Positions 1-64,000 are shown, numbered from the stretch's first letter. The stretch is DNA of 64,000 nucleotides from Candidatus Latescibacterota bacterium (GCA_965200315.1 OZ241362.1:4512001-4576000), one strand, 5' to 3'. Made by a program: numbers and translations. The notes: generated by a model not told the origin, from the sequence alone.

Positions 1-258
1 CCCCAAGACGGAACCGGGCAGAAGCCGTTGGACGCTCATTTTGTCGAAGGTACGGCGGTAGTGCCGGACGGCGAACACATCGCAGGCGATCAACAGCGGC
101 AGCAACAGGGCCGCCGCATCCGCCACCGAAACCGTCAGCGCCAAAAGCGGGGTGGCCAAAATCCCGATGCCGCCGCCAAAGCCGGCCTTGGCCACCCCCA
201 TCAACAACACGGCCCCGACCGCGCAAACCCAGAAGGCGGCCGGGTAGGTCGGCAGCAC
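1..258 (-). CDS. Sulfite exporter TauE/SafE family membrane protein (5' part; runs off window start)
   Basis: Manual translation from GTG at 258: MLPTYPAAFWVCAVGAVLLMGVAKAGFGGGIGILATPLLAL...LLPLLIACDVFAVRHY; start overlaps the upstream ATPase stop; not in the ORF track. Confidence 0.75.
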   Translation of the reverse strand, partial: MLPTYPAAFWVCAVGAVLLMGVAKAGFGGGIGILATPLLALTVSVADAAALLLPLLIACDVFAVRHYRRTFDKMSVQRLLPGSVLG

Positions 259-1028
259 TATTCGCCTTCTACGTGCGTTACTTCGATATCTAGATCTTCG
301 CGTTTGCGGACGTGATCGACTTGGCCATCTTTGACCCACACCACGCGGTCGGAGACGCTGAGCATCTTGTGGTCGTGGGTCGCCGAGATGACGGTCACAC
401 CGGAATTCTCGTTCATTTCTTTGAGCAATTCGATGATTTCAGTGCCCGTGCGTAGGTCTAGGTTCCCGGTCGGCTCGTCGGCGAGGACGACGGCTGGGTC
501 GTTGGCTAGGGCGCGGGCGACAGCCACGCGCTGCTGCTGGCCACCCGACAGTTCGTAGGGCTTGTGAGAGTACCGCTCGCCAAGACCCACCTTGACCAAC
601 AGCTCCATGCCCTTGTCGCGGGCTTCGTCGCTGGTCAGGCCGGCAAATACCATCGGCAAGGTGACGTTTTCGAGCGCGGTCATCACCGGGATCAAGTTAA
701 AAGACTGGAAGATATAGCCGATCTTGCGGCAGCGCAGCCAAGCTAGCTCATACGCATCGAGCTGGGCGACATCCACCTCGTCGATGTACACCTTGCCCTC
801 CGAGGGCTTATCGAGACCACCGACCATGTTGAAGAAGGTGCTCTTGCCCGAGCCTGAAGGCCCCATGATCGACAGGTACTCGCCAGTGTAGATCTCCATA
901 TCGACGCCGCGCAGGGCGTGAACCTCAATCTCGCCCATCACGTACGTTTTCTTTACCTGTTGGGTCCGTACTACCGTGCGTTTTTCCGCTTCTTGGACAG
1001 CAACCTCGCTCGGGGCGGTTTCGGTCAT
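258..1028 (-). CDS. ABC transporter ATP-binding protein (LolD/MacB-like)
   Basis: Walker A GPSGSGKST, signature LSGGQQQRVAVARAL, Walker B LADEPTGNLD, H-loop ATHD. Confidence 0.95.
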   Translation of the reverse strand: MTETAPSEVAVQEAEKRTVVRTQQVKKTYVMGEIEVHALRGVDMEIYTGEYLSIMGPSGSGKSTFFNMVGGLDKPSEGKVYIDEVDVAQLDAYELAWLRCRKIGYIFQSFNLIPVMTALENVTLPMVFAGLTSDEARDKGMELLVKVGLGERYSHKPYELSGGQQQRVAVARALANDPAVVLADEPTGNLDLRTGTEIIELLKEMNENSGVTVISATHDHKMLSVSDRVVWVKDGQVDHVRKREDLDIEVTHVEGE

Positions 1029-1048
1029 TTCAGATCTCCTCTAAAGAA

Positions 1049-1750
1049 TCAAGTGTCGGAGCGCATGGCTTCGACCGGCTCCATCTTGGCCGCGCGGTAT
1101 GCTGGCAACATGGCACCGACTAGCGAAAGCAAAGTTCCCACCACCAAGGCGTAACCGGCCGATTCGGCGATGCCGCCCAGTGGAAAATAGGTGAACGTGT
1201 AACCGCCGTAATCGAGCAGAGCCAACCCCAGCGTCAGCGCAAAGCCAATGACGATCCCCGCCGAAGTTCCGGCCAACCCCTGAAAGGTCGATTCGAGCAG
1301 GAAGAGCTTGACGATAAAGGTGTCCAAGGCCCCGAGGCACTTCATGGTGCCGATCTCGCGGAACCGCTCGGTCACCGACATCAACATGGCGTTGGCAATG
1401 CCAACGACGCAGACCAACAGCGAGAGACTGATAAGCCAAGCCTGCTTGGATTGCTCTTCCTGCATGCGGGCCTTGGCCTCTGCGGAAGCGTCGCCGGCCT
1501 CCGTGACGCCGGTCTCAATGCCGTTTTTTTGCAACAGCAAGTTGATCTCGCTTTTGTCTGCGTCCCGCAGGCTGCTGATGATTTCGTTGTTGCTCCACAC
1601 CGACATTAAAAAGGCGATGGCCAGAATCACGCCGCTGGTGGTGATCAGCGAGCGGCCAAAGCGAATTTTCAGACTGCGAAAACTAATTTCTACTGCTTTA
1701 CTCATCGGCAGCACGATCTCCCGACCGCCTGCCAAACGCCTCTCAGACAT
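1049..1750 (-). CDS. FtsX/MacB-like ABC transporter permease
   Basis: GIANAMLMSVTERFREIGTMKCLGA and C-terminal PAYRAAKMEPVEAMR motifs; about 4 TM segments. Confidence 0.9.
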   Translation of the reverse strand: MSERRLAGGREIVLPMSKAVEISFRSLKIRFGRSLITTSGVILAIAFLMSVWSNNEIISSLRDADKSEINLLLQKNGIETGVTEAGDASAEAKARMQEEQSKQAWLISLSLLVCVVGIANAMLMSVTERFREIGTMKCLGALDTFIVKLFLLESTFQGLAGTSAGIVIGFALTLGLALLDYGGYTFTYFPLGGIAESAGYALVVGTLLSLVGAMLPAYRAAKMEPVEAMRSDT

Positions 1751-1819
1751 GGTTATTCTCCCAGCGTATGCTCGCGTTCACAATACGTAAATAAAGGTAA
1801 AAAATCAACACTGCCCCAC

Positions 1820-3502
1820 TCAACTGCCCGTCCTAATTTCCACGAGGGGTAGCGGCGCGGAGTCGTGCGCGCCGCGATCGGCAACCATCTCGGCAAAAGC
1901 GACCGGCACCATGCTAACGCGCAAATCCCGCGCGCCCCGCGACTGCACTGGCTGCTCCAAGAACGACGCCATGGCACTCGGAGTGAACACGAGGTGATCA
2001 ATGGCAAAGTCGTTCACCAATGCCTCCAGTTGGCCAACGTGGCCGACCACCGGGCGACCAGCCAGCGGGCAGCCCCGCTGTTGGGAACCATCTCCCACCA
2101 CGCCGATTAGATCGCAGTGGACCATACCCGTGCTCTCTAGCTGATCGACGAAATGCACGGCAACCGCATCCGTTCCCACCAGCAGGGTGCGCAATCGGCC
2201 TTCGCGGCCGCGCTGGTGCAAAAACCAACGCACGACGAAGCGCCAACCGGCGATTAACAGCAAGTTGCAAAACCAAGCCGCGACCACAGCTAGCCGTGAG
2301 AAATTGTAAGCCTTAAAGAAGAACACCAGCATTGCGATGCAGGCAAACCCCAGCGTCACCCCCACTACCGACCACGCCACCGAGTAGCGACGGCGGTCGT
2401 ACAGGCCCGACGCGTAAAACGCCAACAGCCAAACCAAGGTCGAAGCACCGTACACAGCAGCCCATTGCAAATCCGAATACGGAGGCGGCACCAGCCAGCG
2501 CGTCGGCTGGACGTCGAGGCCGAAGAGATTGCCGACTTGCTCAATGCGGTAGATAAAAGGCATCAACTCTTGGTGGTAGCGCACCGCTAATCCCAGCTTC
2601 AAGCCACAGAGCACTAAGCCGGCGTCGATCAGCGGCATAGCCAAGGTGCGCCCCGCCCGGGCGAAGAGGCGGAACGTTCCGTGTAGCGCAATGCCCACCT
2701 GCAAAAGCCACAGCGGGAAGAAGCGATAGCGCCGCGCCATGTGCTTGTTGACAAAAATCGACATGGCTTGGCTCTTGCGATAGAGGATTTTTAGCGGCGT
2801 CCCTCGGCCACTCTCGCCGCGAAAGTGAATGATTGAGGTCGTTGGCACGTAGTAGATCTTCCAGCCGGCTTGGTGGAAGCGATAGCACCAGTCGATGTCC
2901 TCGCCGTACATGAAGTAGTCCTCGTCGAGCAGGCCGATTTGGTCCATGGCCGCTTTGCGCACCATCATGCACGATCCAGATAACACCTCGACTTCAGCCG
3001 TTTGCTCGGGATCGAGATACGTCATGTGGTAGTGGGCGATGAGCGGGTGCTTGGGAAAGAAGCGGCTCAGGCCCGACATCTTGCAGAAGGCAGCCAATGG
3101 CTTGGGAAAGCCGCGGCGGCTGTCGAGCTGCAAGGTGCCGTCCGGGTCGAGGATTTTGCACCCGCAGGCCCCGGCTTCCGGGTGCGCGTCCAAGAACTCT
3201 ACCATCGTGTGCAGCGCATCCTGACGCACAATGGTATCGGTGTTGATCAGTAGCGCATATTCTCCGACTACCTGCCGCAGGGCTACGTTGTTGCCGGCTG
3301 CAAAACCCACATTGGCCGCGTTGCGGATCAGCTTCACTTGCGGGAACTCCTCGGCTACCATGTCAGCGCTGCCGTCTGCCGAGGCATTGTCAACGACGAA
3401 TATCTCCACTTCTAGCCCTTCGGCTGCTGAGAGCACAGAACTCAGGGCCTGTCGGGTCAGGTCGCGGGTATTATAGTTGAGGAAGACGACGCTCAGTCGC
3501 AC
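1820..3502 (-). CDS. GT2 glycosyltransferase fused to a membrane region and a Rossmann-like (CoA-binding) domain
   Basis: VVDNASADGS, NVGFAAGNN, LINTD, YFMYGEDIDWC; C-terminal TM helices plus LLVGT...IGVV...GRPVVG as in sugar-transferase N-terminal regions. Confidence 0.85.
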   Translation of the reverse strand: MRLSVVFLNYNTRDLTRQALSSVLSAAEGLEVEIFVVDNASADGSADMVAEEFPQVKLIRNAANVGFAAGNNVALRQVVGEYALLINTDTIVRQDALHTMVEFLDAHPEAGACGCKILDPDGTLQLDSRRGFPKPLAAFCKMSGLSRFFPKHPLIAHYHMTYLDPEQTAEVEVLSGSCMMVRKAAMDQIGLLDEDYFMYGEDIDWCYRFHQAGWKIYYVPTTSIIHFRGESGRGTPLKILYRKSQAMSIFVNKHMARRYRFFPLWLLQVGIALHGTFRLFARAGRTLAMPLIDAGLVLCGLKLGLAVRYHQELMPFIYRIEQVGNLFGLDVQPTRWLVPPPYSDLQWAAVYGASTLVWLLAFYASGLYDRRRYSVAWSVVGVTLGFACIAMLVFFFKAYNFSRLAVVAAWFCNLLLIAGWRFVVRWFLHQRGREGRLRTLLVGTDAVAVHFVDQLESTGMVHCDLIGVVGDGSQQRGCPLAGRPVVGHVGQLEALVNDFAIDHLVFTPSAMASFLEQPVQSRGARDLRVSMVPVAFAEMVADRGAHDSAPLPLVEIRTGS

Positions 3503-4218
3503 GATCTAGCCCCTCGGTGGCGGCCCATGATCTTGTAGCCGCTGAAGTAGAGAATCTGTTTGGCAAAGAGTAGGTACTCGCGCAGGTCCAGCTTGCTGGT
3601 GCTGAACTGGCGGTTGCGAAAGATAAAAGGCACGGACCGATGCTGCCGATAGCGGCCCTTGACCAAAATTTCGAGCAGAATTTTGTAGCCCGAAGACGTG
3701 AGCACTAAGTCCTGTATCACTTGGCGGCGCAAACAAAAATAACCCGACAGCGGGTCCTCAACCCCGGTTAGCAGACGGGCCGTGCCCACGCCGACTTGCG
3801 AAATCAGCTTGCGGTGCCAAGCCCACCGTTCGACTCGACTAGTCTCCCCAAAGCGGCTACCCATGGCAATATCGCATTCGCGCAGGCTGCGTACGAGCTT
3901 GGGCAGGATCGCCGGGTCGTGGCTCAAGTCGGCGTCTATCACCCCGAGGTATGGTCGCACCGACTGCGCAAAACCCGCCATCACCGCCGACCCCAAGCCG
4001 AGCTTGCCCGGCCGATGTACCACCTCGACGGGATAGTGGGCCCCCAGCGATTCGGCCACCTCGCCGGTGCCGTCGGGCGAGTTGTCATCTACTACGATAA
4101 GCTCCAAGTCGATATCTGACTCTTGGCCGACGATCGCGAAGATTTCTTCGGCCAAAAGCGGCAGATTTTCCCGCTCATTGTACGTGGGCGTCACCAGCGA
4201 AATCTGTGTGGGGTCCAT
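3493..4218 (-). CDS. Polyprenol monophosphomannose synthase-like GT2
   Basis: PTYNEREN, VVDDNSPDGTG, GKLGLGSA, DADLSHDP, DPLSGYF, GYKILLEIL. Confidence 0.9.
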   Translation of the reverse strand: MDPTQISLVTPTYNERENLPLLAEEIFAIVGQESDIDLELIVVDDNSPDGTGEVAESLGAHYPVEVVHRPGKLGLGSAVMAGFAQSVRPYLGVIDADLSHDPAILPKLVRSLRECDIAMGSRFGETSRVERWAWHRKLISQVGVGTARLLTGVEDPLSGYFCLRRQVIQDLVLTSSGYKILLEILVKGRYRQHRSVPFIFRNRQFSTSKLDLREYLLFAKQILYFSGYKIMGRHRGARSCD

Positions 4219-4227
4219 GAGGATAGG

Positions 4228-5127
4228 CTAGCGGGCAAATTGGGGAAAGTCGCGGCGAAAAAGCGGGTCCGCAACGAGGCATTGCAGTCCCTCGGCAAAG
4301 CTCAGGGGCCGGCGACCGAGCGCGGCTTCCAGCGCGTCGGTACGCAGACCGGAGCGCAGGGGGCGCTCGGCTGGCAGCCCGGCTGCGCGGGTCGGCACAG
4401 GTTCGATCAATGCGCCGTCAATGCCAAAGAAACAGGCTATCTCCCGCGCCATCTCCCAGCGCGTCATAAAAGTCGCTCCGCCGGTGTGCAACAGGCCCCG
4501 CGCCTCTTGGCCGCACAGGGCCACCAAGGCGCGGGCCAAATCGCGGATATAGGTCGGGTTGCCCCACTGATCGGCAAAGACCCGCAGGGACTGACCGCTA
4601 GACAGCCCCCGCAACACCCAAGTGAGGAAGTTAGACCCGGCCTGCGGGACATAGCCGTACAGCCACAGGGTCCGCACGACTAGCACCCGCTCCATTTTCT
4701 TTAATATGCCCTCGCTTTCGAGTTTGAGCTGGCCGTAGCAAGACAGCGGATGGGTCGCATCTCTTTCGCCGTAGGGGCCGCGCTTGCCGTCGAAGACGTA
4801 ATCCGTGGAAATATGGACCAAGCCTGCGCCGGTCGCCTCGCAGGCCGCTGCCAGGTTCTCGGGAATATCGACGTTGGCTTGCCGCGCGGCCCGCGCGTCT
4901 TTTTCGCAGCCATCGACATCAGTCATGGCCGCGGCGTTGATCACCCAATCGGGTGCTAGTTCGGCGACGAGTGTGGCTACGGACTTGCGGTCGGCTAGGT
5001 CGACTTGGCAATAGGGAATGCCCGCGCCCGCGGGCCGGCGGCCGCAACCCATCCACTCGGCTTCCCCTGCCAAGGAGAGCAGAGTACGGCCCAAAAAGCC
5101 CGTGGCACCTGTCACCAAAATTCTCAT
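4228..5127 (-). CDS. rfbD: dTDP-4-dehydrorhamnose reductase family SDR
   Basis: MRILVTGATGFLG, NAAAMTDVDGCE, HISTDYVFDG, YGQLKLESE, DQWGNPT; start placed at the ATG overlapping the upstream stop. Confidence 0.85.
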   Translation of the reverse strand: MRILVTGATGFLGRTLLSLAGEAEWMGCGRRPAGAGIPYCQVDLADRKSVATLVAELAPDWVINAAAMTDVDGCEKDARAARQANVDIPENLAAACEATGAGLVHISTDYVFDGKRGPYGERDATHPLSCYGQLKLESEGILKKMERVLVVRTLWLYGYVPQAGSNFLTWVLRGLSSGQSLRVFADQWGNPTYIRDLARALVALCGQEARGLLHTGGATFMTRWEMAREIACFFGIDGALIEPVPTRAAGLPAERPLRSGLRTDALEAALGRRPLSFAEGLQCLVADPLFRRDFPQFAR

Positions 5128-6569
5128 AGCGGTGGGCCGTACAGCAGCACGGCCCGCGCCCACGCGCTATGCGCTCGGTCGGGCGACAAGCGCGGCTTGC
5201 TGGCCAAGGCGCCCACGCGCTCGGCACGGCCCTGTCGCCCGTAGAGCTGGAGAGCGAGGGCCTCTCCAATGTGCGGCAGTGGGCTGAGATCAGCGGGGTG
5301 GTCGTACGATCTTTCGATAAAATGCACAACCTGCTCGGCAGCCGCGGCAAAGCGCTCCTCCCCGCTCCACTCGCCCAACTCCCATAGAGCCAATGCCACC
5401 AAGGCTTGATCGACGAGCAGACCCGCGCTGCCTTCGCTGTCTGAGCCACAGACGTGCTGCACCCGGCCACGACCGTCGATGCAGCGGTTGAGGAGCACAT
5501 CGCCAGCTTGCAGGGCCACCTGAGCAGCGCGGTCGTCACCTAGCGCAGCGGCTGCAGCAAGATAGGCTCGTATCAGGGCCGCTTGGCGGTCGGCGTAGAG
5601 CGCGGGGTCGGTCCACCAAGTGTCGGCCATGACTTGGCGGCCGCGGAACACACCTTCGGCTTTGTCAAAGAGTGTATCCTCCACAAAGCCGAGCAACGCT
5701 CTGGCCGACTCGGCGTAGCGGGACTGGCCAGCCTCCAGCAACAGATGCAGCATGGCCGCCTGATCAAGGGCATCCCGCTCATTCGCAGGTGCGCTCCAAT
5801 CCGGTGTGTATGAGTACGCGCGAAAACCACCGCTGTCCCCGAGCGGCGAGGCGAGCACTGCATCCAAGCTGGCCAAGGCCATCTGACGCGCCGACGCTGC
5901 GCCTCGCACCTCGGCATAGGTGAGCAGGAAGCGCAACGTCGAAATTTCGAGAAACTTGGTCGGGCCTCCGAAGCCGCCGTGGGCCGAGTCAAAAGCGGCC
6001 GCACACGCGCGGTAAACACCATCTATTGCAACAGGTTTCTCAACCTTGGGACGGGCAGTGGTGCGCTGCACCTTGGCGACGATTACTTCGCGCTTTTCTT
6101 CGTAGGTGGTGCGCAACCGGCGCAGATAAGACTCGACGTTGGCTGGCGGAATATCCACGGCCCGCGCGAAAATCCGCCCATCCGGCAGGGCCACCACCAA
6201 GGCCGGCCAACCGCCGCTGTCGTAGCGCCGAGCGATGTCCGGCCGCTTGAATGGATCGACCCGCACACTGACGAATTTCTCGGCGACCAGTTGGCGCAAC
6301 GCCGGCGTCGGCGCGGGAAACAGGCCCTCGCATCCTGGGGCAGCCAAATACACCAATATGGGATGGTCCTCGCGTTGAGCACGTGCGAACAAAGACTCGT
6401 CCCAAGCACCCCAAGGCACCTCGCCATCAACCCACTGCCACTCGGCCAAAACGGGCTGCGCGCTGCGAGCCGCTTCTTCTTGCGGCGGTTCCTCTGGGAT
6501 GGCGCATCCAGCCAACATTAGCAGCGCCAGTAGCTTGGCCTTAAATTGATACATCTCTTTTATATTCAA
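5124..6569 (-). CDS. DUF255/YyaL-like thioredoxin-fold plus alpha-barrel lipoprotein
   Basis: Lipobox LAGC; FARAQREDHPILV, VRVDPFKRPDIARRY, GGWP, FDSAHGGFGGPTKF. Confidence 0.7.
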   Translation of the reverse strand: MNIKEMYQFKAKLLALLMLAGCAIPEEPPQEEAARSAQPVLAEWQWVDGEVPWGAWDESLFARAQREDHPILVYLAAPGCEGLFPAPTPALRQLVAEKFVSVRVDPFKRPDIARRYDSGGWPALVVALPDGRIFARAVDIPPANVESYLRRLRTTYEEKREVIVAKVQRTTARPKVEKPVAIDGVYRACAAAFDSAHGGFGGPTKFLEISTLRFLLTYAEVRGAASARQMALASLDAVLASPLGDSGGFRAYSYTPDWSAPANERDALDQAAMLHLLLEAGQSRYAESARALLGFVEDTLFDKAEGVFRGRQVMADTWWTDPALYADRQAALIRAYLAAAAALGDDRAAQVALQAGDVLLNRCIDGRGRVQHVCGSDSEGSAGLLVDQALVALALWELGEWSGEERFAAAAEQVVHFIERSYDHPADLSPLPHIGEALALQLYGRQGRAERVGALASKPRLSPDRAHSAWARAVLLYGPPL

Positions 6570-6761
6570 TGAGTTCGGGATAATTTATAAAGGAAAGGAT
6601 TTTTAATGTACGGCATGCCCCTGTGAGCGTCAAGCAAATCCCAAGGGAGCGGGCTTTTTGCGCCGGGTGGTTTGGCCTATGTTAGTGGCCAGGCCCCGCG
6701 CCCGTAGGGGCTGGGAGTTGGGAGGACTGCTCACTAACCACTAACTACTGAGGATCACGCC

Positions 6762-7745
6762 ATGAATCCACTCGAAAAAGTTACCCTCGGCAGTGGCGGC
6801 CTGCGCGTCACCCGCCTCGGCTTGGGCTGCGCCTCTATCGGCGGTCTATACGGCGACATACCCGACGACCAAGCCGTCGCCGTCGTACACCGCGCCCTGT
6901 CTTTGGGCCTGAACCTCTTAGACACCGCACCGCTGTACGGGTCGGGCAAAAGCGAAATCCGCCTCGGGCAGGCCCTCGTAGGCGTGCCGCGCGACAGCTA
7001 TGTGCTCGCGTCCAAAGTGGGGCGCGTCTTGGTCCCAACCGAACAAGACCAACAGGTGGGTGCGTTCAAGGACTCGGCCCCGTACCAACCCGTGTTCGAC
7101 TTCAGCTACGACGGCGTTATGCGCTCCTTTGAAGACAGCCTCAAACGCCTAGGCATAGAGCGCATCGACATTCTCCACATCCACGACCCGGACAACCACT
7201 GGCAGGAAGCCATCGACAATGCGTACCCCGCGCTCGACACGCTGCGCAGCGAGGGTATTATCCGCGCCGTTAGTGCGGGCATGAACCAATGGGAAATGCT
7301 GGCCCGCTTTGCCCGCGAGGGCGATTTCGACTGCTTCCTCCTCGCCGGACGCTACAGCTTACTCGACCAAGGCGCGCTCGACGAACTCTTGCCACTGTGC
7401 GTGGAAAAGAACATCGGCATCATGGCCGGCGGCACGTACAACAGCGGCATCTTGGCCAAAGGCGCGCACCCGGGCGCGACTTACAACTACCGAGAAGCGC
7501 CGCCCGAAATTGCGGCTAGAGCCAAATCCCTAGAGGCTGTGGCCGCTCGCCACCAAGTTGATCTGCGAGCGGCGGCCTCGCAATTCGTCTTTGCCCATCC
7601 GGCCATCACCTGCATCATCCCCGGGACGCGGCAACCCGAGCGCGTACAAGAGAATTTCAACTTGCTTACTCAGGAGATCCCCGCCTCGTTTTGGGCCGAA
7701 CTCCGCGACGAGGGCTTAGTCCGCGACGACGCCCCGCTGCCGTGA
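6762..7745 (+). CDS. Aldo/keto reductase (L-fucose/D-threo-aldose dehydrogenase-like)
   Basis: LGLGCASIG, DTAPLYGSGKSE, SKVGR, FDFSYDGVMRSFEDSL, IHDPD, LLAGRYSLLDQ. Confidence 0.92.
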   Translation: MNPLEKVTLGSGGLRVTRLGLGCASIGGLYGDIPDDQAVAVVHRALSLGLNLLDTAPLYGSGKSEIRLGQALVGVPRDSYVLASKVGRVLVPTEQDQQVGAFKDSAPYQPVFDFSYDGVMRSFEDSLKRLGIERIDILHIHDPDNHWQEAIDNAYPALDTLRSEGIIRAVSAGMNQWEMLARFAREGDFDCFLLAGRYSLLDQGALDELLPLCVEKNIGIMAGGTYNSGILAKGAHPGATYNYREAPPEIAARAKSLEAVAARHQVDLRAAASQFVFAHPAITCIIPGTRQPERVQENFNLLTQEIPASFWAELRDEGLVRDDAPLP

Positions 7746-7772
7746 GCTTGTGCATTGCCGGCAGCGCGGATT

Positions 7773-7874
7773 TTTCAAGCGCACTATCCCCAATGGCAAT
7801 GCGAATACGACATCGAGCAGACGCTGCGGGAAACAGTGGAGGCAGCCCAAGAGCGAGAGGCCGATAGGGCATGA
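7773..7874 (+). pseudogene. Orphan 3' fragment of an NAD-dependent sugar epimerase (CDP-paratose 2-epimerase-like)
   Basis: Manual translation FQAHYPQWQCEYDIEQTLRETVEAAQEREADRA*; resembles from memory the C-terminus of that family; no start or 5' part. Confidence 0.4.
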
Positions 7875-7905
7875 ATGACCCCTATACCGCGACCTACGCT
7901 CCAAG

Positions 7906-8890
7906 CTACTTGAGGTAAAGCAACCGTCGGGTCTGGACTTCGCCGGAGTAGTGCAGACGGCTGAGATAGACGCCCGCCGCTACTGGGCCCCCACTGGTCG
8001 CGGGCGTCCCAGTGGACCTAATAAAAGCCGGTGGCCTGGAACTCATCTGCCAGTGTATGCATCGGCTGTCCCAGAACATTAGTAGATCTCCAGTCTCACC
8101 GGGCCAGGGGTGGCCAAGCGATAGGCGATCTGGGTGCTGGCATTGAAGAGATTGAGGAAATTGGGATATAGGCCACTGATGATCGACGTCACCGCCTTGG
8201 CCGCACCCGGATCGTCTGGATTGTTTTCACGCATGAGGACCTGCACCTCAATGGCCGACAATGTTCCATCGTATATTCTGAGGTCGTCCGACGCACCCGA
8301 GAGAACCTGCCCCGCGTCGCCCCCCCCACCGAACGTATCCTGATCTTGACCGAGAATGAGCCCTCCCGCCTCGACCTTGAGTGTGTCGTACGCCAAGTGC
8401 CCACAATGCTTGGTATACCCCTCGCCATCAATGAAAAAGTCGGCATGGCCCCGCGAGGCATTGCGAATCACGGCAAAGTGGTGCCAAGTGCCGTCGGCAA
8501 TCGGTTGGATTTCTACGTCGCACCAGACCTGATTTCTCCCCACTCTCCCATGCGAATAGAAGCGGATCAGGCCTTCGTTCAAAAAAAGACAATATATTCG
8601 TTGTCGTTGAGTTGGTTGGCGCCGCTGACAATGGTTTGATCCCCAGACTTGGAGGTTTTCAACCAGAAGGCGATGGTCACATCCAGCCGGCCATCGAGCA
8701 CTTTGTGCGGCAGGTCAATGCGATGGTCAGTACCGTGGAAGAGAATAGTACTATCTTCGTTGCCAAAGCGATCCCATGTAGGTTCGGGGCCAGACAGGGT
8801 GCCGTGGTACTCGTTTCCACTGACGTCTCGGACATTGCCATTGAAGGGGTATAATGGGCAATCAATTCGGCTTCTCTGACCTTCCACCAT
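7906..8890 (-). pseudogene. Degraded LamG/pentraxin-domain protein with FlgD/T9SS-like C-terminal sorting domain
   Basis: LamG motifs (YPFNGN...DVSGN, TIAFWLKT, WHHFAV, LILGQDQD, DDLRIYD) split by a frameshift at the A7 run ~8581; tail PNFLNLFNASTQIAYRL...LEIY/NVLGQ...VHWDARD...VQTRRLLYLK* has further frameshifts and an internal stop. Confidence 0.8.
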
Positions 8891-8948
8891 CCTGTTATTT
8901 CGCGACAGCTCTTTTGTCTCTCTTTTTATAGCTAGAAGCTATTAGAAG

Positions 8949-9797
8949 CTATCCGTTTAGCTCAAAGGCTCGTTGTTTGATGGCAGCGAACTGAGGGATG
9001 GACACCTTGCGTAGAGTCTCCACCACCTCTTTCCCCTCTAGAGAGCAGCCCGTCTCTTTCTCGTAGGCTAAAGCCACCCGTTGGCTTCCTAGGGAGTGGA
9101 CCAAATCCAACACGTCGGAGCTCCATCGTGGGCTATCCCCGTGGAATATACCCCGCCAGCCCTGTTTATCTACTTGCTTGACTGAGCAGAAACCACAAGA
9201 ACGCAACATGGCCTTTACACATTGGGCCGTGGGAGTCCACCAAGTCGTTGGATCGGCATTGACTTGCGCCCCTTCGCAAAAGCGCATAGAAGGGCTGCGA
9301 TTGTCCGGGCCTAGCAGACGGCGCTTGAGCCCCCCCCACAAGCCAAAAGGGGAGTCTAAACGCGTTTCCAAAATCAGCTTTTCGCGACACAAGCTTGCGA
9401 TGCGCTCTATACCAAGGAGGGGGTGGCGCAAGTGGTAGAGAACGCCCAGAAACAGGACGATATCAAAGCATCCATCCTCGTCTGGATCCAAACTGAACAA
9501 GTCTGCTTGGCGAAATTCCACTTTTGAATTAAGCAAGGTATGGGCCATGTGAAAACCGGACGGCGAGTCAACCAAGGGCGAACTGTAATTGTCCACGGCT
9601 AGGACACGAGAAGCCCCCCGACGCTCACATTCAAAGCTATAGAACCCATCTGAACAGCCGATATCAAGCACTGTCTTGCCGGAAAGATCCTCAGGTAGCT
9701 GCAACCGCTTAAGCAGGGCCGGCGAGTCCTGTACCCCCGGAGTTACTGTACCGTCGGGTAAGGAAATGCGGTGCCGCCACCGTGGTACATTCGTCAT
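8949..9797 (-). CDS. SAM-dependent methyltransferase (DUF1698/CmoB-like)
   Basis: LPEDLSGKTVLDIGCSDGFYSF, FDIVLFLGVLYHLRHP, TWWTPT. Confidence 0.85.
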   Translation of the reverse strand: MTNVPRWRHRISLPDGTVTPGVQDSPALLKRLQLPEDLSGKTVLDIGCSDGFYSFECERRGASRVLAVDNYSSPLVDSPSGFHMAHTLLNSKVEFRQADLFSLDPDEDGCFDIVLFLGVLYHLRHPLLGIERIASLCREKLILETRLDSPFGLWGGLKRRLLGPDNRSPSMRFCEGAQVNADPTTWWTPTAQCVKAMLRSCGFCSVKQVDKQGWRGIFHGDSPRWSSDVLDLVHSLGSQRVALAYEKETGCSLEGKEVVETLRKVSIPQFAAIKQRAFELNG

Positions 9798-9813
9798 GTT
9801 CGAATACGCTCGG

Positions 9814-9864
9814 AAAAAAAGGATGGACAGAGATCCCCGAAGGACTCGGGCCGTTGTCCATCCT
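9814..9864 (-). terminator. Terminator-like hairpin with U-tract just upstream of the methyltransferase
   Basis: AGGATGGACA (9820-9829) / TGTCCATCCT (9855-9864) outer stem, CCCGA/TCGGG inner stem; A-run 9814-9820 reads as a U-tract on the minus strand. Confidence 0.5.
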
Positions 9865-9995
9865 CATGGGAGAAGCTCTACCTAGTTATCAAAAGGCTCT
9901 TGTATTTGGCAGATAACCCGAAAAACCACAACACAGCGTACAGCCGTACAGCGAGGGGATAGACCCGGCCAAAATAGCGATGAGAAACCCGTATG

Positions 9996-10265
9996 TCAAT
10001 CAGCGTCACTAACTACCCGGTAGCCTATTACGCCGTCGTACTTGTAAAATTGCTCCAGAGGCAAACCGGCCTCCAAATAGTGCCGGATCGGCGCGTAACC
10101 GCTATAAGACGGATGTACGAACACATAGCCCAAGTTGACAGCTTGCACCAGATCCCGCAGCGATCCTGAGTGTGGGGCCTGCTTTAATGGCGCGTCGGAG
10201 AGAAAGCGATGCACCGAGTTGCTGCTCAGTAGTCGATCGCGCAAAAAGTTTGGCAAATGAGACAA
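9996..10265 (-). CDS. Hypothetical protein or gene fragment
   Basis: 89-aa ORF in the same orientation as its neighbours; may be the C-terminal remnant of a membrane glycosyltransferase-like gene. Confidence 0.3.
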   Translation of the reverse strand: MSHLPNFLRDRLLSSNSVHRFLSDAPLKQAPHSGSLRDLVQAVNLGYVFVHPSYSGYAPIRHYLEAGLPLEQFYKYDGVIGYRVVSDAD

Positions 10266-10416
10266 AAGCTCCCGTAGCTGTTCCCTGATAGCGGACCGAC
10301 GAGCTGCTGTTGGCGAAGCGGCGGCGGTATCAGCGTCGAATCACAGACACCTTCTTTATTGGAGAAAACGGGCGAGGCATTTCAAAAGACGCGAGCGGGC
10401 GGCAAGGGCAAATGAC

Positions 10417-12042
10417 CTATTGCTTGAGAAAACGCAGCACATACGTCGGCACCACCGGGTCGTGCCACACCACTTGGAAGCGGCTCTCGTACTCCTCGAT
10501 AGCCGGGTACAAGTACTGCCAAGTCTGCGCAAAACCGAGGTTCTCCAACACGACGTAATCTACCTTTTCGCGCTCCATATGGGCCAGCACTTTGGCCGGC
10601 TCGTCAAAGGGGAATCCGACGCAGCGCCGACCCGAGACGATGTACATCCAGTAACCCTTGCGGCACAGCACGATGGCGTCTTCCGCGGCATTGGTTTTGA
10701 GCCATTGACCGGCCTGGTAGTAGCGGTGCCAAGGCGGAAGATAGTCAGCGGCAGCGTAATCGGCTAGGCGCTTGACGCCTCCAAGTTGGCCGATGACGCA
10801 TACCAGAAAGCAGCCCCATACCACGAATCCGCCCACACTTCCCCTAGCCAGTCTAGCGCGAATTTGCAAAACAGCCCAGACTCCCAACAACACGAGCACC
10901 GGCACAATCGGCACCAGAAAGCGATCCCCCGGCCAAGGCCAGAGCAACACAATACCCATAAAAAAGGCCGCGTAGAGCAGCAGCAGCAGGTGTTCGCCGC
11001 GCTTGATGCAGAGCACCGTCACCGCAACGACGAGCGCGATTAGCAACAACGGTGCGGGGTGGAAAATCGTCTCAGTGCCGTCAAAAAAAGGCACTAGCGT
11101 ATAGGGCAATTCCTTCGTCAAATAGAGATGTACATGGCCGATAAAGCGCTCGACAAAGCCACCCACGTTGAGCAGCCCCCGCTCTGGGTAATAGGGATTG
11201 ACCATGAAGAGCTGCTTGATATAGACGCTGCCGCCACCTACCGCCTGATTGCGCAAGGTCCACGGCAGCCAGCAGACAAACGCCGCGCCGCTAAAGAGTA
11301 AACACCGCCGGAAATCGCGCCGGAGCAACAGATAGACGACCACAGCTACCCCTAGCGCGATCCCAACCGTGCGGATGTAGTACGCCCATAGCGTGCAGGC
11401 GAACCCGCCGACGAGCCACCAATTTCCCTTGAGGCCCTCGCGCCCGACGCCCCGTTCGACAAGCCACAGTGCCAAAAGCGAAAAGGTCAGATAGGGCACT
11501 TCGGACATGACTTGGTGTGCGTAGTGCAAAAGCAGCGGGCCGTAGGCTACGCCGCTTGGTCCGTGCGTCAAATAGCTCTTGCCTAGCACGACGCTCAGCA
11601 CCACCACCGCTAGGCCGGGCAAGACGCCCACCCGCTCCTTGGCCAATTGGTAGAGCACCCCCATCCCCAGTGAAAAGAGCACCAACACCCCAACCTTCAT
11701 CGGCACCCAATTGCCGGGAAAAGCCCATGCCAAAGGAGCCAGCAACAGGGGAAAGCCAAAAGGGTACTTGGTCGCTGGCTGCGGATCGGGCGAGTTGATG
11801 TGCGAAAGCCCCTCGCCTTGAGCCAGACTGCGCGCTAGCGTGATGAACTCGGCGTTATCGCCGCTCAAGGAAAGTTTGGGGTCGAAGGTCCAGATCCCTA
11901 GGAGGAATGTTGCCGCGACGATAAAAAAGGGAACCCGAGGCGTTTCCAATAACCCAACTATGCGCGTACCGATATCCGCTTTGAGATCCTGCTGCTCGGA
12001 TTTTTTAGGCGCTGCTCTCTTGTTTGGGGAGGATGCCTTCAT
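10417..12042 (-). CDS. GT-C/ArnT-like membrane glycosyltransferase
   Basis: SGDNAEFITLARSLAQGEG, YPFGFPLLLAP, MSEVPY, RFLVPIVP; many TM helices; start set at MKASSPN because the ORF-track extension overlaps the next gene. Confidence 0.8.
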   Translation of the reverse strand: MKASSPNKRAAPKKSEQQDLKADIGTRIVGLLETPRVPFFIVAATFLLGIWTFDPKLSLSGDNAEFITLARSLAQGEGLSHINSPDPQPATKYPFGFPLLLAPLAWAFPGNWVPMKVGVLVLFSLGMGVLYQLAKERVGVLPGLAVVVLSVVLGKSYLTHGPSGVAYGPLLLHYAHQVMSEVPYLTFSLLALWLVERGVGREGLKGNWWLVGGFACTLWAYYIRTVGIALGVAVVVYLLLRRDFRRCLLFSGAAFVCWLPWTLRNQAVGGGSVYIKQLFMVNPYYPERGLLNVGGFVERFIGHVHLYLTKELPYTLVPFFDGTETIFHPAPLLLIALVVAVTVLCIKRGEHLLLLLYAAFFMGIVLLWPWPGDRFLVPIVPVLVLLGVWAVLQIRARLARGSVGGFVVWGCFLVCVIGQLGGVKRLADYAAADYLPPWHRYYQAGQWLKTNAAEDAIVLCRKGYWMYIVSGRRCVGFPFDEPAKVLAHMEREKVDYVVLENLGFAQTWQYLYPAIEEYESRFQVVWHDPVVPTYVLRFLKQ

Positions 12043-12052
12043 GGGTAAACAC

Positions 12053-12757
12053 TCACGAGCTATCTGCCCAGCGTCCGATCTTAAAAGGTATGAGTAGCAA
12101 GTAAAACAAAACGAGCGCCACGCCATCGAGGATTGGGATATACCACGGCCACGGGGCAAAGAAAAACGGCGATTGGGTAACGGGCGGCCGGCTGAGGAAC
12201 ATATAATTGCTCCCCAGCACCCAATTGACGCCAAACGCGACAAGGGCCAAAAAGTTGAGCAGCGCAAAGACGCGGATGACGGACTTGGACGTCGGTCGCA
12301 TGCCGAGGCCCCAAGTTGCGAACAGCGCACCGGCGACGATGCCGCCGTGCGCGATGAAATACTGAAAGAAGCGATACGCTGGATAGTCAGCTATGAGTTG
12401 CGGCGTGACGACGGCGTTGGTCGCGCCGGCGAGTCCCCAGAAATAGGCGATTTCATACGCTGTCTGCCAGCGGAAGACGAGCGCGGCCGCGACGGCGAAG
12501 ATGGTAATGCTACAGACGTGCAACGGCAGGTACCACCGCACAAACTCGTGCGCTCCGACCATGGCCAAGCGATGGCCCCAAGGCAGGATTTCGTTGAGCA
12601 GGAGTACGCCCGCGAACGCGCCGCAGATGGCTTGAGTCACCTTGGCCGAATTGAGCCGCTTGACGACGATGGTCAAGAGGACCGGCAAGGCCAGCGTCGC
12701 ACCTATCGCGGCGAGGTGGGGAAAGCCGAGAAACTCGAACTGGCTTGCAGACATCAC
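12053..12757 (-). CDS. YwaF/TIGR02206 family integral membrane protein
   Basis: LPLHVCSI, AYFWGLAG, FFQYFIAHG, NYMFL..PP, PWPWYI. Confidence 0.85.
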   Translation of the reverse strand: MMSASQFEFLGFPHLAAIGATLALPVLLTIVVKRLNSAKVTQAICGAFAGVLLLNEILPWGHRLAMVGAHEFVRWYLPLHVCSITIFAVAAALVFRWQTAYEIAYFWGLAGATNAVVTPQLIADYPAYRFFQYFIAHGGIVAGALFATWGLGMRPTSKSVIRVFALLNFLALVAFGVNWVLGSNYMFLSRPPVTQSPFFFAPWPWYIPILDGVALVLFYLLLIPFKIGRWADSS

Positions 12758-12851
12758 GTCTCATCGCTCTCGTTTTCAGTACTTCTCAATGCAGCTTGGC
12801 CAATACGCGCTCGCAGTCCTTCCGCTTCATCTTCGCCAACCCAAAAACGCA

Positions 12852-12977
12852 CCTAAGTACCCGACCGTAGACTTGGGTGGGCATTTTTAGTATCGCCCTA
12901 AGATCGCGGGCCTCTGGCCCACAGGCGGGCAGGATGCCCGCGATCCCAAGAAAGACCTTACTGTCGGGTACTTTAGG
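12852..12977. repeat. Nested palindromic REP/MITE-like element
   Basis: Outer IR CCTAAGTACCCGACCGTA / TACTGTCGGGTACTTTAGG; inner perfect 10-bp IR GATCGCGGGC (12902-12911) / GCCCGCGATC (12936-12945). Confidence 0.7.
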
Positions 12978-13057
12978 ACAGTAGTGCGCGAAAACTTGCC
13001 TAGCCCCCACCAGCCATATACCTTGTCGCGCACACCGCTTAACCGACAAGGACCCTT

Positions 13058-14590
13058 ATGAGCCAAGCACCCCGCCCCAACCTGCTTTACATCCACTCCG
13101 ACCAACACAGCCCCTACGTGGCCGGCTGCTATGGCGATCCCTTAGTCGAGACCCCCCACCTCGATGCCCTCGCCGAGCGCGGCGTGGTGTTCGACAACAC
13201 CTATTGCCCCTCGCCGATTTGTGTGCCCTCGCGGATGTCCATGCTCTCGGGCCGCTACCCCTGCGACAACCAAGTCTGGACCAACACCCACATCCTCGAC
13301 TCCGGCATCCCCACCCTCGCCCACGCCATGGGTGCTGGCGGCTACCGCCCGGTGCTCGTCGGCCGCATGCACTCAGTTGGGCCAGACCAACTACGCGGGT
13401 ACGCACAGCGGCTCGTCGGCGACCACGGCCCCAACCAACCCGGAGGCAAGGGCGTCGATCACGGCCAACTTTCGGGCACGGCCGGGCCGGGCCGCGTCAG
13501 CCTGCGCCTGTCCGGCCACGGCCAGAGTGCCTACGAGGTCCACGACGAAGACGTCACCGCCGCGACCGTTGACTACCTCAACCGCCTCGGCGTTGCCAAG
13601 CGCGCCGGCCAAGCCGCTGAGCCGTTTTCGCTCTCGGTTGGTTTCATGCTGCCGCACCAGCCTTTTGTCGCTCGCTTGCAAGACTATCGCTACTACTATG
13701 AAAACATCACCCCACCGCAAATCCCCGAACCCTTCGGCAACCACCTGCATCCCCACATCAAGTGCTGGCGTCAAGCCTGCGATATCGAGGAAGTCAGCGC
13801 GGAAGAGACCCGCCGCGCCCGCGCCGCCTATTGGGCGTTAGTCCACCGCATGGACGCGCTGATCGGCCAGATCGTAGCCGCGCTGCGGGAAAACGACTTG
13901 GAGGAAGATACCCTCATCCTCTATACGTCGGACCACGGCGAGCAGGTCGGCGAGCACGGGCTGTGGTGGAAGCAGACCTTTTACGAGGACTCGGTTAAGG
14001 TGCCGGCCATACTTACTTGGCCCGGGCGCTTGCCCGCCGGCACCCGTTGCGACCGGGTGATTTCTTCGCTCGACCTCAACGCGACCATGCTCGACGCCTT
14101 GGGCTGCCCGGCCCTGCCCCACTCGCGGGGCCGCAGCTTGCTGCCCTTGCTCGCGGCACCCCACAACGCCGCGTGGGACGACGTCGCCTTCTCCGAGTTC
14201 TGCCAAGACGCGGCCGGGGCCGGCGGCCCCTTCCCAGCAGAGGGCATTTTCCAGCGCATGATTCGGCGCGGGCCGTGGAAACTCAACTACTACCACGGCC
14301 AGCCCTGCCAGCTTTTTAACCTCCAAGACGATCCGCACGAGCGCTGCGACCTCGCAGCCGACCCGGCGCACCAAGAGACACTGGCCGCGCTCAAAGCCGA
14401 AGTCCTAGATGGGTGGGACCCAGAGTGGATCGCCGCGCGCATGGCTGCGTTCCGCGCTGACCGCTCCATACTAGCCGCGTGGGGCCGCACCGTCCAGCCC
14501 CCGGACCAGTGCCGCTGGAAGCTCGATCCGGCCATGGATTACCTCGACCGAGAGCAGCTCGACAACAGCCAGCGCAATACCAACAAATGA
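13058..14590 (+). CDS. Cys-type sulfatase (choline-sulfatase-like)
   Basis: PNLLYIHSDQH, CPSPICVPSRMSMLSG (CxPxR), YTSDHGE...HGLWWK. Confidence 0.93.
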   Translation: MSQAPRPNLLYIHSDQHSPYVAGCYGDPLVETPHLDALAERGVVFDNTYCPSPICVPSRMSMLSGRYPCDNQVWTNTHILDSGIPTLAHAMGAGGYRPVLVGRMHSVGPDQLRGYAQRLVGDHGPNQPGGKGVDHGQLSGTAGPGRVSLRLSGHGQSAYEVHDEDVTAATVDYLNRLGVAKRAGQAAEPFSLSVGFMLPHQPFVARLQDYRYYYENITPPQIPEPFGNHLHPHIKCWRQACDIEEVSAEETRRARAAYWALVHRMDALIGQIVAALRENDLEEDTLILYTSDHGEQVGEHGLWWKQTFYEDSVKVPAILTWPGRLPAGTRCDRVISSLDLNATMLDALGCPALPHSRGRSLLPLLAAPHNAAWDDVAFSEFCQDAAGAGGPFPAEGIFQRMIRRGPWKLNYYHGQPCQLFNLQDDPHERCDLAADPAHQETLAALKAEVLDGWDPEWIAARMAAFRADRSILAAWGRTVQPPDQCRWKLDPAMDYLDREQLDNSQRNTNK

Positions 14591-15252
14591 CCCAATAGAG
14601 CGGCTGGTGCCAAGACTGTCGGCAGCCAGACGTAAGGCGCATAAGTCGCAAACGTGCTAGGCGGCTCGTTGGTGAAGACGCGGAACTCCGTCGGCATGGA
14701 GAGGACCGCGATGACAATTGCCTCGGCCAGTAGCATTAACCCAAGCGCATTCCAAGCCCATATCGAATAAGAGCCTACTTTGCCGCGCCAGACCAGCCAA
14801 GCCATGGCCGGCGCAGTCAAGCCAGCGAAGATGTCGAGATTGAGTCCCTCGGACGTCATCTGTACCGGTACCTGCCCGGCTTGGTACATTCCTCGTAAGA
14901 ACACGGCGACCGGCACGCGGAAAAACTGGAAGCCAATCAGCCCAACCGGGCCGACCGCAGCCACTAGCACAGTCCCCACCCGCGAAAAGGCCGCACCGCC
15001 CGTTAGGATCATCAAGGCCGTGAAGAGAGGTAGCGAAAAGCCGTGCAGTGCGCCCGAGAGCGCAGCTAGTCCGGTCGCCATCAACCAGAGCATCGCTCCC
15101 ATAGCCGCCCGCATCGTCCACAGGTCGGCGGCCTGCCCTACCCGCTGGGCCGCGACGCGCATGGCCAGTACGGAGAGCGCCAAAACGCCCAAGACCGTGG
15201 CGAAAAAGAGCGCGTCAATGCGGAGGGGGACCTTGTCGAGCGCTAGTTCCAT
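14539..15252 (-). CDS. Hypothetical integral membrane protein
   Basis: About 7 hydrophobic segments; GFQFFRVPV, NLDIFAGLTA, PYVWLPTVLAP. Confidence 0.75.
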   Translation of the reverse strand: MELALDKVPLRIDALFFATVLGVLALSVLAMRVAAQRVGQAADLWTMRAAMGAMLWLMATGLAALSGALHGFSLPLFTALMILTGGAAFSRVGTVLVAAVGPVGLIGFQFFRVPVAVFLRGMYQAGQVPVQMTSEGLNLDIFAGLTAPAMAWLVWRGKVGSYSIWAWNALGLMLLAEAIVIAVLSMPTEFRVFTNEPPSTFATYAPYVWLPTVLAPAALLGHLLVLRWLLSSCSRSR

Positions 15253-15261
15253 ATCACTTGC

Positions 15262-16065
15262 TTATTCTTCGTCCCTTTCGCGCGCTTTCACCTCGTCCCA
15301 TATCTCGTCTAGGGCCGCTAGCGAGAGCGTGGCTACTTCCTCACCCCGCGCCAGCACCGTCTCTTCTAGAGCGCGGAAGCGGTGCTCAAACTTGGTGCTT
15401 GCACGCCTGAGTGCCTGTTCGGGATCTACTTTGAGGAATCGGCTGGCGTTGACTAACGAGAAGAGCAAGTCGCCAAACTCCTCCTCAACCGCCGCGGCCC
15501 CATCCGTCTCCCAAGCCTTGCGCACTTCGGCAAATTCCTCTTCGACCTTGTCGAGTGCGCCATCAACCTCGTCCCAATCAAACCCCTGCTGTGCAACTCG
15601 CGCTTGAATCCGATAGGCACGCATCAGAGCGGGCAGGTGCTTGGGAATGCCCTCCAGCAACGACGGCGCAGTTTCCCCGCGCTCTCGGCGCTCCTGCTTT
15701 TTGATCTGCTCCCAGCGGAGCAAGACCTCGTCGGCTCCGTCCGCACTCGCATCGCCAAAGACGTGAGGATGGCGACGAATCAGTTTATCGACGATGGCTT
15801 GGCCGACCGCCTCAATGTCGAAGCGCCCCCCCTCGGCCGCGATCTGGGCGTGGAACACCACCTGTAGTAACACATCGCCGAGCTCTTTGCAGAGCTCGGC
15901 GGCGTCTTCTGAGTCAATGGCTTCAAGAGCCTCGTACGCCTCTTCCAACAGGTAGGGCCTGAGCGTGGCATGCGTCTGCTGGCGGTCCCAAGGGCAGCCA
16001 TCGGGGCCGCGCAGATGCGCCATGATGGCAACTAATTCTGAGAACGTGGAATCGCTTTTCATCAT
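15262..16065 (-). CDS. mazG: Nucleoside triphosphate pyrophosphohydrolase MazG
   Basis: LRGPDGCPWDRQQT, EEAYE, ELGDVLLQVVFH, KLIRRHPHVFG, EEFGDLLF; tandem MazG domains. Confidence 0.95.
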   Translation of the reverse strand: MMKSDSTFSELVAIMAHLRGPDGCPWDRQQTHATLRPYLLEEAYEALEAIDSEDAAELCKELGDVLLQVVFHAQIAAEGGRFDIEAVGQAIVDKLIRRHPHVFGDASADGADEVLLRWEQIKKQERRERGETAPSLLEGIPKHLPALMRAYRIQARVAQQGFDWDEVDGALDKVEEEFAEVRKAWETDGAAAVEEEFGDLLFSLVNASRFLKVDPEQALRRASTKFEHRFRALEETVLARGEEVATLSLAALDEIWDEVKARERDEE

Positions 16066-16151
16066 TTTCCGCTTCTGGATTTTGTATGAAGAAAAACAAT
16101 AATAAGAAACCGCGCCCGCTACCGGCCCAAAAACCTTGCAACGCAGCTTAT

Positions 16152-16182
16152 GCAATCGATTGCTAAAGTATGTAACATACTT
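16152..16182. promoter_or_regulatory. Two adjacent palindromes (candidate operators) in the mazG/parA divergent region
   Basis: GCAATCGATTGC (16152-16163) and AAGTATGT-A-ACATACTT (16166-16182) in an AT-rich stretch. Confidence 0.45.
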
Positions 16183-16240
16183 AATTTTATAAGCTTTATG
16201 TGTTTTTTATGCTTAGCTGTAACCAAATTGGCACAAAGCC

Positions 16241-16268
16241 TTGACAGGCCATTGCGCCGATTTATATT
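16241..16268 (+). promoter_or_regulatory. sigma70-like promoter
   Basis: TTGACA (16241-16246), 16-bp spacer, TATATT (16263-16268). Confidence 0.55.
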
Positions 16269-16272
16269 GAAT

Positions 16273-16370
16273 GCAGGCGGTGATTAGGGCCTCCTGTACA
16301 ACTCCCCCGAAGTACAGTTCTGACGGCTCCTTTTACATTGAGAGTGGTCAGTTGGCCCGCTTGCTTTGTT
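16273..16370 (+). ncRNA. Candidate structured RNA (three-way junction) in the parA leader
   Basis: Hand-folded stems GCAGGCGG/CCGCUUGC, UGAUUA/UGGUCA, GGGCC/GGCUC, CUGUAC/GUACAG, CUUUUA/UGAGAG; followed by UUUGUU; G-U pairs favour the + strand. Confidence 0.5.
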
Positions 16371-16446
16371 GCTCATTAAGGCACGGTCCAAATTAGCTAG
16401 TTGAGCCTTTTTATAGGCTTCGACGAGGCAAGATCAAGATATAGGT

Positions 16447-17223
16447 ATGGGCAAAATCATCGCTATCGCCAATCAAAAAGGCGGGGTGGGCAAGACTACT
16501 ACGGCAGTCAATCTCGCTGCTTGTCTAGCCCTTTCCGGGTATCGCACCCTACTCATCGACTTAGACCCGCAGGCCAATGCCACTAGTAGTTGCGACGCCG
16601 AACTCGTCAGCGACTACGCCTCGATCTACGAGGTCTTGATAGGCCAGCTCAGCACCTCCTCGGCGACCTTTCCCACCTATATAAAGGACCTCTTCGTAGT
16701 ACCCGGACACGTCCGCCTCGCAGGTGCCGAAGTGGAGATGGCCGCTATGGTCGGGCGCGACAAGCGGCTGGCCGAAGCTCTGGGTCCGATAAATCGACAG
16801 TACGAATTTATACTTATTGATTGCCCGCCGTCCTTGGGCTTGCTGACTATCAACGCGCTGAGCGCGGCCCATTCCGTGCTCATTCCGGTGCAATGTGAGT
16901 ACTATGCCTTAGAAGGCGTGAGCAAGCTCAACGATACCATCCGCGTGGTGCGGCGCTATCTAAACCCCAATCTCGAAATCGAAGGTGTTTTACTTACCCT
17001 GTACGACAACCGCTTGCAGCTTTGTCGCCACGTGGCCCAAGAAGTGCGCAACCACTTCGGCGACAAGGTCTATCAGACGATCATCAGCCGCAACATTAGC
17101 TTGGCCGAGGCTCCGGGTTTTAGCCAACCCATCGCGCTCTACGACTCAGAATCGAGAGGCTCTAGCAACTACAGCAGCTTAGTTTCCGAAATCTGTGCCG
17201 CTAGGCCCTCTGTCTTGGCCTAA
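16447..17223 (+). CDS. parA: ParA/Soj family ATPase
   Basis: [46 protein letters not shown]. Confidence 0.93.
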
Positions 17224-17253
17224 TCCCCATCTACATTTCTGCATTGATTGTTC

Positions 17254-17281
17254 TTGACAATCGTTTGCATTGGCATATTAT
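17254..17281 (+). promoter_or_regulatory. sigma70-like promoter for the sigma54 activator gene
   Basis: TTGACA (17254-17259), 16-bp spacer, TATTAT (17276-17281); AGGGAGG RBS before ATG 17326. Confidence 0.55.
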
Positions 17282-17325
17282 ATTCACTTTTGCATTATAT
17301 ATCCAAAAAGAAAGGGAGGTTGTCT

Positions 17326-18354
17326 ATGTATTCTTGTACATCTGCGAACTCGGACGCGGCTACGCAAGTGGGCGCGTCCTCCCCCCGCTGTGCTGACCAT
17401 CCCGAATTTATCACCCAAAACGCCCAAGTCCGCCGCCTGCTAGCCCAAGCCGACCGGATCGCTGAGTCCCTAGCGACTGTACTCCTCACCGGAGAAAGCG
17501 GCACGGGCAAAGAAGTGTTGGCGAGGCGTTTGCACGGGCGCAGTCCAAGGCGCAGGGCCTCGTTTGTGCGGCTCAACTGCGCCTCGCTGCCCGAAGGTGT
17601 GTTGGAGAGCGAGCTGTTCGGGCACGAAAAAGGAGCCTTTACCGGCGCGGTGCGCCAGCGCTTAGGCCGCTTTGAGCTAGCCGATCGCGGCACCTTGTTT
17701 CTCGACGAGATTGGCGCGGCGGATATGCGCGTGCAACTGCGCCTGTTGCGCGTCCTGCAAGAACGCGAGTTTGAACGCGTCGGAGGCGCGGAGACCTTGC
17801 GGGTAGATGTGCGGGTCATCGCCGCCACCAACGTCGATTTGCGGGAGGAAGTCCGCAAAGGGGCCTTCCGCGAAGACCTCTTCTACCGGCTCAACGTCGT
17901 ACCGCTCAAGCTGCCGCCGCTGCGCCAGCGCAAGGGAGACATTCCCCTACTAGTCGAACACTTTATCCGCCGATTGGCAGCGCAAAACGGATGCAAAATT
18001 CGCGGGCTTGACGCCGCGGCCTTGAACCATTTTTTGGCCTATCCATGGCCGGGCAATGTGCGGCAGTTGGAAAACGCGCTCGAGCGCATGGTTCTCCTCG
18101 CAAGCGACAGCTTGTTGCGGGAAGAAGACGTGCCCGAAGAGATCGTCCACTGGCAGGATGAAGAAGAGCTCGATCTAAGCCAGCGCGGTTTTAGGGAAGC
18201 GCGGAACTCGTTTGAGCGGCACTTCCTCTGCAAAGCTCTGCATCGACACCGCGGGGTAATTTCGCAAGTAGCCGAAGACGTGGGTCTGTCGCGCAAAAGC
18301 CTGTACGCGAAGCTAGAACACCTCGACATCGACTACCAACACTACCGCACCTAA
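17326..18354 (+). CDS. sigma54-dependent enhancer-binding protein (AAA+ and Fis-type HTH) lacking an N-terminal regulatory domain
   Basis: GESGTGKE, LESELFGHEKGAFTGA, LFLDEIG, FREDLFYRLNV, WPGNVRQLEN, C-terminal HTH; AAA+ begins ~27 aa after the start. Confidence 0.92.
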   Translation: MYSCTSANSDAATQVGASSPRCADHPEFITQNAQVRRLLAQADRIAESLATVLLTGESGTGKEVLARRLHGRSPRRRASFVRLNCASLPEGVLESELFGHEKGAFTGAVRQRLGRFELADRGTLFLDEIGAADMRVQLRLLRVLQEREFERVGGAETLRVDVRVIAATNVDLREEVRKGAFREDLFYRLNVVPLKLPPLRQRKGDIPLLVEHFIRRLAAQNGCKIRGLDAAALNHFLAYPWPGNVRQLENALERMVLLASDSLLREEDVPEEIVHWQDEEELDLSQRGFREARNSFERHFLCKALHRHRGVISQVAEDVGLSRKSLYAKLEHLDIDYQHYRT

Positions 18355-18355
18355 C

Positions 18356-19414
18356 TCACGGGCGTGTGGCGAGCGCCCGGCGAAATTTCGCCATCTGGCC
18401 TTCGAGATAGGCCCGATGCTCGCCATCGGTCGGCTCGAGCGCGAGGGCTTGGCGCATAATGGCCATTGCGTAGGCATGCCGCCCCAACAGGTGCAACAAT
18501 TCCGCATAGGTATCCAAATAGACCGAGCTTTCCGCATCGAGTTTGACCGCGCGCATCGACAGATTTAGGGCATAGCTAAGGCGTTGGCCCTCTTCTGCAT
18601 AAGTCCAAGCCAAGTTGTTGAGGATCAGGGGGTCGTCTGGAGCACCGGCCAAGGCACGCTCGTAGTATTCAATAGCGCGGTCGGGCCGCTCGCGCTCGTA
18701 GTAGATGAGGGCGATGTCAACTACACTAACGACCCCGGCCGTCAGCGCTTGAGCAAAAGTGTGAGCGGCCCGCTCCGCAAGCCCTTGGCGGAGTTGGCAA
18801 TCGCCCAAGGCGAGGACGAGTTGCGGGTCATCGGGTTGAATGCGCACCGCCTCGGTGAGCGCGACTTCGGCCTCGGCGAATCGACCCTCGTCAATCAAAA
18901 GGCGGCCGAGTTCAATGTGGGCGAAGAGGTGGTGCGCGTCGAGTCGGGTGGCTTGGCGCAGTGCTTCTATGGCTGCGTCGGGCCGCTCTTGACGAGCGTA
19001 GAGCCAGCCCTTGGTTGCCCACAGCGACGCACTCTGCCCGTGGTCTGTGCGCAATTGCGCGAGGAGTTTTTCGGTTTGGGCGCAGCGCTCCTCTTTTTCG
19101 CAAATGTTGCGCAAAGCCCTGTACAGGTCGTCGTTGTCCGGTGCCAAGGCAACGGCTTGGCCGATCAGCTCTAGTGCGGCATCCACTTCGTCCAAGCCCA
19201 GTCGGGCGAGGGCAGCGATGAGCAGCAAGCGGTCATCCGGCCCGTCTTGGCGAATGGCCCGGCGGGTTTCGGTCAAGGCTTGGTCGTAGAGGCCGTCGCG
19301 CAAATAGGCGTACGCTAGCTGGGCGTGCCCGGCTCGATAGGTGCCGCACTGCGGGTTGCTAATGACAAACGCGCCGAGCAGGGCGCAACAGACGGCCTGT
19401 CTAGCAACGCGCAT
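18356..19414 (-). CDS. Tetratricopeptide-repeat protein
   Basis: Repeated TPR helices; LNNLAWTYAE, YLDTYAE. Confidence 0.85.
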   Translation of the reverse strand: MRVARQAVCCALLGAFVISNPQCGTYRAGHAQLAYAYLRDGLYDQALTETRRAIRQDGPDDRLLLIAALARLGLDEVDAALELIGQAVALAPDNDDLYRALRNICEKEERCAQTEKLLAQLRTDHGQSASLWATKGWLYARQERPDAAIEALRQATRLDAHHLFAHIELGRLLIDEGRFAEAEVALTEAVRIQPDDPQLVLALGDCQLRQGLAERAAHTFAQALTAGVVSVVDIALIYYERERPDRAIEYYERALAGAPDDPLILNNLAWTYAEEGQRLSYALNLSMRAVKLDAESSVYLDTYAELLHLLGRHAYAMAIMRQALALEPTDGEHRAYLEGQMAKFRRALATRP

Positions 19415-20653
19415 TCAGAACTCGTGGCGGTAGGAGCCGATGTGGAGGAGCAGACCGATGGCGAGGAGGTTGGACAGCAGCGAAGAGCCTCCCGAGCTAA
19501 GAAAGGGCAGTGGCAGGCCGGTGATGGGCATGACGCCAATGGTCATGCCAACGTTGATAAACACGTGAAAGGTCAGCATCGCAGCCAAGCCGAGGGCTGT
19601 TAGGCCGTAAAAGGCATTGTTGGCCATGGAGGCGATGTGCAGCGCCCGATAGATAAGCAGAAAGAACAGGCCCAGCACGATCAGGGCCATGACAAACCCC
19701 CCCTCCTCCGCGATGACCGAGAAGATAAAATCGGTATGAGCCGCCGGCAGGAACTGGTGCTTAGTCTGCGTACCTTCTAGCAGGCCCTTACCCGTCAGCC
19801 CTCCGGAGCCAATGGCGATCTTGGATTGGATGATGTTCCACCCGGATCCAAGTGGATCGCTCTCCGGATTAAAGAAGGTCATAATGCGGGCCTTCTGGTA
19901 TGAATGCAGAAAATTCTCCAAAAAGTACACCGTGAGCAAACATGCCGAGGTGTTGACGATAACCATGGAAATGGTCAGCCAGAGCCGGCGCATAAGATGG
20001 TGAATCAAGAAGGTGCTGCTGATGCCAAAGACAGCGAAGACATAGGGAGTATTCTGTTGCCACAGCGGCTCTAAGGAGCAGAAGACGCTGATGAGCGGAG
20101 AGATGACGAGGAAGATGAAGACCTTGCGCATCCCCGCCCAGTAAAGCATGGGGAAAAACGGCGCGCCAAAAGAAATCGCGGTTCCCAAGTCGGGCTGGCG
20201 CACAATCAAGATGATCGGCACCAATATGAGAATCAAGGCCCCGATAAAGCCACCCAAGGAGTTGACGTGTTCGGTGTTGCGATCACTCAGGTAGCGGGCT
20301 AGTGCTATGATGGTGGCGATCTTGGCCAGTTCTGAAGGCTGCAACATCACCGGCCCCAAGCGTAGCCAGCGAGTAGCGTCGCCCGTGCCCCACATCAACA
20401 CCGCGACTAGGCTTACAATGCTGAACAGGTACAGCATATACGCCACGCTGTAAATGACTTTTTCCGGGATATAGACGACGGCTATGGCCACGGCAAAGGC
20501 CAAAATTGCGAATTGGAGTTGCTTGATCCAAGAGTTCTGCACCGAGATAGAGTCGTTGTGATACGTAGCGCTGTAGATCGCGATGATACCGATCAGTACG
20601 GTGGCCAAAGTCGCAATCAGGAGTGGAACATCGAGTCTGCGAAGCAAGCGCAT
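19415..20653 (-). CDS. rodA: Rod shape-determining protein RodA
   Basis: RWLRLG..LQPSELAK, QPDLGTA, GWNIIQSKIAIGSGG, HTDFIFS, GLPLPFLS.GGSS. Confidence 0.95.
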   Translation of the reverse strand: MRLLRRLDVPLLIATLATVLIGIIAIYSATYHNDSISVQNSWIKQLQFAILAFAVAIAVVYIPEKVIYSVAYMLYLFSIVSLVAVLMWGTGDATRWLRLGPVMLQPSELAKIATIIALARYLSDRNTEHVNSLGGFIGALILILVPIILIVRQPDLGTAISFGAPFFPMLYWAGMRKVFIFLVISPLISVFCSLEPLWQQNTPYVFAVFGISSTFLIHHLMRRLWLTISMVIVNTSACLLTVYFLENFLHSYQKARIMTFFNPESDPLGSGWNIIQSKIAIGSGGLTGKGLLEGTQTKHQFLPAAHTDFIFSVIAEEGGFVMALIVLGLFFLLIYRALHIASMANNAFYGLTALGLAAMLTFHVFINVGMTIGVMPITGLPLPFLSSGGSSLLSNLLAIGLLLHIGSYRHEF

Positions 20654-20656
20654 GAG

Positions 20657-22435
20657 TTAAAGCATCCCCTGATTAGCCAAAAGCGTGTCCGCCGCGGTCA
20701 CTTCTGGCGCAATGATGCCCTCTTGGATGCCAAAGGCTTTGACGACCTCGCGCACAACCGGGCCTACTCGCGCCCCACCGCTGCCACCCCCTTCGACCAC
20801 GGCCGCTATGACAATGGCGGGTTTCTCGTACGGAGCAAAGGCCACCATCCAAGCGTCATCGTCTCGGCTGGGCACTTGCGCAGTACCGGTCTTGGCCGCA
20901 ATCGCGACGCCGTCAACCCGTGATCGGCGGCCGGTACCGGTATCGCTGGCCACCACCCGACGCATGGCCTTTCTCACAATGCTGAGGGTCCGCTGCGAAA
21001 TGCCGTTAATGCGTTGGCGGGGAGGGGGATTGCCACTGACGTATGGCGTGACTAAATAGCCGCCGTTGGCAATAGCGGCCACGTAGCGGGCCATCTGCAT
21101 GGGCGTGACCAATAAGGAACCTTGACCAATGGAGAGGTTGAGCAGGTGGCCGAAGGACCAGCCGCCGCGCTCTTTGAAGTACTGGCGCGGGGGCAGGAGA
21201 CCAGCAGCTTCCCCGGGATAGGCGATCCCGGTCGGCTGGCCGAAGCCTAATTTGGCCCCGTACTTGTGCCACGTTTCAATGCTAATCAACCGAGCTAAAT
21301 GGTAGAAGTAAACATTGCAGGAGACCTCAATCGCCCTTGTCAGGGTCAGGCCACCGTGCCCTGTTCGCTTGTGGCAGCGAAACGTGCTCCTACCCACCCG
21401 CAGTGCACCATAGCAAGGCTTAAACAGGCTCAGTGTATCGGTGACACCCATTTCGAGTGCGGCTATGGCACTGACCATCTTGAACGTCGAGCCCGGTGGA
21501 TAACGCCCTTGCAAGGCGCGGTTGAGTAACACAGTCTCGCTCTGCAACACCCGCCGTCGCTCCTTTTGGGCTTGGAACGACACGAAAATGTTGGGATCAA
21601 AGGTCGGCTTGCTGACCAAAGCGAGCACGGCCCCGGTGCGCGGGTCAAGGGCAACCAGCGCACTAGCAAAGCTATCGGGCAGGGTGCGCTCGGCCGCTAG
21701 CTGCAATTCCAAGTCAAGGGTCAGGTGCAGGGGTTCGCCGGGCACGGGGAGCCGATCGCGCTCTGGAAACTCTCGGCCCGTGCGTCCGATCGCGTCGATC
21801 TCGACGTACATCATGCCGTCGCGGCCGCGCAGGCTGTTTTCGTGCACCTTCTCGATCCCAGTCTTGCCGATAAAATCGCCGAGCACATAGGCGTTCTCGT
21901 TTTTCCCTTGTAGATCCTGGTCGCGGATGATGCCGATATAGCCGAGCAGATGGGCGGCGGCCGTACCGTGGGGATAGTAGCGCTGGGTCTCGATTTCAAT
22001 GTCGAGCAGGGGCCAATCCGCCTTGAGCCGCTCCTCTACGATCGACACCGTGCGAAAGTCAACATCGCGCTTGAGGCGGATGGTGCGGTATTTGCGACTG
22101 TATTCGCCGTCTAGTTCTATATCCCCAATGGCCCTTGTAAACGCTGCGGTGGCTGCCTCAAAGTCCTTGCGCGTGGTGCGTTCTAACGAGACAGTGTAAA
22201 AGGGCCGGGTGCGGGCCAATATGCGTCCATCGCGGTCGTAGATCAGCCCGCGGGGGGCTTTGACGCGCCGCTGAGCAATGCGATTTTCCTCGGACTCGCG
22301 CACGTAGTCGGCCGAGGTGACAACCTGCAAATAGAACAGACGCAGGAGCAAAATCGCGAACAGCAAGACGACGGGCGCGAAGAGGAGTTTGAGGGGCGGG
22401 CGCTCGTCTTGTGGCAGTGGGTGTTGCATAATCAA
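20657..22435 (-). CDS. mrdA: Penicillin-binding protein 2
   Basis: APRGLIYDRDG, PPGSTFK (SxxK), SCN (SxN), KTGTAQ; lies between mreD and rodA. Confidence 0.95.
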   Translation of the reverse strand: MIMQHPLPQDERPPLKLLFAPVVLLFAILLLRLFYLQVVTSADYVRESEENRIAQRRVKAPRGLIYDRDGRILARTRPFYTVSLERTTRKDFEAATAAFTRAIGDIELDGEYSRKYRTIRLKRDVDFRTVSIVEERLKADWPLLDIEIETQRYYPHGTAAAHLLGYIGIIRDQDLQGKNENAYVLGDFIGKTGIEKVHENSLRGRDGMMYVEIDAIGRTGREFPERDRLPVPGEPLHLTLDLELQLAAERTLPDSFASALVALDPRTGAVLALVSKPTFDPNIFVSFQAQKERRRVLQSETVLLNRALQGRYPPGSTFKMVSAIAALEMGVTDTLSLFKPCYGALRVGRSTFRCHKRTGHGGLTLTRAIEVSCNVYFYHLARLISIETWHKYGAKLGFGQPTGIAYPGEAAGLLPPRQYFKERGGWSFGHLLNLSIGQGSLLVTPMQMARYVAAIANGGYLVTPYVSGNPPPRQRINGISQRTLSIVRKAMRRVVASDTGTGRRSRVDGVAIAAKTGTAQVPSRDDDAWMVAFAPYEKPAIVIAAVVEGGGSGGARVGPVVREVVKAFGIQEGIIAPEVTAADTLLANQGML

Positions 22436-22899
22436 GCGGGAAAGAGATAGCGTTTGATGAGCAAGCCGGTCAAGAAAACCGCACTCACCAGACCCGTGTA
22501 CACAGCGCGGCCCAAAATCCTGCCCACCTCAAAGGGCACATCGGCACTGGTGCCCACATAGTAGATCAGATCGTGGAAGATCACAGCACCGAAAATCAGC
22601 GCGGCCTGAACTTGAATGCTGTCGGAGACCATGTGAGTATGGCTGTAGCCAAAGCCCGCGCCGATGAGCGACTTGGCGAGCGCATTGACTCCGAGGTCGG
22701 CGGGAATATAGATGTCTTGGAAGATGCCAAGCCCAAGCCCCATATAGGCCCCGACCACCGGCCCGCTGCGCAGCGCGACGAAACTCAACGCCACAATCAA
22801 TAGATCGGGTTTGACCGACCCTATCTTGATAGAATCAACCCAAGTAGTTTGCAGGATGAAGGCCAGTGCCAACAAGAGAATATGGCGGACCACACTCAT
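22432..22899 (-). CDS. mreD: Rod shape-determining protein MreD
   Basis: KPDLL, GLGIFQD, LGVNALAKS; hydrophobic; upstream of mrdA. Confidence 0.85.
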   Translation of the reverse strand: MSVVRHILLLALAFILQTTWVDSIKIGSVKPDLLIVALSFVALRSGPVVGAYMGLGLGIFQDIYIPADLGVNALAKSLIGAGFGYSHTHMVSDSIQVQAALIFGAVIFHDLIYYVGTSADVPFEVGRILGRAVYTGLVSAVFLTGLLIKRYLFPA

Positions 22900-22900
22900 G

Positions 22901-24793
22901 TCACTTGGGGATTTGCAAGGTCGTGCCCTCCAGCAATATCTCCGAGAGGCCGATGTTGTTCAGGCGGGCAATAGCGCTGGGAGGGTGGCCGAATTTGCGG
23001 GCGATGCTGTGCAGCGTATCACCCTCGACCACGGTGTACATCTGCGTTTGCTCGTGGGGCACTACTAGCTGTTGACCAGGTTTAATCAGTGCCTTCTTGA
23101 GACCGTTCCACGCCTGTAACTCAGGGACGCTAACCGCAAAGCGTCGGGCCAGCCCCCACAGTGTATCGCCCGACTGCACAGTGTAGGTTTTGTCGCCTCT
23201 CAGCACTTTTTGGCGACTAGGCGGCTGCAACACGAGTTCCTGCCCAGGTTGGATCAGCGTAGTTTTGAGGCCATTCCACTTCATCAGGTCGCGCAGGTTC
23301 ACCTCTTGCATAGAGGCTATGGTGCTGAGTGAATCTTTCGGGCGCACAGTATAGGTCTTTTCGCTGCGGTTCGTTTGCTTGGCGTTCTGGACAATCGGAA
23401 CCGAGATCGGGATATAGAGCATTTGCCGCGGCCGGATGACATTGGGGTTTTTGAGGCTATTGGCCGCGATAACGACCCGCGTGGAAACGCCAAAAGTCTG
23501 GGCGATGCCAGAGATCGTGTCGCCGCGTTGCACCTGATACTGATGGATCGCTGCCCCCGGCGAAGCCGGCAGGCTAGCGTACTGGTCGAGCAAGATCTGG
23601 CCTTTGCCCGGCGGCACCTTCAAAACATAAGGCGGGCGGCTCCCCGGCGGCGTGATGTCTTGGCGCAACTCGGGATTGAGGTCGTGCAACACCTGACGTT
23701 TGATGCCCAGCAGTTGGGCTGCTGCTTTCAGATCGACATAAAGCCAGTCTTTGGGCAGGACGACTTCCTCGTACGCAAGGGCTGGCTCTTCGACTTGGGG
23801 CTCAAAACCGAAAATCTGGGGATCCTTGGCTATGACGGTCGCGGCCATAAAAAGCGGCACGTATTTTTTTGTTTCGCGGGGCAGATCGAGCTGCCAGTAG
23901 TCGTTAGTGTTGGCGCGGGCGATGGCCCGGCGGACTCGCCCTGGCCCGGCGTTGTACGCAGCCAACGCTAAGCGCCAGTCACCAAATTCCGCTAAAAGGT
24001 CTTTTAGGTACCGGGTAGCCGCAACGGTCGCCTTGCTCGGGTCGCGCCGCTCGTCAACCCAGTGGGTGCGCTTGAGGCCCATAATGCGACCCGTGGGTGC
24101 CATAAACTGCCACAACCCCACCGCTCGCGACCGCGAATAGGCCCTTGGATTGAGACCGCTTTCGATAACCGCTAGATAGAAAAGGTCGCTGGGCATTCCC
24201 TCGCGCTGGAGAATATCGGTGATCAGTGTGCGATAGCGCCCGGCGCGCTGCAACCAAATGGCAAAGGTCTGGCGACCCTGCGTCTGAAAAAAGTGGAGGC
24301 TGGCAGCGACGCGGCCATTGGCGTCAATGGGCATGTCGCTGCGGCTGCCGAGACGGTGGATGAGGACCAAAGGCTCGGCAGCCGCCGGTAGATGCTCGAT
24401 TTTTTCCTCGACCCCTTCAAGCAAAAGGTTCAAATGGCTGTCAGTGGGCAAGTGCTCCAAGTGCGGCAACAAGTCTAAATATGCCCGCTCAATAGCCAAG
24501 CCAAGTGCTGCGGCCTGCACAGTATCCACGAGCGCGTCGTGCTCGTCGAGGTCGGCGAGAATGCCAAAGGCCGCATCGAGCGACTCTTGCGCCCGTTGAA
24601 TCTGACCGAGAGCGTGGCTTTCGATGGCGGACAGCAAGTGCCAGCGAACAGCGCGTAGGTCGACCACATCTGGCGGTGGATTCTCAACTGGCACGACAGG
24701 GACGGCCTCGTCGTCGAAGACCATCGGTCCGGTGCTTTTGCCATGGGCACAGCCGATAAGCAGCAATGCGATGATACAGCAGCACAAGCGCAT
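22901..24793 (-). CDS. Membrane-bound lytic transglycosylase with four LysM domains (MltD-like lipoprotein)
   Basis: Lipobox LIGC; IESGLNP, AVGLWQFM, DERRDP, LALAAYNAG, ETKKYVP; four Y.V..GD(T/S)L LysM repeats. Confidence 0.92.
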   Translation of the reverse strand: MRLCCCIIALLLIGCAHGKSTGPMVFDDEAVPVVPVENPPPDVVDLRAVRWHLLSAIESHALGQIQRAQESLDAAFGILADLDEHDALVDTVQAAALGLAIERAYLDLLPHLEHLPTDSHLNLLLEGVEEKIEHLPAAAEPLVLIHRLGSRSDMPIDANGRVAASLHFFQTQGRQTFAIWLQRAGRYRTLITDILQREGMPSDLFYLAVIESGLNPRAYSRSRAVGLWQFMAPTGRIMGLKRTHWVDERRDPSKATVAATRYLKDLLAEFGDWRLALAAYNAGPGRVRRAIARANTNDYWQLDLPRETKKYVPLFMAATVIAKDPQIFGFEPQVEEPALAYEEVVLPKDWLYVDLKAAAQLLGIKRQVLHDLNPELRQDITPPGSRPPYVLKVPPGKGQILLDQYASLPASPGAAIHQYQVQRGDTISGIAQTFGVSTRVVIAANSLKNPNVIRPRQMLYIPISVPIVQNAKQTNRSEKTYTVRPKDSLSTIASMQEVNLRDLMKWNGLKTTLIQPGQELVLQPPSRQKVLRGDKTYTVQSGDTLWGLARRFAVSVPELQAWNGLKKALIKPGQQLVVPHEQTQMYTVVEGDTLHSIARKFGHPPSAIARLNNIGLSEILLEGTTLQIPK

Positions 24794-24799
24794 GGCGCG

Positions 24800-25573
24800 T
24801 TACTCCTCCTGAGAGACGAGGATCTGGGAGCGGACCTTGAGGGCATTGGGGTAATGCCTCCCGATTCGTTCGGCCGCGGCTTGGGCTTGCGCCTCAGTGC
24901 GATAGTTGCCGACTTCGATCTTGTAATAAGGCCCCTTAAGGGTCACGTTGATGTCTTCGCGCTTCAGGCGCTTTTTTGCCTCTTCCGCGAGGAGGACGGC
25001 TTTGTCGTGATGGTGAGATAGGAACTGGTCGATCAGCACCCTCCAGCCAGTGATATTCACCAACTCGGGCGCGGCCGCCGGAACGGAGGCGGGCACCGCG
25101 CTCGCTGGAACCTCGACGACATAGGCATCGGCATAGTCCGGGCCAAGTGCGGCGACCTGTTCCTTGAGGGCCGCGGCCGCGGCGCGGGTAGCGTATTGGC
25201 CAGCTTGCAGCACCGAGTGCTCGTTGCGGACCACTAGATAAACCCTCACGCCGAGTGTGCGTTCTAGTTCGGCACGACGCTGGCGGGCCATAGTTTCGTT
25301 GCTCAGAGCTAGTAGCTGGAGGCGATAGACCGAAGTGTGCGCTGACGGGGCGTACTCTTGTACGGGAGCCGCCGGTTCCGCTGGGGTTTGGGTTTGATCG
25401 CGGCTCTCGCGTTGAACCGGCTCAATTAGCAAATCTTCGCCGAGAGTGCGCGGATCGAATTCTTCGCGGCTGACGGGCGCGGCATCGCCCGAATCGCTGC
25501 GCCAGCGCGGTGTGCTCGTGCAGTGGGCCGTGCCGAGCAGGGCCAGCAAGAAGAGGAAGGAGTGCGTTCTCAT
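24800..25573 (-). CDS. SPOR-domain lipoprotein
   Basis: Signal peptide ending in Cys; YRLQLLA...AGQYAT and GWRVLI...YYKIEVGNYRT SPOR-like repeats. Confidence 0.75.
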   Translation of the reverse strand: MRTHSFLFLLALLGTAHCTSTPRWRSDSGDAAPVSREEFDPRTLGEDLLIEPVQRESRDQTQTPAEPAAPVQEYAPSAHTSVYRLQLLALSNETMARQRRAELERTLGVRVYLVVRNEHSVLQAGQYATRAAAAALKEQVAALGPDYADAYVVEVPASAVPASVPAAAPELVNITGWRVLIDQFLSHHHDKAVLLAEEAKKRLKREDINVTLKGPYYKIEVGNYRTEAQAQAAAERIGRHYPNALKVRSQILVSQEE

Positions 25574-26610
25574 GGCTCGACCCAAGCGCGTAGGGTGGGT
25601 TCGTATGGAGCGCGGGCGACGCCCTTTTCCGAAATGATCGCCGACACCAAGTCGCAGGGCGTGACGTCAAAGGCCGGATTGTAAACCGGCACCGCGTCCG
25701 GGGCCGTGGGCTTACCCATGCCTTGGCGGACCTCGGCTGCATCGCGCTTTTCAATGGGAATTTCCGCACCCGAGGCCAAGGCCATGTCGAGGGTCGAAAC
25801 CGGCGCGGCTACGTAGAAAGGCACGCCGTGTTCGCGGGCGAGGACAGCCAGCCCATAGGTGCCGATTTTGTTGGCCACGTCGCCATTTTTGGCGATGCGG
25901 TCAGCACCCACGATACAGCAGTCAATCGCCTCATTGCACAGCACGACCGCAGCCGCATTGTCGCAGATGACTTTGACGTCGATGTCGCTCTGCATGAGCT
26001 CCCACGCGGTCAGTCGCGAACCTTGGAGCAACGGGCGAGTTTCGTCGGCAAATACGGCGACTTTCTTACCTGCCTCTTGGGCTGCATAGACGACGCCCAA
26101 GGCCGTGCCATAGTCGGCCGTGGCCAAGCCGCCGGCGTTGCAGTGGGTGATGACTTGGCTACCGTCGCGCAGGAGTGCTGCGCCGTGAGCACCGATCTGG
26201 CGGCAGATTTGGCGGTCTTCTTCAAAGAGGCGGTGAGCAGCCGTCAGCAGGGCGTCGCAGATGGCGTGGTTGTCGCGGTCCTGATTGGCCGCCAACACCT
26301 CCTGCATCTGATCTAAGGCCCAGAACAGGTTGACCGCAGTAGGCCGGGTGCGGGCGAGGCGATCAATGGCTGCTTCGACGCGGCAACAAAAAGTCTCAGG
26401 AGCGCAATCAACCGCGGCGTGCGCACCCACCACAACGCCGTATGCAGCCGCCAAACCAATGGCCGGTGCGCCGCGCACCACCAGCCCTTCAATGGCGCGG
26501 GCAAGGCCCTCGACGTCGCGGTAGGTTGTGTACACCAGCTCCTCGGGCAAGCGAGTTTGATCGAGCAGGACAAGCGCCTCATCCTGCCATCTAAGCGTTT
26601 GCATCGGCAT
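25570..26610 (-). CDS. mtnA: S-methyl-5-thioribose-1-phosphate isomerase
   Basis: LDQTRLP, VRGAPAIG, RPTAVNL, THCNAG.LAT, ETRPLLQGSRLTAWEL, NKIGTY, NPAFDVTP. Confidence 0.95.
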   Translation of the reverse strand: MPMQTLRWQDEALVLLDQTRLPEELVYTTYRDVEGLARAIEGLVVRGAPAIGLAAAYGVVVGAHAAVDCAPETFCCRVEAAIDRLARTRPTAVNLFWALDQMQEVLAANQDRDNHAICDALLTAAHRLFEEDRQICRQIGAHGAALLRDGSQVITHCNAGGLATADYGTALGVVYAAQEAGKKVAVFADETRPLLQGSRLTAWELMQSDIDVKVICDNAAAVVLCNEAIDCCIVGADRIAKNGDVANKIGTYGLAVLAREHGVPFYVAAPVSTLDMALASGAEIPIEKRDAAEVRQGMGKPTAPDAVPVYNPAFDVTPCDLVSAIISEKGVARAPYEPTLRAWVEP

Positions 26611-27017
26611 TAGAAGGTCGAAAATTCAAAGGGGGTTTCTGAGGCTTTCTCGGGCGCACCCCCATCTGGGAAATCCGTGCGCTCGGCGTCGCCCCACAGC
26701 CTCTCTAGGGCGTAAAAGTCGCGCGCTTCCTCGCGAAAGATGTGGACGACAAAATCGACGTAATCTATCAGCACCCAGCGCCGCGTATCCGCGCCTTCGA
26801 TGTGCCAAGGCTTTTCCCCTACCTCGGCGAGTTGATCCCGCACTTCGTCGGCGAGGCTGCGGATGTGCTGCTCAGAAGTGCCCGTACAGAGCAGGAAGTA
26901 GTCGCAAGTGTCGGTGATGTCGCGCAGGTCCAGCAAGGTTATTGCGAGGGCCTTTCTATTTTGTAAAGTTTCTACGACGCGGGCGATGCGCGGATCTTGG
27001 CACAGTCTCATGGACAT
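26610..27017 (-). CDS. rsfS: Ribosome silencing factor RsfS
   Basis: KA..I..LD, DYFLLCTGTS, WVLIDYVDFVVHIF...R.FY.LERLW. Confidence 0.93.
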   Translation of the reverse strand: MSMRLCQDPRIARVVETLQNRKALAITLLDLRDITDTCDYFLLCTGTSEQHIRSLADEVRDQLAEVGEKPWHIEGADTRRWVLIDYVDFVVHIFREEARDFYALERLWGDAERTDFPDGGAPEKASETPFEFSTF

Positions 27018-27029
27018 TTTCTCGCAAAG

Positions 27030-27497
27030 TTACTTAACTGGGTCGAGCAGACCGATGCGGCGATAGTCGTGCCCGATGACAATCGAGACGCTCGCCAAGC
27101 TGAACTGATCTTCCTTCTTCTGGCGAATAAAATGGGGTATCCCCAACACATTCGCCACTTGTCTGGCTCGCTCGATATCGCCGTCCAAAGCGACCACGAG
27201 CGTGTGCAGATAATTGAAGCTCGGTGCGTTGCCTTCGTGAATCACATCTAGCCCGAGGGCGCGTGCCTTTTTGCGGAGGCGGGCAGCGATTTGGGGTTCA
27301 CCTCTGCCGTTGAGAATTTCGACCCGAATGGGGCTGATCTGGGGAGCGGTTTCCGACTTGGCAACTTCCCGCTGGAGCACTGGCTCGGGGGCAGTAGCAG
27401 AACGCGGCCAAAAGGCCGTCTTGAGGAGAAGGGCTATGGCTACCGTGGCCAGCCCCCATAAAATTAGCTCCTGCAGGTTGGGGTTTCCTCGCTTCAT
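27030..27497 (-). CDS. LytR C-terminal domain protein
   Basis: N-terminal TM; IRVEILNG.G..., GNA..F.Y..T, VSIVIG.DY. Confidence 0.8.
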   Translation of the reverse strand: MKRGNPNLQELILWGLATVAIALLLKTAFWPRSATAPEPVLQREVAKSETAPQISPIRVEILNGRGEPQIAARLRKKARALGLDVIHEGNAPSFNYLHTLVVALDGDIERARQVANVLGIPHFIRQKKEDQFSLASVSIVIGHDYRRIGLLDPVK

Positions 27498-27560
27498 CGC
27501 TCCAACGTTGTCAAATGAATAGAAAACGGCAAGTTACGTCAAGCAAACAAAGGATGAGAC

Positions 27561-28514
27561 ATGGATATTTTGCGCGAAGAAACCTTTGCCCATCGCTTCT
27601 CTACGACTGATTTTCTCGCGGCCTGTCACCAAGCGTTTGAGTGCTACGGCACCGGGGTTATCGACAATCCGCCGCGCACCGAGTCCATCCAAAAGCGCGG
27701 GGCACTCGACTACTTTCGCTTGGACCTGCCGGCCGAATGGCCGGGAAAGTTCCGTGCGCGAAAAATTATCGAAGAATTCTCCGACATAGCAAGTGGGCGG
27801 CTAGCCAAACGGGAGGCGTATATCGCATTTGAAGATCTGCAACAAGGCCGATCTTGGCGGTTAGAGGCCGGACACATCACCGACCAGCGCACCGGCGCGG
27901 CCGGCGCACTGGGTCTGCAATATCTAGCCGGCGAGTCCGTTGAGCGAGTCGCCATTTTAGGGACCGGCCGGATTGCGCGAACCTTAGCTCTGTCCTGCGA
28001 CGCGCTCTTTGATTTGGCGGAAATTGCCTGCACGAGCCGCCGGCCTGCGAACCGGGCGGCGTTTGCCGAAGCGGTTGAGCCAGACCTGCGTACGCGTCTG
28101 CGGTTAGCAACGTCGCTAGAAGCGTGTATCGCCGGTGCCGACGCCGTGCTGACAGCGGTGCCGACGCCGCGGCCCATTTTGACAGTGCCGGCACTGGCCG
28201 AGGTGCCCTACCTCGCCGTCATCGCCGGGGACAGTCGCACGCGCCAGCTCGCGCCAGAAGTGCTCTACGAGCGCACAGTGGTTGTCGATGTCCTCGCCCA
28301 AGCCGAGAAGTCCGGGGAGTTTCGCTTTGCGGCCGAGCAGGGCCAAGCCGAGCAGATAGACTTGGCGCGCAATGCCGAGGGCAAGGTCTTGGACATCGGC
28401 GATGCCGCCTGCGGGCGGCTTGGCACGTCAGGGCCGAGCGCGGTCTATCTGACGGGGATGGGGGCACAGGACTTGTGCGCGGCGGCCATGGTGTACCGCC
28501 GCCTGCTCACTTGA
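27561..28514 (+). CDS. Ornithine cyclodeaminase/mu-crystallin family protein
   Basis: ITDQRTGAAGALG, AILGTGRIA, TGMGAQDLCAA. Confidence 0.8.
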   Translation: MDILREETFAHRFSTTDFLAACHQAFECYGTGVIDNPPRTESIQKRGALDYFRLDLPAEWPGKFRARKIIEEFSDIASGRLAKREAYIAFEDLQQGRSWRLEAGHITDQRTGAAGALGLQYLAGESVERVAILGTGRIARTLALSCDALFDLAEIACTSRRPANRAAFAEAVEPDLRTRLRLATSLEACIAGADAVLTAVPTPRPILTVPALAEVPYLAVIAGDSRTRQLAPEVLYERTVVVDVLAQAEKSGEFRFAAEQGQAEQIDLARNAEGKVLDIGDAACGRLGTSGPSAVYLTGMGAQDLCAAAMVYRRLLT

Positions 28515-31338
28515 ACAACCCCGAGTACTTAAAGGTCATAATGTAATCCTGTGAGCCTTTCTTCTTGGCTTGAGGTCGGCTGTCGTAAATGTCCCAGCCA
28601 AAGCCGAAGAGAAACTGATCTTTGTAAAAGGAAATGGCCACGCCCAGCGAAATGGCCAGCGAGTTTCCAGTTGAAAGGGCTTCGAGGACATTGCCGATGG
28701 CGGTGAAATGGATGCCGGAAATCAACGGGTTGTCCACGTTGTGCCAGCCGGCAAAGGCCAATCCGGGCAAGCCAATCAGGCGCTCGGTTTGGCCTTGGAC
28801 CGGGTTGCCGTCGGCGTCGGTATAATCGCGCCCGGGACGGATCGTCAAAAAGGAAACCAGCGGCTTGGCCTCAAATTCCCACTTCCAGCCCCCGGCTTCC
28901 AAAAGTTGCGACACGCTCTGCGGCGGGGCACCCGGGTAGCTATGGGTAGTGATTTTGAGCCGCACTCGGCGATTGTCTTCTTCCGATAGCTGCAAGTTGA
29001 GATCCTCGGCCAAGACGCGCCCACCGCTAGACTCGTAGATTGTGACCTTCTTCTTTTGGATACTGCCTTTGGGGGCGTAGTTCTCGTCGAGCCGGGTCCA
29101 CTCGACGACCATCTCGCGACCGATTAGCGCCCGCCGCAGCGAGTCGGGAATCGCAAAGGCCACATCCACTTTGGTGCCGTCTTTTTGCACCACCGGAGTA
29201 TTGCTCCAGCCGACGGCCAAGGGCTGGGTCTGCTCGCCGCGCGAGACCAAGACCTCGACAATCTGCGCCAAGTGGATATCTGCGAGTACCCCGTGCCCCT
29301 TGTATTCGAGTGGACGGGCGCGGTCCTTGACGTCGTTGCTGACCAACAAAACGCGCCCGCGGCGCTCGCCTAAGGCATCGGGTGTAAAAAAGAGCGTGAG
29401 GCGTGTGGACTCGCCCGGGGCCAGCGCGAATTGCGCCGGCTCAACGTGAGCCTCCTCGCTCTGGGGATGCGCTTCGACTTGCAGCACAGTATCGCCGACG
29501 TTGGTGGCCACGAAGGTCCTTTCCGCCTGCTCCCCCAAGGCCACGTAGCCAAAATCGACGACGCCCGCCGGATTCAGCTCGATTTCCGCGGCCACGCCGT
29601 TGCCCTTGAGCAAGATGTCGAGCGCCATGATCTCATTTGCGCCCAAGCCGTCCAAGCGCAAGGTTCCCGAAATCGCTCCGCGGGCCGACGGGCTGAAGGA
29701 CACGTGCAGCGGCAAGGTGCGCTGGCTGTGGGCCGGCAGCAGGAACCTACTGTCGGCGTCGATTGGGGTGTGGGCGGTAAATTCGGCGCTCATCGAGCGA
29801 AGCTGGTGAATCTCAAAGTCGGCGTTGCCCACATTGGCTATTTCGAGGACTCGGCTGCTGCTTTCGCCAACGGCGACTCGGCCGAAGTCCACGGTCGCCG
29901 GGCTGAGGGCGAAAAACTGGCCTACGCCCTGCAAGCGCACGATCTGACGCTCGGCTTCGGCCTCGACGTGGAGGGTAGCTTGACGAGGACCGGATTCCTT
30001 GGGCGAGAAACTCAGCGCCACTTGGACGCTGGCTTTAGGCTGGACGAGGACCGAGTGTTGTTCGAGACCAAATTCAACGCCCTCATCTGCGGCCACGGCG
30101 ACCTCCACTACACCCGGCTGGCCGCCCCTGTTCCACAACAGCAAATAGCCGTGCGCAGTCCCGCCGATGGGTACGCTGCCGAAGTCAATGTCATCACTGA
30201 TAATCTCGATGCGCGGCGGGCTGATCTGACCGCGACCTACGAGGGAAATGGCCACTTCGGCGGCTTGCGGATCGCTAGTGTACAGGCGCAAGATGCCCCT
30301 TTGATCGCCTTCGCTCTGCGGCACAAACGCCGCACTTAGGTCGAGCCGCCCTTGGGGACCAATGGTCGCCGACGAGTCCCCGACCCCGAGGGCAAAGGCC
30401 GCGCCCTCAAGGGCGACGTTTTCAATGTGCAACTCGGCTTGGCCCTGATTGAGGACCGTAACGCGGCGTGTCAGGCGCTGGCCCACTTCGACAGCGCCAA
30501 AGTCGAGGCCCACTTGCGGCAGGGGCGAAAAAGCCGCTTGCGGCACCAAACCGCTCCCCCGCAGGGGAATAGACCAATCCCCAAAGTCAGGCGAGGCGAC
30601 GACTAATTCAGCCTCGACCGGCTCCATGCGCGTCGGGGCGAACGCAACGTCGATCCGCGTTTCATCGCCGGGAGCAGGCCAAGGGCCAACTTCGCCTTCA
30701 ACGCTAAAGGGACCCTGTAGGTCGGCAACTTTCATCTGCCCCGCCGTAACGGGCGCGGTGCCGGTGTTTTTGACGATAACGGCCGCCGTCGCCACTTGCC
30801 CGACGGGCACTGAGCCAAAATCCAGCCCTTCGGTTGGCAAAATCACTATAGTCGGAACGACGGCTACCGCTTGCAGCGGCACGACCAAGCGCTCGTCTTT
30901 GAACAAGGCAGCTACCTGCAAAGTCAGTTCGCCTGCATATTCCCCGGCCGCAGGGGCGCTGAAGCGCACTTCAACGCGGCTGACGGCCTTGCCATCCAAG
31001 CGCAGCGTATCTGATAACGCGCTAAAGCCGTCGCCGCTAATACCGACGATCACTTCGAGCGCGTCGTCTTGCAGATTTTCGACGGAAACGGATGCTCGCG
31101 TCTCCACGCCGACGCCGACCACACCCAAGTCGAGCGCATTCAGGTCAATGGCGAGAGGTTGGGCGCGCAGAACCGCTGGCAGAATCAGGAGGACGAGCAG
31201 AGGCAAAAAAGAAGAGCGACCAACCCGCCAGAATACCGAATACAATGTTTGTCGAAGTTCCACGTCGTAGAGGAGTGGAAAACTTCCTCTGAGGTATTCT
31301 TCACGCCGATTCAGGTCGCTCTCTGTTAGCTGAAACAT
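28507..31338 (-). CDS. Secreted protein with six ASH/choice-of-anchor-D-type Ig repeats and a beta-rich C-terminus
   Basis: Six D(F/L)G.V..G...V.N.G repeats ~105 aa apart; signal peptide ...LPLLVLLILPAVLRAQP (true start may be downstream of 31338). Confidence 0.75.
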   Translation of the reverse strand: MFQLTESDLNRREEYLRGSFPLLYDVELRQTLYSVFWRVGRSSFLPLLVLLILPAVLRAQPLAIDLNALDLGVVGVGVETRASVSVENLQDDALEVIVGISGDGFSALSDTLRLDGKAVSRVEVRFSAPAAGEYAGELTLQVAALFKDERLVVPLQAVAVVPTIVILPTEGLDFGSVPVGQVATAAVIVKNTGTAPVTAGQMKVADLQGPFSVEGEVGPWPAPGDETRIDVAFAPTRMEPVEAELVVASPDFGDWSIPLRGSGLVPQAAFSPLPQVGLDFGAVEVGQRLTRRVTVLNQGQAELHIENVALEGAAFALGVGDSSATIGPQGRLDLSAAFVPQSEGDQRGILRLYTSDPQAAEVAISLVGRGQISPPRIEIISDDIDFGSVPIGGTAHGYLLLWNRGGQPGVVEVAVAADEGVEFGLEQHSVLVQPKASVQVALSFSPKESGPRQATLHVEAEAERQIVRLQGVGQFFALSPATVDFGRVAVGESSSRVLEIANVGNADFEIHQLRSMSAEFTAHTPIDADSRFLLPAHSQRTLPLHVSFSPSARGAISGTLRLDGLGANEIMALDILLKGNGVAAEIELNPAGVVDFGYVALGEQAERTFVATNVGDTVLQVEAHPQSEEAHVEPAQFALAPGESTRLTLFFTPDALGERRGRVLLVSNDVKDRARPLEYKGHGVLADIHLAQIVEVLVSRGEQTQPLAVGWSNTPVVQKDGTKVDVAFAIPDSLRRALIGREMVVEWTRLDENYAPKGSIQKKKVTIYESSGGRVLAEDLNLQLSEEDNRRVRLKITTHSYPGAPPQSVSQLLEAGGWKWEFEAKPLVSFLTIRPGRDYTDADGNPVQGQTERLIGLPGLAFAGWHNVDNPLISGIHFTAIGNVLEALSTGNSLAISLGVAISFYKDQFLFGFGWDIYDSRPQAKKKGSQDYIMTFKYSGLFK

Positions 31339-31359
31339 ACGTTTAAATAAACTACCGTG

Positions 31360-32547
31360 TCAAGCAGAGAGAATCTGCTCCAAGCCCCCGACGAGCCGAT
31401 CCATGCCCTCGGCCACATCCTCTTGGCGCAGGGCGCCGTAGGCAACGCGCAAATAGCAGTCCGCGCTCAATCCGAAGGCATTGCCGGGAATGACGGCAAC
31501 CTTGTGTTCCCGCACCAAGCGAGCGACCACGTCCATGGCGTCGAGGTCGGTTTGCAGACGCATTAATACATAAAAAGCGCCTTCGGCTGCCGGCACGTGT
31601 ACGCGCTCGCCGAGCGCTTTGAGCCGCTCTAGGCAAAGCCGACGCACCGCATCCATATCCGCTAGATGGTCCTTGCAGTACGCGGCTCCAGCCGCGAGGG
31701 CACCGAGCGCGGCGCGTTGCGAAATAACCGGCGGGCAGATGAGCAGGGTGTCTTGGATTTTTTCCAGCGCGCCCAGCAGGTGCCGTGGGGCCACGAGGTA
31801 GCCGACCCGCCAACTGGCGAGTCCGTATGCCTTAGAAAAGGAAAATAGCGAGATAGTGTACGCCGCGCTTTCAGGCAGTGAGCCGGGCGAAAAGTGCTGA
31901 GCCGCACCGTAAGTAAAGTACTCGTACGCCTCGTCGGCAAAGTGGTAGAGACCGCGCTCGCGGCAGAGCCGATTGACTGCCGCCAAGTCTGCGGGCCGAT
32001 AGACCGCGCCCGTCGGGTTGTTCGGCGAGATCGTGACAATGGCGCGGGTGCGCACCGTAATCGCGGCCTCAATCGCGTCGAGATCGAGCTGGTAGGCATC
32101 GTCCGTAGCCACAAGGACGGCCCGGCAATTGGCCATGCCTACAGCCATTTCGTGATTAAAGTAAAAGGGCGACATCACGACGATCTCATCGCTTGGGTCG
32201 GCAACGGCGAGCAAGGCGTGATAAAAGCCCATGTTGGAGCCGGCCGTGACCATAAGTATCTGGTCGTTGCCCACCTCGATTTGATTTTCGTCCGCGAGTT
32301 TTTGGCGCAGCTCTTCCCTGAGTTCGGGCAGGCCGCGGGCGGCCTGATAGTGGTGCTCGGCCATCGCGCCGCCGAAGCGAGCAAGTGCCTGCATGGCCTG
32401 CGGTGGCGGCGGGTAATGCACCACGCCCTGACCGAGAGAAATGGTGCCCGGATTGTCGCGGATAAGGGCGGCCACGTGCGGGATCACCGGGCTTTGTACC
32501 GCCTGCATGCGCTTTGAGTCGCGCAATGTACCTTCACACTCGTGCAT
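31360..32547 (-). CDS. PLP-dependent class I/II aminotransferase
   Basis: ISLGQG, ISPNNPTG, DEAYEYF, SFSKAYGLASWRVGY. Confidence 0.93.
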   Translation of the reverse strand: MHECEGTLRDSKRMQAVQSPVIPHVAALIRDNPGTISLGQGVVHYPPPPQAMQALARFGGAMAEHHYQAARGLPELREELRQKLADENQIEVGNDQILMVTAGSNMGFYHALLAVADPSDEIVVMSPFYFNHEMAVGMANCRAVLVATDDAYQLDLDAIEAAITVRTRAIVTISPNNPTGAVYRPADLAAVNRLCRERGLYHFADEAYEYFTYGAAQHFSPGSLPESAAYTISLFSFSKAYGLASWRVGYLVAPRHLLGALEKIQDTLLICPPVISQRAALGALAAGAAYCKDHLADMDAVRRLCLERLKALGERVHVPAAEGAFYVLMRLQTDLDAMDVVARLVREHKVAVIPGNAFGLSADCYLRVAYGALRQEDVAEGMDRLVGGLEQILSA

Positions 32548-32579
32548 GAGCTATTTGCTTTGCGGAGGCAAGAAGGGAG

Positions 32580-33127
32580 TTATGCTTCTATGCCGATGAT
32601 GACCAAAGGAACCGCTGGCACACCACGGCCTTGCCTGATTACATTGTACAGCTCCCCCTCGTAGTAAGCCACCCCGGAACTCATTTGCGACTGTAATATT
32701 TTCATTGGCAATATCTCAATACCCACATCGATCTGATCGCCAATTCGATAGCTACTCGATCTTTTATGAAATCAGTTTGATTGTAGCTAAAAATCGGCTC
32801 ATGACCTGATTGTGCGATTTCCTTTTTCTGAATTTCAGGAGGCATGGCAAGTGTTGTTCTTATTAATCTCTCATCTTTAGTCACCCAATAGTTTACGCGA
32901 CTTTCATACCATCCCTTCGATTCTAGCAGCCTCTTAAACGCTCCATTCATCTCAACAGGACTGTACAGTAAGCGACCTTGCATGGTTTTCTCTTTTGATA
33001 CTTTTGTTTTGCAAACTTCACCATCTACTTGCTCAATGACTTCCTCTATCTCTGTCCAGAGATGTGGATGATGAACGAGTAGATACTCAAGTCCATTTAG
33101 GTGAGAGTACCTTTCAACTATCTTCAC
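32580..33127 (-). pseudogene. BglII/BstYI-family type II restriction endonuclease, internally deleted and frameshifted
   Basis: N-part YSHLNGLE...SYNQTDFIKDRVAIE; C-part continues in another frame GDQIDVGIEILPMK...MSSGVAYYEGELYNVIRQGRGVPAVPLVIIGIEA* ending at 32580. Confidence 0.85.
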
Positions 33128-34077
33128 GTTGCCTCCCTCTTTTCTTTAATTAAAGATAGCTGATCGGACTCTCTCTCTTGCGATCCGAAAGGCGACACGG
33201 CTAATTTATTATTTTTTGCTTTAGGATCGTATTTAGGTTTATTCATAGGCCTTGTCTTCAAGGTTCCGTTTATTGCACTTTGCACCCTGTCTCGGGCGAT
33301 ATCGACGTACTTTTCTTCTATTTCTGCGCCGACGCCGCGGCGGCTGTTTTTTATTGCAGCAATAATAGAGGTTCCGGTCCCCAAGAATGGATCCAAGACC
33401 CAGTCACCTTCATTAGTCATAGACAAAACAAGTCGCTCGATTAATTCGACTGGGAACTGGCAGGGATGTTGGGTTTTTTCTACGTGATTGCTTTTGACAT
33501 TTGGAACGTCCCAGAGATCACCCGGATTTTTCCCAAGTGGATTACAAGAATACTGCCCGGCTCGCGGACCCTTAAAATACTTCTTCGCCGGATATTTCTG
33601 TGGAACCCGCACCGGGTCGAGGTTGAAAATGTAGCCTTTTGTTTTTTTAGTAAACCAATTTATTGTTTCGTAGCGACCCGAAAACCTTCTCGAACAGTGC
33701 AGGCCGTGTTCAAAGTGCCAAACGATTCTGTTTCTCATAACGAGATGTTGCTCTTGAAATATCGGAAAGAGAATGGTATCGAGGGGTATAATTGAGCCGT
33801 CGTTTACGTAATTGCCCACTTGCCAACAAATACTACCAGAATGGGCGAGAACGCGGCCGCATTCCTTTACGACCGCTCTTTGTTGTTCCATGTACGTTTC
33901 AATATCAAGTCTTTTTTCGTATTCCTTACCTATGTTGTACGGAGGCGATGTAACGACTAATTGGATCGAATTATCTGGAATGGACGCGAATAAGTCCATG
34001 CAGTTGCCATGAAAAACTACGGCCCGTTCCTCGCCGTCAAATTCTTCCGTTATTTTTTTAGCTAAGCCGAACATCAT
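33124..34077 (-). CDS. Beta-class amino (N4-C/N6-A) DNA methyltransferase
   Basis: VTSPPYN precedes HPCQFP and VLDPFLGTGTS; low-GC island with the REase; alternative start at 34140. Confidence 0.93.
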   Translation of the reverse strand: MMFGLAKKITEEFDGEERAVVFHGNCMDLFASIPDNSIQLVVTSPPYNIGKEYEKRLDIETYMEQQRAVVKECGRVLAHSGSICWQVGNYVNDGSIIPLDTILFPIFQEQHLVMRNRIVWHFEHGLHCSRRFSGRYETINWFTKKTKGYIFNLDPVRVPQKYPAKKYFKGPRAGQYSCNPLGKNPGDLWDVPNVKSNHVEKTQHPCQFPVELIERLVLSMTNEGDWVLDPFLGTGTSIIAAIKNSRRGVGAEIEEKYVDIARDRVQSAINGTLKTRPMNKPKYDPKAKNNKLAVSPFGSQERESDQLSLIKEKREAT

Positions 34078-34187
34078 TTTAGTATTACCCCATTTTCTGT
34101 CGCATGTAGCTGGAGATCGACGGAATAGCGTCTCAATCACAAGATCGTTCTGCGTCTCATCTTCCGCAACTTCGCTTCCGTCCGTCC

Positions 34188-35093
34188 CTAGCGCAACACC
34201 TCTTGCAACCGCTCGAACAGACGATCAATTTCAGCGCACGTCTCCGCATCGAGCGCAAAGCTCAGGGGGCCGCGGTGGACTTGGTTGGGAAAGAGGCCGC
34301 GCTTGTGCATTAGGTAGCGCTCGACCACGATGAAGCCGTCCAAGCCCCCTTGAATCTGCAGCGTACACAGCGCGCAAATGGGGAAATATAGCTGGTATGC
34401 GCGTACTTCGTCGCCGGCTGCCAGAGCGCGCCACAGAGCCACCGTGCCGTCGAGCAGCTCGACGCCGGGAATGGTTCCGCGAATGCCGCGGCGGAAGGAA
34501 TCGATCAGCAGCAAGCCGCCGCTGCCTTCAAATATGCCAGCCCGGCCCTCGGTGTGGTCGCGCAGGGCCGAGATGCAAGGCCCCAAAGGAGTGGCCTCGG
34601 GTTTGAAGAGGGCGCGGTCGCCAAAGTCGCCAAACAGCGACGCTTGAAATTCAATGCTCATGGGATTGCCGACATACGAACTGGCGTCTTGGATCATGAC
34701 CGGGATGGAGACCTCGGCGAGCAGAGCGGCAAAATAAGCGCGCAATTCGCTCTCGCCCAAGGCGCGGGAAATCGGCGGAATGGCCATGACAGCCGCGGCA
34801 CCGCCGTCTTCGGCAGCGCGGGCGTAGAGCCGGGCTTGGGCCGTGCTCTCGGCCCCAACGCCGATGATGACTGGACCGCGCCCGCGGGCGAACTCCACTA
34901 GCCGGGCTGGAAGCGCCAGCCGCTCGGCAGCCGTCAGACGCAACAGATCGGATACCAAGGCGAGACAAAACCCGTGCGCTCCCGTCTCGAAAAGGTAATC
35001 GACTTCGCTTTCCAATACGGCGTAATCAATGGCTTGGTCGTCGGTGTACGGCATGTGGACGACCGGCAGAACGTCTTTGATTTGGTAGCTCAT
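34188..35093 (-). CDS. Dihydrodipicolinate synthase family lyase
   Basis: LTAAER, PVIIGVGA, MAIPP, VMIQD, FKPE. Confidence 0.88.
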   Translation of the reverse strand: MSYQIKDVLPVVHMPYTDDQAIDYAVLESEVDYLFETGAHGFCLALVSDLLRLTAAERLALPARLVEFARGRGPVIIGVGAESTAQARLYARAAEDGGAAAVMAIPPISRALGESELRAYFAALLAEVSIPVMIQDASSYVGNPMSIEFQASLFGDFGDRALFKPEATPLGPCISALRDHTEGRAGIFEGSGGLLLIDSFRRGIRGTIPGVELLDGTVALWRALAAGDEVRAYQLYFPICALCTLQIQGGLDGFIVVERYLMHKRGLFPNQVHRGPLSFALDAETCAEIDRLFERLQEVLR

Positions 35094-35944
35094 AGTCGTT
35101 GGCTCCGGCGCACACGGCGCAGGATGGCAAAGAGGTGTTCGGCGATCTCGTCGTTGGCCGCCGCCAAGAAGTGCCCGAATTTGCGACGCTGGGTATAGGC
35201 CGGGCGGCGGCGTTGTCCAATGTAGCAGTGCGCCCCGGCTTCTTCGGCAATCAGCGACGGCGGGCCGACGTCATAGACTTCGACTTGGCGCGTCAGGTAC
35301 GCACACAGCGCCCCCTCGGCGATCTCCGTTAGGACCAATGCCGCACCAATGGGGCTTTCGCACGGGTTCAGCGTGGGGCGGACGAGGGCCTGATAAGGGC
35401 GGGCCTTCGAGGAAATGAAAGCCCTGTTCGTGCGCGGCTCAGCGGGTAGCCGCAAGCGCTGCGGGCGGCCATGGCCGACGCGCACGAAAGCACCCTTGCC
35501 CTTGATGGCGGTAAAAATTTTATCCTCTGAGGGCCGTGCGACAATCGCGGCGACCATCTGGCCATCGCAGGCCAAGCCGATGACGATGTGATAAGGAGCG
35601 TCGCCCCGCTTGAAGTGCAAGGTGCCGTCAATGGGATCGAGAATGACCACGTAGGGCGAGGTGTTGCCGGCAAAGCGCTTCTTGAGCGGCGTGCGCTCTT
35701 CGGCAATGCAGCGCACAAACGGAAAGTGCTGGAGCACGGCCGCGAGAAGAATATCCTGCACAGCCGCGTCGAGGACCGTAAAGGCCGTGGACGCGTCTTG
35801 CGCCTTGCTGCCGATGAGGCTGGTGTCCGCGGCCTTGCCAATGTCGGCGACTTGGCCATAGAAAATCAGCGAGGCGCGGGCGCATTGGCCGACGACCGGC
35901 AGTAGCGCGTCGATAAAGTCGTCGGGGGCGATGTTTTCGGCCAT
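35090..35944 (-). CDS. Inositol monophosphatase family protein
   Basis: IAEE, ILDPIDGTLHF, YDVGPPSLIAEEAG. Confidence 0.85.
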   Translation of the reverse strand: MAENIAPDDFIDALLPVVGQCARASLIFYGQVADIGKAADTSLIGSKAQDASTAFTVLDAAVQDILLAAVLQHFPFVRCIAEERTPLKKRFAGNTSPYVVILDPIDGTLHFKRGDAPYHIVIGLACDGQMVAAIVARPSEDKIFTAIKGKGAFVRVGHGRPQRLRLPAEPRTNRAFISSKARPYQALVRPTLNPCESPIGAALVLTEIAEGALCAYLTRQVEVYDVGPPSLIAEEAGAHCYIGQRRRPAYTQRRKFGHFLAAANDEIAEHLFAILRRVRRSQRL

Positions 35945-35963
35945 GATATAGCAATTTTACATC

Positions 35964-36020
35964 ATGTACAAGGTGATCCGCAGATGGACGCAGATAGACG
36001 CAGAATAGGAGCCACAAGAC
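35964..36020 (+). repeat. Dispersed ~57-bp element with 10-bp tandem units (CGCAGATRGA), copy 1
   Basis: ATGTACAAGG-TGATC-CGCAGATGGA-CGCAGATAGA-CGCAGAATAG-GAGCCACAAGAC; its reverse complement recurs at 61306-61367. Confidence 0.8.
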
Positions 36021-36057
36021 CATCCACCGCTTGAATCTTCAAATCATATATAATAGA

Positions 36058-36088
36058 AGTGCCCGGCTCCCACGAGGAACCGGGCACT
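36058..36088 (-). terminator. Hairpin terminator after the molybdoenzyme gene
   Basis: AGTGCCCGG...CCGGGCACT stem ~20 bp past the stop, followed by an AT-rich tract. Confidence 0.65.
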
Positions 36089-36108
36089 AATGCTCAGCGC
36101 GTGGCCTC

Positions 36109-38418
36109 TCAGCCGGCCGCTACCTCTAGCGAATGCTCCTGCAAGGCAGCGATGACCCGGTCTGGACTCATCGGCAGTTCGCCCAAGCGGCAACCCAAGG
36201 CATCGTACATGGCGTTGGCAATGGCGGCCATTGGTGGGACCAAGGGCACTTCGCCAACGCCGCGGATCCCGTGCGGGCTGGCCGGATTGGGCACTTCGAC
36301 CAAAATCGTCTCGATCAAGGGAATGTCAAAGGTGGTCGGCATCCGATAGTCGAGGAAGGTCGGGTTGGCCATCTGGCCATCGGCCGTGTAGAAGTAGCCC
36401 TCGGTGAGTGCCCAGCCAATGCCCTGCACGGCCCCGCCTTGGATCTGACCTTCGACATACGAGGGGTGAATGGCCTTGCCCACGTCTTGCACCGCGGTGT
36501 AACGCAAAATTTTGACCTTGCCGGTGTCTGGATCGACCTCCACATCAACGATGTGTACAGCGAAGGCATTGCCCGGGCCGCCGGCGTTGATTGTGCCCTT
36601 GCCAGTGATCGGGCCGCCGGTGCTGCCCTGATTGGCGGCGACCTCCGCAAAGGTGAGCCGCTGAGCGGGATCGGATTTGCAGACAAAGCTGCCGTCATCG
36701 AACTCGATGTCGTCTTCGGCGACCTCTAGCTGCCGCGCCGCGCGCCGGCACATTTCGGCCTTGACGTCCTCGGCCGCATTGTAGCAGGCATGGCCCGTAG
36801 CATAGCACACGCGGCTGCCGCCGGTGCCGCCGGTAAAGCCAATCGAGCTGGTGTCCGGGATGGAGGGATTGATGTCCTCGGCCCCCAGCCCCAAAGTCTC
36901 GGCGACGATCATGGCCATGGCGGCGCGACTGCCGCCGATGTCAACCGACCCTTCGGTGAGGTTGATGGTGCCGTTGTCGTTGACCGCAATGGCGGCCGAA
37001 GACATGCCGCCGCCGTTAAACCAAAAGCCACCCGCCACGCCGCGCCCTCGATAGGGGCCTTCGAGCTTGGTGTGGTAGTGCTCCGAGTCCTTGGCGGCTT
37101 GCACGGTTTGCTCGCAGCCGATCTGCCCGTACACCGTGCCGTCGGCGCGGCGCGTCCCCTCTTTAGCGGAATTCTGCAACCGCATCTCCAGCGGGTCCAT
37201 GCCGATTTTTTCGGCCAACTCGTCGATGGCGCTTTCGGAGGCAAAGGCCGCGTTGGGGGCCCCAGGGGCGCGGTAGGCCGAGGACTTGGGCTTGTTTACT
37301 ACCACGTCGTACGCGTCAATGGTGACATTGGCGATGTTGTACGGCGCGAGGATACACTGCGCTCCCGCCCCCACGGCCGAGCCGGGATAGGCCCCGGCCT
37401 CGTAGGCCATGTAGCAATGGGCCGCGGTGATCGTGCCGTCGTTTTTGGCCCCCATCTTAATTTTCATATAGGAGCCGGGAGCCGGGCCAGTCCCCTGAAA
37501 GACCTCGGTGCGGCTCATGATCATTTTGACCGGCTGACCGGTTTTGTGCGACATAATGGCCGCGGCGGGTTCCATATAGGTGGGGAACTTGCCGCCGAAG
37601 CCGCCGCCGATTTCGCAGGGGATAACCTTGACTTTGGAGACCGGTACGTTGAGCACTTCCGACACCTGTGAGCGGATCTCAAAAGGCCCTTGCGTGCTTA
37701 CCCACACGGTGACGCTGCCGTCGTTTTTCCACCAGACGGTCGTGTTGTGCGGCTCAATGTAGCCCTGGTGAATGGTGGCCGTGTGAAATTCGCGCTCGAC
37801 AATCACGTCGGCCGCGGCAAAGCCCGCTTCGAGGTCGCCCATAGCGTGCTGATTGTGGGTGGCGATATTGCTCTTCTTGCCCGTATCCTCGCCGAGGGCG
37901 CGCGTGGTGCGCTCTTCGTCGAGGAGTGGGGCATCGTCGCGCATGGCCGCACGAATATCCACGACCGGCTCCAAGACCTTGTACTCGACCTCGATTAGGT
38001 CGAGGGCCTCTTCGGCGATGTGGGGGCTGACCGCGCACACGGCCGCGACCGCGTGGCCCGTATAGAGCACCTTGCCCGAAGCCAGCGAGTTTTTGGCGAT
38101 CTCGCGCACATTGACCATCGTCTCGCCAAGGTGCGATAGCTTATCGACGGTCTCGACCAAGTCGTCGGCCGTGGCCACGGCGCGCACTCCGTCAAGGGCG
38201 AGGGCCTTGGAGGTGTCGATCGAGAGAATCTCGGCGTGAGGGTGCGGGCTGCGCAGGACCTTGCCGTAGAGCAGGCCCGGCAGGCGCACGTCGGCCCCGT
38301 ACACCGCGGCCCCGGTGACCTTATCGACGCCGTCGTGGCGGATGGGGCGGGTGCCGATGACTTTGTACTTGCCGTCGGACGTGTAGTTGGGATAATCTTT
38401 GCTAGAAAAAGCAGCCAT
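36109..38418 (-). CDS. Xanthine dehydrogenase family molybdopterin-binding large subunit
   Basis: DKVTGAAVY, LRSPHPHA, QGYIEPH, IGGGFGGK, AYRAPG, GQIQGGAVQGIG, GVGE. Confidence 0.93.
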   Translation of the reverse strand: MAAFSSKDYPNYTSDGKYKVIGTRPIRHDGVDKVTGAAVYGADVRLPGLLYGKVLRSPHPHAEILSIDTSKALALDGVRAVATADDLVETVDKLSHLGETMVNVREIAKNSLASGKVLYTGHAVAAVCAVSPHIAEEALDLIEVEYKVLEPVVDIRAAMRDDAPLLDEERTTRALGEDTGKKSNIATHNQHAMGDLEAGFAAADVIVEREFHTATIHQGYIEPHNTTVWWKNDGSVTVWVSTQGPFEIRSQVSEVLNVPVSKVKVIPCEIGGGFGGKFPTYMEPAAAIMSHKTGQPVKMIMSRTEVFQGTGPAPGSYMKIKMGAKNDGTITAAHCYMAYEAGAYPGSAVGAGAQCILAPYNIANVTIDAYDVVVNKPKSSAYRAPGAPNAAFASESAIDELAEKIGMDPLEMRLQNSAKEGTRRADGTVYGQIGCEQTVQAAKDSEHYHTKLEGPYRGRGVAGGFWFNGGGMSSAAIAVNDNGTINLTEGSVDIGGSRAAMAMIVAETLGLGAEDINPSIPDTSSIGFTGGTGGSRVCYATGHACYNAAEDVKAEMCRRAARQLEVAEDDIEFDDGSFVCKSDPAQRLTFAEVAANQGSTGGPITGKGTINAGGPGNAFAVHIVDVEVDPDTGKVKILRYTAVQDVGKAIHPSYVEGQIQGGAVQGIGWALTEGYFYTADGQMANPTFLDYRMPTTFDIPLIETILVEVPNPASPHGIRGVGEVPLVPPMAAIANAMYDALGCRLGELPMSPDRVIAALQEHSLEVAAG

Positions 38419-38434
38419 GAAGCACTCCTTCTTG

Positions 38435-38462
38435 GGAATTAGGAATTAGGAATTAGGAATTT
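38435..38462. repeat. 7-bp tandem repeat (GGAATTA)x3 plus GGAATTT
   Basis: Direct reading; immediately upstream of the xdh RBS. Confidence 0.85.
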
Positions 38463-38497
38463 GAATGCGATAGACTCTGGCGTCAAGTGAGCTTTTA

Positions 38498-39217
38498 ATG
38501 ACAATCGCTTGGCAAACCCCGTCGAGCTGGCCGCGGCTCAGCGACGATGAAATCCACGTCTGGTGCGTCGAGTTGGACGCGGCCGGTGAGGTGGCTGCGC
38601 TCGCGGCTTATCTGAGCGAGGAAGAGCGCGAGCGGGCACGCCGCTTGCTCTCCGGTGCCCATCAGCGGCGCTTTGTGGTTGCACGGGGGATGCTGCGCCA
38701 GTTCTTAGGGCGCTACCTCGGCCAAGATCCCGGTGCAGTGGCTTTTTCACGCGGTGCATACGGCAAGCCCTTTCTGCAAGAGGGCGAGCTGCATTTCAAC
38801 GTGTCCCACACCCACGAATTGGCTCTGTACGCGATAGCGCACGGCCGCGAAGTCGGCGTCGATGTGGAGTGGATGCGGCCCCAAGTCGCGCACGAGCAAA
38901 TCGCCGCGCGCTTCTTTTCGCTGGAAGAGCAGGAGGCGCTAGCGCAGGTGCCGGACGAGGAGCGGCGGGCTGCTTTTTACCGCATCTGGACGCGCAAGGA
39001 AGCCTATGTCAAGGCACGGGGCGACGGTATCGCCGCTGGTCTCGGCACCTTTGCAGTGTCGCTGGGATCGGCGGCGGTGTTTTTACACTCGGACGAGGGA
39101 CGGGACGAGGTGGAGCGGTGGAAGTTGGTGGCTCTGGAACCGGCGGACGGATACGTCGCGGCCTTGTGCGGGGCTGGCGTGGATTGGCGGATGCGGGGCT
39201 GGCACTGGCGGCCTTAG
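38498..39217 (+). CDS. Sfp-type 4'-phosphopantetheinyl transferase
   Basis: GKP, FNVSHT, VGVDVE, FYRIWTRKEAYVKARG. Confidence 0.92.
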   Translation: MTIAWQTPSSWPRLSDDEIHVWCVELDAAGEVAALAAYLSEEERERARRLLSGAHQRRFVVARGMLRQFLGRYLGQDPGAVAFSRGAYGKPFLQEGELHFNVSHTHELALYAIAHGREVGVDVEWMRPQVAHEQIAARFFSLEEQEALAQVPDEERRAAFYRIWTRKEAYVKARGDGIAAGLGTFAVSLGSAAVFLHSDEGRDEVERWKLVALEPADGYVAALCGAGVDWRMRGWHWRP

Positions 39218-39963
39218 AGGACTCGCTGAGTCACCACCCCGTGCAGATCCATCTCAAAGTCAATATCGACAACCGGCGGTCGAGCGTAGTGCCAACAAAC
39301 GCCGTATCGCCGCGCCGCACCCATCGTCGGCAGAAGAATTTCTTCGAGTATTTCCGCTAGGGGATAGATGGTGTACACGTCAACCGCGTCAATCAAATCC
39401 CAAGCCCCGCCAAGGCCCGCGAGCCGCTCGCCCATAACCTGCGCCACATAAGCGGCCTTCTCGCGCATAGCAGCAGGCGACGTGTCGCCCGGGCGGATAA
39501 TCCCCTCGGTCACGAGACGCCCCTCCCGCAACTCGCCAGCCCCAGCCACAATCAAGGTTTTGCGGTCGATCTGGTCGTTGGGAACCGCGTAGGAAAAGGC
39601 ATACAGTGAGGGCACATCTGGAGGATCGCACGCCGGCGCGACATTAGTGCGCGCCACCGGATTGAGCTCATTTACGTACAAACCCCACGCCCGCAGGACG
39701 GCGCAGTACTCGCGGTTGAAGTCGATAAACCCCTGCATCGTAAAGGGCGCAGGCGAGCGCAACTCCATCGCGCAGAGACAGACGCGGTCGCACCCTTCCG
39801 CCGCCAGATGTGCATCCACTTGCTCAAAGCCCTCTTGCCAAGGCAGCGGCTCGGCCAGCACGACGCGGACGATCTCCCAGCCCGGCTCGGCGACGACGCC
39901 ACAAGAATAGGGGTCAATACCCTGGAGAAAGCGATAGTGTCCTTTGGGATGTGCAATCAGCAT
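39214..39963 (-). CDS. CnbZ-like (RidA-fold) deaminase family protein
   Basis: PYSCGVVA.PG, CAMELRSPAPF, NPVARTNVAP, ARPPV...FEMD. Confidence 0.7.
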   Translation of the reverse strand: MLIAHPKGHYRFLQGIDPYSCGVVAEPGWEIVRVVLAEPLPWQEGFEQVDAHLAAEGCDRVCLCAMELRSPAPFTMQGFIDFNREYCAVLRAWGLYVNELNPVARTNVAPACDPPDVPSLYAFSYAVPNDQIDRKTLIVAGAGELREGRLVTEGIIRPGDTSPAAMREKAAYVAQVMGERLAGLGGAWDLIDAVDVYTIYPLAEILEEILLPTMGAARRYGVCWHYARPPVVDIDFEMDLHGVVTQRVL

Positions 39964-40175
39964 GATACCTCGTCTTGAAAGGCCCTAAAAGATTCCAACG
40001 TCGGCCCCCGGTGCTCTTGAGTCAAGACTTCTTTCACGCTTGCCCCAACTCGTTTGTCCTATCCCCGCCTAGGCGGTCCAAACCTCGTCGGGCTTGCTCA
40101 GAAGCTCCTGAAATCTTACTCTCCAATGGCGCGTTGCTTCCGATTTTATGACGTATAGCCTATAGAATGTTGACT

Positions 40176-40384
40176 ATGCCAAACGAAGTAGTTTTTGAAG
40201 TCCACGAAGCTGAGGAAGGAGGCTACTACGCAGAGGCTGTAAGATATGACATCATTACTCAAGCTGACTCGTGGAAGGCCTGAAGCGAATGGCTCAAGAC
40301 GCCGTGTTGTGCCATTTTGACGGAGACTCGGTACCGAGGGCTTTCAGACTGCACTTGGTAAAGGACGAGGTCGTTGATGTGTGA
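40176..40384 (+). pseudogene. HicB-like antitoxin, 1-nt frameshift
   Basis: MPNEVVFEVHEAEEGGYYAEAVRYDIITQADSW then TGA at 40281; restoring one G gives EGLKRMAQDAVLCHFDGDSVPRAFRLHLVKDEVVDV*. Confidence 0.75.
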
Positions 40385-40636
40385 TGATTCCTAGGGATAT
40401 GTCTGGTGATGAACTGGTCCGACTACTGCATCGTCGTTATGCTTATCGGGGCGTCCGGCAGAGGGGCAGCCATATACGGCTAGTCACTACCATAAAAGGG
40501 GCCGGAACATCACGTATCAATCCCGCGTCATAGCCAGCTAAAAGTTGGCACGTTGCACGTAATTTTGTCTAGGGTTGCCGCGTATCTGGAAATCAGCCAA
40601 TCTGAGTTGGGTCAACAGCTATTTGGAAGAAGCTGA
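40381..40636 (+). pseudogene. hicA: HicA-family toxin, 1-nt frameshift
   Basis: MIPRDMSGDELVRLL...VRQRGSHIRL (GSH motif); after AAAAGGGG at ~40500 continues in another frame PEHHVSIPRHSQLKVGTLHVIL...LFGRS*. Confidence 0.8.
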
Positions 40637-40672
40637 TGTGGATAGCTGTTTTTACTTTATTCGAGAGCAAAG

Positions 40673-41629
40673 ATGCCCTACAAAGTCCTACTCCGCTCGG
40701 AAATCGAGCCGTATTACACCATCATCCCCATGATCGAGGAACGCGCCGAGATCGTGCGCTGGAATCCACTGCACCCGCAGCCCCCGGCCGAACTCCTCCG
40801 CACCATCGAAGGCGTGTACAACTACGGCCACTACGCCTTCACCGCCGAATACATGGATATCATGCCCGAGCTCCGCGTCATTAGCAACTACGGGGTCGGC
40901 GTCGATCACATTGACCTCCAAGCCGCCCAAGAGCGCGGCATCCCCGTAGGCAACACGCCCAAAATCCTCGACGGCGCGACGGCCGATATAACCTTCGCCC
41001 TCCTCTTGGCCGCCGCACGCAACCTCATTCAAGGCGACCGCTTTGCCCGCAGCCCGGATTTTGTGGCCTACGATCCGAGCTTCCTGCTGGGGCAGGAAGT
41101 CCACCACCAAGTCCTCGGCATCATTGGCTTGGGCAGCATCGGCTACCAAGTAGCACGCCGTGCGCTGGCCTTCGACATGACCGTCTTGTACCACAACCGC
41201 AACCGCAACCCCAAGGCCGAAGCCGACCTCGGCGCACGCTATGTCGAGCTGGACGATCTGCTCCAACAGGCGGATTTCGTGGCCTTGAACATGCCGCTGA
41301 CTGATCAGACGCGGGGCATGATCGGCCAGCGCGAACTGAGCCTGATGAAGAAGTCGGCCGTACTGGTCAACGCCGCCCGCGGAGGCGTCGTCGATCACGA
41401 TGCACTGTTGGAAACCCTGCAAAACGGCGGAATCTACGCCGCCGCCCTCGACGTAACCGAACCCGAACCCCTGCCTCGCGATCACCCCCTCCTAGCGCTG
41501 AACAACCTCGTCATCATACCCCACCTAGGCAGCGCGACTCACCAGACGCGCCAAATCATGGCCGAGCGGTCGGTGGGCAACCTGCTGGCCGGGTTGGAGG
41601 GCCGAGAACTTTTGAGTCGCATCGTCTAA
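40673..41629 (+). CDS. D-2-hydroxyacid dehydrogenase (glyoxylate/hydroxypyruvate reductase-like)
   Basis: [41 protein letters not shown]. Confidence 0.93.
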
Positions 41630-41640
41630 AAAGGAAAAAA

Positions 41641-42576
41641 ATGAGCCCGAATCACCACTACAAGGTCGTCATCATCGGCTCGGGTCCAGCCGGACTAACC
41701 GCCGCCCTATACGCGGCCAGAGCCGACCTAGCCCCGCTCGTCCTAGAGGGCTTGCAGCCGGGCGGCCAGTTAACCATTACCACGGACGTAGAAAACTACC
41801 CTGGCTTTCCCGACGGCATCATGGGGCCAGAACTCGTCGATCTGATGCGCCAGCAGGCGCAGTGCTTTGGGGCCGAGTGCCAATTCAAAATTGCCACCGA
41901 AGTCGATCTGTCCAAGCGGCCCTTTGCCGTCAAAAGCGACGACGCCTCCTATACTTGCGACGCACTGATCATCGCCACTGGCGCGTCGGCGCGCCTCCTC
42001 GGTATAGAGTCCGAAACGCGGCTTATGGGGCACGGGGTCTCGGCCTGCGCGACCTGCGACGGCTTTTTCTTCCGCGACAAGGAGCTAGTTGTCGTCGGTG
42101 GCGGCGACTCGGCCATGGAGGAAGGGACCTACCTGACGAAATTCGCGTCCAAAGTCACCATTGTCCACCGCCGCGACGAGTTCCGCGCCTCCAAAATCAT
42201 GCTCAAGCGCGCACAGGACAACGACAAGATCGACTTCGTGATCAACGCCACGGTCGAAGAAATTTTACAGGCGGACGACGAGTTAGCCGTGCGCGGAGTC
42301 CGGCTCAAGGACACCCAAACGGGTCAGAGGCGCGAATTCCCCTGCGAGGGAGTCTTTATGGCCATCGGCCACATACCCAACTCCGAGCTTTTCGAGGGCG
42401 CGTTAAAAATGGACGAGCAAGGCTACATCCTCACCGACCCAGATTCGACCGCGACGGCCATCCCCGGGGTTTTCGCCTGCGGCGACGTACAGGACTCCGT
42501 GTACCGCCAAGCCGTCACCGCAGCAGGCACCGGGTGTATGGCGGCAATTGAGGCCGAGCGGTTTTTAGCTCATTAG
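41641..42576 (+). CDS. trxB: Thioredoxin-disulfide reductase
   Basis: [46 protein letters not shown]. Confidence 0.96.
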
Positions 42577-42601
42577 TAATCTGGACTGCGATTTATGTGA
42601 T

Positions 42602-43405
42602 TTGGGGATTACTGTGATTAAAAAGAGGCCGGTATTCGGAGATACTCTGACCCCCTACCCCATCCGCCCCAAGAAAAAGCTCGGTCAAAACTTCCTCACC
42701 GACGCCGCCGTCCTGCGCCGAGAAGTAGCTTGCGCCGACATTGCAGCCGGGGATACGGTGCTGGAAATAGGGGCTGGAATCGGCAATCTGACGCAGCTAT
42801 TGCTGGAGCGAGCCGGGCAGGTCGTGGCCGTGGAGCAAGACCGCCAGTTCGCCCCGTGTCTCAAAGAATTGCAGCAACAGCATGGGCATCTCAAGGTGGT
42901 GTGGGGCGATGCCTTGGCCGTAGATTTTCCGCGCTTTGATAAGGTAGTGGCCAACCTGCCCTATCAAGTGGCCCTGCCGCTTGTATTCAAGCTGCTAAAC
43001 CAGCGCTTCGAGCGGGCCGTGCTCATGTTGCCCAAGCGGCTGGCCAAGCGGCTGTGCGCCACCGTCGGTCAACCGGGCTATAGTCGGATTGGAGTCGCGG
43101 TTGGACGGCTGGCACAAGTAGAGTGGATCGAGCAGGTGGGTAAAGACGCCTTTTTACCCCGCCCCAAAGTCGAGAGCGCGCTCGTGCTTATCAAGCGCAC
43201 CAAGCCCAAGTTTGCCGTGCCGTCCGAGGATTTTTTCCGGCATGTCTTGGAAAGCCTCTTTACCCGCCGCCAAGTGCGCGTCCAGCAGATCGTCCCCCCA
43301 GCCGCTCTCGCCAGCCTGAGCAAGAAGATCAAGAACAAACCCGTGTACACCGTCACGCCGCGCGAGTTCGGCGCAATCACCCGCGCTTGGTGGCCGCTCA
43401 GCTAG
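42602..43405 (+). CDS. rsmA: rRNA adenine dimethyltransferase (RsmA/KsgA family)
   Basis: KKLGQNFL, VLEIGAGIGNLT, VVANLPY, F.P.PKVESA. Confidence 0.8.
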   Translation: MGITVIKKRPVFGDTLTPYPIRPKKKLGQNFLTDAAVLRREVACADIAAGDTVLEIGAGIGNLTQLLLERAGQVVAVEQDRQFAPCLKELQQQHGHLKVVWGDALAVDFPRFDKVVANLPYQVALPLVFKLLNQRFERAVLMLPKRLAKRLCATVGQPGYSRIGVAVGRLAQVEWIEQVGKDAFLPRPKVESALVLIKRTKPKFAVPSEDFFRHVLESLFTRRQVRVQQIVPPAALASLSKKIKNKPVYTVTPREFGAITRAWWPLS

Positions 43406-44843
43406 CCAACCCCGCAAACACCTCGCGCCCCCTCCTGAACAGTTCCCGCACGTCCTCGCGCTGCTGATCGTTGTTGTAGCGGCCATACGTACCGATCCAC
43501 TTGAGCGACTCGTCGATCGAGCGGAGGAAAAAATTCGCATCTGCTTCGCGCTCGGCCGGCGGCGCGCCGACGCGGAAATAACTCGGGCTCGAATGCGCGT
43601 AAATGGACTGGTCGAAGCTGTCGCGCGAATCGCCCCACAGGCGGGCGGCAACCCAACCGTCGCGCTCGGCCCTGAAGCCGTGACGCAAGGTACCTTCGCG
43701 TCGCCCTTCGGACCATGCCCAGCGCTCGACTACTAAGCCGTTGACCACCAACTCGGCTCGCTCGATTGGATAAAACGAGCTAAAGGTCACTTCGGCCTCT
43801 AACTCCGTGCCGCTGCCGCAGTCCACAGTGCCACCCATCGGACGCCCATTGAGTGTGAGTTGCAGAGCCGGGCCGTTGGTTATGAAGGTCCGCCCTTGCT
43901 TCATCCCTTCGATCCAGCGCGCATAGGAAAATTCCCCATCCACTTGGACGTATACGCGGTTGTTGGAGCACACAAACCAATCCGTGCCGGTCGAGGCCGG
44001 CAGCCGCAGGCCGCAGTTGAGGAGCTTGTACCAGAGATCGTATTCCGGATCCATCCAAAAGGGATCGAACAGGTTGAAGGCGTCGAGTTTGCCGAGCGCT
44101 GCGGCCACCGGAGCCTCCATGCCGCGGCCGTTGTGGCACCATATAACCAAGCCGCCCTGCTCGCGGGCGTCGTCGCAGCAAAAGCACAAGGGCGGGTAGT
44201 CCGGGTCGAATTGCCCGGCGAGGGTGTGGCCGCGGCTTATGGGCTGCACGAGGTTGCGAATGTTGAGCAACATCACGTGGCCGTAGCCAAAACCCCACGG
44301 CGAATTGTCTCCGTAGTGGCGGTTCTCCTCGCCGATGTCGAGGACGTGATGGGCGGTCGTAAACTCGTTCATCACGCCGATGGGATACTTGTTGGATGCG
44401 TAGGGCAGTTGGCGGCGGTCGAGCACGCTGACGCAGGTGACGCTGTACCCCTCAACGCTGCAATCAATCCCGAGCCGCTCGTCGGGCCGGGTCTCCTTTT
44501 CGTCGTAGTGAATGTGCGTGTTGCCCGGATACCAAGCATCCTCTTGGGGACGGTACCAGCGGCGCAGCCGAATCTCCAACTCAACGCGGCCCTTGGCGGG
44601 CAACTCAACGGTCGTGCGATAGGGTTCGTACTCGGTGCCGCGCTCGACGAGTACATCCGTGCGCCCCCGGCTGCCCTCGACGGCAAACGCGCCATCGCAA
44701 AAGAAAAACGGCGTACCCGGACCGCGCTTTAGCATGGAGTTCGGCGGGTGAGAAAAGGTGCCCGAGGCGTTGAGTACGTGGACTTTGGCGTCGAGCGATT
44801 CACCGGAGACTGCGTCGACAATCGTGCCGTGCAGGGTGCCCAT
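43398..44843 (-). CDS. CehA/McbA family PHP-like metallohydrolase
   Basis: ERGTEY, GNTHIH, YGHV, WYKLLNCG...STGTD, GRTFITNGP, AHSSP; start at MGTLHG with an AGGAGG RBS. Confidence 0.82.
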   Translation of the reverse strand: MGTLHGTIVDAVSGESLDAKVHVLNASGTFSHPPNSMLKRGPGTPFFFCDGAFAVEGSRGRTDVLVERGTEYEPYRTTVELPAKGRVELEIRLRRWYRPQEDAWYPGNTHIHYDEKETRPDERLGIDCSVEGYSVTCVSVLDRRQLPYASNKYPIGVMNEFTTAHHVLDIGEENRHYGDNSPWGFGYGHVMLLNIRNLVQPISRGHTLAGQFDPDYPPLCFCCDDAREQGGLVIWCHNGRGMEAPVAAALGKLDAFNLFDPFWMDPEYDLWYKLLNCGLRLPASTGTDWFVCSNNRVYVQVDGEFSYARWIEGMKQGRTFITNGPALQLTLNGRPMGGTVDCGSGTELEAEVTFSSFYPIERAELVVNGLVVERWAWSEGRREGTLRHGFRAERDGWVAARLWGDSRDSFDQSIYAHSSPSYFRVGAPPAEREADANFFLRSIDESLKWIGTYGRYNNDQQREDVRELFRRGREVFAGLAS

Positions 44844-44854
44844 AGCACCTCCTG

Positions 44855-45904
44855 TCAGTTGAGCGAATACGTTTCGTACGGGGCCGCGCAGGGGTTGCCG
44901 CGGCTGATGTGCATGCGACCTTGATCGGCCTCGATCACCACTGAAAATACGCTCGCCCAAAAGCCAGTCTGCGGATGGTCGTTGACGTGGCGGCAGATGG
45001 AGTACGGGTGCCGGTCGTGATCGCGCAGGGCCGCTTGCACCTGCGCCATGCTCACGAGCCGCTCGGGGCCGAGCAACTGTTCGATGCGGTGGTGGCGCGG
45101 AACGGATTCAATCAGCTCGGGAAATTCGCGGTTGATCGGCACCAACTCCGGGTGCAAGCAGTGGTTGGTGTGGACGACGAACTCGTCGTCGCGCAAGACA
45201 TGGACGTGGCCCAAAGTGAGTTCGAGATCGGCCGGCCCCTGAGGGGTGGCGAGGAGGACGTTGCCGGGAATGGCGCGGTCGGCCCGGCGCACCGCGGCGA
45301 CCGCGGCGCTGAGCGAGGTCTGTTCGTAGAGGGCGCGCACGGCAAAGTAGTGAGGGACGCCGACCGGGCGGGTCGGGGCCGGCAGGGTGTTCATGCAGAC
45401 GCCCATGCCGGCGTCGTTGCAGCCGATGTAGGCGATGAGGCCCGCTTGGGTGACGTTCATCAGCGCGGGTTTGCCAGTCGGGCGGCGCGTCAGCACGATC
45501 GTGAAGGGATCCAACGCGGGGTCGTTGTCCCAGTTTTGCGCGGCAATCGCCCGGCCCTCGGCGCTGCGCTTGGGAGCCACCGCAAAGGCCGTGCAGGCCG
45601 CGTCCTCCTCCGGGCAAAGCTGGTTGCGCACTTGCAAGAGCATCATCTCGTCGAGCGCGATGTCCGCGCCCTCGCTCATGCCGCGCAATTCCTCGAGCAT
45701 GTCGGGCGCGTACGCCGCCGCGCAATCCATGCTCTGGCGGCTTATGTCCAAGGCGCGGGTACGCGACACGCGCACAGTCTTGTTGACGCGCTCTAGAGCA
45801 ATGGCGGCAAAGCCGCGAATTTCGTCGCGGGCAGCCTCCCCGATCTGGCGGCCCAACTCGCGCGGCGGGCCGCTGACTTCGATGTGGCGGTAACGAGTAC
45901 TCAT
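44855..45904 (-). CDS. C45 family Ntn-hydrolase (acyl-CoA:6-APA acyltransferase-like)
   Basis: G.QIG, CT autoproteolysis site, AQNWD, HTNH, GNPC. Confidence 0.85.
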   Translation of the reverse strand: MSTRYRHIEVSGPPRELGRQIGEAARDEIRGFAAIALERVNKTVRVSRTRALDISRQSMDCAAAYAPDMLEELRGMSEGADIALDEMMLLQVRNQLCPEEDAACTAFAVAPKRSAEGRAIAAQNWDNDPALDPFTIVLTRRPTGKPALMNVTQAGLIAYIGCNDAGMGVCMNTLPAPTRPVGVPHYFAVRALYEQTSLSAAVAAVRRADRAIPGNVLLATPQGPADLELTLGHVHVLRDDEFVVHTNHCLHPELVPINREFPELIESVPRHHRIEQLLGPERLVSMAQVQAALRDHDRHPYSICRHVNDHPQTGFWASVFSVVIEADQGRMHISRGNPCAAPYETYSLN

Positions 45905-45919
45905 GTTCGCTCCTTTGGC

Positions 45920-46894
45920 TCAGGGGCGCACTTGCAGGACAACCTTGCCGATGTTGCGGTTTTGCCGCAGGATGTCGTGGGCTTCGGCCGTGCGCTCAAT
46001 GGGCAGCACATCCTCTATCACAGTGCGCATGCGCCCGTCGATTAGCAGCGGCCAGAAGCGCTCTTTGAAGGCCGCGATAATCGCGGTTTTCTCCTCGTCT
46101 GAGCGGCTGCGCAAAACCGAGCCGATCAGGCGCAGCCGCTTTTTCTGCAATTCCAAGAGATCGATCTGGGCCTCGGCACCGGTCAGGACGGCGATGATCA
46201 CGAGGCGACCCCCGGACTTGAGCAACTGCACATTGCGCGCCAAATAGTCCGCCCCCGCAATGTCGAGGATTACATCGACTCCGTCGGTGTGGGCGAGTAT
46301 GGCCGCGGCAAAGTCCCGCTCCCTATAATTGATCCCAAACTCCGCACCCAGCGCTAGGCAGTACGCCACCTTGGCGTCCGTGCCAGCCGTGACAATCGCC
46401 TTGGCCTCGGCTTGGTGGCAGAGTTGCACCGCGGCCGTGCCAACGCCGCTGCCCCCGCCGTGGATGAGCGCGGTCTCGCCCGCCCGCAAGCCGGCTTCGC
46501 GGAACAAGTTGACAAAAGCAGTGAGAAAGACCTCGCAGATGGTCGCTCCCCAAGTGAAGTCGCGCTCGGTGGGCAGGGGCAGCAAATGGGGCGCCGGAAC
46601 GGCCACGCGTTCGGCGTATCCGCCGCCGGAGAGCAAACCGAGGACGCGGTCGCCGGGCTGCCACTGCGTTACAGTCGCGCCCGTGGCGGCGACCACGCCC
46701 GCCATTTCCAAGCCCATGTAGGGAGATGCGCCCGGGGGCGGCGGGTAGTTGCCGGCGCGCTGGAGGAGATCGGCGCGATTGACGGCTGTGGCATGGATAT
46801 CTACGAGGACCTCGCTTGGCCCACAGGTCGGGCTTGGGACCTCTTGCCAGCAGAGCGAGTGGTCCACGTCATTGGCTACGATTATAGCTTTCAT
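45920..46894 (-). CDS. NAD(P)H:quinone oxidoreductase (PIG3 family)
   Basis: VNRADLLQR.G.YPPP.G, GGGYAE, HGGGSGVG, IGKVVL. Confidence 0.92.
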   Translation of the reverse strand: MKAIIVANDVDHSLCWQEVPSPTCGPSEVLVDIHATAVNRADLLQRAGNYPPPPGASPYMGLEMAGVVAATGATVTQWQPGDRVLGLLSGGGYAERVAVPAPHLLPLPTERDFTWGATICEVFLTAFVNLFREAGLRAGETALIHGGGSGVGTAAVQLCHQAEAKAIVTAGTDAKVAYCLALGAEFGINYRERDFAAAILAHTDGVDVILDIAGADYLARNVQLLKSGGRLVIIAVLTGAEAQIDLLELQKKRLRLIGSVLRSRSDEEKTAIIAAFKERFWPLLIDGRMRTVIEDVLPIERTAEAHDILRQNRNIGKVVLQVRP

Positions 46895-46991
46895 GGCCTA
46901 TACTTTGACGTATTGGGAGGTGAAGCGCAAGCTTGACGAGCCGCAGGACCGGCGTAAATTTTCAGGCCGTATTTAACGAAACGCATCCAAC

Positions 46992-47498
46992 ATGACCAAC
47001 ATCGAGATCAAGGCTCACTATCGCGACGTCGAGCGCGCCAAAGAAAACCTCAACGCCCTCGGTGCGGGGATGGCGGGGACCTTCCACCAGAAGGACACCT
47101 ATTTCAACGTCGACCGCGGGCGGCTCAAGCTGCGCGAGCTCGGAATCGACGAAGGCCATCTGATTTTCTACCAGCGCGAGGATCTGGCCGGCCCCAAGCG
47201 CAGCGACTACGAAGTGGCCAAGACCGAAGACCCCGAGGGCCTGCGCAACATCCTCAGCAACATCCACGGCGTCTGGGTCGAAGTGAAGAAGACGCGCCAA
47301 GTCTGGCTGTGGGAAAACGTGCGCATCCACCTCGACGACGTAAAGGGCCTCGGCCAGTTCGTCGAGCTAGAGGCCGTGACCGAAGAGAAAGGCATCGAGG
47401 AGTCGCACCGACGCGTCGAGGCCCTAATGAGGGCACTGGAAATCACCAACGACCAGCTAGTCAAAGGCTCCTACGGGGATATCGTCGCTGCTGGTTGA
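46992..47498 (+). CDS. CYTH-domain protein (class IV adenylate cyclase-like)
   Basis: N-terminal EIK, Q.DTYF, RLKLRE, RIHLD.V.GLG.FVELE. Confidence 0.9.
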   Translation: MTNIEIKAHYRDVERAKENLNALGAGMAGTFHQKDTYFNVDRGRLKLRELGIDEGHLIFYQREDLAGPKRSDYEVAKTEDPEGLRNILSNIHGVWVEVKKTRQVWLWENVRIHLDDVKGLGQFVELEAVTEEKGIEESHRRVEALMRALEITNDQLVKGSYGDIVAAG

Positions 47499-47610
47499 CC
47501 CTTCTCTACCGGCTGCCTGACGTCGAAATCGGTCGTCGCCGCGCCACCTAGCCGGACCATAAGCGTCTCCCTAGCTTCTTCCTAGCGCTCGGAGCGGCCT
47601 GTCCCTTCCC

Positions 47611-48963
47611 CTACTCAAATAACCCTTCCACCTCGTCGCAGAGCAGGGCGGCCTCTGAGGTGCTCGCGCTCTCGGCGATGACGCGGACAATAGGTTCGGT
47701 GTTGGAGGCGCGGAGGTGAACCCAAGGGCATTCGAGCTGCCCGCTCAAGTAGAGCTTGGAGCCATCGCGCACCGGGTGGATGTATGCTTGGGGATAGCGT
47801 TCGCGCAGCGCGGCAATAGCCGCGTCTAGCTGCTCTGAAGTACAAGTGATTTTGCGCTTGTCGATGGCGTAGCTGGGCAGCGCGGCGATCAGGTCTTCAA
47901 GAGATTGACCGGTATGCACCATAGCCTCCAGCACTAGGGCCAAGCCGATAGCTGCATCGCGGCTGGGGCCAATTTGGGTGACGATGACGCCGCCGTTGCC
48001 TTCGCCGCCGATGACCGCTCCCTCAGCCATCATCTTCTCCACCACGTGAACCTCGCCCACCGCCGTGAGAAAAACCGGACAGTTGTGGGCAGTGGCCGCG
48101 TCTGTGACGGCCTGCGAGGTAGAGAGGGTGGTGACGACCGGACCGGGCTGCCGCGCCGCTTGTACCGCCAGTGCGAGCGTGTAGTCTTCGCCCACGGGCG
48201 CCCCGTTCGCATCGATCAATGCGACGCGGTCGGCGTCCGGGTCGATGGCAAAGCCGATGGCGCAGCCGTTGTCGCGCACGGCTTGGCCGAGCTGGACTAG
48301 GTTGGCGGGCACCGGCTCTGGGTCGTGGGCGAAATCGCCGTCGGGCCGTGCGTTGATGAGCGTGGCTTCGACGCCCAAGGCATCTAATAGGCTCGGAATC
48401 ACCAAGGCCCCCGTGCCATTGCAGGGATCGACGGCCACTTTGAATCCGGCTTGGCGAATGGCGTCGGCATCGACGTAGTCCACAATCTGCTGGACGTGGC
48501 GCGCCACCACGGCGTCTGAGCCGATCGTTTCCAGCCCGCCGGACGCAGCGCAGCGAAACTCACCTGCGTGGAAGAGAGCCTCGACGCGCGCGCCCTCTTC
48601 CGCATTGAGAAAGACGCCGTCGGCGCGCACTAGCTTGAGTCCGTTCCAAGGGGCTGGGTTGTGGCTGGCGGTGATGATGATCGCACCCTTAGCACCAAGC
48701 GCAGAGATCATCAGCTTGGCTCCGGGCGTAGAGCACATGCCCACATCGACGACTCGGCAGCCCGTCCGGCGCAAAGCGGCGGCCGCCGCTTGGGCAAAAG
48801 CCGCTCCAGACGGGCGCGTGTCGCGGGCGAGGACGACGGCATCGCCCGGAGTCAAGGTGGAGCCAAAGGCCGCGGCAAAGCGGGCGACGACCTCATCGGT
48901 GAGCGACTGGCCGACGAGGCCGCGAATTCCAGAAATGCTGACGATGAGCGGAGCACTAGACAT
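47611..48963 (-). CDS. Phosphohexomutase (phosphoglucosamine/phosphomannomutase)
   Basis: SGIRG, ITASHNP, DPDADR, GGEGNGG, RASNTEP. Confidence 0.92.
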   Translation of the reverse strand: MSSAPLIVSISGIRGLVGQSLTDEVVARFAAAFGSTLTPGDAVVLARDTRPSGAAFAQAAAAALRRTGCRVVDVGMCSTPGAKLMISALGAKGAIIITASHNPAPWNGLKLVRADGVFLNAEEGARVEALFHAGEFRCAASGGLETIGSDAVVARHVQQIVDYVDADAIRQAGFKVAVDPCNGTGALVIPSLLDALGVEATLINARPDGDFAHDPEPVPANLVQLGQAVRDNGCAIGFAIDPDADRVALIDANGAPVGEDYTLALAVQAARQPGPVVTTLSTSQAVTDAATAHNCPVFLTAVGEVHVVEKMMAEGAVIGGEGNGGVIVTQIGPSRDAAIGLALVLEAMVHTGQSLEDLIAALPSYAIDKRKITCTSEQLDAAIAALRERYPQAYIHPVRDGSKLYLSGQLECPWVHLRASNTEPIVRVIAESASTSEAALLCDEVEGLFE

Positions 48964-48994
48964 GCGTTTCTCTTTCTCAGAAGCGTTATTAAAA

Positions 48995-49057
48995 GGGGAG
49001 AGGCGTGAGGAAAGAGAGGGGCGTTGCTATACAAACTCCTCTCACTCCGCCCTCCTC
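48995..49057. repeat. Imperfect inverted array of purine/pyrimidine 7-mers
   Basis: GGGGAGA-GGCGTGA-GGAAAGA-GAGGGGC facing CTCCTCT-CACTCCG-CCCTCCT. Confidence 0.45.
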
Positions 49058-49898
49058 ATAGCTTTTCGACGACGAGGGTAGCGCGGCGTTGCACCCTTAG
49101 TTGACGGGCAGCATGGCCCTGATTGACCGCCACTTCCAACAGACCAGCGCTGCCGATCAAAGCAAGCGGTGCGCCCGGCTCGACATCCTCGTACGTGCGG
49201 CACAGTTCCGTAAGCACATGGTCCCCAAGGCGGAGGTGCAGCGCGGCACCCCAAGGCGCAATGTCGGCCGCCTCAATGTTGCTCACCAAGTTGCCAAATC
49301 TGTCGATGTAGATGATGTGGCCAGCGATGCGGTCAGCCGATCTACAAGGTGCGGATTCGGCCAAGCGCACCGGATCGGCCACTGGCGGACCGATGTCAGC
49401 AAGGTCTAAGCCGCGACAGAGGTGAGCCGCTAGCGGCGCGAAGAGGTCGCGGCCTTGGAAGGTGCTGCTCGGGTTGGACCGGCCGAGGCCGGGCCGGGCG
49501 ATCTCGTGTACCCGACTATCGGCGCGGTCGAGGACGAAGCTGAAGAGACCGTTGTCCGGCCCCACCCACAAGTGGCCGCTGCTGTGGAGAGCGAGGGGTC
49601 GGCGGCTGGTACCTACGCCGGGGTCGACGACGGCTAGATGCACGGTGCCGGGCGGGAACTCGCGTGCGGCGTGGCGCAGAACAAAGGCGGCGGCCAGCAC
49701 ATCTTGAGGCGGAATCTGGTGGGAAATATCCACGAGTTGGACTTCTGGTGAGATGCCCAAGATGACCCCCTTCATCGCGCCGACATAGTAATCGCCACCG
49801 CCGAAATCCGTCGTCAGGGTGACGATTGGGGCCGGACTCTGCCTGAGTTTATTCTGCATTTTACACGCATCCCTTCCGCTTTCCAAGTATAGCGACAT
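49056..49898 (-). CDS. SAM hydroxide adenosyltransferase / chlorinase-fluorinase (DUF62) family
   Basis: TLTTDFG..D.YVGAMKG, VVDPGVG, GPDNG, STFQGRDLFAP, DRFGN. Confidence 0.92.
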   Translation of the reverse strand: MSLYLESGRDACKMQNKLRQSPAPIVTLTTDFGGGDYYVGAMKGVILGISPEVQLVDISHQIPPQDVLAAAFVLRHAAREFPPGTVHLAVVDPGVGTSRRPLALHSSGHLWVGPDNGLFSFVLDRADSRVHEIARPGLGRSNPSSTFQGRDLFAPLAAHLCRGLDLADIGPPVADPVRLAESAPCRSADRIAGHIIYIDRFGNLVSNIEAADIAPWGAALHLRLGDHVLTELCRTYEDVEPGAPLALIGSAGLLEVAVNQGHAARQLRVQRRATLVVEKL

Positions 49899-49996
49899 AG
49901 TCCATTTGCCGCTTGCGTTCCTCTGTTGATAGCACGCGGTTCGGGCCTTAGATTTGCCACGCCCATCCTGCCTTTTGGAGCGAAAGGAAGATCGCC

Positions 49997-50598
49997 ATGG
50001 CCGTCAAAAGCCACATTGAGATAGCGCCCGGCCTCAAGGTCGCGGCCCAGATGTCCCCAGAGCCGAGCGACGAGGAGATGGCCTTTGTGCGGCAAATGGG
50101 CGTAGAATACGCCGTGACTTGGATCGATTCGGCCAAGGCCAGCCCCGAGTACTATCGCAGCCGCCGGGAGCACTTTGCCCGCGGCGGCATCCAGCTCTAC
50201 GGCTTGGGCAATAGCAGCGTCCACAACGTGGATGCGATCACCCTCAACCTGCCCAACCGCGACGAGAAAGTAGAAGAGTACAAGGCGCACATCCGCAACT
50301 TGGGCCAAGCCGACATTCCCTATACGACGTATGCCCACATGGCCAATAGCGTGTGGAGCACGCCGCCGGAAGAGACCCGCGGCGGCTCGCGGGCGCGGGC
50401 CTTTGACCTAGCGCGGCTCACCGAGGCTTCCGGCGGCGGTTTTACCGGCGAGGGGCTGACGCACGGCCGCGCATACACCGAGGAAGAGCTGTGGGACAAC
50501 TCATCCCGCAGATGGGCGACGACGGGCGGCTGGGCACGGCTTACATACTGGCGTATATGCGCGCCCTGCAAAAGAGGGCCGAAGAAGAAGTAAGGTGA
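49997..50598 (+). pseudogene. Mannonate dehydratase-like gene with a large internal deletion
   Basis: N-part ...HGRAYTEEELWDN joins at ~50499, out of frame, to the C-terminal IPQMGDDGRLGTAYILAYMRALQKRAEEEVR*; the central HPDDP-type region is absent. Confidence 0.75.
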
Positions 50599-50651
50599 TG
50601 ACTGCAATCGAGCTAGGCACTTGCCACTGAATTTTCTCAAAGGAGCTAGAC

Positions 50652-51464
50652 ATGCTAAACAAGGATCAGGTGGCGCATTATCGCGAACAGGGCTACCTCA
50701 AAGTCCCCCAGCTTTTCGCGCCCGAGGAGACCGCAGAGCTGGCCTCGGAGATGGTGCGCGTCATCGAGCAATGGGGGCAGGAGACGATCGGCTGGGGCGG
50801 CCCTTGGCGCGATCACTACCTCGACGAAGAAGACCGGCTCAACACGCGGGCCGTCTTCATGCACAACCCGCACTTTTACTCGGCTGCTTGGGGCCGCGTC
50901 CTCTTCCACGAGGCCATGATCGCCTGCGTGCGGCAGCTCATCGACGGCCCAGTGCAGTGGCACCACACGGTCCTGCATGCCAAGCCGCCGGAGAAAGGTA
51001 CGCCCTTCCCCATGCACCAAGACTATCCGTTCTACCCGCACGACGGCCCGGATTTTGTCGATTGCTTATTGCACTTAGACGACACGCCGCTGGAGAGCGG
51101 TGCGCTGATGGTCGTGCCGGGCAGCCACAAACAAGGGCCGCTGGAACACGTGCTGGGGCCGGAAACCGCCCCGCACCTGCCGCCCACCCAGTACCACCCC
51201 GATCAACTCGACAGCGTGGCCGTGCCGGCAGAACGCGGCGACATGATCTTCTTTAGCTACCAGACGATCCACTGGTCGGATTGCAACCGCACGGATTCTT
51301 GGCGCAAGTCCGTGCGCTTTGGCTATCACAGCACGGCACTGCGGCCGGTGGGGCGCGCTGAGGACAACCCACATCGCATCGACCGAGACAACGTGCTGGA
51401 GCGCAACAACAACATCGTCGTGGCCGGATTTCGAGACAACGACCTAGAGCCAGCGGCCAGCTAA
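50652..51464 (+). CDS. Phytanoyl-CoA dioxygenase (PhyH) family 2OG-Fe(II) oxygenase
   Basis: YREQGYL, KPP, HQD, LMVVPGSH, GD.IFF...IH.S..N. Confidence 0.9.
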   Translation: MLNKDQVAHYREQGYLKVPQLFAPEETAELASEMVRVIEQWGQETIGWGGPWRDHYLDEEDRLNTRAVFMHNPHFYSAAWGRVLFHEAMIACVRQLIDGPVQWHHTVLHAKPPEKGTPFPMHQDYPFYPHDGPDFVDCLLHLDDTPLESGALMVVPGSHKQGPLEHVLGPETAPHLPPTQYHPDQLDSVAVPAERGDMIFFSYQTIHWSDCNRTDSWRKSVRFGYHSTALRPVGRAEDNPHRIDRDNVLERNNNIVVAGFRDNDLEPAAS

Positions 51465-51486
51465 ACCTGCGCTGAGGACGATTCTG

Positions 51487-52533
51487 ATGACAGCAAAAGA
51501 CGCGAGCGAAGTCGGCCTGATGCACGAGGCCAACGATGCCCTCGGCGACAGCACCGAGCTGCGGCGGCGACTGGACGAACAAGGGTACATCTTCTTGCGG
51601 CAGGTCATGGCCAAAGACAAGCTGCTATCCCTGCGGCAGGAGATGACGGAAGTGCTGATGGAGGCCGGATGGTTAGTCGCCGGCACCGATCCCATGGACG
51701 GCATTGCGCGAATCGACGCGCAGTGTACCGAAGGCGATCCTGAATACGCCGAGATATATCACCGGGTGTACAGCTTGGAGGCCTTCCACCAAGCCGGGCA
51801 TTGGCCGGAGGTCTTAGCCGTGATGGCGCAAGTCGTCGGTGCCCCGGTGCTGCCGCATCCCCAAAAGATCGCCCGGCTGTGGTTTCCCCAATATACCGAG
51901 CACACCACGCCCATGCACCAAGACTTCGTCCACTTCCAAGGCAGCTTCAACACCTACACCTTCTGGGCACCCGTAGGCGATTGCCCGCTGGAGCTAGGGG
52001 GCTTGGCGGTGCTGCCCGAATCTCACAAGATCGGCAAGGTGCGCGAGCACCACTTCTCGCTGGGGGCCGGCGGCTTGGCCGTAGAAGAATCCGCGCTGAC
52101 CGGGTGCTGGCTCAGTGCCAATTACGAAGCCGGCGACGCGCTAATTTTTCCGAGCCTGACCGTCCACCAAGCCCTGCCCAACTACACGGAAGATCGCCTG
52201 CGCATTTCACTCGACAACCGCTATCAGGCTCAGGACGAGCCGATTGCGCGGCACATGCTGGAGCCGCACCTGATCGGGGTGACCGGCTTTAACTGGGAGG
52301 CCTGCTACACGGGCTGGCAAAGCGAAGCCTTGCAGTACTACTGGCAGGACTTAGCTATAGAGGTAGTGCCGCAGTTGTCCTGCTGGGGCGATCAAGGGTT
52401 TGCCGAGGCCCTGTCCTTAGCGCGGGATGGCGACGAGCGGGCCTTGTACCAATTGCGGCGCATTGCGCGGCGCGATCCCGAGTCCGAGCGCGGGCAACAG
52501 GCTCTCCAACTCCTACACGAGGTAAATGTATGA
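51487..52533 (+). CDS. PhyH family dioxygenase
   Basis: QGYIFLR, TPMHQDF, GGLAVLPESH, GDALIF..LTVH...N...RISLDNRY. Confidence 0.9.
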   Translation: MTAKDASEVGLMHEANDALGDSTELRRRLDEQGYIFLRQVMAKDKLLSLRQEMTEVLMEAGWLVAGTDPMDGIARIDAQCTEGDPEYAEIYHRVYSLEAFHQAGHWPEVLAVMAQVVGAPVLPHPQKIARLWFPQYTEHTTPMHQDFVHFQGSFNTYTFWAPVGDCPLELGGLAVLPESHKIGKVREHHFSLGAGGLAVEESALTGCWLSANYEAGDALIFPSLTVHQALPNYTEDRLRISLDNRYQAQDEPIARHMLEPHLIGVTGFNWEACYTGWQSEALQYYWQDLAIEVVPQLSCWGDQGFAEALSLARDGDERALYQLRRIARRDPESERGQQALQLLHEVNV

Positions 52534-54005
52534 AGGCAATTATAGTTATGTTCGACTCGCTCAACCGTCACATGTTGCCGCCCTACGGCTGCGATTGGAC
52601 GCACGCGCCCAATTTCCAGCGGCTCGCCGAGCGGTCGCTCACTTTCGACACCAGCTACGTCTGCTCCATGCCGTGCATGCCAGCCCGCCGCGACTTGCAC
52701 ACCGGGCGGCCCAACTTTCTCCACCGCTCTTGGGGGCCGCTGGAGCCTTTTGACGACTCTGTGCCGCGGATGCTGCGCGACTCTGGAGTTTCGTCGCACC
52801 TCATCAGCGACCACTACCACTACTGGGAGGCCGGCGGGGCCACCTACCACACCCAGTACAGCACTTGGCAGTTCTTCCGCGGCCAAGAGGGCGATCCGTG
52901 GATCGGACAGGTGGCCGATCCGCCGCCCGTAGAGGCGTACGCGAGCAATGCGGGCCGCAGCGCATGGCATCGCCAAGACCACGTCAACCGGCAATACATG
53001 CGCCGCGAGGAAGACCAACCCCAAGCGCAGACCTTTGAGGCCGGCGTCGAATTCATCCGTCGCAACCACGCAGAAGACAACTGGTTTTTGCAGATAGAAA
53101 CCTTTGATCCGCACGAGCCGTTTTTCACCCAACGCCAATACCAAGACCTCTACCCAGCGCTTTTTAAGAACCGCTCGTCCGTGCTGTTCGACTGGCCGAC
53201 CTACGGCCCGGTGACCGAAGAGCAAGCCCTCGTCGATCAATGCCGGGGCCACTACGCATCGCTGCTGAGTATGTGCGACGCCCGCCTTGGCGACATCCTC
53301 GACGAGATGGATCGCCTCTCGCTGTGGGACGACACCATGCTCGTGGTGTGGACCGACCACGGCTTCCTGCTCAGCGAGCACGACCTGTGGGCCAAGGTGC
53401 AGATGCCTTGGTACCGCGAGCTGTCCAACACGCCGTTCTTCGTTTGGGATCCGCGCTGCGGCCAAGCGGGCCAGCGGCGTCAGAGCTTGGTACAACCGTC
53501 GATCGACTTAGGGCCGACCTTGCTGGACCTCTTCGGAATGGAGCCGACCTCAGACATGCTGGGCCAGAGCCTGCGCCAAGTCTGCGCCAGCGACACACCC
53601 ATGCGCGAGGCCGCGATTTTCGGCAACCACGGCGGGCAGGTGAATGTCACCGATGGCCGCTACGTGTACATGCGCGCGCCCACCCAGCCCGACAACCAGC
53701 CCCTGTACAACTACACGCTCATGCCCACGCACATGCGCGACCTATTCTCAGTCGATGAATTCGCCAACGTGGAGCTGGCCGAGCCGTTTGGTTTTAGCAA
53801 GGGCTGTCGGCTGCTGCGGACGCAAGGACACACGCGGAGCAAGCAGCACGAATACGGGACTCTGCTCTTTGACCTAGAGCAAGACCCGCGCCAAGAAAAC
53901 CCGCTCTCTGACGCGGCGTTGGAGCAGCGAATGCAGGGGCTGTTGCGTGCGCAGATGGAAGCATGCGAAGCTCCGCCAGAGCAATACGAACGCTTGGGAA
54001 TCTAA
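52530..54005 (+). CDS. Cys-type sulfatase
   Basis: MFDSLNR, SMPCMPARR (CxPxR), FDPHEPF, TDHG. Confidence 0.92.
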   Translation: MKAIIVMFDSLNRHMLPPYGCDWTHAPNFQRLAERSLTFDTSYVCSMPCMPARRDLHTGRPNFLHRSWGPLEPFDDSVPRMLRDSGVSSHLISDHYHYWEAGGATYHTQYSTWQFFRGQEGDPWIGQVADPPPVEAYASNAGRSAWHRQDHVNRQYMRREEDQPQAQTFEAGVEFIRRNHAEDNWFLQIETFDPHEPFFTQRQYQDLYPALFKNRSSVLFDWPTYGPVTEEQALVDQCRGHYASLLSMCDARLGDILDEMDRLSLWDDTMLVVWTDHGFLLSEHDLWAKVQMPWYRELSNTPFFVWDPRCGQAGQRRQSLVQPSIDLGPTLLDLFGMEPTSDMLGQSLRQVCASDTPMREAAIFGNHGGQVNVTDGRYVYMRAPTQPDNQPLYNYTLMPTHMRDLFSVDEFANVELAEPFGFSKGCRLLRTQGHTRSKQHEYGTLLFDLEQDPRQENPLSDAALEQRMQGLLRAQMEACEAPPEQYERLGI

Positions 54006-54019
54006 TACAGGAGAACACT

Positions 54020-55921
54020 ATGCAGAGTCCGGCGCAAAAAGCCATCGTCATCGGCATGGACGGAGCTGCCATGGAGTTGGTGCAACACATGGTGGATCAA
54101 GGGCACATGCCCCACTTGGGGCAACTCATGGCGCGGGGTGTCAAGCGGCCCATGATCGGCGTCTTTCCCACCCTGACGCCACCCGGCTGGACGGCCACTT
54201 CGACCGGGGCTTGGGCGGGGACCCATCAGGTCATGGACTTCAATATCCGCAAGCTCGGCGGGCGTCTCGACGAGACCGTGTGGGGCATCAACACCGCGCT
54301 TTCGCAGGCCGAGTATATGTGGAACACGGTCGAGCGGGCGGGCAAAAAGCCGATCTTGGTCAAGTGGGAGATGTCTTGGCCGCCGACCGTGCAAACCGGC
54401 ATCCAAGTTGAGGGCACCGGCCCGGGCGTGTCCAATGTACACCAGATCACCGGCTACCATCTCTTTGTCGGTGGCGGCTGGACGCCCCGGCCAATCGGCG
54501 GGCCGCGCGACCCGGAGACGTTGGACCCGAGCGCCTTGCAAAAGGTGCGCAACGTCGATCCAGTGGAGATCGTCCCAGCCGAGGGATGGCAGGATGCGCC
54601 CGCATCCTCGCTGCCGCCCAAAGAAGTGGCCCTAGTCATCGAGCCACTCAAGCGCGGGCGGGCGGATATGCTCCGACAAGGCCGAGAAGGGACGCCAAAG
54701 CATTTCTACGGCCTGATATACGCTTCATCCGACAAGGGCTACGACCGGCTGCTAATCTGCCGCAGCCGCGCTGCGGGTGATCGAGTCGCCGAGCTGGCGG
54801 TGGGCCAATGGACCGAGTGGTGGAAGGACCGCTTTGAAATTGACGGCCAAACGCTTGACGGCTACGTGCGCATGAAGCTCGTCAGCCTGAGCGCAGCAGG
54901 CGATGTGTTTGAGCTCTTTGTACCCCAAGTCTGGCCGGCGACCGGCTATACGCAGCCGGCGGAAGTGGCGCAGCAGATTGACGAACACGTCGGCAATTTC
55001 TTGCAGAATCCGGCACGGGACGCTTTGGGCGTAGTCGATGACGACACCTATTTCGAGCTGTTGGACTTCCACCACCAGCGGTTGGCCGATGTCGCTTCTT
55101 ACCTAACCGAGAGCAACGACTGGGACGTGCTGTTCATCGAGACCCACGCCTCGGATTACACCAGCCACTTCTTCCTCTCGCAAGCCGACGAGTGCAGCGG
55201 GGCCGACGCGCACACGCTAGCGCGTTGTCAAGCGGGCGTAGCCGAGACCTACGCCTCCATAGACCGCATGATCGGCCGCGTCGTCGCGCTAGCCGACGAC
55301 GACACCGTCGTCGCAATCGTCTCCGATCACGGCGGCACCCCCAACCAACACCGGCCGGTCGATATCGCCGAGGTGTTGCAACAGACGGGCTTTTTGGTCT
55401 ATGCAGACGCAGCCAAAAAGCAGATCGACTGGCAGCAGACGCGGGCGGCCAATGTGGGGCTGGTCCACATCTTCGTCAATCTCAAGGGACGCGAGCCTAC
55501 GGGGATCGTCGATCCTAGCGACTACGAGCAAACGCGGCTCGACCTCATCGAAGCCCTCCACGCCTATCGCCATCCCCAGACCGGACGCGCTCCCTTTGCC
55601 CTCGCCCTGACGCGGGAAGACGCGGAGATGGTCAACCTGTCCGGCGAACTCGTTGGCGACGTGGTCTATGCGCTGCGGCCCGAATACGATGGCGCACACG
55701 GCAAGCAACTCCCCTCGGCTACCCTCGGCATCGGCGGGCAGCACTGCACATTCGTGCTGGCTGGCGCCGGCGTAAAGCAAGGGCTGGCACTCGAGCGGCA
55801 GGTGCGGGCGGTGGATGTCGCACCGACGCTGTGCTATTTGTTGGGCATCCCCATGCCCGCGCAGGTGGAGGGCGGCGTGATTTACGAGGCGCTCGAAGAC
55901 GCGGACTGGCATCTGCGATGA
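54020..55921 (+). CDS. Alkaline-phosphatase-superfamily nucleotide pyrophosphatase/phosphodiesterase
   Basis: VIGMDGA, PTLTPPGW, VSDHG, VNLKGREP.G.V, VDVAPTL; AGGAG RBS before ATG 54020. Confidence 0.88.
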   Translation: MQSPAQKAIVIGMDGAAMELVQHMVDQGHMPHLGQLMARGVKRPMIGVFPTLTPPGWTATSTGAWAGTHQVMDFNIRKLGGRLDETVWGINTALSQAEYMWNTVERAGKKPILVKWEMSWPPTVQTGIQVEGTGPGVSNVHQITGYHLFVGGGWTPRPIGGPRDPETLDPSALQKVRNVDPVEIVPAEGWQDAPASSLPPKEVALVIEPLKRGRADMLRQGREGTPKHFYGLIYASSDKGYDRLLICRSRAAGDRVAELAVGQWTEWWKDRFEIDGQTLDGYVRMKLVSLSAAGDVFELFVPQVWPATGYTQPAEVAQQIDEHVGNFLQNPARDALGVVDDDTYFELLDFHHQRLADVASYLTESNDWDVLFIETHASDYTSHFFLSQADECSGADAHTLARCQAGVAETYASIDRMIGRVVALADDDTVVAIVSDHGGTPNQHRPVDIAEVLQQTGFLVYADAAKKQIDWQQTRAANVGLVHIFVNLKGREPTGIVDPSDYEQTRLDLIEALHAYRHPQTGRAPFALALTREDAEMVNLSGELVGDVVYALRPEYDGAHGKQLPSATLGIGGQHCTFVLAGAGVKQGLALERQVRAVDVAPTLCYLLGIPMPAQVEGGVIYEALEDADWHLR

Positions 55922-56063
55922 AAGCAGCCTACTACTGCGGCGGCCGCACGGTCGAAATCGGCGCGTGCCGCATACAATCCCCTAGCACCGGCGAGGTGCG
56001 GATCGAAGTGGCCTATTGCGGGGTGTGCGGCACGGATATCCACATTAAACCGGAGAGATAGAC

Positions 56064-56327
56064 ATGAATACGAAGAGGAGAAAAGGATTCGGGGGCTTGG
56101 GAATCGGATTTTGGAGCGTAGGCTTCGTCTTGATAGCGTGGGGTGTTACCGAGGGGCCGGGGTGGACGAGTGATACGGGTTTTTCAATATGGATGCTCCT
56201 AAGCCTTTGGGCCTTGTGGGGCTTCGCCTCTAACAGAAAAGGGGAAAATTGGAACACAAAATACGAAGCGAGAAAAAAGGCCCAACAGAAGGCCCGAGAG
56301 AAGAATAAGAGAGTAGGCCTAAAATAG
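56064..56327 (+). CDS. Small hypothetical membrane protein (2 TM, Lys-rich tail)
   Basis: 87-aa lower-GC ORF with GGAG RBS, followed by a strong hairpin. Confidence 0.55.
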   Translation: MNTKRRKGFGGLGIGFWSVGFVLIAWGVTEGPGWTSDTGFSIWMLLSLWALWGFASNRKGENWNTKYEARKKAQQKAREKNKRVGLK

Positions 56328-56347
56328 CAGTGGACCGCGGCAAAACG

Positions 56348-56390
56348 AAAAAGGGACGCGCCGGCATTTACGCCGGCGCGTCCACTTTTT
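56348..56390. terminator. Bidirectional intrinsic terminator
   Basis: AAAAAG-GGACGCGCCGGC-ATTTAC-GCCGGCGCGTCC-ACTTTTT (12-bp perfect stem). Confidence 0.8.
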
Positions 56391-56452
56391 GGGGAGCTGA
56401 CAGCGGGCACGGACGCGGTCAAAAATTTTAATCGACACTCAAGGAACATAGC

Positions 56453-57220
56453 ATGAACATCCTAGATCTTTTCAAGCTCGACGGCCAGACGGCGCTGGTC
56501 ACTGGGTGCCGCCGCGGCATCGGGCGCGGGTTCGCGCAAGCATTGGCCGAGGCCGGAGCGGATATCGTCGGCGTCAGTGCCTCACTTGAAGCAGATTCCA
56601 AAGTCGGCCAAGACATTGCCGACCTCGGCAAGCGCTTCACAGGATACGCCTGCGATTTCAGCGACCGGTCGGCCGTTCGCGCTTTCGTCGAGCAAGTCAA
56701 CGCCGAAGTTGGCCCAATCGACATCCTCATCAACAACGCCGGGACCATTCGGCGCGCTCCGGCTGAAGAACATGAAGACGACGACTGGGACCACGTCATT
56801 GAGGTCAACTTAAACGCCCAGTTCGTGCTGGCGCGGGAATTCGGCAAGCAGATGCTCTCTCGCGGCGCGGGCAAGATCGTCTTCACCGCTTCGGTGCTGA
56901 CCTTCCAAGGCGGGATCACCGTGCCGGGCTACGCCGCGGCCAAGGGCGGGATCGGGCAGTTGACCATGGCGCTGGCCAATGAGTGGGCCGGTCGCGGGGT
57001 CAACGTCAATGCCATTGCCCCCGGCTATATCGCCACCGACAACAATCAGGCCCTGCGCGACGATCGAGTGCGCAACGAGCAGCTACTGGTGAGAATCCCA
57101 GCGGGCCGGTGGGGTGCGCCAGACGACCTAAAGGGCGCGGTGGTGTGGCTGTCGTCGCGGGCGGCTGACTATGTGCATGGGGCTATCGTGATCGTCGATG
57201 GCGGGTGGATGGGGCGGTAG
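56453..57220 (+). CDS. kduD: 2-dehydro-3-deoxy-D-gluconate 5-dehydrogenase-like SDR
   Basis: TGCRRGIG, NNAGTIRR, ASVLTFQGGITVPGYAAAKGG, NAIAPGYIATDN. Confidence 0.88.
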   Translation: MNILDLFKLDGQTALVTGCRRGIGRGFAQALAEAGADIVGVSASLEADSKVGQDIADLGKRFTGYACDFSDRSAVRAFVEQVNAEVGPIDILINNAGTIRRAPAEEHEDDDWDHVIEVNLNAQFVLAREFGKQMLSRGAGKIVFTASVLTFQGGITVPGYAAAKGGIGQLTMALANEWAGRGVNVNAIAPGYIATDNNQALRDDRVRNEQLLVRIPAGRWGAPDDLKGAVVWLSSRAADYVHGAIVIVDGGWMGR

Positions 57221-57222
57221 TT

Positions 57223-57420
57223 GTGGAAACGTCCGACATTTTGGCATTCTGGGGCAAGACGCTGCGTGGTTGCGGAAATTCTTCGGAGACCGCAGACGGG
57301 CAACCTAGCTACAAGCCCGTCTTACATCATTTAATGGATGTCGCCGCCGTTGCCCTGCGATGGCAGCAATTGAATCCTGCCCGTCTTGAGCGCGAGGCCA
57401 GTGTGCTTGGCCAAGCTCGC
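57223..57420 (+). pseudogene. cas3: 5' stub of type I-E cas3 (start of HD domain)
   Basis: FWGKT...YKPVLHHLMDVAAVA resembles the Cas3'' N-terminus (WxK...H..DVAAVA); stops after ~65 codons, directly before the CRISPR repeats. Confidence 0.75.
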
Positions 57421-57430
57421 GTCTTTACTT

Positions 57431-57569
57431 GTGTTCCCCGCACACGCGGGGATGAACCGGTTTCAAACTCAAATCCTGCGTCATTGGCAGCGTGTTCCCC
57501 GCACACGCGGGGATGAACCGGGCACGGTCAAACTCGGTGTCCGTCAGGTCCTGTGTTCCCCGCACACGC
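57431..57569 (+). CRISPR. Type I-E CRISPR remnant: 2 full repeats, 1 truncated repeat, 2 spacers
   Basis: GTGTTCCCCGCACACGCGGGGATGAACCG at 57431-57459 and 57492-57520; first 17 nt at 57553-57569; two 32-nt spacers. Confidence 0.93.
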
Positions 57570-57698
57570 CGTTGGGCGTGAGCAACCAACGTTTGATCGG
57601 GTTTTGATTTTGGGCACTAAACGGCCATTTCGATCTAAAAATATCTTGTAAAAACAAAAAGTTACGGCTATTTTCAAACGGTTGTTCGAGATTTGATT
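57568..57698 (+). repeat. Tripartite motif copy A (gene-end remnant, box, AT-rich core, box)
   Basis: GTTTGATCGGGTTTTGATT 57591-57609; TAAAAATATCTTGTAAAAACAAAAAGTTA 57636-57664; GGTTGTTCGAGATTTGATT 57680-57698. Confidence 0.85.
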
Positions 57699-57780
57699 TC
57701 CGTACAGCAAGAAGAATATCCATGAGCAACATGGCGCAATCCGGCCACACCGCCCACCAGACAGAATCGCAGACAAACCA

Positions 57781-59244
57781 ATGAACGGCCCCCGCATCCT
57801 CGCGCTGATCGACGACCTGCTAGCCGCCCCTGCCGAGACCTCTTGTGTCGAGTTCAAGGAGAACAACTTTGCGCCCGCTGCGATTGGCAAATACATCTCG
57901 GCTCTCGCCAATGCCGCTGCGCTGGCAGAGCGAGATTTCGCCTATCTGCTCTGGGGGGTGCGGGATTCCGACCGCGCCATAACCGGTACGCGCTTTGAAC
58001 CGGATGCGGTCAAACACCAAGGCCAACCGCTGGCATTTTGGCTGACGCAGCGGCTCAACCCGGATGTCGCGTTCCGGTTTCAGGTTGTGGAGCATCCGCA
58101 AGGCCGGCTGGTTTTGCTCGAGATTCCCGCCGCAACCACTAGTCCGGTGGAGTTCGACCGCACGGCATATTGCCGAATCGGCTCGGCAACGCCGCGCCTG
58201 TCCGATTATCCCGACCGCCAGAAAGCACTCTGGAGCAAACTCCAGCCTTATCTCTGGGAAAGCGGCATCGCCGCACCGTTTCTCACCGACGATGCCGTGC
58301 TGGCCCGCATTGACTGTGCGAGCTATTTCGAGCTTATGGAGCAACCTCTGCCCGTCAATCCGCGAGGTATTCTGGAGCGATTGAGCCAAGACCAAATAAT
58401 CGCCCCGGATGTCGGTGGCCGCTGGAATATCACCAATCTGGGCGCGATTCTGTTTGCCAAGCGCCTCAATGAGTTCGATTCGCGGATTGCGCGTAAGGCG
58501 GTGCGCTTCACGGCCTACGCTGGAAAGGGCCGTGCGGATACAGTAACTCACCGGCACGACGAACCCCGCGGTTATGCCGTTGGCTTTGCGAGGATTGTCG
58601 ATTATATCGACCGGCTGTTGCCGCGCAACGAGCAAATCGACCGAGTCTTTCGCATTGAGCAACCGCTGTTTCCGCCAGTTGCCCTCCGCGAGTTGGTTGC
58701 CAATGCGCTCATTCACCAAGACATGACCATTACCGGGGCCGGGCCGTCCATTGAGCTCTTCAGCAACCGGCTGGAGATCACCAATCCGGGCAAGCCTCTA
58801 GTTAGCCCCAACCGCTTTATTGACTCTCCGCCGCGCTCGCGGAACGAAGCACTTGCCGCATTCATGCGACGCATGAAGTTGTGCGAGGAGCAAGGCACAG
58901 GTATCGACAAGGTCGTGGCAGCGGTGGAGGTCTATCAATTGCCACCACCGGATTTTCGCGTACAGGAAGGTGGGATAGAGGCGACAAGTGCGGTTCTTTT
59001 TGCGCCGCGCCGGTTTGCGGCAATGACGGTTGAAGAGCGCGTCCGGGCGTGCTATCAGCACGCCGTGTTGAAGTTCGTGAATGGAGAATTGATGAAAAAC
59101 AGCAGCCTGCGAGCGCGTTTAGGCATAGATACGCGAAATGCCGCACAAGTGTCGCAGGTAATCCGGCGAGCGCGAGACCAGCAACTTATCAAAGTCGCCG
59201 ATCCCGAACGCCCACAATCGGGCTACGTGCCGTTTTGGGCATGA
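57781..59244 (+). CDS. Schlafen/AlbA_2 + HATPase_c_4 (RecG C-terminal-like) + winged-helix protein
   Basis: ETSCVEFKEN, ISALAN, YLLWGV.D, Y.RIGS (AlbA_2); ALRELVANALIHQD, RLEITNPG, RNE.LA..MR...CEE.G.GIDK; C-terminal wHTH ending YVPFWA. Confidence 0.88.
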   Translation: MNGPRILALIDDLLAAPAETSCVEFKENNFAPAAIGKYISALANAAALAERDFAYLLWGVRDSDRAITGTRFEPDAVKHQGQPLAFWLTQRLNPDVAFRFQVVEHPQGRLVLLEIPAATTSPVEFDRTAYCRIGSATPRLSDYPDRQKALWSKLQPYLWESGIAAPFLTDDAVLARIDCASYFELMEQPLPVNPRGILERLSQDQIIAPDVGGRWNITNLGAILFAKRLNEFDSRIARKAVRFTAYAGKGRADTVTHRHDEPRGYAVGFARIVDYIDRLLPRNEQIDRVFRIEQPLFPPVALRELVANALIHQDMTITGAGPSIELFSNRLEITNPGKPLVSPNRFIDSPPRSRNEALAAFMRRMKLCEEQGTGIDKVVAAVEVYQLPPPDFRVQEGGIEATSAVLFAPRRFAAMTVEERVRACYQHAVLKFVNGELMKNSSLRARLGIDTRNAAQVSQVIRRARDQQLIKVADPERPQSGYVPFWA

Positions 59245-59362
59245 GCGGCCCAAGTTTGATCGGGTTTTGATTCTGAGCGCGAAGCGGAGGTTATGGGTGT
59301 TAAAAATATCTTGTAAAAACAATAAGTTATAACTTTGCTCAAAGTTTGACCGAGGTTTGATT
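59229..59362 (+). repeat. Tripartite motif copy B
   Basis: GTTTGATCGGGTTTTGATT 59254-59272; TAAAAATATCTTGTAAAAACAATAAGTTA 59301-59329; GTTTGACCGAGGTTTGATT 59344-59362. Confidence 0.85.
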
Positions 59363-59386
59363 CCACCTTTTACACGAGGATATCTC

Positions 59387-60382
59387 ATGATCCGCATGGC
59401 GCAATACGGCACCAAGCACGGTCACGCGGCCGGCAAACTCAAGGCCATGCTCAGCAACCCCGAGGTCGAAGTCGTCGGCCTGTACGAACCCGACGCCGAG
59501 CGCCGCCGGCAACTTGCCGACGACGAACTCTATCGGCAGGTCCGCTTCTTAGACAGTGAGGAGGAACTGCTCGGCGATAGGTCCATTGTCGCGGTTGCCT
59601 CTGAGGGCCGCAACGACGAGAGCTTGGACCAGACCGAGCGCATCGTCCAAGCCGGCAAACACGTGTGGTACGACAAGCCGGCTGGAGACGATTGGGCGCA
59701 GTGGCAACGGGTCGTAGCAGAGGCGCGGGCTGCCGATCTGCAAGTGCAAATGGGCTTTATGCTGCGCTACCATCCCGGCTTCAGCCAAGTCGCACAGTGG
59801 GCGCGGTCAGGGTTTTTGGGCAACGTCTATTCGGTGCGCGCCCACATGTCCACCAACATCACGGCGGCCGGGCGCGAAGTAATCGCCGCCGGGCACCACG
59901 GCGGCATCTTCTACGATCTAGCTGGGCACATGCTCGACCAAGTGGTGTGGATTTTGGGGCGGCCCGAGAAGGTGACGGCCTTTCTGCGCAACGACACCGG
60001 CGTCGTGCCCGCGTTTCAGGACAACACGCTCGGGGTTTTTGAATACGAGCGGGCCATGGCTTGGGTCGATATTGCGGCGATGGAGCCGCAGCCAATGGCG
60101 CGGCGTTTTGAGGTCTATGGCGAGCGCGGCAGCGCGATTCTGCTAGAGCCTTTTGAGCCGGGCCACGCCATCCGGCTCTGTCTGACCCAAGCGGCCGACG
60201 GCTATGCGGCGGGCGAGCAGATGGTGCCTTTTGCAGGAATTTCGCGGCAAGGACTCTACGAACTCGAACTGGCGTCCCTTATAAGGGTGCTCAAGGGCGA
60301 ACACGGTCCAGACCGCTCGCTCAGCCACGAACTCCTCGTGCAGGAGACCTTGCTACGCGGGACCGGGCTTATTGCGGGCTGA
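59387..60382 (+). CDS. Gfo/Idh/MocA family oxidoreductase
   Basis: AGKHVWYDKP, QMGFMLRYHP, GGIFYDLAGHMLD. Confidence 0.9.
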   Translation: MIRMAQYGTKHGHAAGKLKAMLSNPEVEVVGLYEPDAERRRQLADDELYRQVRFLDSEEELLGDRSIVAVASEGRNDESLDQTERIVQAGKHVWYDKPAGDDWAQWQRVVAEARAADLQVQMGFMLRYHPGFSQVAQWARSGFLGNVYSVRAHMSTNITAAGREVIAAGHHGGIFYDLAGHMLDQVVWILGRPEKVTAFLRNDTGVVPAFQDNTLGVFEYERAMAWVDIAAMEPQPMARRFEVYGERGSAILLEPFEPGHAIRLCLTQAADGYAAGEQMVPFAGISRQGLYELELASLIRVLKGEHGPDRSLSHELLVQETLLRGTGLIAG

Positions 60383-61420
60383 GCCATGCCTCGGCAAGTA
60401 CGCGCTTGATCGGCGGGCTTGCTAGCTGAAAGTTGCGGCCAACCGGGCGCGGATGCGGGAACCACTTCCACAGCAAGGCACCCACGGCGCAAGCGGTGCT
60501 TGGTGCGACTGGTTGTACCCCAGTTCGGTGAAGAGGATGTTGCGGTTGTGTAGCTCGCCAAAGGCCCGCAGCTCCTCCATGCGATCGGCCCAACCAGCGC
60601 GAATATCCTCCTCGTCGTAGTCGGGATCGTCGGTGAGGGGGAAATAAGCCTGGATGCCGATGACGTCGAGAGCGTCCCAGAAGGGCACTTGGCGGTAGTC
60701 GGTCCAATTGGCCGCGTAGGTCAGGGGCGCGTCGGTGCGCTGGCGCACCTCGGCAATGAGTGCGCGCCATTCCTCCTCAAAGCTCAACATGCGGTCGAGC
60801 TCGGTGCCGACGACAAAGCCATCGGCCTTCCGGCAGACAGTGGCCAACAGTGTGATCCACGCCCGATAGTCCCGCCAGAATCGCTGCCAATCCTCAGCGC
60901 GGGTAAAGGCGATTTCGCCCCGCCAAGAAAAGGGCGAGCGCCAATAGGCGATATGGGGTTTGATGTAGATGCTCAACCCCAAGCGGTGGGCCTCGCGGAT
61001 GGGACGGACGATATGAGCGGGCGGGTCGGCCAGATCGATATCCGACCACCGCAGGGTGCCGTCGGCGCGGATGCTGGCGTAGGGATGGATCGCCACCCAG
61101 TTGGCACCGACAGCGCGAATGTCCTCCAAGGTCGGCACGATGGCGTCGGTGCCCCAGTCGCGGCCAATGCCGTGCGTGGAAATGGTGATACCGCGGACCT
61201 CAGTATCGCCGGCCAAGGTCGCTCCGGCGAGCGCGATGACGAGCGCGAAAGCGTTGATATAGCAACTCGTTCTGCGCCTATCTGCATCTGTCTGCGGATC
61301 CGACAGTCTTGTGCCTCCTATTCTGCGTCCATCTGCGTCCATCTGCGGATCATATAGCCTTGTACATCCTATTCGCGGATCATCTTGTGAATGACGTAGG
61401 ATTGCTATAGCATTGGACAT
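60369..61420 (-). pseudogene. GH113-like glycoside hydrolase with an internal deletion/frameshift near the 3' end; start uncertain
   Basis: GANWVAI.P, KPHI, VGTEL, LTYAANW, IGIQAYFPL, FTELGY; after PLAPW the native tail GALLWKWFPHPRPVGRNFQL...VLAEAW is in another frame. Confidence 0.75.
61270..61383 (-). repeat. CGCAGATRGA-type element, copy 2 plus two degenerate partial copies
   Basis: 61306-61367 is the reverse complement of 35964-36020 with few differences; further TCTGCG units at 61270-61300 and 61368-61383. Confidence 0.8.
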
Positions 61421-61454
61421 AGTAGGGTAAATATACAGAACGGGAGACAAAACC

Positions 61455-62840
61455 ATGCGTCCGAACATTCTCTGGATCTGCACCGATCAGCAGCGCTACG
61501 ATACGATTGGCGCACTGGGCAACGAGCACATCCGCACACCGAACATCGACCGCCTAGTCGGCGAGGGCACTGCGTTTACCCACGCCTTCTGCCAAAGCCC
61601 CATCTGCACCCCCAGCCGCGCCAGTTTTCTCACCGGCATGTATCCGAGCAGCGTCCACGGCTGCACCAATGGCAATGCCTACTGGGCCGGCGCGGCCCCG
61701 CTGGTCACCAAGCTGCTGGCCGACGCTGCGTCCTACGACTGCGGACTGGCCGGCAAGCTGCACCTAGCTGGTGCCCACGGCCGGATCGAGCCGCGTGGCG
61801 CCGACGGCTATCGCGTCTTCCACTGGAGCCACGACTCGCGCGACCAGTGGCCCGAAGGCCACGCGTACGCGGATTGGGTCCGCACCCAAGGCCGCACCTT
61901 AGCCGAGCTGCGCGAGGACCCTGCCCAGATGCCGGCGGCACTACACCAGACGACTTGGTGTGCAGACAAGGCCATTGAGTTCATGCGCGAGGAGCGCACC
62001 ACGCCTTGGCTGATGAGCGTCAACATGTTCGATCCGCACGCGCCCTTCGACCCGCCGCACGCGTACTTGGACCGCTACGATCCGGCGGCTCTGCCCGATC
62101 CGCTGTGGAGCGAAAAGGATCCCCAGGCCCATGAGCAACTCGGGCCGGTGGACGGCGCCGCGTCCATTGGCTTGGGTCAGGCCAAAGAGGTCATGGCGGC
62201 GTACTACGCGATGATCGAATTGATCGACGACAATGTGGGACGCATGATCCAAGCCCTAGAAGAAAGCGGCCAGCGCGAAAACACCCTAGTGATTTTCACT
62301 TCGGATCACGGCGAGCTGTTGGGCGACCATCAGCTTGTGGGCAAGGGGTGTCGATTTTACGAGTGCTTGGTGCGGGTGCCACTGATTTGCTCTTGGCCGG
62401 GGCATGTGCGCCAAGGAAGCGTCTGCGCTGCGCTGGTCGAACTGATGGACCTTGCCCCGACCTTGCTGGAACTAGCCGAAGTCCCCGCGCCCTGCAGAAT
62501 GCAGGGACGCTCGCTGTGGCCGCTGCTGACCGGCCAAACCGAGACGCACCGCGCCTACGTCCGCAGCGAGTACTACCGAGCCCTCAACCCGGACTCACCG
62601 GGTCGGGAGCATCTCCAAGGCACCTACGGCACGATGATCCGCGACCAGCGCTACAAGCTGATCTGCTACCACGACCGCGCCCAAGGCGAGCTGTTTGATC
62701 TAGAGGAAGACCCCGGCGAGTTCGACAACCGCTGGGACGACCCCACTTATGCAGCCGTGCGCTTCGCGCTGCTAAAACAGAACTTCGACGCGCTGGCCCA
62801 AGCCGTGGATATTGGCCCCAAGCAGGTTACGCAGTTTTAG
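61455..62840 (+). CDS. Cys-type sulfatase
   Basis: PNILWICTDQQR, CQSPICTPSRASFLTG, GKLH, FTSDHGE. Confidence 0.93.
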   Translation: MRPNILWICTDQQRYDTIGALGNEHIRTPNIDRLVGEGTAFTHAFCQSPICTPSRASFLTGMYPSSVHGCTNGNAYWAGAAPLVTKLLADAASYDCGLAGKLHLAGAHGRIEPRGADGYRVFHWSHDSRDQWPEGHAYADWVRTQGRTLAELREDPAQMPAALHQTTWCADKAIEFMREERTTPWLMSVNMFDPHAPFDPPHAYLDRYDPAALPDPLWSEKDPQAHEQLGPVDGAASIGLGQAKEVMAAYYAMIELIDDNVGRMIQALEESGQRENTLVIFTSDHGELLGDHQLVGKGCRFYECLVRVPLICSWPGHVRQGSVCAALVELMDLAPTLLELAEVPAPCRMQGRSLWPLLTGQTETHRAYVRSEYYRALNPDSPGREHLQGTYGTMIRDQRYKLICYHDRAQGELFDLEEDPGEFDNRWDDPTYAAVRFALLKQNFDALAQAVDIGPKQVTQF

Positions 62841-62854
62841 CAGTCGCCAGCCTT

Positions 62855-63763
62855 ATGCGCGATCAGAAAAAGGCTTATCTCTGCGGGTTGGCTTCTGTGC
62901 TGCTGTGGTCAACCGTGGCGTCGGCGTTCAAGCTCACCCTCCGCTATATGGACTACGCCGAACTACTGTTCTGGGCTAGCTGCACTTCGACCGGGGTGTT
63001 GGGGGTACTACTTGTCGCGCAGGGGAAAATGGGACAGGTGTTCAGGAGCCGGCCGACTGACTGCGCCCGCTCGCTGATGCTGGGGGCGTTAAACCCCCTG
63101 CTCTACTATCTGATCCTCTTCAAAGCCTACCAGCTTCTGCCCGCCCAAGAAGCGCAGGCACTCAACTATACTTGGGCACTCACGCTAACTTGGCTCTCCA
63201 TACCGCTTCTAGGGCAGCGAATTAGCCGGCGCGATTGGGTCGCAGGCTTGGTCTGCTATGCGGGTGTACTGGTCATCTCCACGCACGGCGAAATCTGGAC
63301 TTTGCGCTTTTCCAATCCGCTCGGGGTGGCGCTGGCGCTGGGCAGCACGGTGGTATGGGCCTTGTATTGGATATACAATACCTTTTACAATATCCGCGAC
63401 GGGCGCGATCCCGTGGTGCGGCTCTTCCTCAATTTCGCTCTGTCCCTGCCGCTGACGTTCGGCTTCGTCCTGCTGATGGGCCAGTGGCAGGTGCCTGCCT
63501 GGCCGGGTTTGTTGGGGCCGGCCTACATCGGCCTCTTCGAGATGGGAATCGCCTATGTCCTATGGCAGTGCGCGCTGCGCTACGCGGAAAACACCTCCAA
63601 AGTCGGCAACCTAATTTTCATTTCCCCGTTCTGCTCCCTAGTGCTGATTCACTTCGTGTTAGGAGAGGCAATTCGCTGGGCGACCCTAGCGGGGCTTGTG
63701 TTCATCGTCGCTGGCTTGCTCTACCAGCAAAGGGGCGCGAAAGCTCACGCCGCCGGCTCGTGA
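62855..63763 (+). CDS. DMT/EamA family transporter
   Basis: About 10 TM; LWSTVASAFK, LPAQEAQALNYTW, LIFISPF.S. Confidence 0.9.
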   Translation: MRDQKKAYLCGLASVLLWSTVASAFKLTLRYMDYAELLFWASCTSTGVLGVLLVAQGKMGQVFRSRPTDCARSLMLGALNPLLYYLILFKAYQLLPAQEAQALNYTWALTLTWLSIPLLGQRISRRDWVAGLVCYAGVLVISTHGEIWTLRFSNPLGVALALGSTVVWALYWIYNTFYNIRDGRDPVVRLFLNFALSLPLTFGFVLLMGQWQVPAWPGLLGPAYIGLFEMGIAYVLWQCALRYAENTSKVGNLIFISPFCSLVLIHFVLGEAIRWATLAGLVFIVAGLLYQQRGAKAHAAGS

Positions 63764-63931
63764 TCCTCTCGTCACCGTCTCCACAAGCAGCCCAAGCAGG
63801 ATGGATGCGCTCTGAGTATGCAAAGGGGAAATGATGTGGACAGGACGTAACTATTTTTCTTGTTATTTGCCGAAAAATAACTGTAATTCTCGTTTGATAC
63901 GCATTTTTCAAGCATTTTTTTTAAACGCACT

Positions 63932-64000
63932 ATGGCTAAACAAGATCAAGATCAATCGAGATACAAGCTCGCGGGGTACTCAGCACTGATCGAGCAGTAC
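63932..64000 (+). CDS. Start of a CDS running off the window, possibly Fic family
   Basis: MAKQDQDQSRYKLAGYSALIEQY; AGY.ALI..Y resembles the N-terminus of long Fic proteins; only 23 codons visible. Confidence 0.35.
   Translation, partial: MAKQDQDQSRYKLAGYSALIEQY

Follow-up and report, generated by a model that had tools for sequence, protein, structure and literature searches.

Results

The locus between mazG and a sigma-54 activator gene

The locus lies in a window of 64,000 nt (the whole stretch of DNA that was analysed) from a genome of Candidatus Latescibacterota, and the features described here are on its + strand. A sigma70-type promoter, already pointed out in the first-pass annotation of this DNA and consisting of TTGACA (16241-46), a 16-nt spacer and TATATT (16263-68), occupies 16241-16268 and agrees with the consensus at 11/12 positions. 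Every true homologue inspected has an equal -35/-10 pair in front of it, also where it was retrieved with a covariance model that contained no promoter. Within the 5.36 Mb of the window's own genome, the pattern TTGAC[AG]-16/17-TATA[AT]T occurs at 22 sites, the promoter of the leader among them. A likeness to a sigma-54 promoter, given by TGGCAC 5' of the -35 element, was dropped, as it is not conserved (TTGAAAC in many relatives). A 12-bp palindrome, GCAATCGATTGC, and an inverted repeat of 8+1+8, AAGTATGTAACATACTT, lie in the AT-rich spacer 5' of the promoter (16160-16200); same-genus genomes conserve the two only loosely, and divergent genomes lack them.

Downstream of the promoter and the leader lies a gene for a ParA-like ATPase of 258 aa (16447-17223), which matches Pfam AAA_31 and CbiA, belongs to the ParA/MinD superfamily and stays below every cut-off of NCBIfam. 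The designation parA, which the gene had initially received, is misleading. Instead of forming part of a chromosomal parAB operon, the gene is a paralogue of the true parA and has a sigma-54 activator gene, not parB, behind it; the sole ParB_N match of the genome is found at 1.558 Mb, next to a parA that is 57% identical to the ParA-like gene. The following gene (17326-18354) encodes a sigma-54 enhancer-binding protein with Pfam Sigma54_activat and HTH_8 domains, which has only ~55 residues before the AAA+ domain and neither a receiver nor a sensor domain. This activator gene has a promoter-like TTGACA of its own (17254-59), followed by an A/T-rich -10 in a layout like that of the leader's promoter, and the SD sequence GGGAGG is situated 6 nt 5' of the ATG at 17326. 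The TTG at 17248, where an ORF finder places the start of the activator gene, is probably not the real start. Leader, ParA-like gene and sigma-54 activator gene occur together in 27/27 loci. On the upstream side, the neighbour is mazG in the window and a different one in divergent relatives. The pair of ParA-like ATPase and sigma-54 activator recalls partner control of the FleN/FleQ type, and the ATPase possibly regulates the activator.

Searches for known RNAs came back empty at the locus. Rfam 15 at the gathering score yielded 0 family matches in the whole window, and ARAGORN yielded 0 tRNA or tmRNA genes. At E<=10, six Rfam matches were obtained for 16050-16460, all far below threshold; none of them overlaps the fold on the + strand, and 6C is not among them. 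The curated riboswitch aptamer models of Rfam gave no match, either at the gathering score in the window or at E<=10 over the fold on the + strand. The SRP RNA of the genome resides at 2.38 Mb, i.e., away from this locus, and the 6S model has no match anywhere in the genome. The initial impression that the RNA is not a tRNA, SRP RNA, 6S RNA or named riboswitch is in line with all of these searches, and the Rfam scan that the first-pass annotation had proposed leaves the element unassigned to any Rfam family. A hammerhead core, brought up by a likeness of GUGAUUA to it, was dropped because of the different topology and because the ribozyme models of Rfam gave no match. Our literature search retrieved no paper on this element and nothing on structured regulatory RNA in Latescibacterota.

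Comparative support for a branched fold

The + strand of 16273-16370 adopts a branched MFE structure of -34.9 kcal/mol (z -2.26; 4/200 dinucleotide shuffles as good), and its reverse complement reaches -29.3 kcal/mol (z -1.13; 28/200 shuffles as good). Eight homologous cores show z-scores from -0.46 to -2.45. For full leaders, z amounts to -1.18 (window) and -0.38 (another leader), and the full-leader MFE of the window loses the Y domain, i.e., the P2 stem bearing hairpins P3 and P4. Folding energies alone are unremarkable, and energy by itself is weak evidence. In the comparison with shuffled controls that had been suggested beforehand, 16273-16370 of the window stands at z -2.26 (4/200), and homologous cores and full leaders are ordinary.

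Helices were compared in a MAFFT alignment of 27 distinct homologues, which was built without structure, and in a wider set of 37 unique leaders. The pairing of the first-pass annotation scores -26.7 kcal/mol versus -33.9 kcal/mol for an MFE-like alternative. In the 27 sequences, the alternative has 85.6% of cells paired, which is reached by 0/500 shuffles (slid controls 36-51%), and 8/26 of its pairs change on both sides, which is reached by 1/500 shuffles; the earlier pairing has 3 both-side pairs, a number that 415/500 shuffles attain, and in all these shuffle tests kindred sequences may outdo shuffles even without structure. In the 37 sequences, whose alignment was fitted to the covariance model so that counts lean to the structure of that model, 92.2% of cells are paired and 14/24 pairs change on both sides (0/500 shuffles; slid controls 30-43%), with 3/5 in P2, 3/6 in P3 and 8/9 in P4.

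The base of the Y domain is P2, GGGCC (16287-91) paired with GGCCC (16354-58), which spans 16287-16358, encloses hairpins P3 and P4 and has 98.4-98.5% of cells paired. Covariation supports this arrangement. Both-side changes in P2 affect 2/5 pairs in the 27 sequences and 3/5 pairs in the 37 sequences. Among the 27 sequences, one P2 pair is present as C-G (15), U-G (10) or U-A (2), and a second one as G-C (25), G-U (1) or A-U (1). The P3 hairpin (16294-16317) joins CUGUAC (16294-99) to GUACAG (16312-17) around the C-rich loop AACUCCCCCGAA (16300-11). This hairpin had been recognized correctly from the start, as both MFE and comparison agree on it, and its stem is of differing sequence in divergent homologues. 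P4 (16320-16351) is formed by CUGAC (16320-24)/GUCAG (16347-51) and GCUC (16326-29)/GAGU (16342-45) and has 93.8% of cells paired; both-side changes are seen at 8/9 pairs in the fitted alignment of 37 sequences and at 3/9 pairs in the MAFFT-only alignment of 27 sequences.

The branched fold proposed at first thus survives in part. Its start at 16273 stands, but three of its five helices were mis-assigned. The former P2 (16281-86/16345-50), which belongs to the lower-scoring structure, the base of the former P3 (16287-91/16325-29) and the former P4 (16330-35/16339-44) all have no both-side pairs in the 27 sequences. The former P1 (16273-80/16357-64) does form in the window but is lineage-specific, with 64.2% of cells paired in the 27 sequences. 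The more general claim of an unannotated structured RNA after a sigma70-type promoter holds.

Independent MFE folds give the Y shape in 22/37 leaders. P3 and P4 of the sister genus share no sequence with those of the window, yet the Y shape is obtained by MFE in 4/5 of its leaders, which are among these 22. In 14/37 variants, 10 nt are deleted, so that P3 lacks its 3' half and outer P4 its 5' half; 13 of these 14 variants fold into a rod, the C-rich stretch lying in an internal loop. Because of these P3-removing deletions and the resulting rods, the three-way junction is common but not universal.

Candidate closing helices and the distal leader

Three registers fit a helix that would close the Y domain, none of them with convincing covariation. 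As both strands of the candidate helices hardly vary, pair counts cannot choose among the registers. The MFE of the window contains a local closing helix of its lineage, GCAGGC (16273-78)/GCUUGC (16359-64), spanning 16273-16364; this helix has 64.2% of cells paired in the 27 sequences, its outermost pairs are present in 3/27 and 8/27, and it lacks convincing covariation as well. GUUGCU (16368-16373) is a candidate partner of GGUGAU (16279-84), with 93.2% of cells paired and both strands near-invariant. The sister genus has AUUACC or AUUACU in its place, of which AUUACC differs by wobble-compatible transitions only, and GGUGAU/AUUACC pairing is found in 4/5 of the sister-genus MFE folds. A shifted register, GGCGG/UUGCU plus GAUU/RAUU, is 95.1% and 89.8% paired and equally compatible.

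RNAalifold on full leaders pointed to the conserved strand UAGUUGAGCCU (16398-16408) as a candidate long-range partner of 16275-86. The long-range helix 16275-86/16398-16408 is 98.5% paired in 27 sequences and includes 1 compensatory pair. Hairpin C (16403-07/16416-20), which is 78.2% paired, overlaps the UAGUUGAGCCU strand, and the long-range helix and hairpin C are mutually exclusive; the changes in one relative (L022) are compatible with both. In the consensus fold of 32 same-genus leaders, no SD-sequestering helix was present around the start codon.

The distal leader of the window has some peculiarities of its own. Relative to 26 other same-genus leaders, ~24 nt are missing from it (16375-16385), the 5' half of a variable hairpin after UUGCUCAUUAA being gone, and it carries a tandem duplication, CAAGAU CAAGAU, directly before the start codon (16429-16440). 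In the majority of relatives, the leader ends in ~18 nt, UGGGGCAAAAUAUCGGU, that look like the opening codons of the gene, AUGGGCAAAAUCAUCGC (16425-16465), as though the start region had once been duplicated. In 4/5 loci of the sister genus (L165, L166, L167 and L181), the ParA-like gene apparently starts with UUG inside GCCUUUUGGGC, and in the sister-genus MFE the 5' GAGGC of the leader pairs with GCCUU immediately 5' of the UUG start.

The 5' block and the C-rich loops

Adjacent to the promoter, the leader carries a near-invariant 5' block, AGGCGGUGAU (16275-16284; GAGGCGGUGAU in most relatives), whose columns are invariant in the 27 sequences and which is complementary to the 16S rRNA tail. 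The 16S rRNA of the same genome ends with the canonical GAUCACCUCCUUUCU. For the duplex of block and tail, -14.0 kcal/mol was calculated in the window; the median of the 37 leaders is -15.2, with a range from -9.6 to -19.4. Duplexes of this strength are reached by only 0.65% of 3851 crude ORF start regions, and in 6/6 leaders scanned the block is the strongest anti-SD site. SD motifs are in use in this organism, with a density peak at -15 to -7. A start codon 4-13 nt 3' of the block (GGUGAU) is found in 1/37 leaders. The start region of the ParA-like gene has a value of -5.0 against the anti-SD, near the genome median of -5.4; being about average, it shows no special need for help.

Runs of at least 4 C are present in 35/37 cores, located in the P3 loop, the P4 loop or both. 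Two such runs occur in 5/37 cores, one in 30/37 (window included) and none in 2/37. The C-rich stretch is retained in the variants in which the 3' half of P3 is deleted (14/37). No other single-stranded feature is as well conserved as the C-rich loop, which makes it plausible that this loop pairs with G-rich or Shine-Dalgarno-like sequences. GGGG at about -17 was considered as its cis partner and rejected: the window and six relatives have GAGG, and the segment is absent in L011 and L105.

The element is the 5' leader of the ParA-like ATPase mRNA

The start codon of the same gene is located at a fixed distance 3' of the element in 37/37 unique homologues and in one metagenome copy, and sequence conservation extends up to the start codon. 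Contigs from RNA libraries (metatranscriptome, one study) contain leader and coding sequence unbroken in 4/4 runs; such contigs attest presence only, without strand, ends or level, and are compatible with DNA carry-over and with a processed short form. There is no cover between the mazG contigs, which end at 16038-16106, and the leader contigs. The latter start at 16151, 16220, 16281 and 16283, with adapter letters before 16281 in X3, and end at 17229-17236 in 3/4 runs; these contig edges were not taken as transcript starts or ends.

The search for terminator-like sites returned 0 in 15900-16700 and 0 on the leader strand of 3 sister-genus loci. A long hairpin with a U-run, considered as a terminator in the sister genus, received no support from the terminator scan in 3/3 loci. 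UUUGUU is indeed present after the fold, as first described, but without terminator behaviour (0 terminator-like sites in 15900-16700). As the RNA contigs run into the coding sequence and no terminator was detected, the data argue for a 5' leader rather than a ~92-nt sRNA. The initial proposal of 'a small RNA or attenuating leader' is therefore narrowed down: the leader is the better supported part, through fixed gene linkage and bridging contigs, but a discrete ~92-95-nt sRNA and attenuation are unsupported in view of the missing terminator. The element is a 5' leader of ~175 nt, roughly 16273-16446, of the ParA-like ATPase mRNA.

Distribution of the leader

By DNA search, the region was found in 21/24 other same-genus genomes and in 0/16 genomes from three further families within the class. 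R1, a covariance model built on the core of the element, detected one copy in the window's own genome. Among 151 genomes drawn evenly from the phylum, R1 had matches in the own genome, in 21/21 other same-genus genomes and in 3/8 genomes of the sister genus (g11), and in 0/121 of the remaining genomes. With a second model (R2), applied to 76 genomes of the family, the element was recovered from 30/30 genomes of the same genus and 5/8 of the sister genus, and conservation in orthologous regions, which the first-pass annotation had named as a touchstone, is thereby seen. Weak matches in two further genera and extra ones in G005 and G162 (E 0.02-0.54) are without promoter and gene.

The total homologue set comprises 37 distinct leaders and one metagenome copy. 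True matches of the pattern scan are records of Candidatus Latescibacterota/Latescibacteria, two of them titled Gemmatimonadetes MAG. The 120 matches of a degenerate pattern scan were mostly GATGA variants within coding sequence of unrelated phyla and were discarded as chance; only matches of the GATTAG type with a promoter were homologues. In the metagenome pattern scan, 1/80 loci fetched (L255) fits the model and represents a more divergent copy, the rest being chance. To judge from these searches, the element is so far confined to two genera of one family. Two different copies of leader and gene are located on two contigs (L022/L179 and L182) of G018, a genome that is 58% complete, which may reflect a mixed bin rather than a true duplication.

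Discussion

We tentatively propose that the element is a cis-acting leader which sets mRNA stability and translation of the ParA-like gene, a reading that we rate a little short of probable. The near-consensus sigma70-type promoter would fire a few bases 5' of the near-invariant block GAGGCGGUGAU, whose complementarity to the 16S rRNA tail of the organism is almost perfect. The Y domain comes next, with the P2 stem bearing P3 and P4 and displaying one or two C-rich loops (CUCCCC), followed by a variable hairpin region and then directly by the start codon. The 5' block may either be part of a closing helix, for which GUUGCU, AUUACC or the conserved UGAUUGAGCC strand are candidate partners, or be occupied by a 30S subunit without initiation. 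A paired or ribosome-occupied 5' end could, together with the Y domain, shield the mRNA from 5'-end-dependent decay by RNase E/G, and this shielding would set the yield of ParA-like protein from the strong promoter. The C-rich loops, in turn, might hold a G-rich sequence. In this scheme, conservation, the pairing of P2, P3 and P4, the gene linkage, the joint presence of leader and coding sequence in RNA-derived contigs and the 16S rRNA complementarity are observed, and we infer 30S binding, protection from decay, any switching of helices and the partner of the C-rich loops.

Other explanations have to be weighed against the cis-acting leader. The leader, or a 5' fragment of it generated by processing or premature termination, could act in trans, its C-rich loops repressing G-rich RBSs, with the ParA-like gene being merely read through. 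A C-rich single strand that is kept when all around it changes (at least 4 C in 35/37 cores) is what such an RNA would display, its promoter as one of only 22 such sites in 5.36 Mb fits an abundant RNA, and the adjacent activator gene has the SD GGGAGG; the 6C sRNA, as set out in sections of PMC6486639, acts on G-rich RBSs through two C-rich loops. We nevertheless consider action in trans unlikely: there is no terminator-like site after the Y domain, RNA contigs enter the coding sequence in 4/4 runs, conservation reaches up to the start codon, there is no Rfam 6C match even at E<=10, and C-rich loops fit almost any SD, which renders specificity doubtful. It appears rather improbable that the Y domain does the sensing in a riboswitch or protein-binding leader of an undescribed type, in which a ligand or protein at the junction would pick between the helix of 5' block and long-range strand and hairpin C and in this way set ParA-like expression. 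No match to a known class, no terminator and no SD-sequestering platform was found, which weighs against such a switch, as do the dispensability of P3 in 14/37, loops that conserve composition and not tertiary-contact motifs, a narrow distribution (two genera) and a regulated gene that hints at no ligand. In favour of a switch are a three-way junction whose junction-proximal strand is conserved, a linker that varies, a fixed 5' UTR position and conserved pairings that exclude each other (98.5% for the long-range helix, 78.2% for hairpin C) and both fit the changes in L022.

Conservation could also act at the level of DNA, with +1 to +20 serving as an operator or an initial-transcribed-sequence element of the strong promoter and the fold being incidental. 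The most conserved part indeed abuts the promoter and barely varies, and the energy z-scores are ordinary. However, both-side changes keep P2, P3 and P4 paired across two genera, and many substitutions retain pairing through G-U on the + strand alone, e.g., C-G, U-G and U-A at one P2 pair. Moreover, the + strand folds better than the - strand and no inverted repeat is seen in the block, so that we regard this explanation as quite improbable. Hardly credible is the idea that the SD-like block serves a short upstream ORF, i.e., a leader peptide, starting from the conserved GUG. In nearly every leader, this GUG (AUG in L182) follows GAGG at a distance of 2 nt, and in the window an ORF of 41 codons overlaps the leader at 16271-16396. 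A gap of 2 nt to the start codon is, however, too short for a functional SD, and a start codon 4-13 nt after GGUGAU is found in only 1/37 leaders. Indels of 1 and 10 nt put the overlapping ORF into different frames in close relatives, and neither its length nor its sequence is conserved, so that the block does not serve a conserved small ORF as its SD.

Among known RNAs, the 6C RNA of Actinobacteria, which we take to be Rfam RF01066, is likewise a compact RNA with conserved C-rich hairpin loops, and divergent homologues of the leader carry two C-rich loops, two runs of at least 4 C being present in 5/37 cores and one in 30/37. Sections of PMC6486639 and PMC5014011 describe that the C-rich hairpin loops of 6C bind G-rich ribosome-binding sites without a chaperone and that 6C has a strong housekeeping promoter; its overexpression leads to elongated cells, as reported in parts of PMC6486639. 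In contrast to 6C, the leader has no match to the covariance model, stems from a different phylum and lies inside a 5' UTR without terminator. Its hairpins are placed on a common stem as a three-way junction, unlike in 6C, and the window copy exposes one C-rich loop. RsaE/RoxS are further sRNAs with C-rich loops. For Xanthomonas sX13, recognition of G-rich mRNA sites by C-rich loops is described in parts of PMC3771888. Unlike the leader, sX13 and its kin are stand-alone sRNA genes, and they have no sequence or model similarity to it.

The cis-acting leader that we favour resembles STAB-SD of Bacillus thuringiensis cry3A, which sections of PMC4113751 describe as a 5' mRNA stabiliser that pairs with the 3' end of 16S rRNA and starts no translation. 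The SD-like 5' block of the leader is similarly complementary to the 16S rRNA 3' end (-14.0 in the window, median -15.2), and a start codon at SD distance is missing in all but 1/37 leaders. STAB-SD, however, blocks the 5'-3' exonuclease RNase J1, whereas in this genome only RNase E/G was found; a search for RNase J (TIGR00649) in the own genome, a single contig that is 94.7% complete, gave 0 matches. As RNase J is the enzyme blocked there, this negative search counts against the classic STAB-SD mechanism. Furthermore, the block of the leader is joined to a conserved branched domain, which is not the case for STAB-SD, and stabilisation is here a candidate function. Y-shaped riboswitch aptamers lie in 5' UTRs and combine a three-way junction on a closing helix with competing downstream helices. 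The leader resembles them in its place in the 5' UTR, its three-way junction and its competing downstream helices, and differs from them in having no Rfam match and one arm that is dispensable in 14/37. As to an expression platform, the scans returned 0 terminator-like sites on the leader strand and no SD-sequestering helix, next to competing helices further upstream.

The element is, in our view, a new candidate motif among RNAs of a generally familiar type, and its fold draws support from comparison rather than from energy. Comparative support from two genera, the linkage to one gene and two unusual sequence features give a concrete starting point for testing how an uncultured lineage exerts post-transcriptional control. 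If the C-rich loops were to act in trans, they would represent an independent invention of the 6C/sX13 strategy within a 5' UTR. An improbable, more far-reaching version is a dual-function riboregulator of an undescribed kind, in which 5' block and Y domain would act as sensors of 30S availability or of a small signal and gate the module of ParA-like ATPase and sigma-54 activator, the C-rich loops additionally acting in trans on G-rich RBSs in the manner of 6C; if true, it would be the first functional RNA class defined in uncultured Latescibacterota. The annotation context is corrected as well, as the regulated gene encodes an orphan ParA-like ATPase and has the gene of a sigma-54 activator without sensor domain as its partner, and this gene pair deserves study in itself.

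The wider surroundings of the locus show one further feature. GC skew flips its sign at 14000-20000 of the window (4.525-4.530 Mb of the genome), which corresponds to a local minimum of the cumulative skew; the global minimum is ambiguous, with the genome-wide curve being flat from 3.0 to 4.6 Mb. The idea of a replication origin or RNA primer was rejected, as no DnaA box (<=1 mismatch) lies near the locus. DnaA boxes with <=1 mismatch number 7 in the window versus 6.1 expected, and dnaA is located at 2.96 Mb, 1.57 Mb from the locus, which counts against an origin here. The GC-skew pattern and the distant dnaA together suggest a rearrangement or an unusual replichore layout.

Follow-up and report, generated by a model that had tools for sequence, protein, structure and literature searches.

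Why does a Schlafen-type gene of Candidatus Latescibacterota bacterium carry the same short DNA module in front of it and behind it, and what reads this module? The gene lies in the window that we analysed, i.e. a stretch of 64,000 nucleotides (GCA_965200315.1 OZ241362.1:4512001-4576000). All coordinates given below refer to this window, and all features lie on its plus strand. The module consists of two boxes around an A+T-rich core. We found that it is part of the 3' flank in one subfamily of Schlafen-GHKL-HTH genes of prokaryotes, and that the candidate site right after the stop codon is, judged from the sequences, probably recognised by the protein's own DNA-binding tail.

The gene (57781-59244) encodes a Schlafen(AlbA_2)-GHKL ATPase-C-terminal HTH protein of 487 amino acids, which is called 'MloB' or 'ATP-binding protein' in some NCBI records. 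Its Schlafen domain matched SLFN_AlbA_2 (Pfam PF04326; E 6.3e-14, 53 bits at a cutoff of 25.3), and its GHKL-type ATPase domain matched HATPase_c_4 (Pfam PF13749; E 1.3e-21). No NCBIfam model matched the protein, and PADLOC gave one weak partial match, to an Argonaute-associated model (E 2.7e-4). Foldseek matched the AF2 model (pLDDT 95.8) to 3lmm, to SLFN13, SLFN11 and SLFN14 (E 5e-5 to 1e-4) and to SLFN5 (5e-4), while the GHKL part matched histidine-kinase CA domains and PDK. Among 8000 candidates scored, 5827 homologues were found at E≤1e-3. Across 116 aligned sequences, E19 and E24 of the Schlafen domain (with K26) were nearly invariant, and the GHKL residues E304, N308 and G372 were invariant. 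An acidic pair of catalytic type, E19/E24, is thus present, with the spacing of the published nuclease-dead mutant sites (E15A/D20A in the available part of PMC13056530).

The C-terminal tail is predicted to fold as three helices and two strands (DSSP: H417-433, H440-447, H451-466, E470-472 and E482-484). Winged-helix proteins were among the top Foldseek matches of the isolated C-terminal model (pLDDT 81), of which the best was not significant (E 0.35), and the wHTH families in Pfam matched this region at below-cutoff scores only. The C-terminus ended exactly in YVPFWA in 59 of 120 homologues, and in near variants of it in most of the others.

The domain order, from SLFN_AlbA_2 through a PF13749 GHKL ATPase to a short C-terminal helical tail, is that of the pSlfn HisKinase(GHKL)-HTH proteins, or 'Schlatpase' plus HTH. 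These relatives occur in defence contexts and in type I restriction-modification (R-M) operons, whereas the window gene lies outside any R-M operon, and no hsd genes were found among the window ORFs scanned. Bacterial Schlafen nucleases have recently been shown to be phage-defence effectors, with fused domains as sensors. According to the accessible portion of PMC13056530, HisKinase-HTH proteins make up 19.2% of 5,930 pSlfn proteins. The accessible portion of the preprint 10.64898/2026.05.29.728809 describes type I R-M operons that contain Schlatpase as a stand-alone gene, reports an HTH in >90% of the tails that were examined in these proteins, and attributes the ATP-dependent tetramerisation of a related protein to the GHKL domain. 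We found no mention of a conserved DNA element beside these genes in the accessible portions of these two sources, and no published description of the module in the available literature on bacterial Schlafen proteins and type I R-M.

A repeat search and pairwise alignment revealed direct repeats of ~180 bp on both sides of the gene. Each copy spans the gene's last codons, the box-core-box module and the first codons of the downstream oxidoreductase. Homology runs from about 57569 in copy A and 59231 in copy B (the P-F-W-A-stop codons) to at least 57745 and 59410 (the oxidoreductase start codons). Repeat families D2, D3 and D5 share an offset of 1663-1665, and alignment A1 agrees with it. The extent of ~110 bp given in the first-pass annotation was thus too short. 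The anatomy that it described inside the repeat was borne out. Box 1 (57591-57609 and 59254-59272, the latter 9 nt past the stop codon) is identical at 19 of 19 positions, and each box holds two TTTGAT-type hexamers, or half-sites, 11 bp apart. The A+T-rich core of 29 nt (57636-57664 and 59301-59329) agrees at 28 positions, and its first 22 nt (57636-57657 and 59301-59322) are identical. Box 2 starts 89-90 bp after the start of box 1. In copy A it is degenerate (57680-57698; 15/19 relative to box 1) with its second half-site intact, and in copy B it lies 24 nt ahead of the next ATG (59344-59362; 16/19). A Gfo/Idh/MocA oxidoreductase gene (59387-60382; identified by Pfam) follows the module of copy B. 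The patterns of box 1 and the core start had no further copy in the 64-kb window, and none of 100 shuffles matched them.

Conservation between the two copies is uneven along the repeat. The 177-column homologous block is 72% identical, with longest identical runs of 22 and 19, and a run-length permutation test (20,000 permutations) gave P=0.019 for the longest run and P=1.5e-4 for both runs. Uniform decay of identity had been named beforehand as the mark of a neutral duplication, and the decay proved non-uniform, with conservation differing per element.

To survey the lineage we scanned genome contigs with a degenerate box pattern, so that the loci sampled are those with matching boxes. This pattern yielded 72 loci. 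The same locus as in the window was present at 22 of them, on 15 contigs (13 labelled Latescibacterota and two from one MAG labelled Gemmatimonadota). Eight of these contigs carried the gene, 86-93% identical in amino acids to the window gene, and had modules both before and after it. In related contigs the oxidoreductase at the equivalent place was 90-95% identical in amino acids to that of the window. Hence, the bracket in the window is not a private duplication. No lineage copy of the gene is without a neighbouring module, upstream or downstream (upstream only in L063), and the same 17 nt of box 1 stand in each of the 28 copies aligned. Modules also occurred alone. In one Latescibacterota genome an orphan module, its boxes perfect, lies between uvrD/pcrA and gatC, and no copy of the gene lies closer than 2 kb; in two other genomes the module stands ahead of the oxidoreductase and the gene is absent. 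Among the 50 non-lineage loci, L020 (Solibacteraceae) encodes a homologue with 65% identity, with box 1 four nt past its stop codon and a second box 78 bp further on. The remaining 49 box matches, of which ORF maps were made for 10, are about as many as expected by chance (~35 at equal base frequencies).

That the motif accompanies the 3' ends of the genes of this family, and would recur downstream of homologues in other genomes, was confirmed in other phyla. A two-box module begins 1-21 nt past the homologue's stop codon in Acidobacteriota, Rhodobacterales, Providencia, E. coli, Burkholderia, Cupriavidus, Aliarcobacter, a cyanobacterium and Acidovorax. We applied a repeat test to 17 loci, namely the window, L020, the L011 paralogue and 14 loci of homologues from plasmids or E. 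coli. In eight of them the downstream region holds a direct repeat of 13-26 nt that was reached by none of 200 shuffles, and in another five, including the window, weaker repeats occur at the same place and spacing; the downstream repeat was absent from four, and the upstream regions of the 17 loci gave nothing comparable. Three homologues (37-38% and 24% identity) had no module. Apparent boxes beside L011, a distant Latescibacterota paralogue, were noted by eye but gave P 0.135 in the repeat test, and we dropped them. Among 5426 E. coli genomes the module occurred in exactly four, the same four that hold the gene. In PLSDB the Rhodobacterales module was found once per record in 36 records, adjoining the gene where rows were compared. 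The first-pass annotation had treated the bracketing as a feature of the system. It is a by-product peculiar to this lineage: loci outside Latescibacterota have a single module, on the downstream side.

The boxes are under selective constraint. Box 1 was identical at 17 of 17 positions between the window and both the Acidobacteriota homologue and three Rhodobacterales plasmids, whereas third codon positions in the adjacent 100 codons were saturated, at 26-35% identity, in the same four distant comparisons. In 25 lineage copies the mean majority fraction was 0.99 for box 1, 0.90 for the core and 0.92 for box 2, while linker 1 reached 0.82 and the leader 0.76. Within the boxes, the TTG/TTTG cores were invariant and the 5-nt spacers variable. 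Furthermore, the box sequence varies in step with the protein subfamily and with how the presumed recognition helix begins, a covariation that covers few subfamilies and is confounded with phylogeny. TTTGAT boxes are paired with the helix start R/Q-N-A-A/S-Q, GCTTGAT boxes (Providencia, E. coli) with K-N-Q/S-A-Q/M, and GTGTTTTAACGC boxes (PCC 7002, Acidovorax) with K-T-A-T.

The spacing between the boxes is quantised in steps of about 10.5-11 bp. The 13 spacings, five of which were taken from weak repeats, were 66, 66, 78, 78, 87, 88, 89, 89, 90, 97, 98, 99 and 99, and they were phased with a Rayleigh R of 0.87 at 10.5 bp (nine lineages, P=3e-4, seven periods tried). The earlier suggestion that the site is looped fits this helical phasing, as does wrapping. 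An IHF-like element with one mismatch, as proposed in the first-pass annotation, was found in both window cores (57652-57664 and 59317-59329), where the window-wide rate of one-mismatch matches to the consensus supplied by that annotation is 0.07 per 150 bp. The Acidovorax module matches the consensus perfectly and the other copies have at least two mismatches, while modules of E. coli, Paracoccus and Burkholderia share a related core (TTGAAAACAA...).

Searches for sigma-70-like promoters gave none in the window region, L076 and L082 and one in the E. coli core, which was no better than in shuffles. A Bacteroidota-type -33/-7 promoter, which by eye fitted copy B of the window alone, was dropped. 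An Rfam scan of 57000-59600 (E≤1) gave no match, and the repeat search found direct repeats alone within the module, with no inverted pair. RNAalifold on eight diverse copies proposed a G-U pairing of box 1 with box 2 (-4.65 kcal/mol) with no covarying pairs, and this structure was rejected.

We infer from these patterns who binds the module and what binding does. The reading that we prefer, and that we hold to be about evenly balanced between right and wrong, is that the module would be the cognate four-half-site operator of the Schlafen-GHKL-HTH protein. The C-terminal winged-helix tail would read the half-sites, and an oligomer would occupy both boxes, 66 to 99 bp apart in helical-turn steps around an A+T-rich IHF-like core, on one face of bent DNA. 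Because the module has four half-sites, a tetramer is plausible. The operator would overlap the start of the next transcription unit, i.e. the oxidoreductase gene in the window and, where relatives lie in type I R-M operons, hsdR or hsdS. The protein would thereby control downstream genes, and its own locus would titrate it. In the window, the upstream module most likely supplies the gene's own promoter and operator. The gene order in L080 and L082 is hsdM-hsdS-X-hsdR, with hsdR following the module; hsdS follows it in L079, and hsdR remnants do so in L076. Since several loci lack an intact gene after the module, control of downstream genes cannot be its sole role.

The module is a concrete candidate ligand for the HTH tail, with a chromosomal example in E. 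coli, and through this protein hsdR or hsdS may be controlled at the level of transcription in some type I R-M operons. The constructs described in the accessible portion of PMC13056530 included 100-150 bp from upstream of the gene to provide the native promoter, and constructs lacking the downstream 150 bp may miss part of the system.

Several known systems resemble parts of this arrangement. In type II R-M systems the C protein is a small HTH protein that stands alone, and the sites that it binds are inverted repeats in front of its gene. The likeness to C proteins and their C-boxes, an HTH protein in an R-M operon with repeated sites ahead of a restriction gene, holds if the module controls hsdR or hsdS. 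However, the candidate binder is a 487-aa multidomain nuclease-ATPase and not a small stand-alone HTH protein, and its sites are repeated in direct orientation and follow the gene, either within type I operons or as orphans, instead of being inverted and upstream. The anticodon nuclease PrrC is an RNase-type abortive-infection effector with an NTPase domain, encoded within the EcoprrI type Ic hsd locus. Like the protein in L080 and L082, it is an NTPase-bearing RNase effector between hsd genes, but the protein folds are unrelated, and we know of no comparable DNA module flanking prrC. P1 parS is an IHF-bent two-arm nucleoprotein site, and OmpR/PhoB-type operators are direct repeats. The module shares with them half-sites one turn apart, arms around an A+T-rich IHF-like centre and a conserved phase, but it has no partition or response-regulator protein, and its IHF match is imperfect in most copies.

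Instead of controlling genes, the module could act as a DNA tether or scaffold, in which the four phased half-sites hold the nuclease oligomer inactive on the chromosome beside its gene, until degradation, displacement or remodelling of this DNA, for example by phage, frees the RNase. We consider this unlikely. Intact boxes persist where there is no downstream gene to regulate: in L086, 930 bp separate the module from the next annotated gene, and in L074 and L075 IS elements follow it. A tether also agrees with the retention of at least one adjacent module by every lineage copy of the gene, even the upstream one alone in L063, and with the near invariance of E19 and E24 and the invariance of E304 and N308 in the 116 sequences. 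In the available parts of the two sources, related Schlafen proteins are trigger-activated tRNases (PMC13056530), and oligomerisation controls a related Schlafen protein (10.64898/2026.05.29.728809). However, the capacity of a single site is one complex, and since one chromosomal site holds one complex, a tether would need tight autoregulation too. Modules just ahead of hsdR or hsdS in R-M operons are explained more simply by gene control, and orphan modules occur without the gene. The more specific version, in which the module is a docking site that keeps a Schlafen tRNase tetramer off, seems slightly less likely again. Four HTH tails would bind the four phased half-sites beside the gene, and loss, occupation or distortion of this DNA by phage would free the nuclease. 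If so, the HTH would serve as sensor domain in the second most common bacterial Schlafen class, and would have as its ligand a stretch of the cell's own DNA, encoded in cis, that acts like an antitoxin made of DNA.

The boxes might instead act at the RNA level, as binding sites or a decoy for the Schlafen/AlbA-type RNA-binding domain within the transcript, in the 3' UTR of the gene or the 5' UTR of the one that follows, in the style of a repeat-RNA antitoxin. Box 1 lies 1-21 nt past the stop codon with no terminator between, and is therefore probably transcribed; box 2 lies 9-46 nt ahead of the next start codon; and some homologues are named 'RNA-binding domain-containing protein' by NCBI. We nevertheless regard an RNA element as improbable, as the module has no conserved fold, no covarying pair and no Rfam match, and a spacing that follows the DNA helical repeat has no obvious meaning in RNA. 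In type III toxin-antitoxin systems, tandem head-to-tail RNA repeats lie upstream of the toxin gene. No such array is present here: two boxes, with 47-82 nt of non-repeated sequence between them, lie downstream of the gene.

It is quite improbable that the boxes serve a regulator of the host, or are promoter elements with no relation to the Schlafen protein, and merely hitch-hike with the gene. The gene-less orphan modules before gatC and before the oxidoreductase would suit this explanation. So would the core, which is common to subfamilies with differing boxes and therefore indicates a universal core reader such as IHF or RNA polymerase. Against a host reader, the 17-mer of box 1 is kept across Latescibacterota, Acidobacteriota and Alphaproteobacteria solely beside this gene, the box type follows the protein subfamily, and gene and module are linked in four of four E. 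coli genomes.

The first-pass annotation also offered a cassette attachment site, i.e. a recombination site of a mobile gene cassette. Gene and module do occur in unrelated contexts across phyla, relics consisting of last codons plus module were left behind, and long diverged direct repeats flank the gene in plasmids L073 (~100 nt) and L075 (~190 nt, 85%), with serine recombinase genes nearby in three plasmids. However, the boxes are repeated in direct orientation, and no hairpin is predicted. For the paralogue the right edge lies 10 nt past box 2, for the main gene it lies past oxidoreductase codon ~17, and the left edges are of several different kinds. The module lies outside the flanking repeats of L073 and L075, and recombinases are absent from the Latescibacterota loci and from this part of the window. 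Features of integron attC sites are likewise missing, with no inverted hairpin repeats in the module and no integrase among the window ORFs scanned. With direct repeats, no consistently adjacent recombinase and junctions that differ between cassettes, this suggestion has no support, and we regard it as very improbable.

A neutral local duplication or assembly artefact without function is hardly credible: copy A is indeed partly a relic with a degenerate box 2, but conservation is uneven (P=1.5e-4), the module is found again on 15 related contigs and outside the phylum, and the same junctions appear in an independent assembly. The latter, RKRN01000181 (L054) from a relative, has the same junction of CRISPR repeat and relic with different spacers, and since it was assembled separately, misassembly is excluded.

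This junction marks the origin of copy A: an earlier cassette left it as a relic, joined to a CRISPR repeat that is itself truncated. Its left edge is formed by a relic of mloB-type last codons (57569-57581; P-F-W-A-stop with a 2-nt deletion), and the relic TTTTGGGCGTGA also precedes gene-less module copies in other genomes. The alignments around this last-codon relic agree with the earlier proposal that a gene copy once stood upstream. The proposal had included a GCCG ahead of the codons; the codon relic stands, but its 'GC' is part of the truncated CRISPR repeat. At the other end, repeat D5 and the alignments revealed a relic of the oxidoreductase 5' end (57722-57784). It is now an ORF of 20 codons, whose TGA overlaps the Schlafen ATG (ATGA), and its last ~35 nt are the Schlafen gene's own leader. 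By tblastn, oxidoreductase codons 1-15 occur at the equivalent position in the CBDCDC contig L033. An older cassette would thus have been lost in the window lineage except for its final codons, its module and the initial codons of the oxidoreductase, and the gene is bracketed by modules as a result. The first-pass annotation mentioned neither the oxidoreductase relic nor the CRISPR-Cas remnant next to copy A.

The element that abuts copy A has the regular identical repeats and unique spacers of a CRISPR array. This remnant array (57431-57569) consists of two perfect 29-nt repeats (at 57431 and 57492), 32-nt spacers and a third repeat cut off after 17 nt (57553-57569), with a period of 61 bp. 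From the length and shape of the repeat, and a weak Cas3e match, we take it to be type I-E-like. Full arrays of 14-28 near-identical repeats occupy the equivalent position in eight of the 15 related contigs. A relic of the cas3 5' end (57205-57430; HD-domain N-terminus) is joined directly to the CRISPR repeats. Its matches were weak and below the cutoffs (Pfam Cas3_HD, E 7e-4; PADLOC Cas3e, E 2e-3), and it is 69% identical in amino acids to a fragment at the equivalent position in JAJEFJ010000096. The Schlafen gene has a decayed CRISPR-Cas locus on one side and a sugar-metabolism gene on the other.

The Schlafen gene (57781-59244, + strand) encodes 487 amino acids, with an SLFN_AlbA_2 domain at residues 19-137 followed by a GHKL ATPase domain (PF13749) at residues 319-399. 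The first-pass annotation had described a motif of ~110 bp on either side of this gene. Both copies of this module, in which two boxes of paired half-sites enclose an A+T-rich core, were found in place: copy A at 57591-57698 and copy B at 59254-59362. Box 1 is identical in the two copies (19/19), with no further occurrence in the window. The copies also agree over the initial 22 nt of the core (28/29 over the 29-nt core), and box 2 differs from box 1 at three positions in copy B and at four in copy A. The repeated segment extends further than the proposed ~110 bp, as repeat families D2, D3 and D5 of the window have a common offset of 1663-1665 bp, and the alignment runs from the gene's last codons (P-F-W-A-stop) through the motif and a leader into the opening codons of the next gene.

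After copy B, this next gene is a Gfo/Idh/MocA oxidoreductase gene (ATG at 59387). After copy A, there is a relic oxidoreductase start, a 20-codon ORF (57722-57784) whose stop overlaps the Schlafen ATG; the resulting ATGA could reflect translational coupling or accident. To the left of copy A lies a cas3 HD-domain fragment (57205-57430; weak matches). These ~75 codons from the 5' end of cas3 run directly into an array remnant that ends at 57569. The remnant comprises two perfect copies of a 29-nt CRISPR repeat, 32-nt spacers, and a third repeat that breaks off after 17 nt, where it meets a relic of the last codons. We take the CRISPR-Cas locus at 57205-57569 and in relatives to be type I-E-like; in the window it has decayed. 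The remaining window is ordinary chromosome with cell-wall, sulfatase and sugar genes.

Genome contigs were scanned for exact matches to one degenerate box pattern, keeping 2-kb flanks. In total, 72 loci were found, of which 22, on 15 contigs, lay in the same chromosomal neighbourhood as the window. Thirteen of these contigs are labelled Candidatus Latescibacterota and two come from one Gemmatimonadota-labelled MAG. Their oxidoreductases are 90-95% identical to that of the window, and the upstream SDR is 93-95% identical (four contigs with flanks reaching the SDR), so that the window most likely belongs to this lineage. These loci typically run SDR, type I-E-like CRISPR-Cas genes and array, module, Schlafen gene, module, oxidoreductase, with 14-28 CRISPR repeats at the position of the window's remnant. 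Modules bracket the gene on eight of the 15 contigs (86-93% amino acid identity, one frameshifted), while one contig begins within the gene. OZ244897 has the upstream module only; the downstream one was cleanly deleted, leaving 26 bp between gene and oxidoreductase. A distant paralogue (36-39% identity, identical Pfam domain set) occupies the bracket on two contigs, and two others have no gene and a single module before the oxidoreductase, once with a last-codon relic ahead of it. On OZ244028, a module with perfect boxes lies elsewhere, between a UvrD/PcrA helicase gene and gatC. This orphan module (L014; OZ244028.1, ~1995-2110, minus strand) has boxes 89 bp apart and a strongly diverged core (tree branch 0.68) though both boxes are perfect, and no Schlafen gene was found within 2 kb.

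When 28 copies were aligned, box 1 was invariant over 17 nt. Across 25 lineage copies the majority fraction averaged 0.99 in box 1, 0.92 in box 2, 0.90 in the core, 0.82 in linker 1 and 0.76 in the leader. The left edges of upstream copies vary, with relic last codons after unrelated sequence, a CRISPR repeat, or an edge directly at box 1, but every one lies just left of box 1. The right edges lie after oxidoreductase codon ~17 for the main gene and 10 nt after box 2 for the paralogue. Copies A and B share 92-96% identity in most genomes and are mixed in the tree, which suggests exchange between copies; in the window they are ~70% identical over the same stretch.

The main result is that the module also follows the Schlafen gene in other phyla; it recurs past the stop codon of homologues there, bearing out the earlier proposal that it is tied to the 3' end of this gene family. 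Outside the lineage, one of the 50 loci with the box pattern has a homologue (65% identity, two in-frame stops), in Solibacteraceae (L020; CAZCPL010000035.1, 560-1996), where box 1 lies 4 nt past the stop and a second box 78 bp further. These in-frame stops and a frameshift in CBDETK (L043) indicate that the gene is decaying in some genomes, with the adjoining boxes intact. Querying PLSDB with tblastn placed the protein in 104 plasmid records, and 13 of them were retrieved for comparison, along with one E. coli chromosome. Three Rhodobacterales plasmids (64-66% identity) carry the exact 17-mer 10-12 nt past the stop, followed 98-99 bp later by a near-copy. Another box type, with GCTTGAT half-sites 11 bp apart and repeats at 78 and 97 bp, occurs in Providencia (48%) and E. 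coli, and Picosynechococcus pAQ3 and Acidovorax (41-42%) have a third type in common, with a repeat at 66 bp. Weaker repeats, 87-89 bp apart, occupy the same position in two Burkholderia species, Cupriavidus and Aliarcobacter. No downstream repeats were found after the Allorhizobium and Rhizobium homologues (37-38%) or a BREX-embedded homologue (24%). Across these loci the spacing between the two boxes ranges from 66 to 99 bp.

The repeats were tested uniformly at 17 loci only, with 200 shuffles each. At eight loci none of the 200 shuffles equalled the direct repeat found downstream (13-26 nt), five including the window had weaker downstream repeats (P 0.015-0.125), and four, among them the paralogue locus L011, had none by this test. 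Regions upstream of the gene gave repeats of at most 12 nt. Apparent boxes belonging to the L011 paralogue itself were dropped, since the repeat test gave no support.

Several comparisons point to a function of the module at the DNA level. Box 1 is identical (17/17) between the window and four distant loci, while third positions of the adjoining 100 codons are only 26-35% identical between the same loci. Among 60 TTTGAT-type box instances the TTG and TTTG half-site cores are invariant and the 5-nt spacer varies. Box-to-box spacings (66, 66, 78, 78, 87, 88, 89, 89, 90, 97, 98, 99 and 99 bp) are in phase at a period of 10.5-11 bp (R = 0.87, nine lineages, P = 3e-4, seven periods tried). The core is alike across box types: E. 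coli, Paracoccus and Burkholderia have a TTGAAAACAA-type stretch, and the window has TTGTAAAAACAA. Its IHF-like element has one mismatch in both window copies and matches perfectly in Acidovorax.

The AF2 model of the Schlafen protein (pLDDT 95.8, 116-sequence alignment) matches the uncharacterised multidomain protein 3lmm, Schlafen N-domains and GHKL kinases. Residues 417-487 are predicted to form three helices and a two-strand hairpin, with the conserved Y-V-P-F-W-A tail as the last strand. When this C-terminal part was modelled alone, no PDB match was significant, and winged-helix proteins ranked highest. The third helix starts with R/Q-N-A-A/S-Q in proteins with TTTGAT boxes, K-N-Q/S-A-Q/M with GCTTGAT boxes and K-T-A-T with the third box type, in a small sample confounded with phylogeny. 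Where counts could be made, gene and module proved tightly linked: in E. coli they occur in the same four of 5,426 genomes. The Rhodobacterales module occurs once per record in 36 plasmid records, starting ~4 nt past the protein match (rows compared by eye), but these plasmids are near-identical and therefore provide little independent evidence of linkage.

The best-supported reading of these sequence data is that the C-terminal HTH of the protein would have the module as its cognate DNA site. The arrangement of four half-sites, as two phased pairs around a bendable core, would suit contact with both boxes by an oligomer, perhaps a tetramer. ATP-driven tetramerisation is described for the GHKL domain of a related protein in a preprint (10.64898/2026.05.29.728809), which calls the Schlafen-GHKL pair 'Schlatpase', reports an HTH in >90% of the tails examined and places stand-alone Schlatpase genes within type I R-M operons. 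Bacterial Schlafen proteins are phage-activated tRNases, and HisKinase-HTH fusions make up 19.2% of them (PMC13056530); a further recent paper also bears on the family (PMC13462974). We found no mention of the DNA module in the literature consulted on bacterial Schlafen proteins.

The module fills the stretch between the stop codon and a point 9-46 nt ahead of the following start codon. In this position it would be the regulatory region for the transcription unit that follows, and an operator role is therefore favoured; in Latescibacterota the upstream copy would give the Schlafen gene the same control over itself. At four loci the module directly precedes a type I restriction gene: the order is hsdM-hsdS-X-module-hsdR in pAQ3 and Acidovorax and hsdR-hsdM-X-module-hsdS in Aliarcobacter, and in Providencia it precedes hsdR remnants. 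Elsewhere a helicase fragment, a large unknown protein or IS elements follow, or the next 930 bp carry no annotation. A profile search of the window ORFs found no hsd genes. The window does contain a solitary N6_N4 DNA methylase gene (33124-34140, - strand; Pfam E 4e-56), for which the scanned ORFs nearby offered no obvious restriction partner.

A tether or scaffold, instead of a transcriptional operator, deserves real weight, because sigma-70-type scans of the window region and other modules found no recognisable promoter, modules persist where the downstream gene is gone, and orphan modules exist. An RNA-level element is a weaker explanation, as the consensus fold of the module is weak with zero covariation and Rfam gave no match. 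A recombination site, or sites for a host factor only, are likewise weaker explanations of the module. Neutral duplication with uniform decay disagrees with the uneven identity of the 177-column homologous block (72%), whose longest identical runs, 22 and 19, have a joint P of 1.5e-4 by permutation.

Misassembly, the other alternative raised by the first-pass annotation, is contradicted by the related, independently assembled RKRN01000181, in which truncated CRISPR repeat and relic meet at the same junction, with different spacers and none in common. Moreover, copy A of the window joins copy A of RKRN01000181 in the module tree (support 98/96), so that the arrangement is inherited. We infer that the CRISPR array was at first followed by a cassette of gene, module and oxidoreductase. 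A second gene, together with its 35-nt leader, would then have become attached after oxidoreductase codon ~17, by tandem duplication or Campbell-type recombination, which yield the same topology. Later, the first gene was probably lost by a deletion reaching from inside a CRISPR repeat to a point 12 nt short of the gene's stop, and most of the CRISPR-Cas locus was presumably also lost, leaving the cas3 5' fragment and two spacers.

Cassette-style rearrangement around the Schlafen gene seems common and repeated. On two Rhodobacterales plasmids, long and diverged direct repeats, none of them containing the module, also lie on both sides of the gene: ~100 nt from the 5' end of a downstream helicase-like gene in L073 (NZ_CP086949.1), and ~190 nt with 85% identity from the 3' part of an upstream HTH_13 gene in L075 (NZ_CP065895.1). 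Within the lineage, the SDR-oxidoreductase interval is a variable spot (L011/L012 on OZ242361.1, L013, L045) that, besides CRISPR-Cas and Schlafen genes, contains small nucleotidyltransferase (Polbeta/NTP_transf_2) and DUF2442 genes. The Gemmatimonadota-labelled MAG has two versions of the locus, JAPPEG010000253 and JAPPEG010000290 (L038/L039, L013), only one of which includes the Schlafen gene. Gene identity indicates that this locus is of the Latescibacterota type; the downstream modules of the two contigs are identical, and the pair looks like a strain mixture in one bin.
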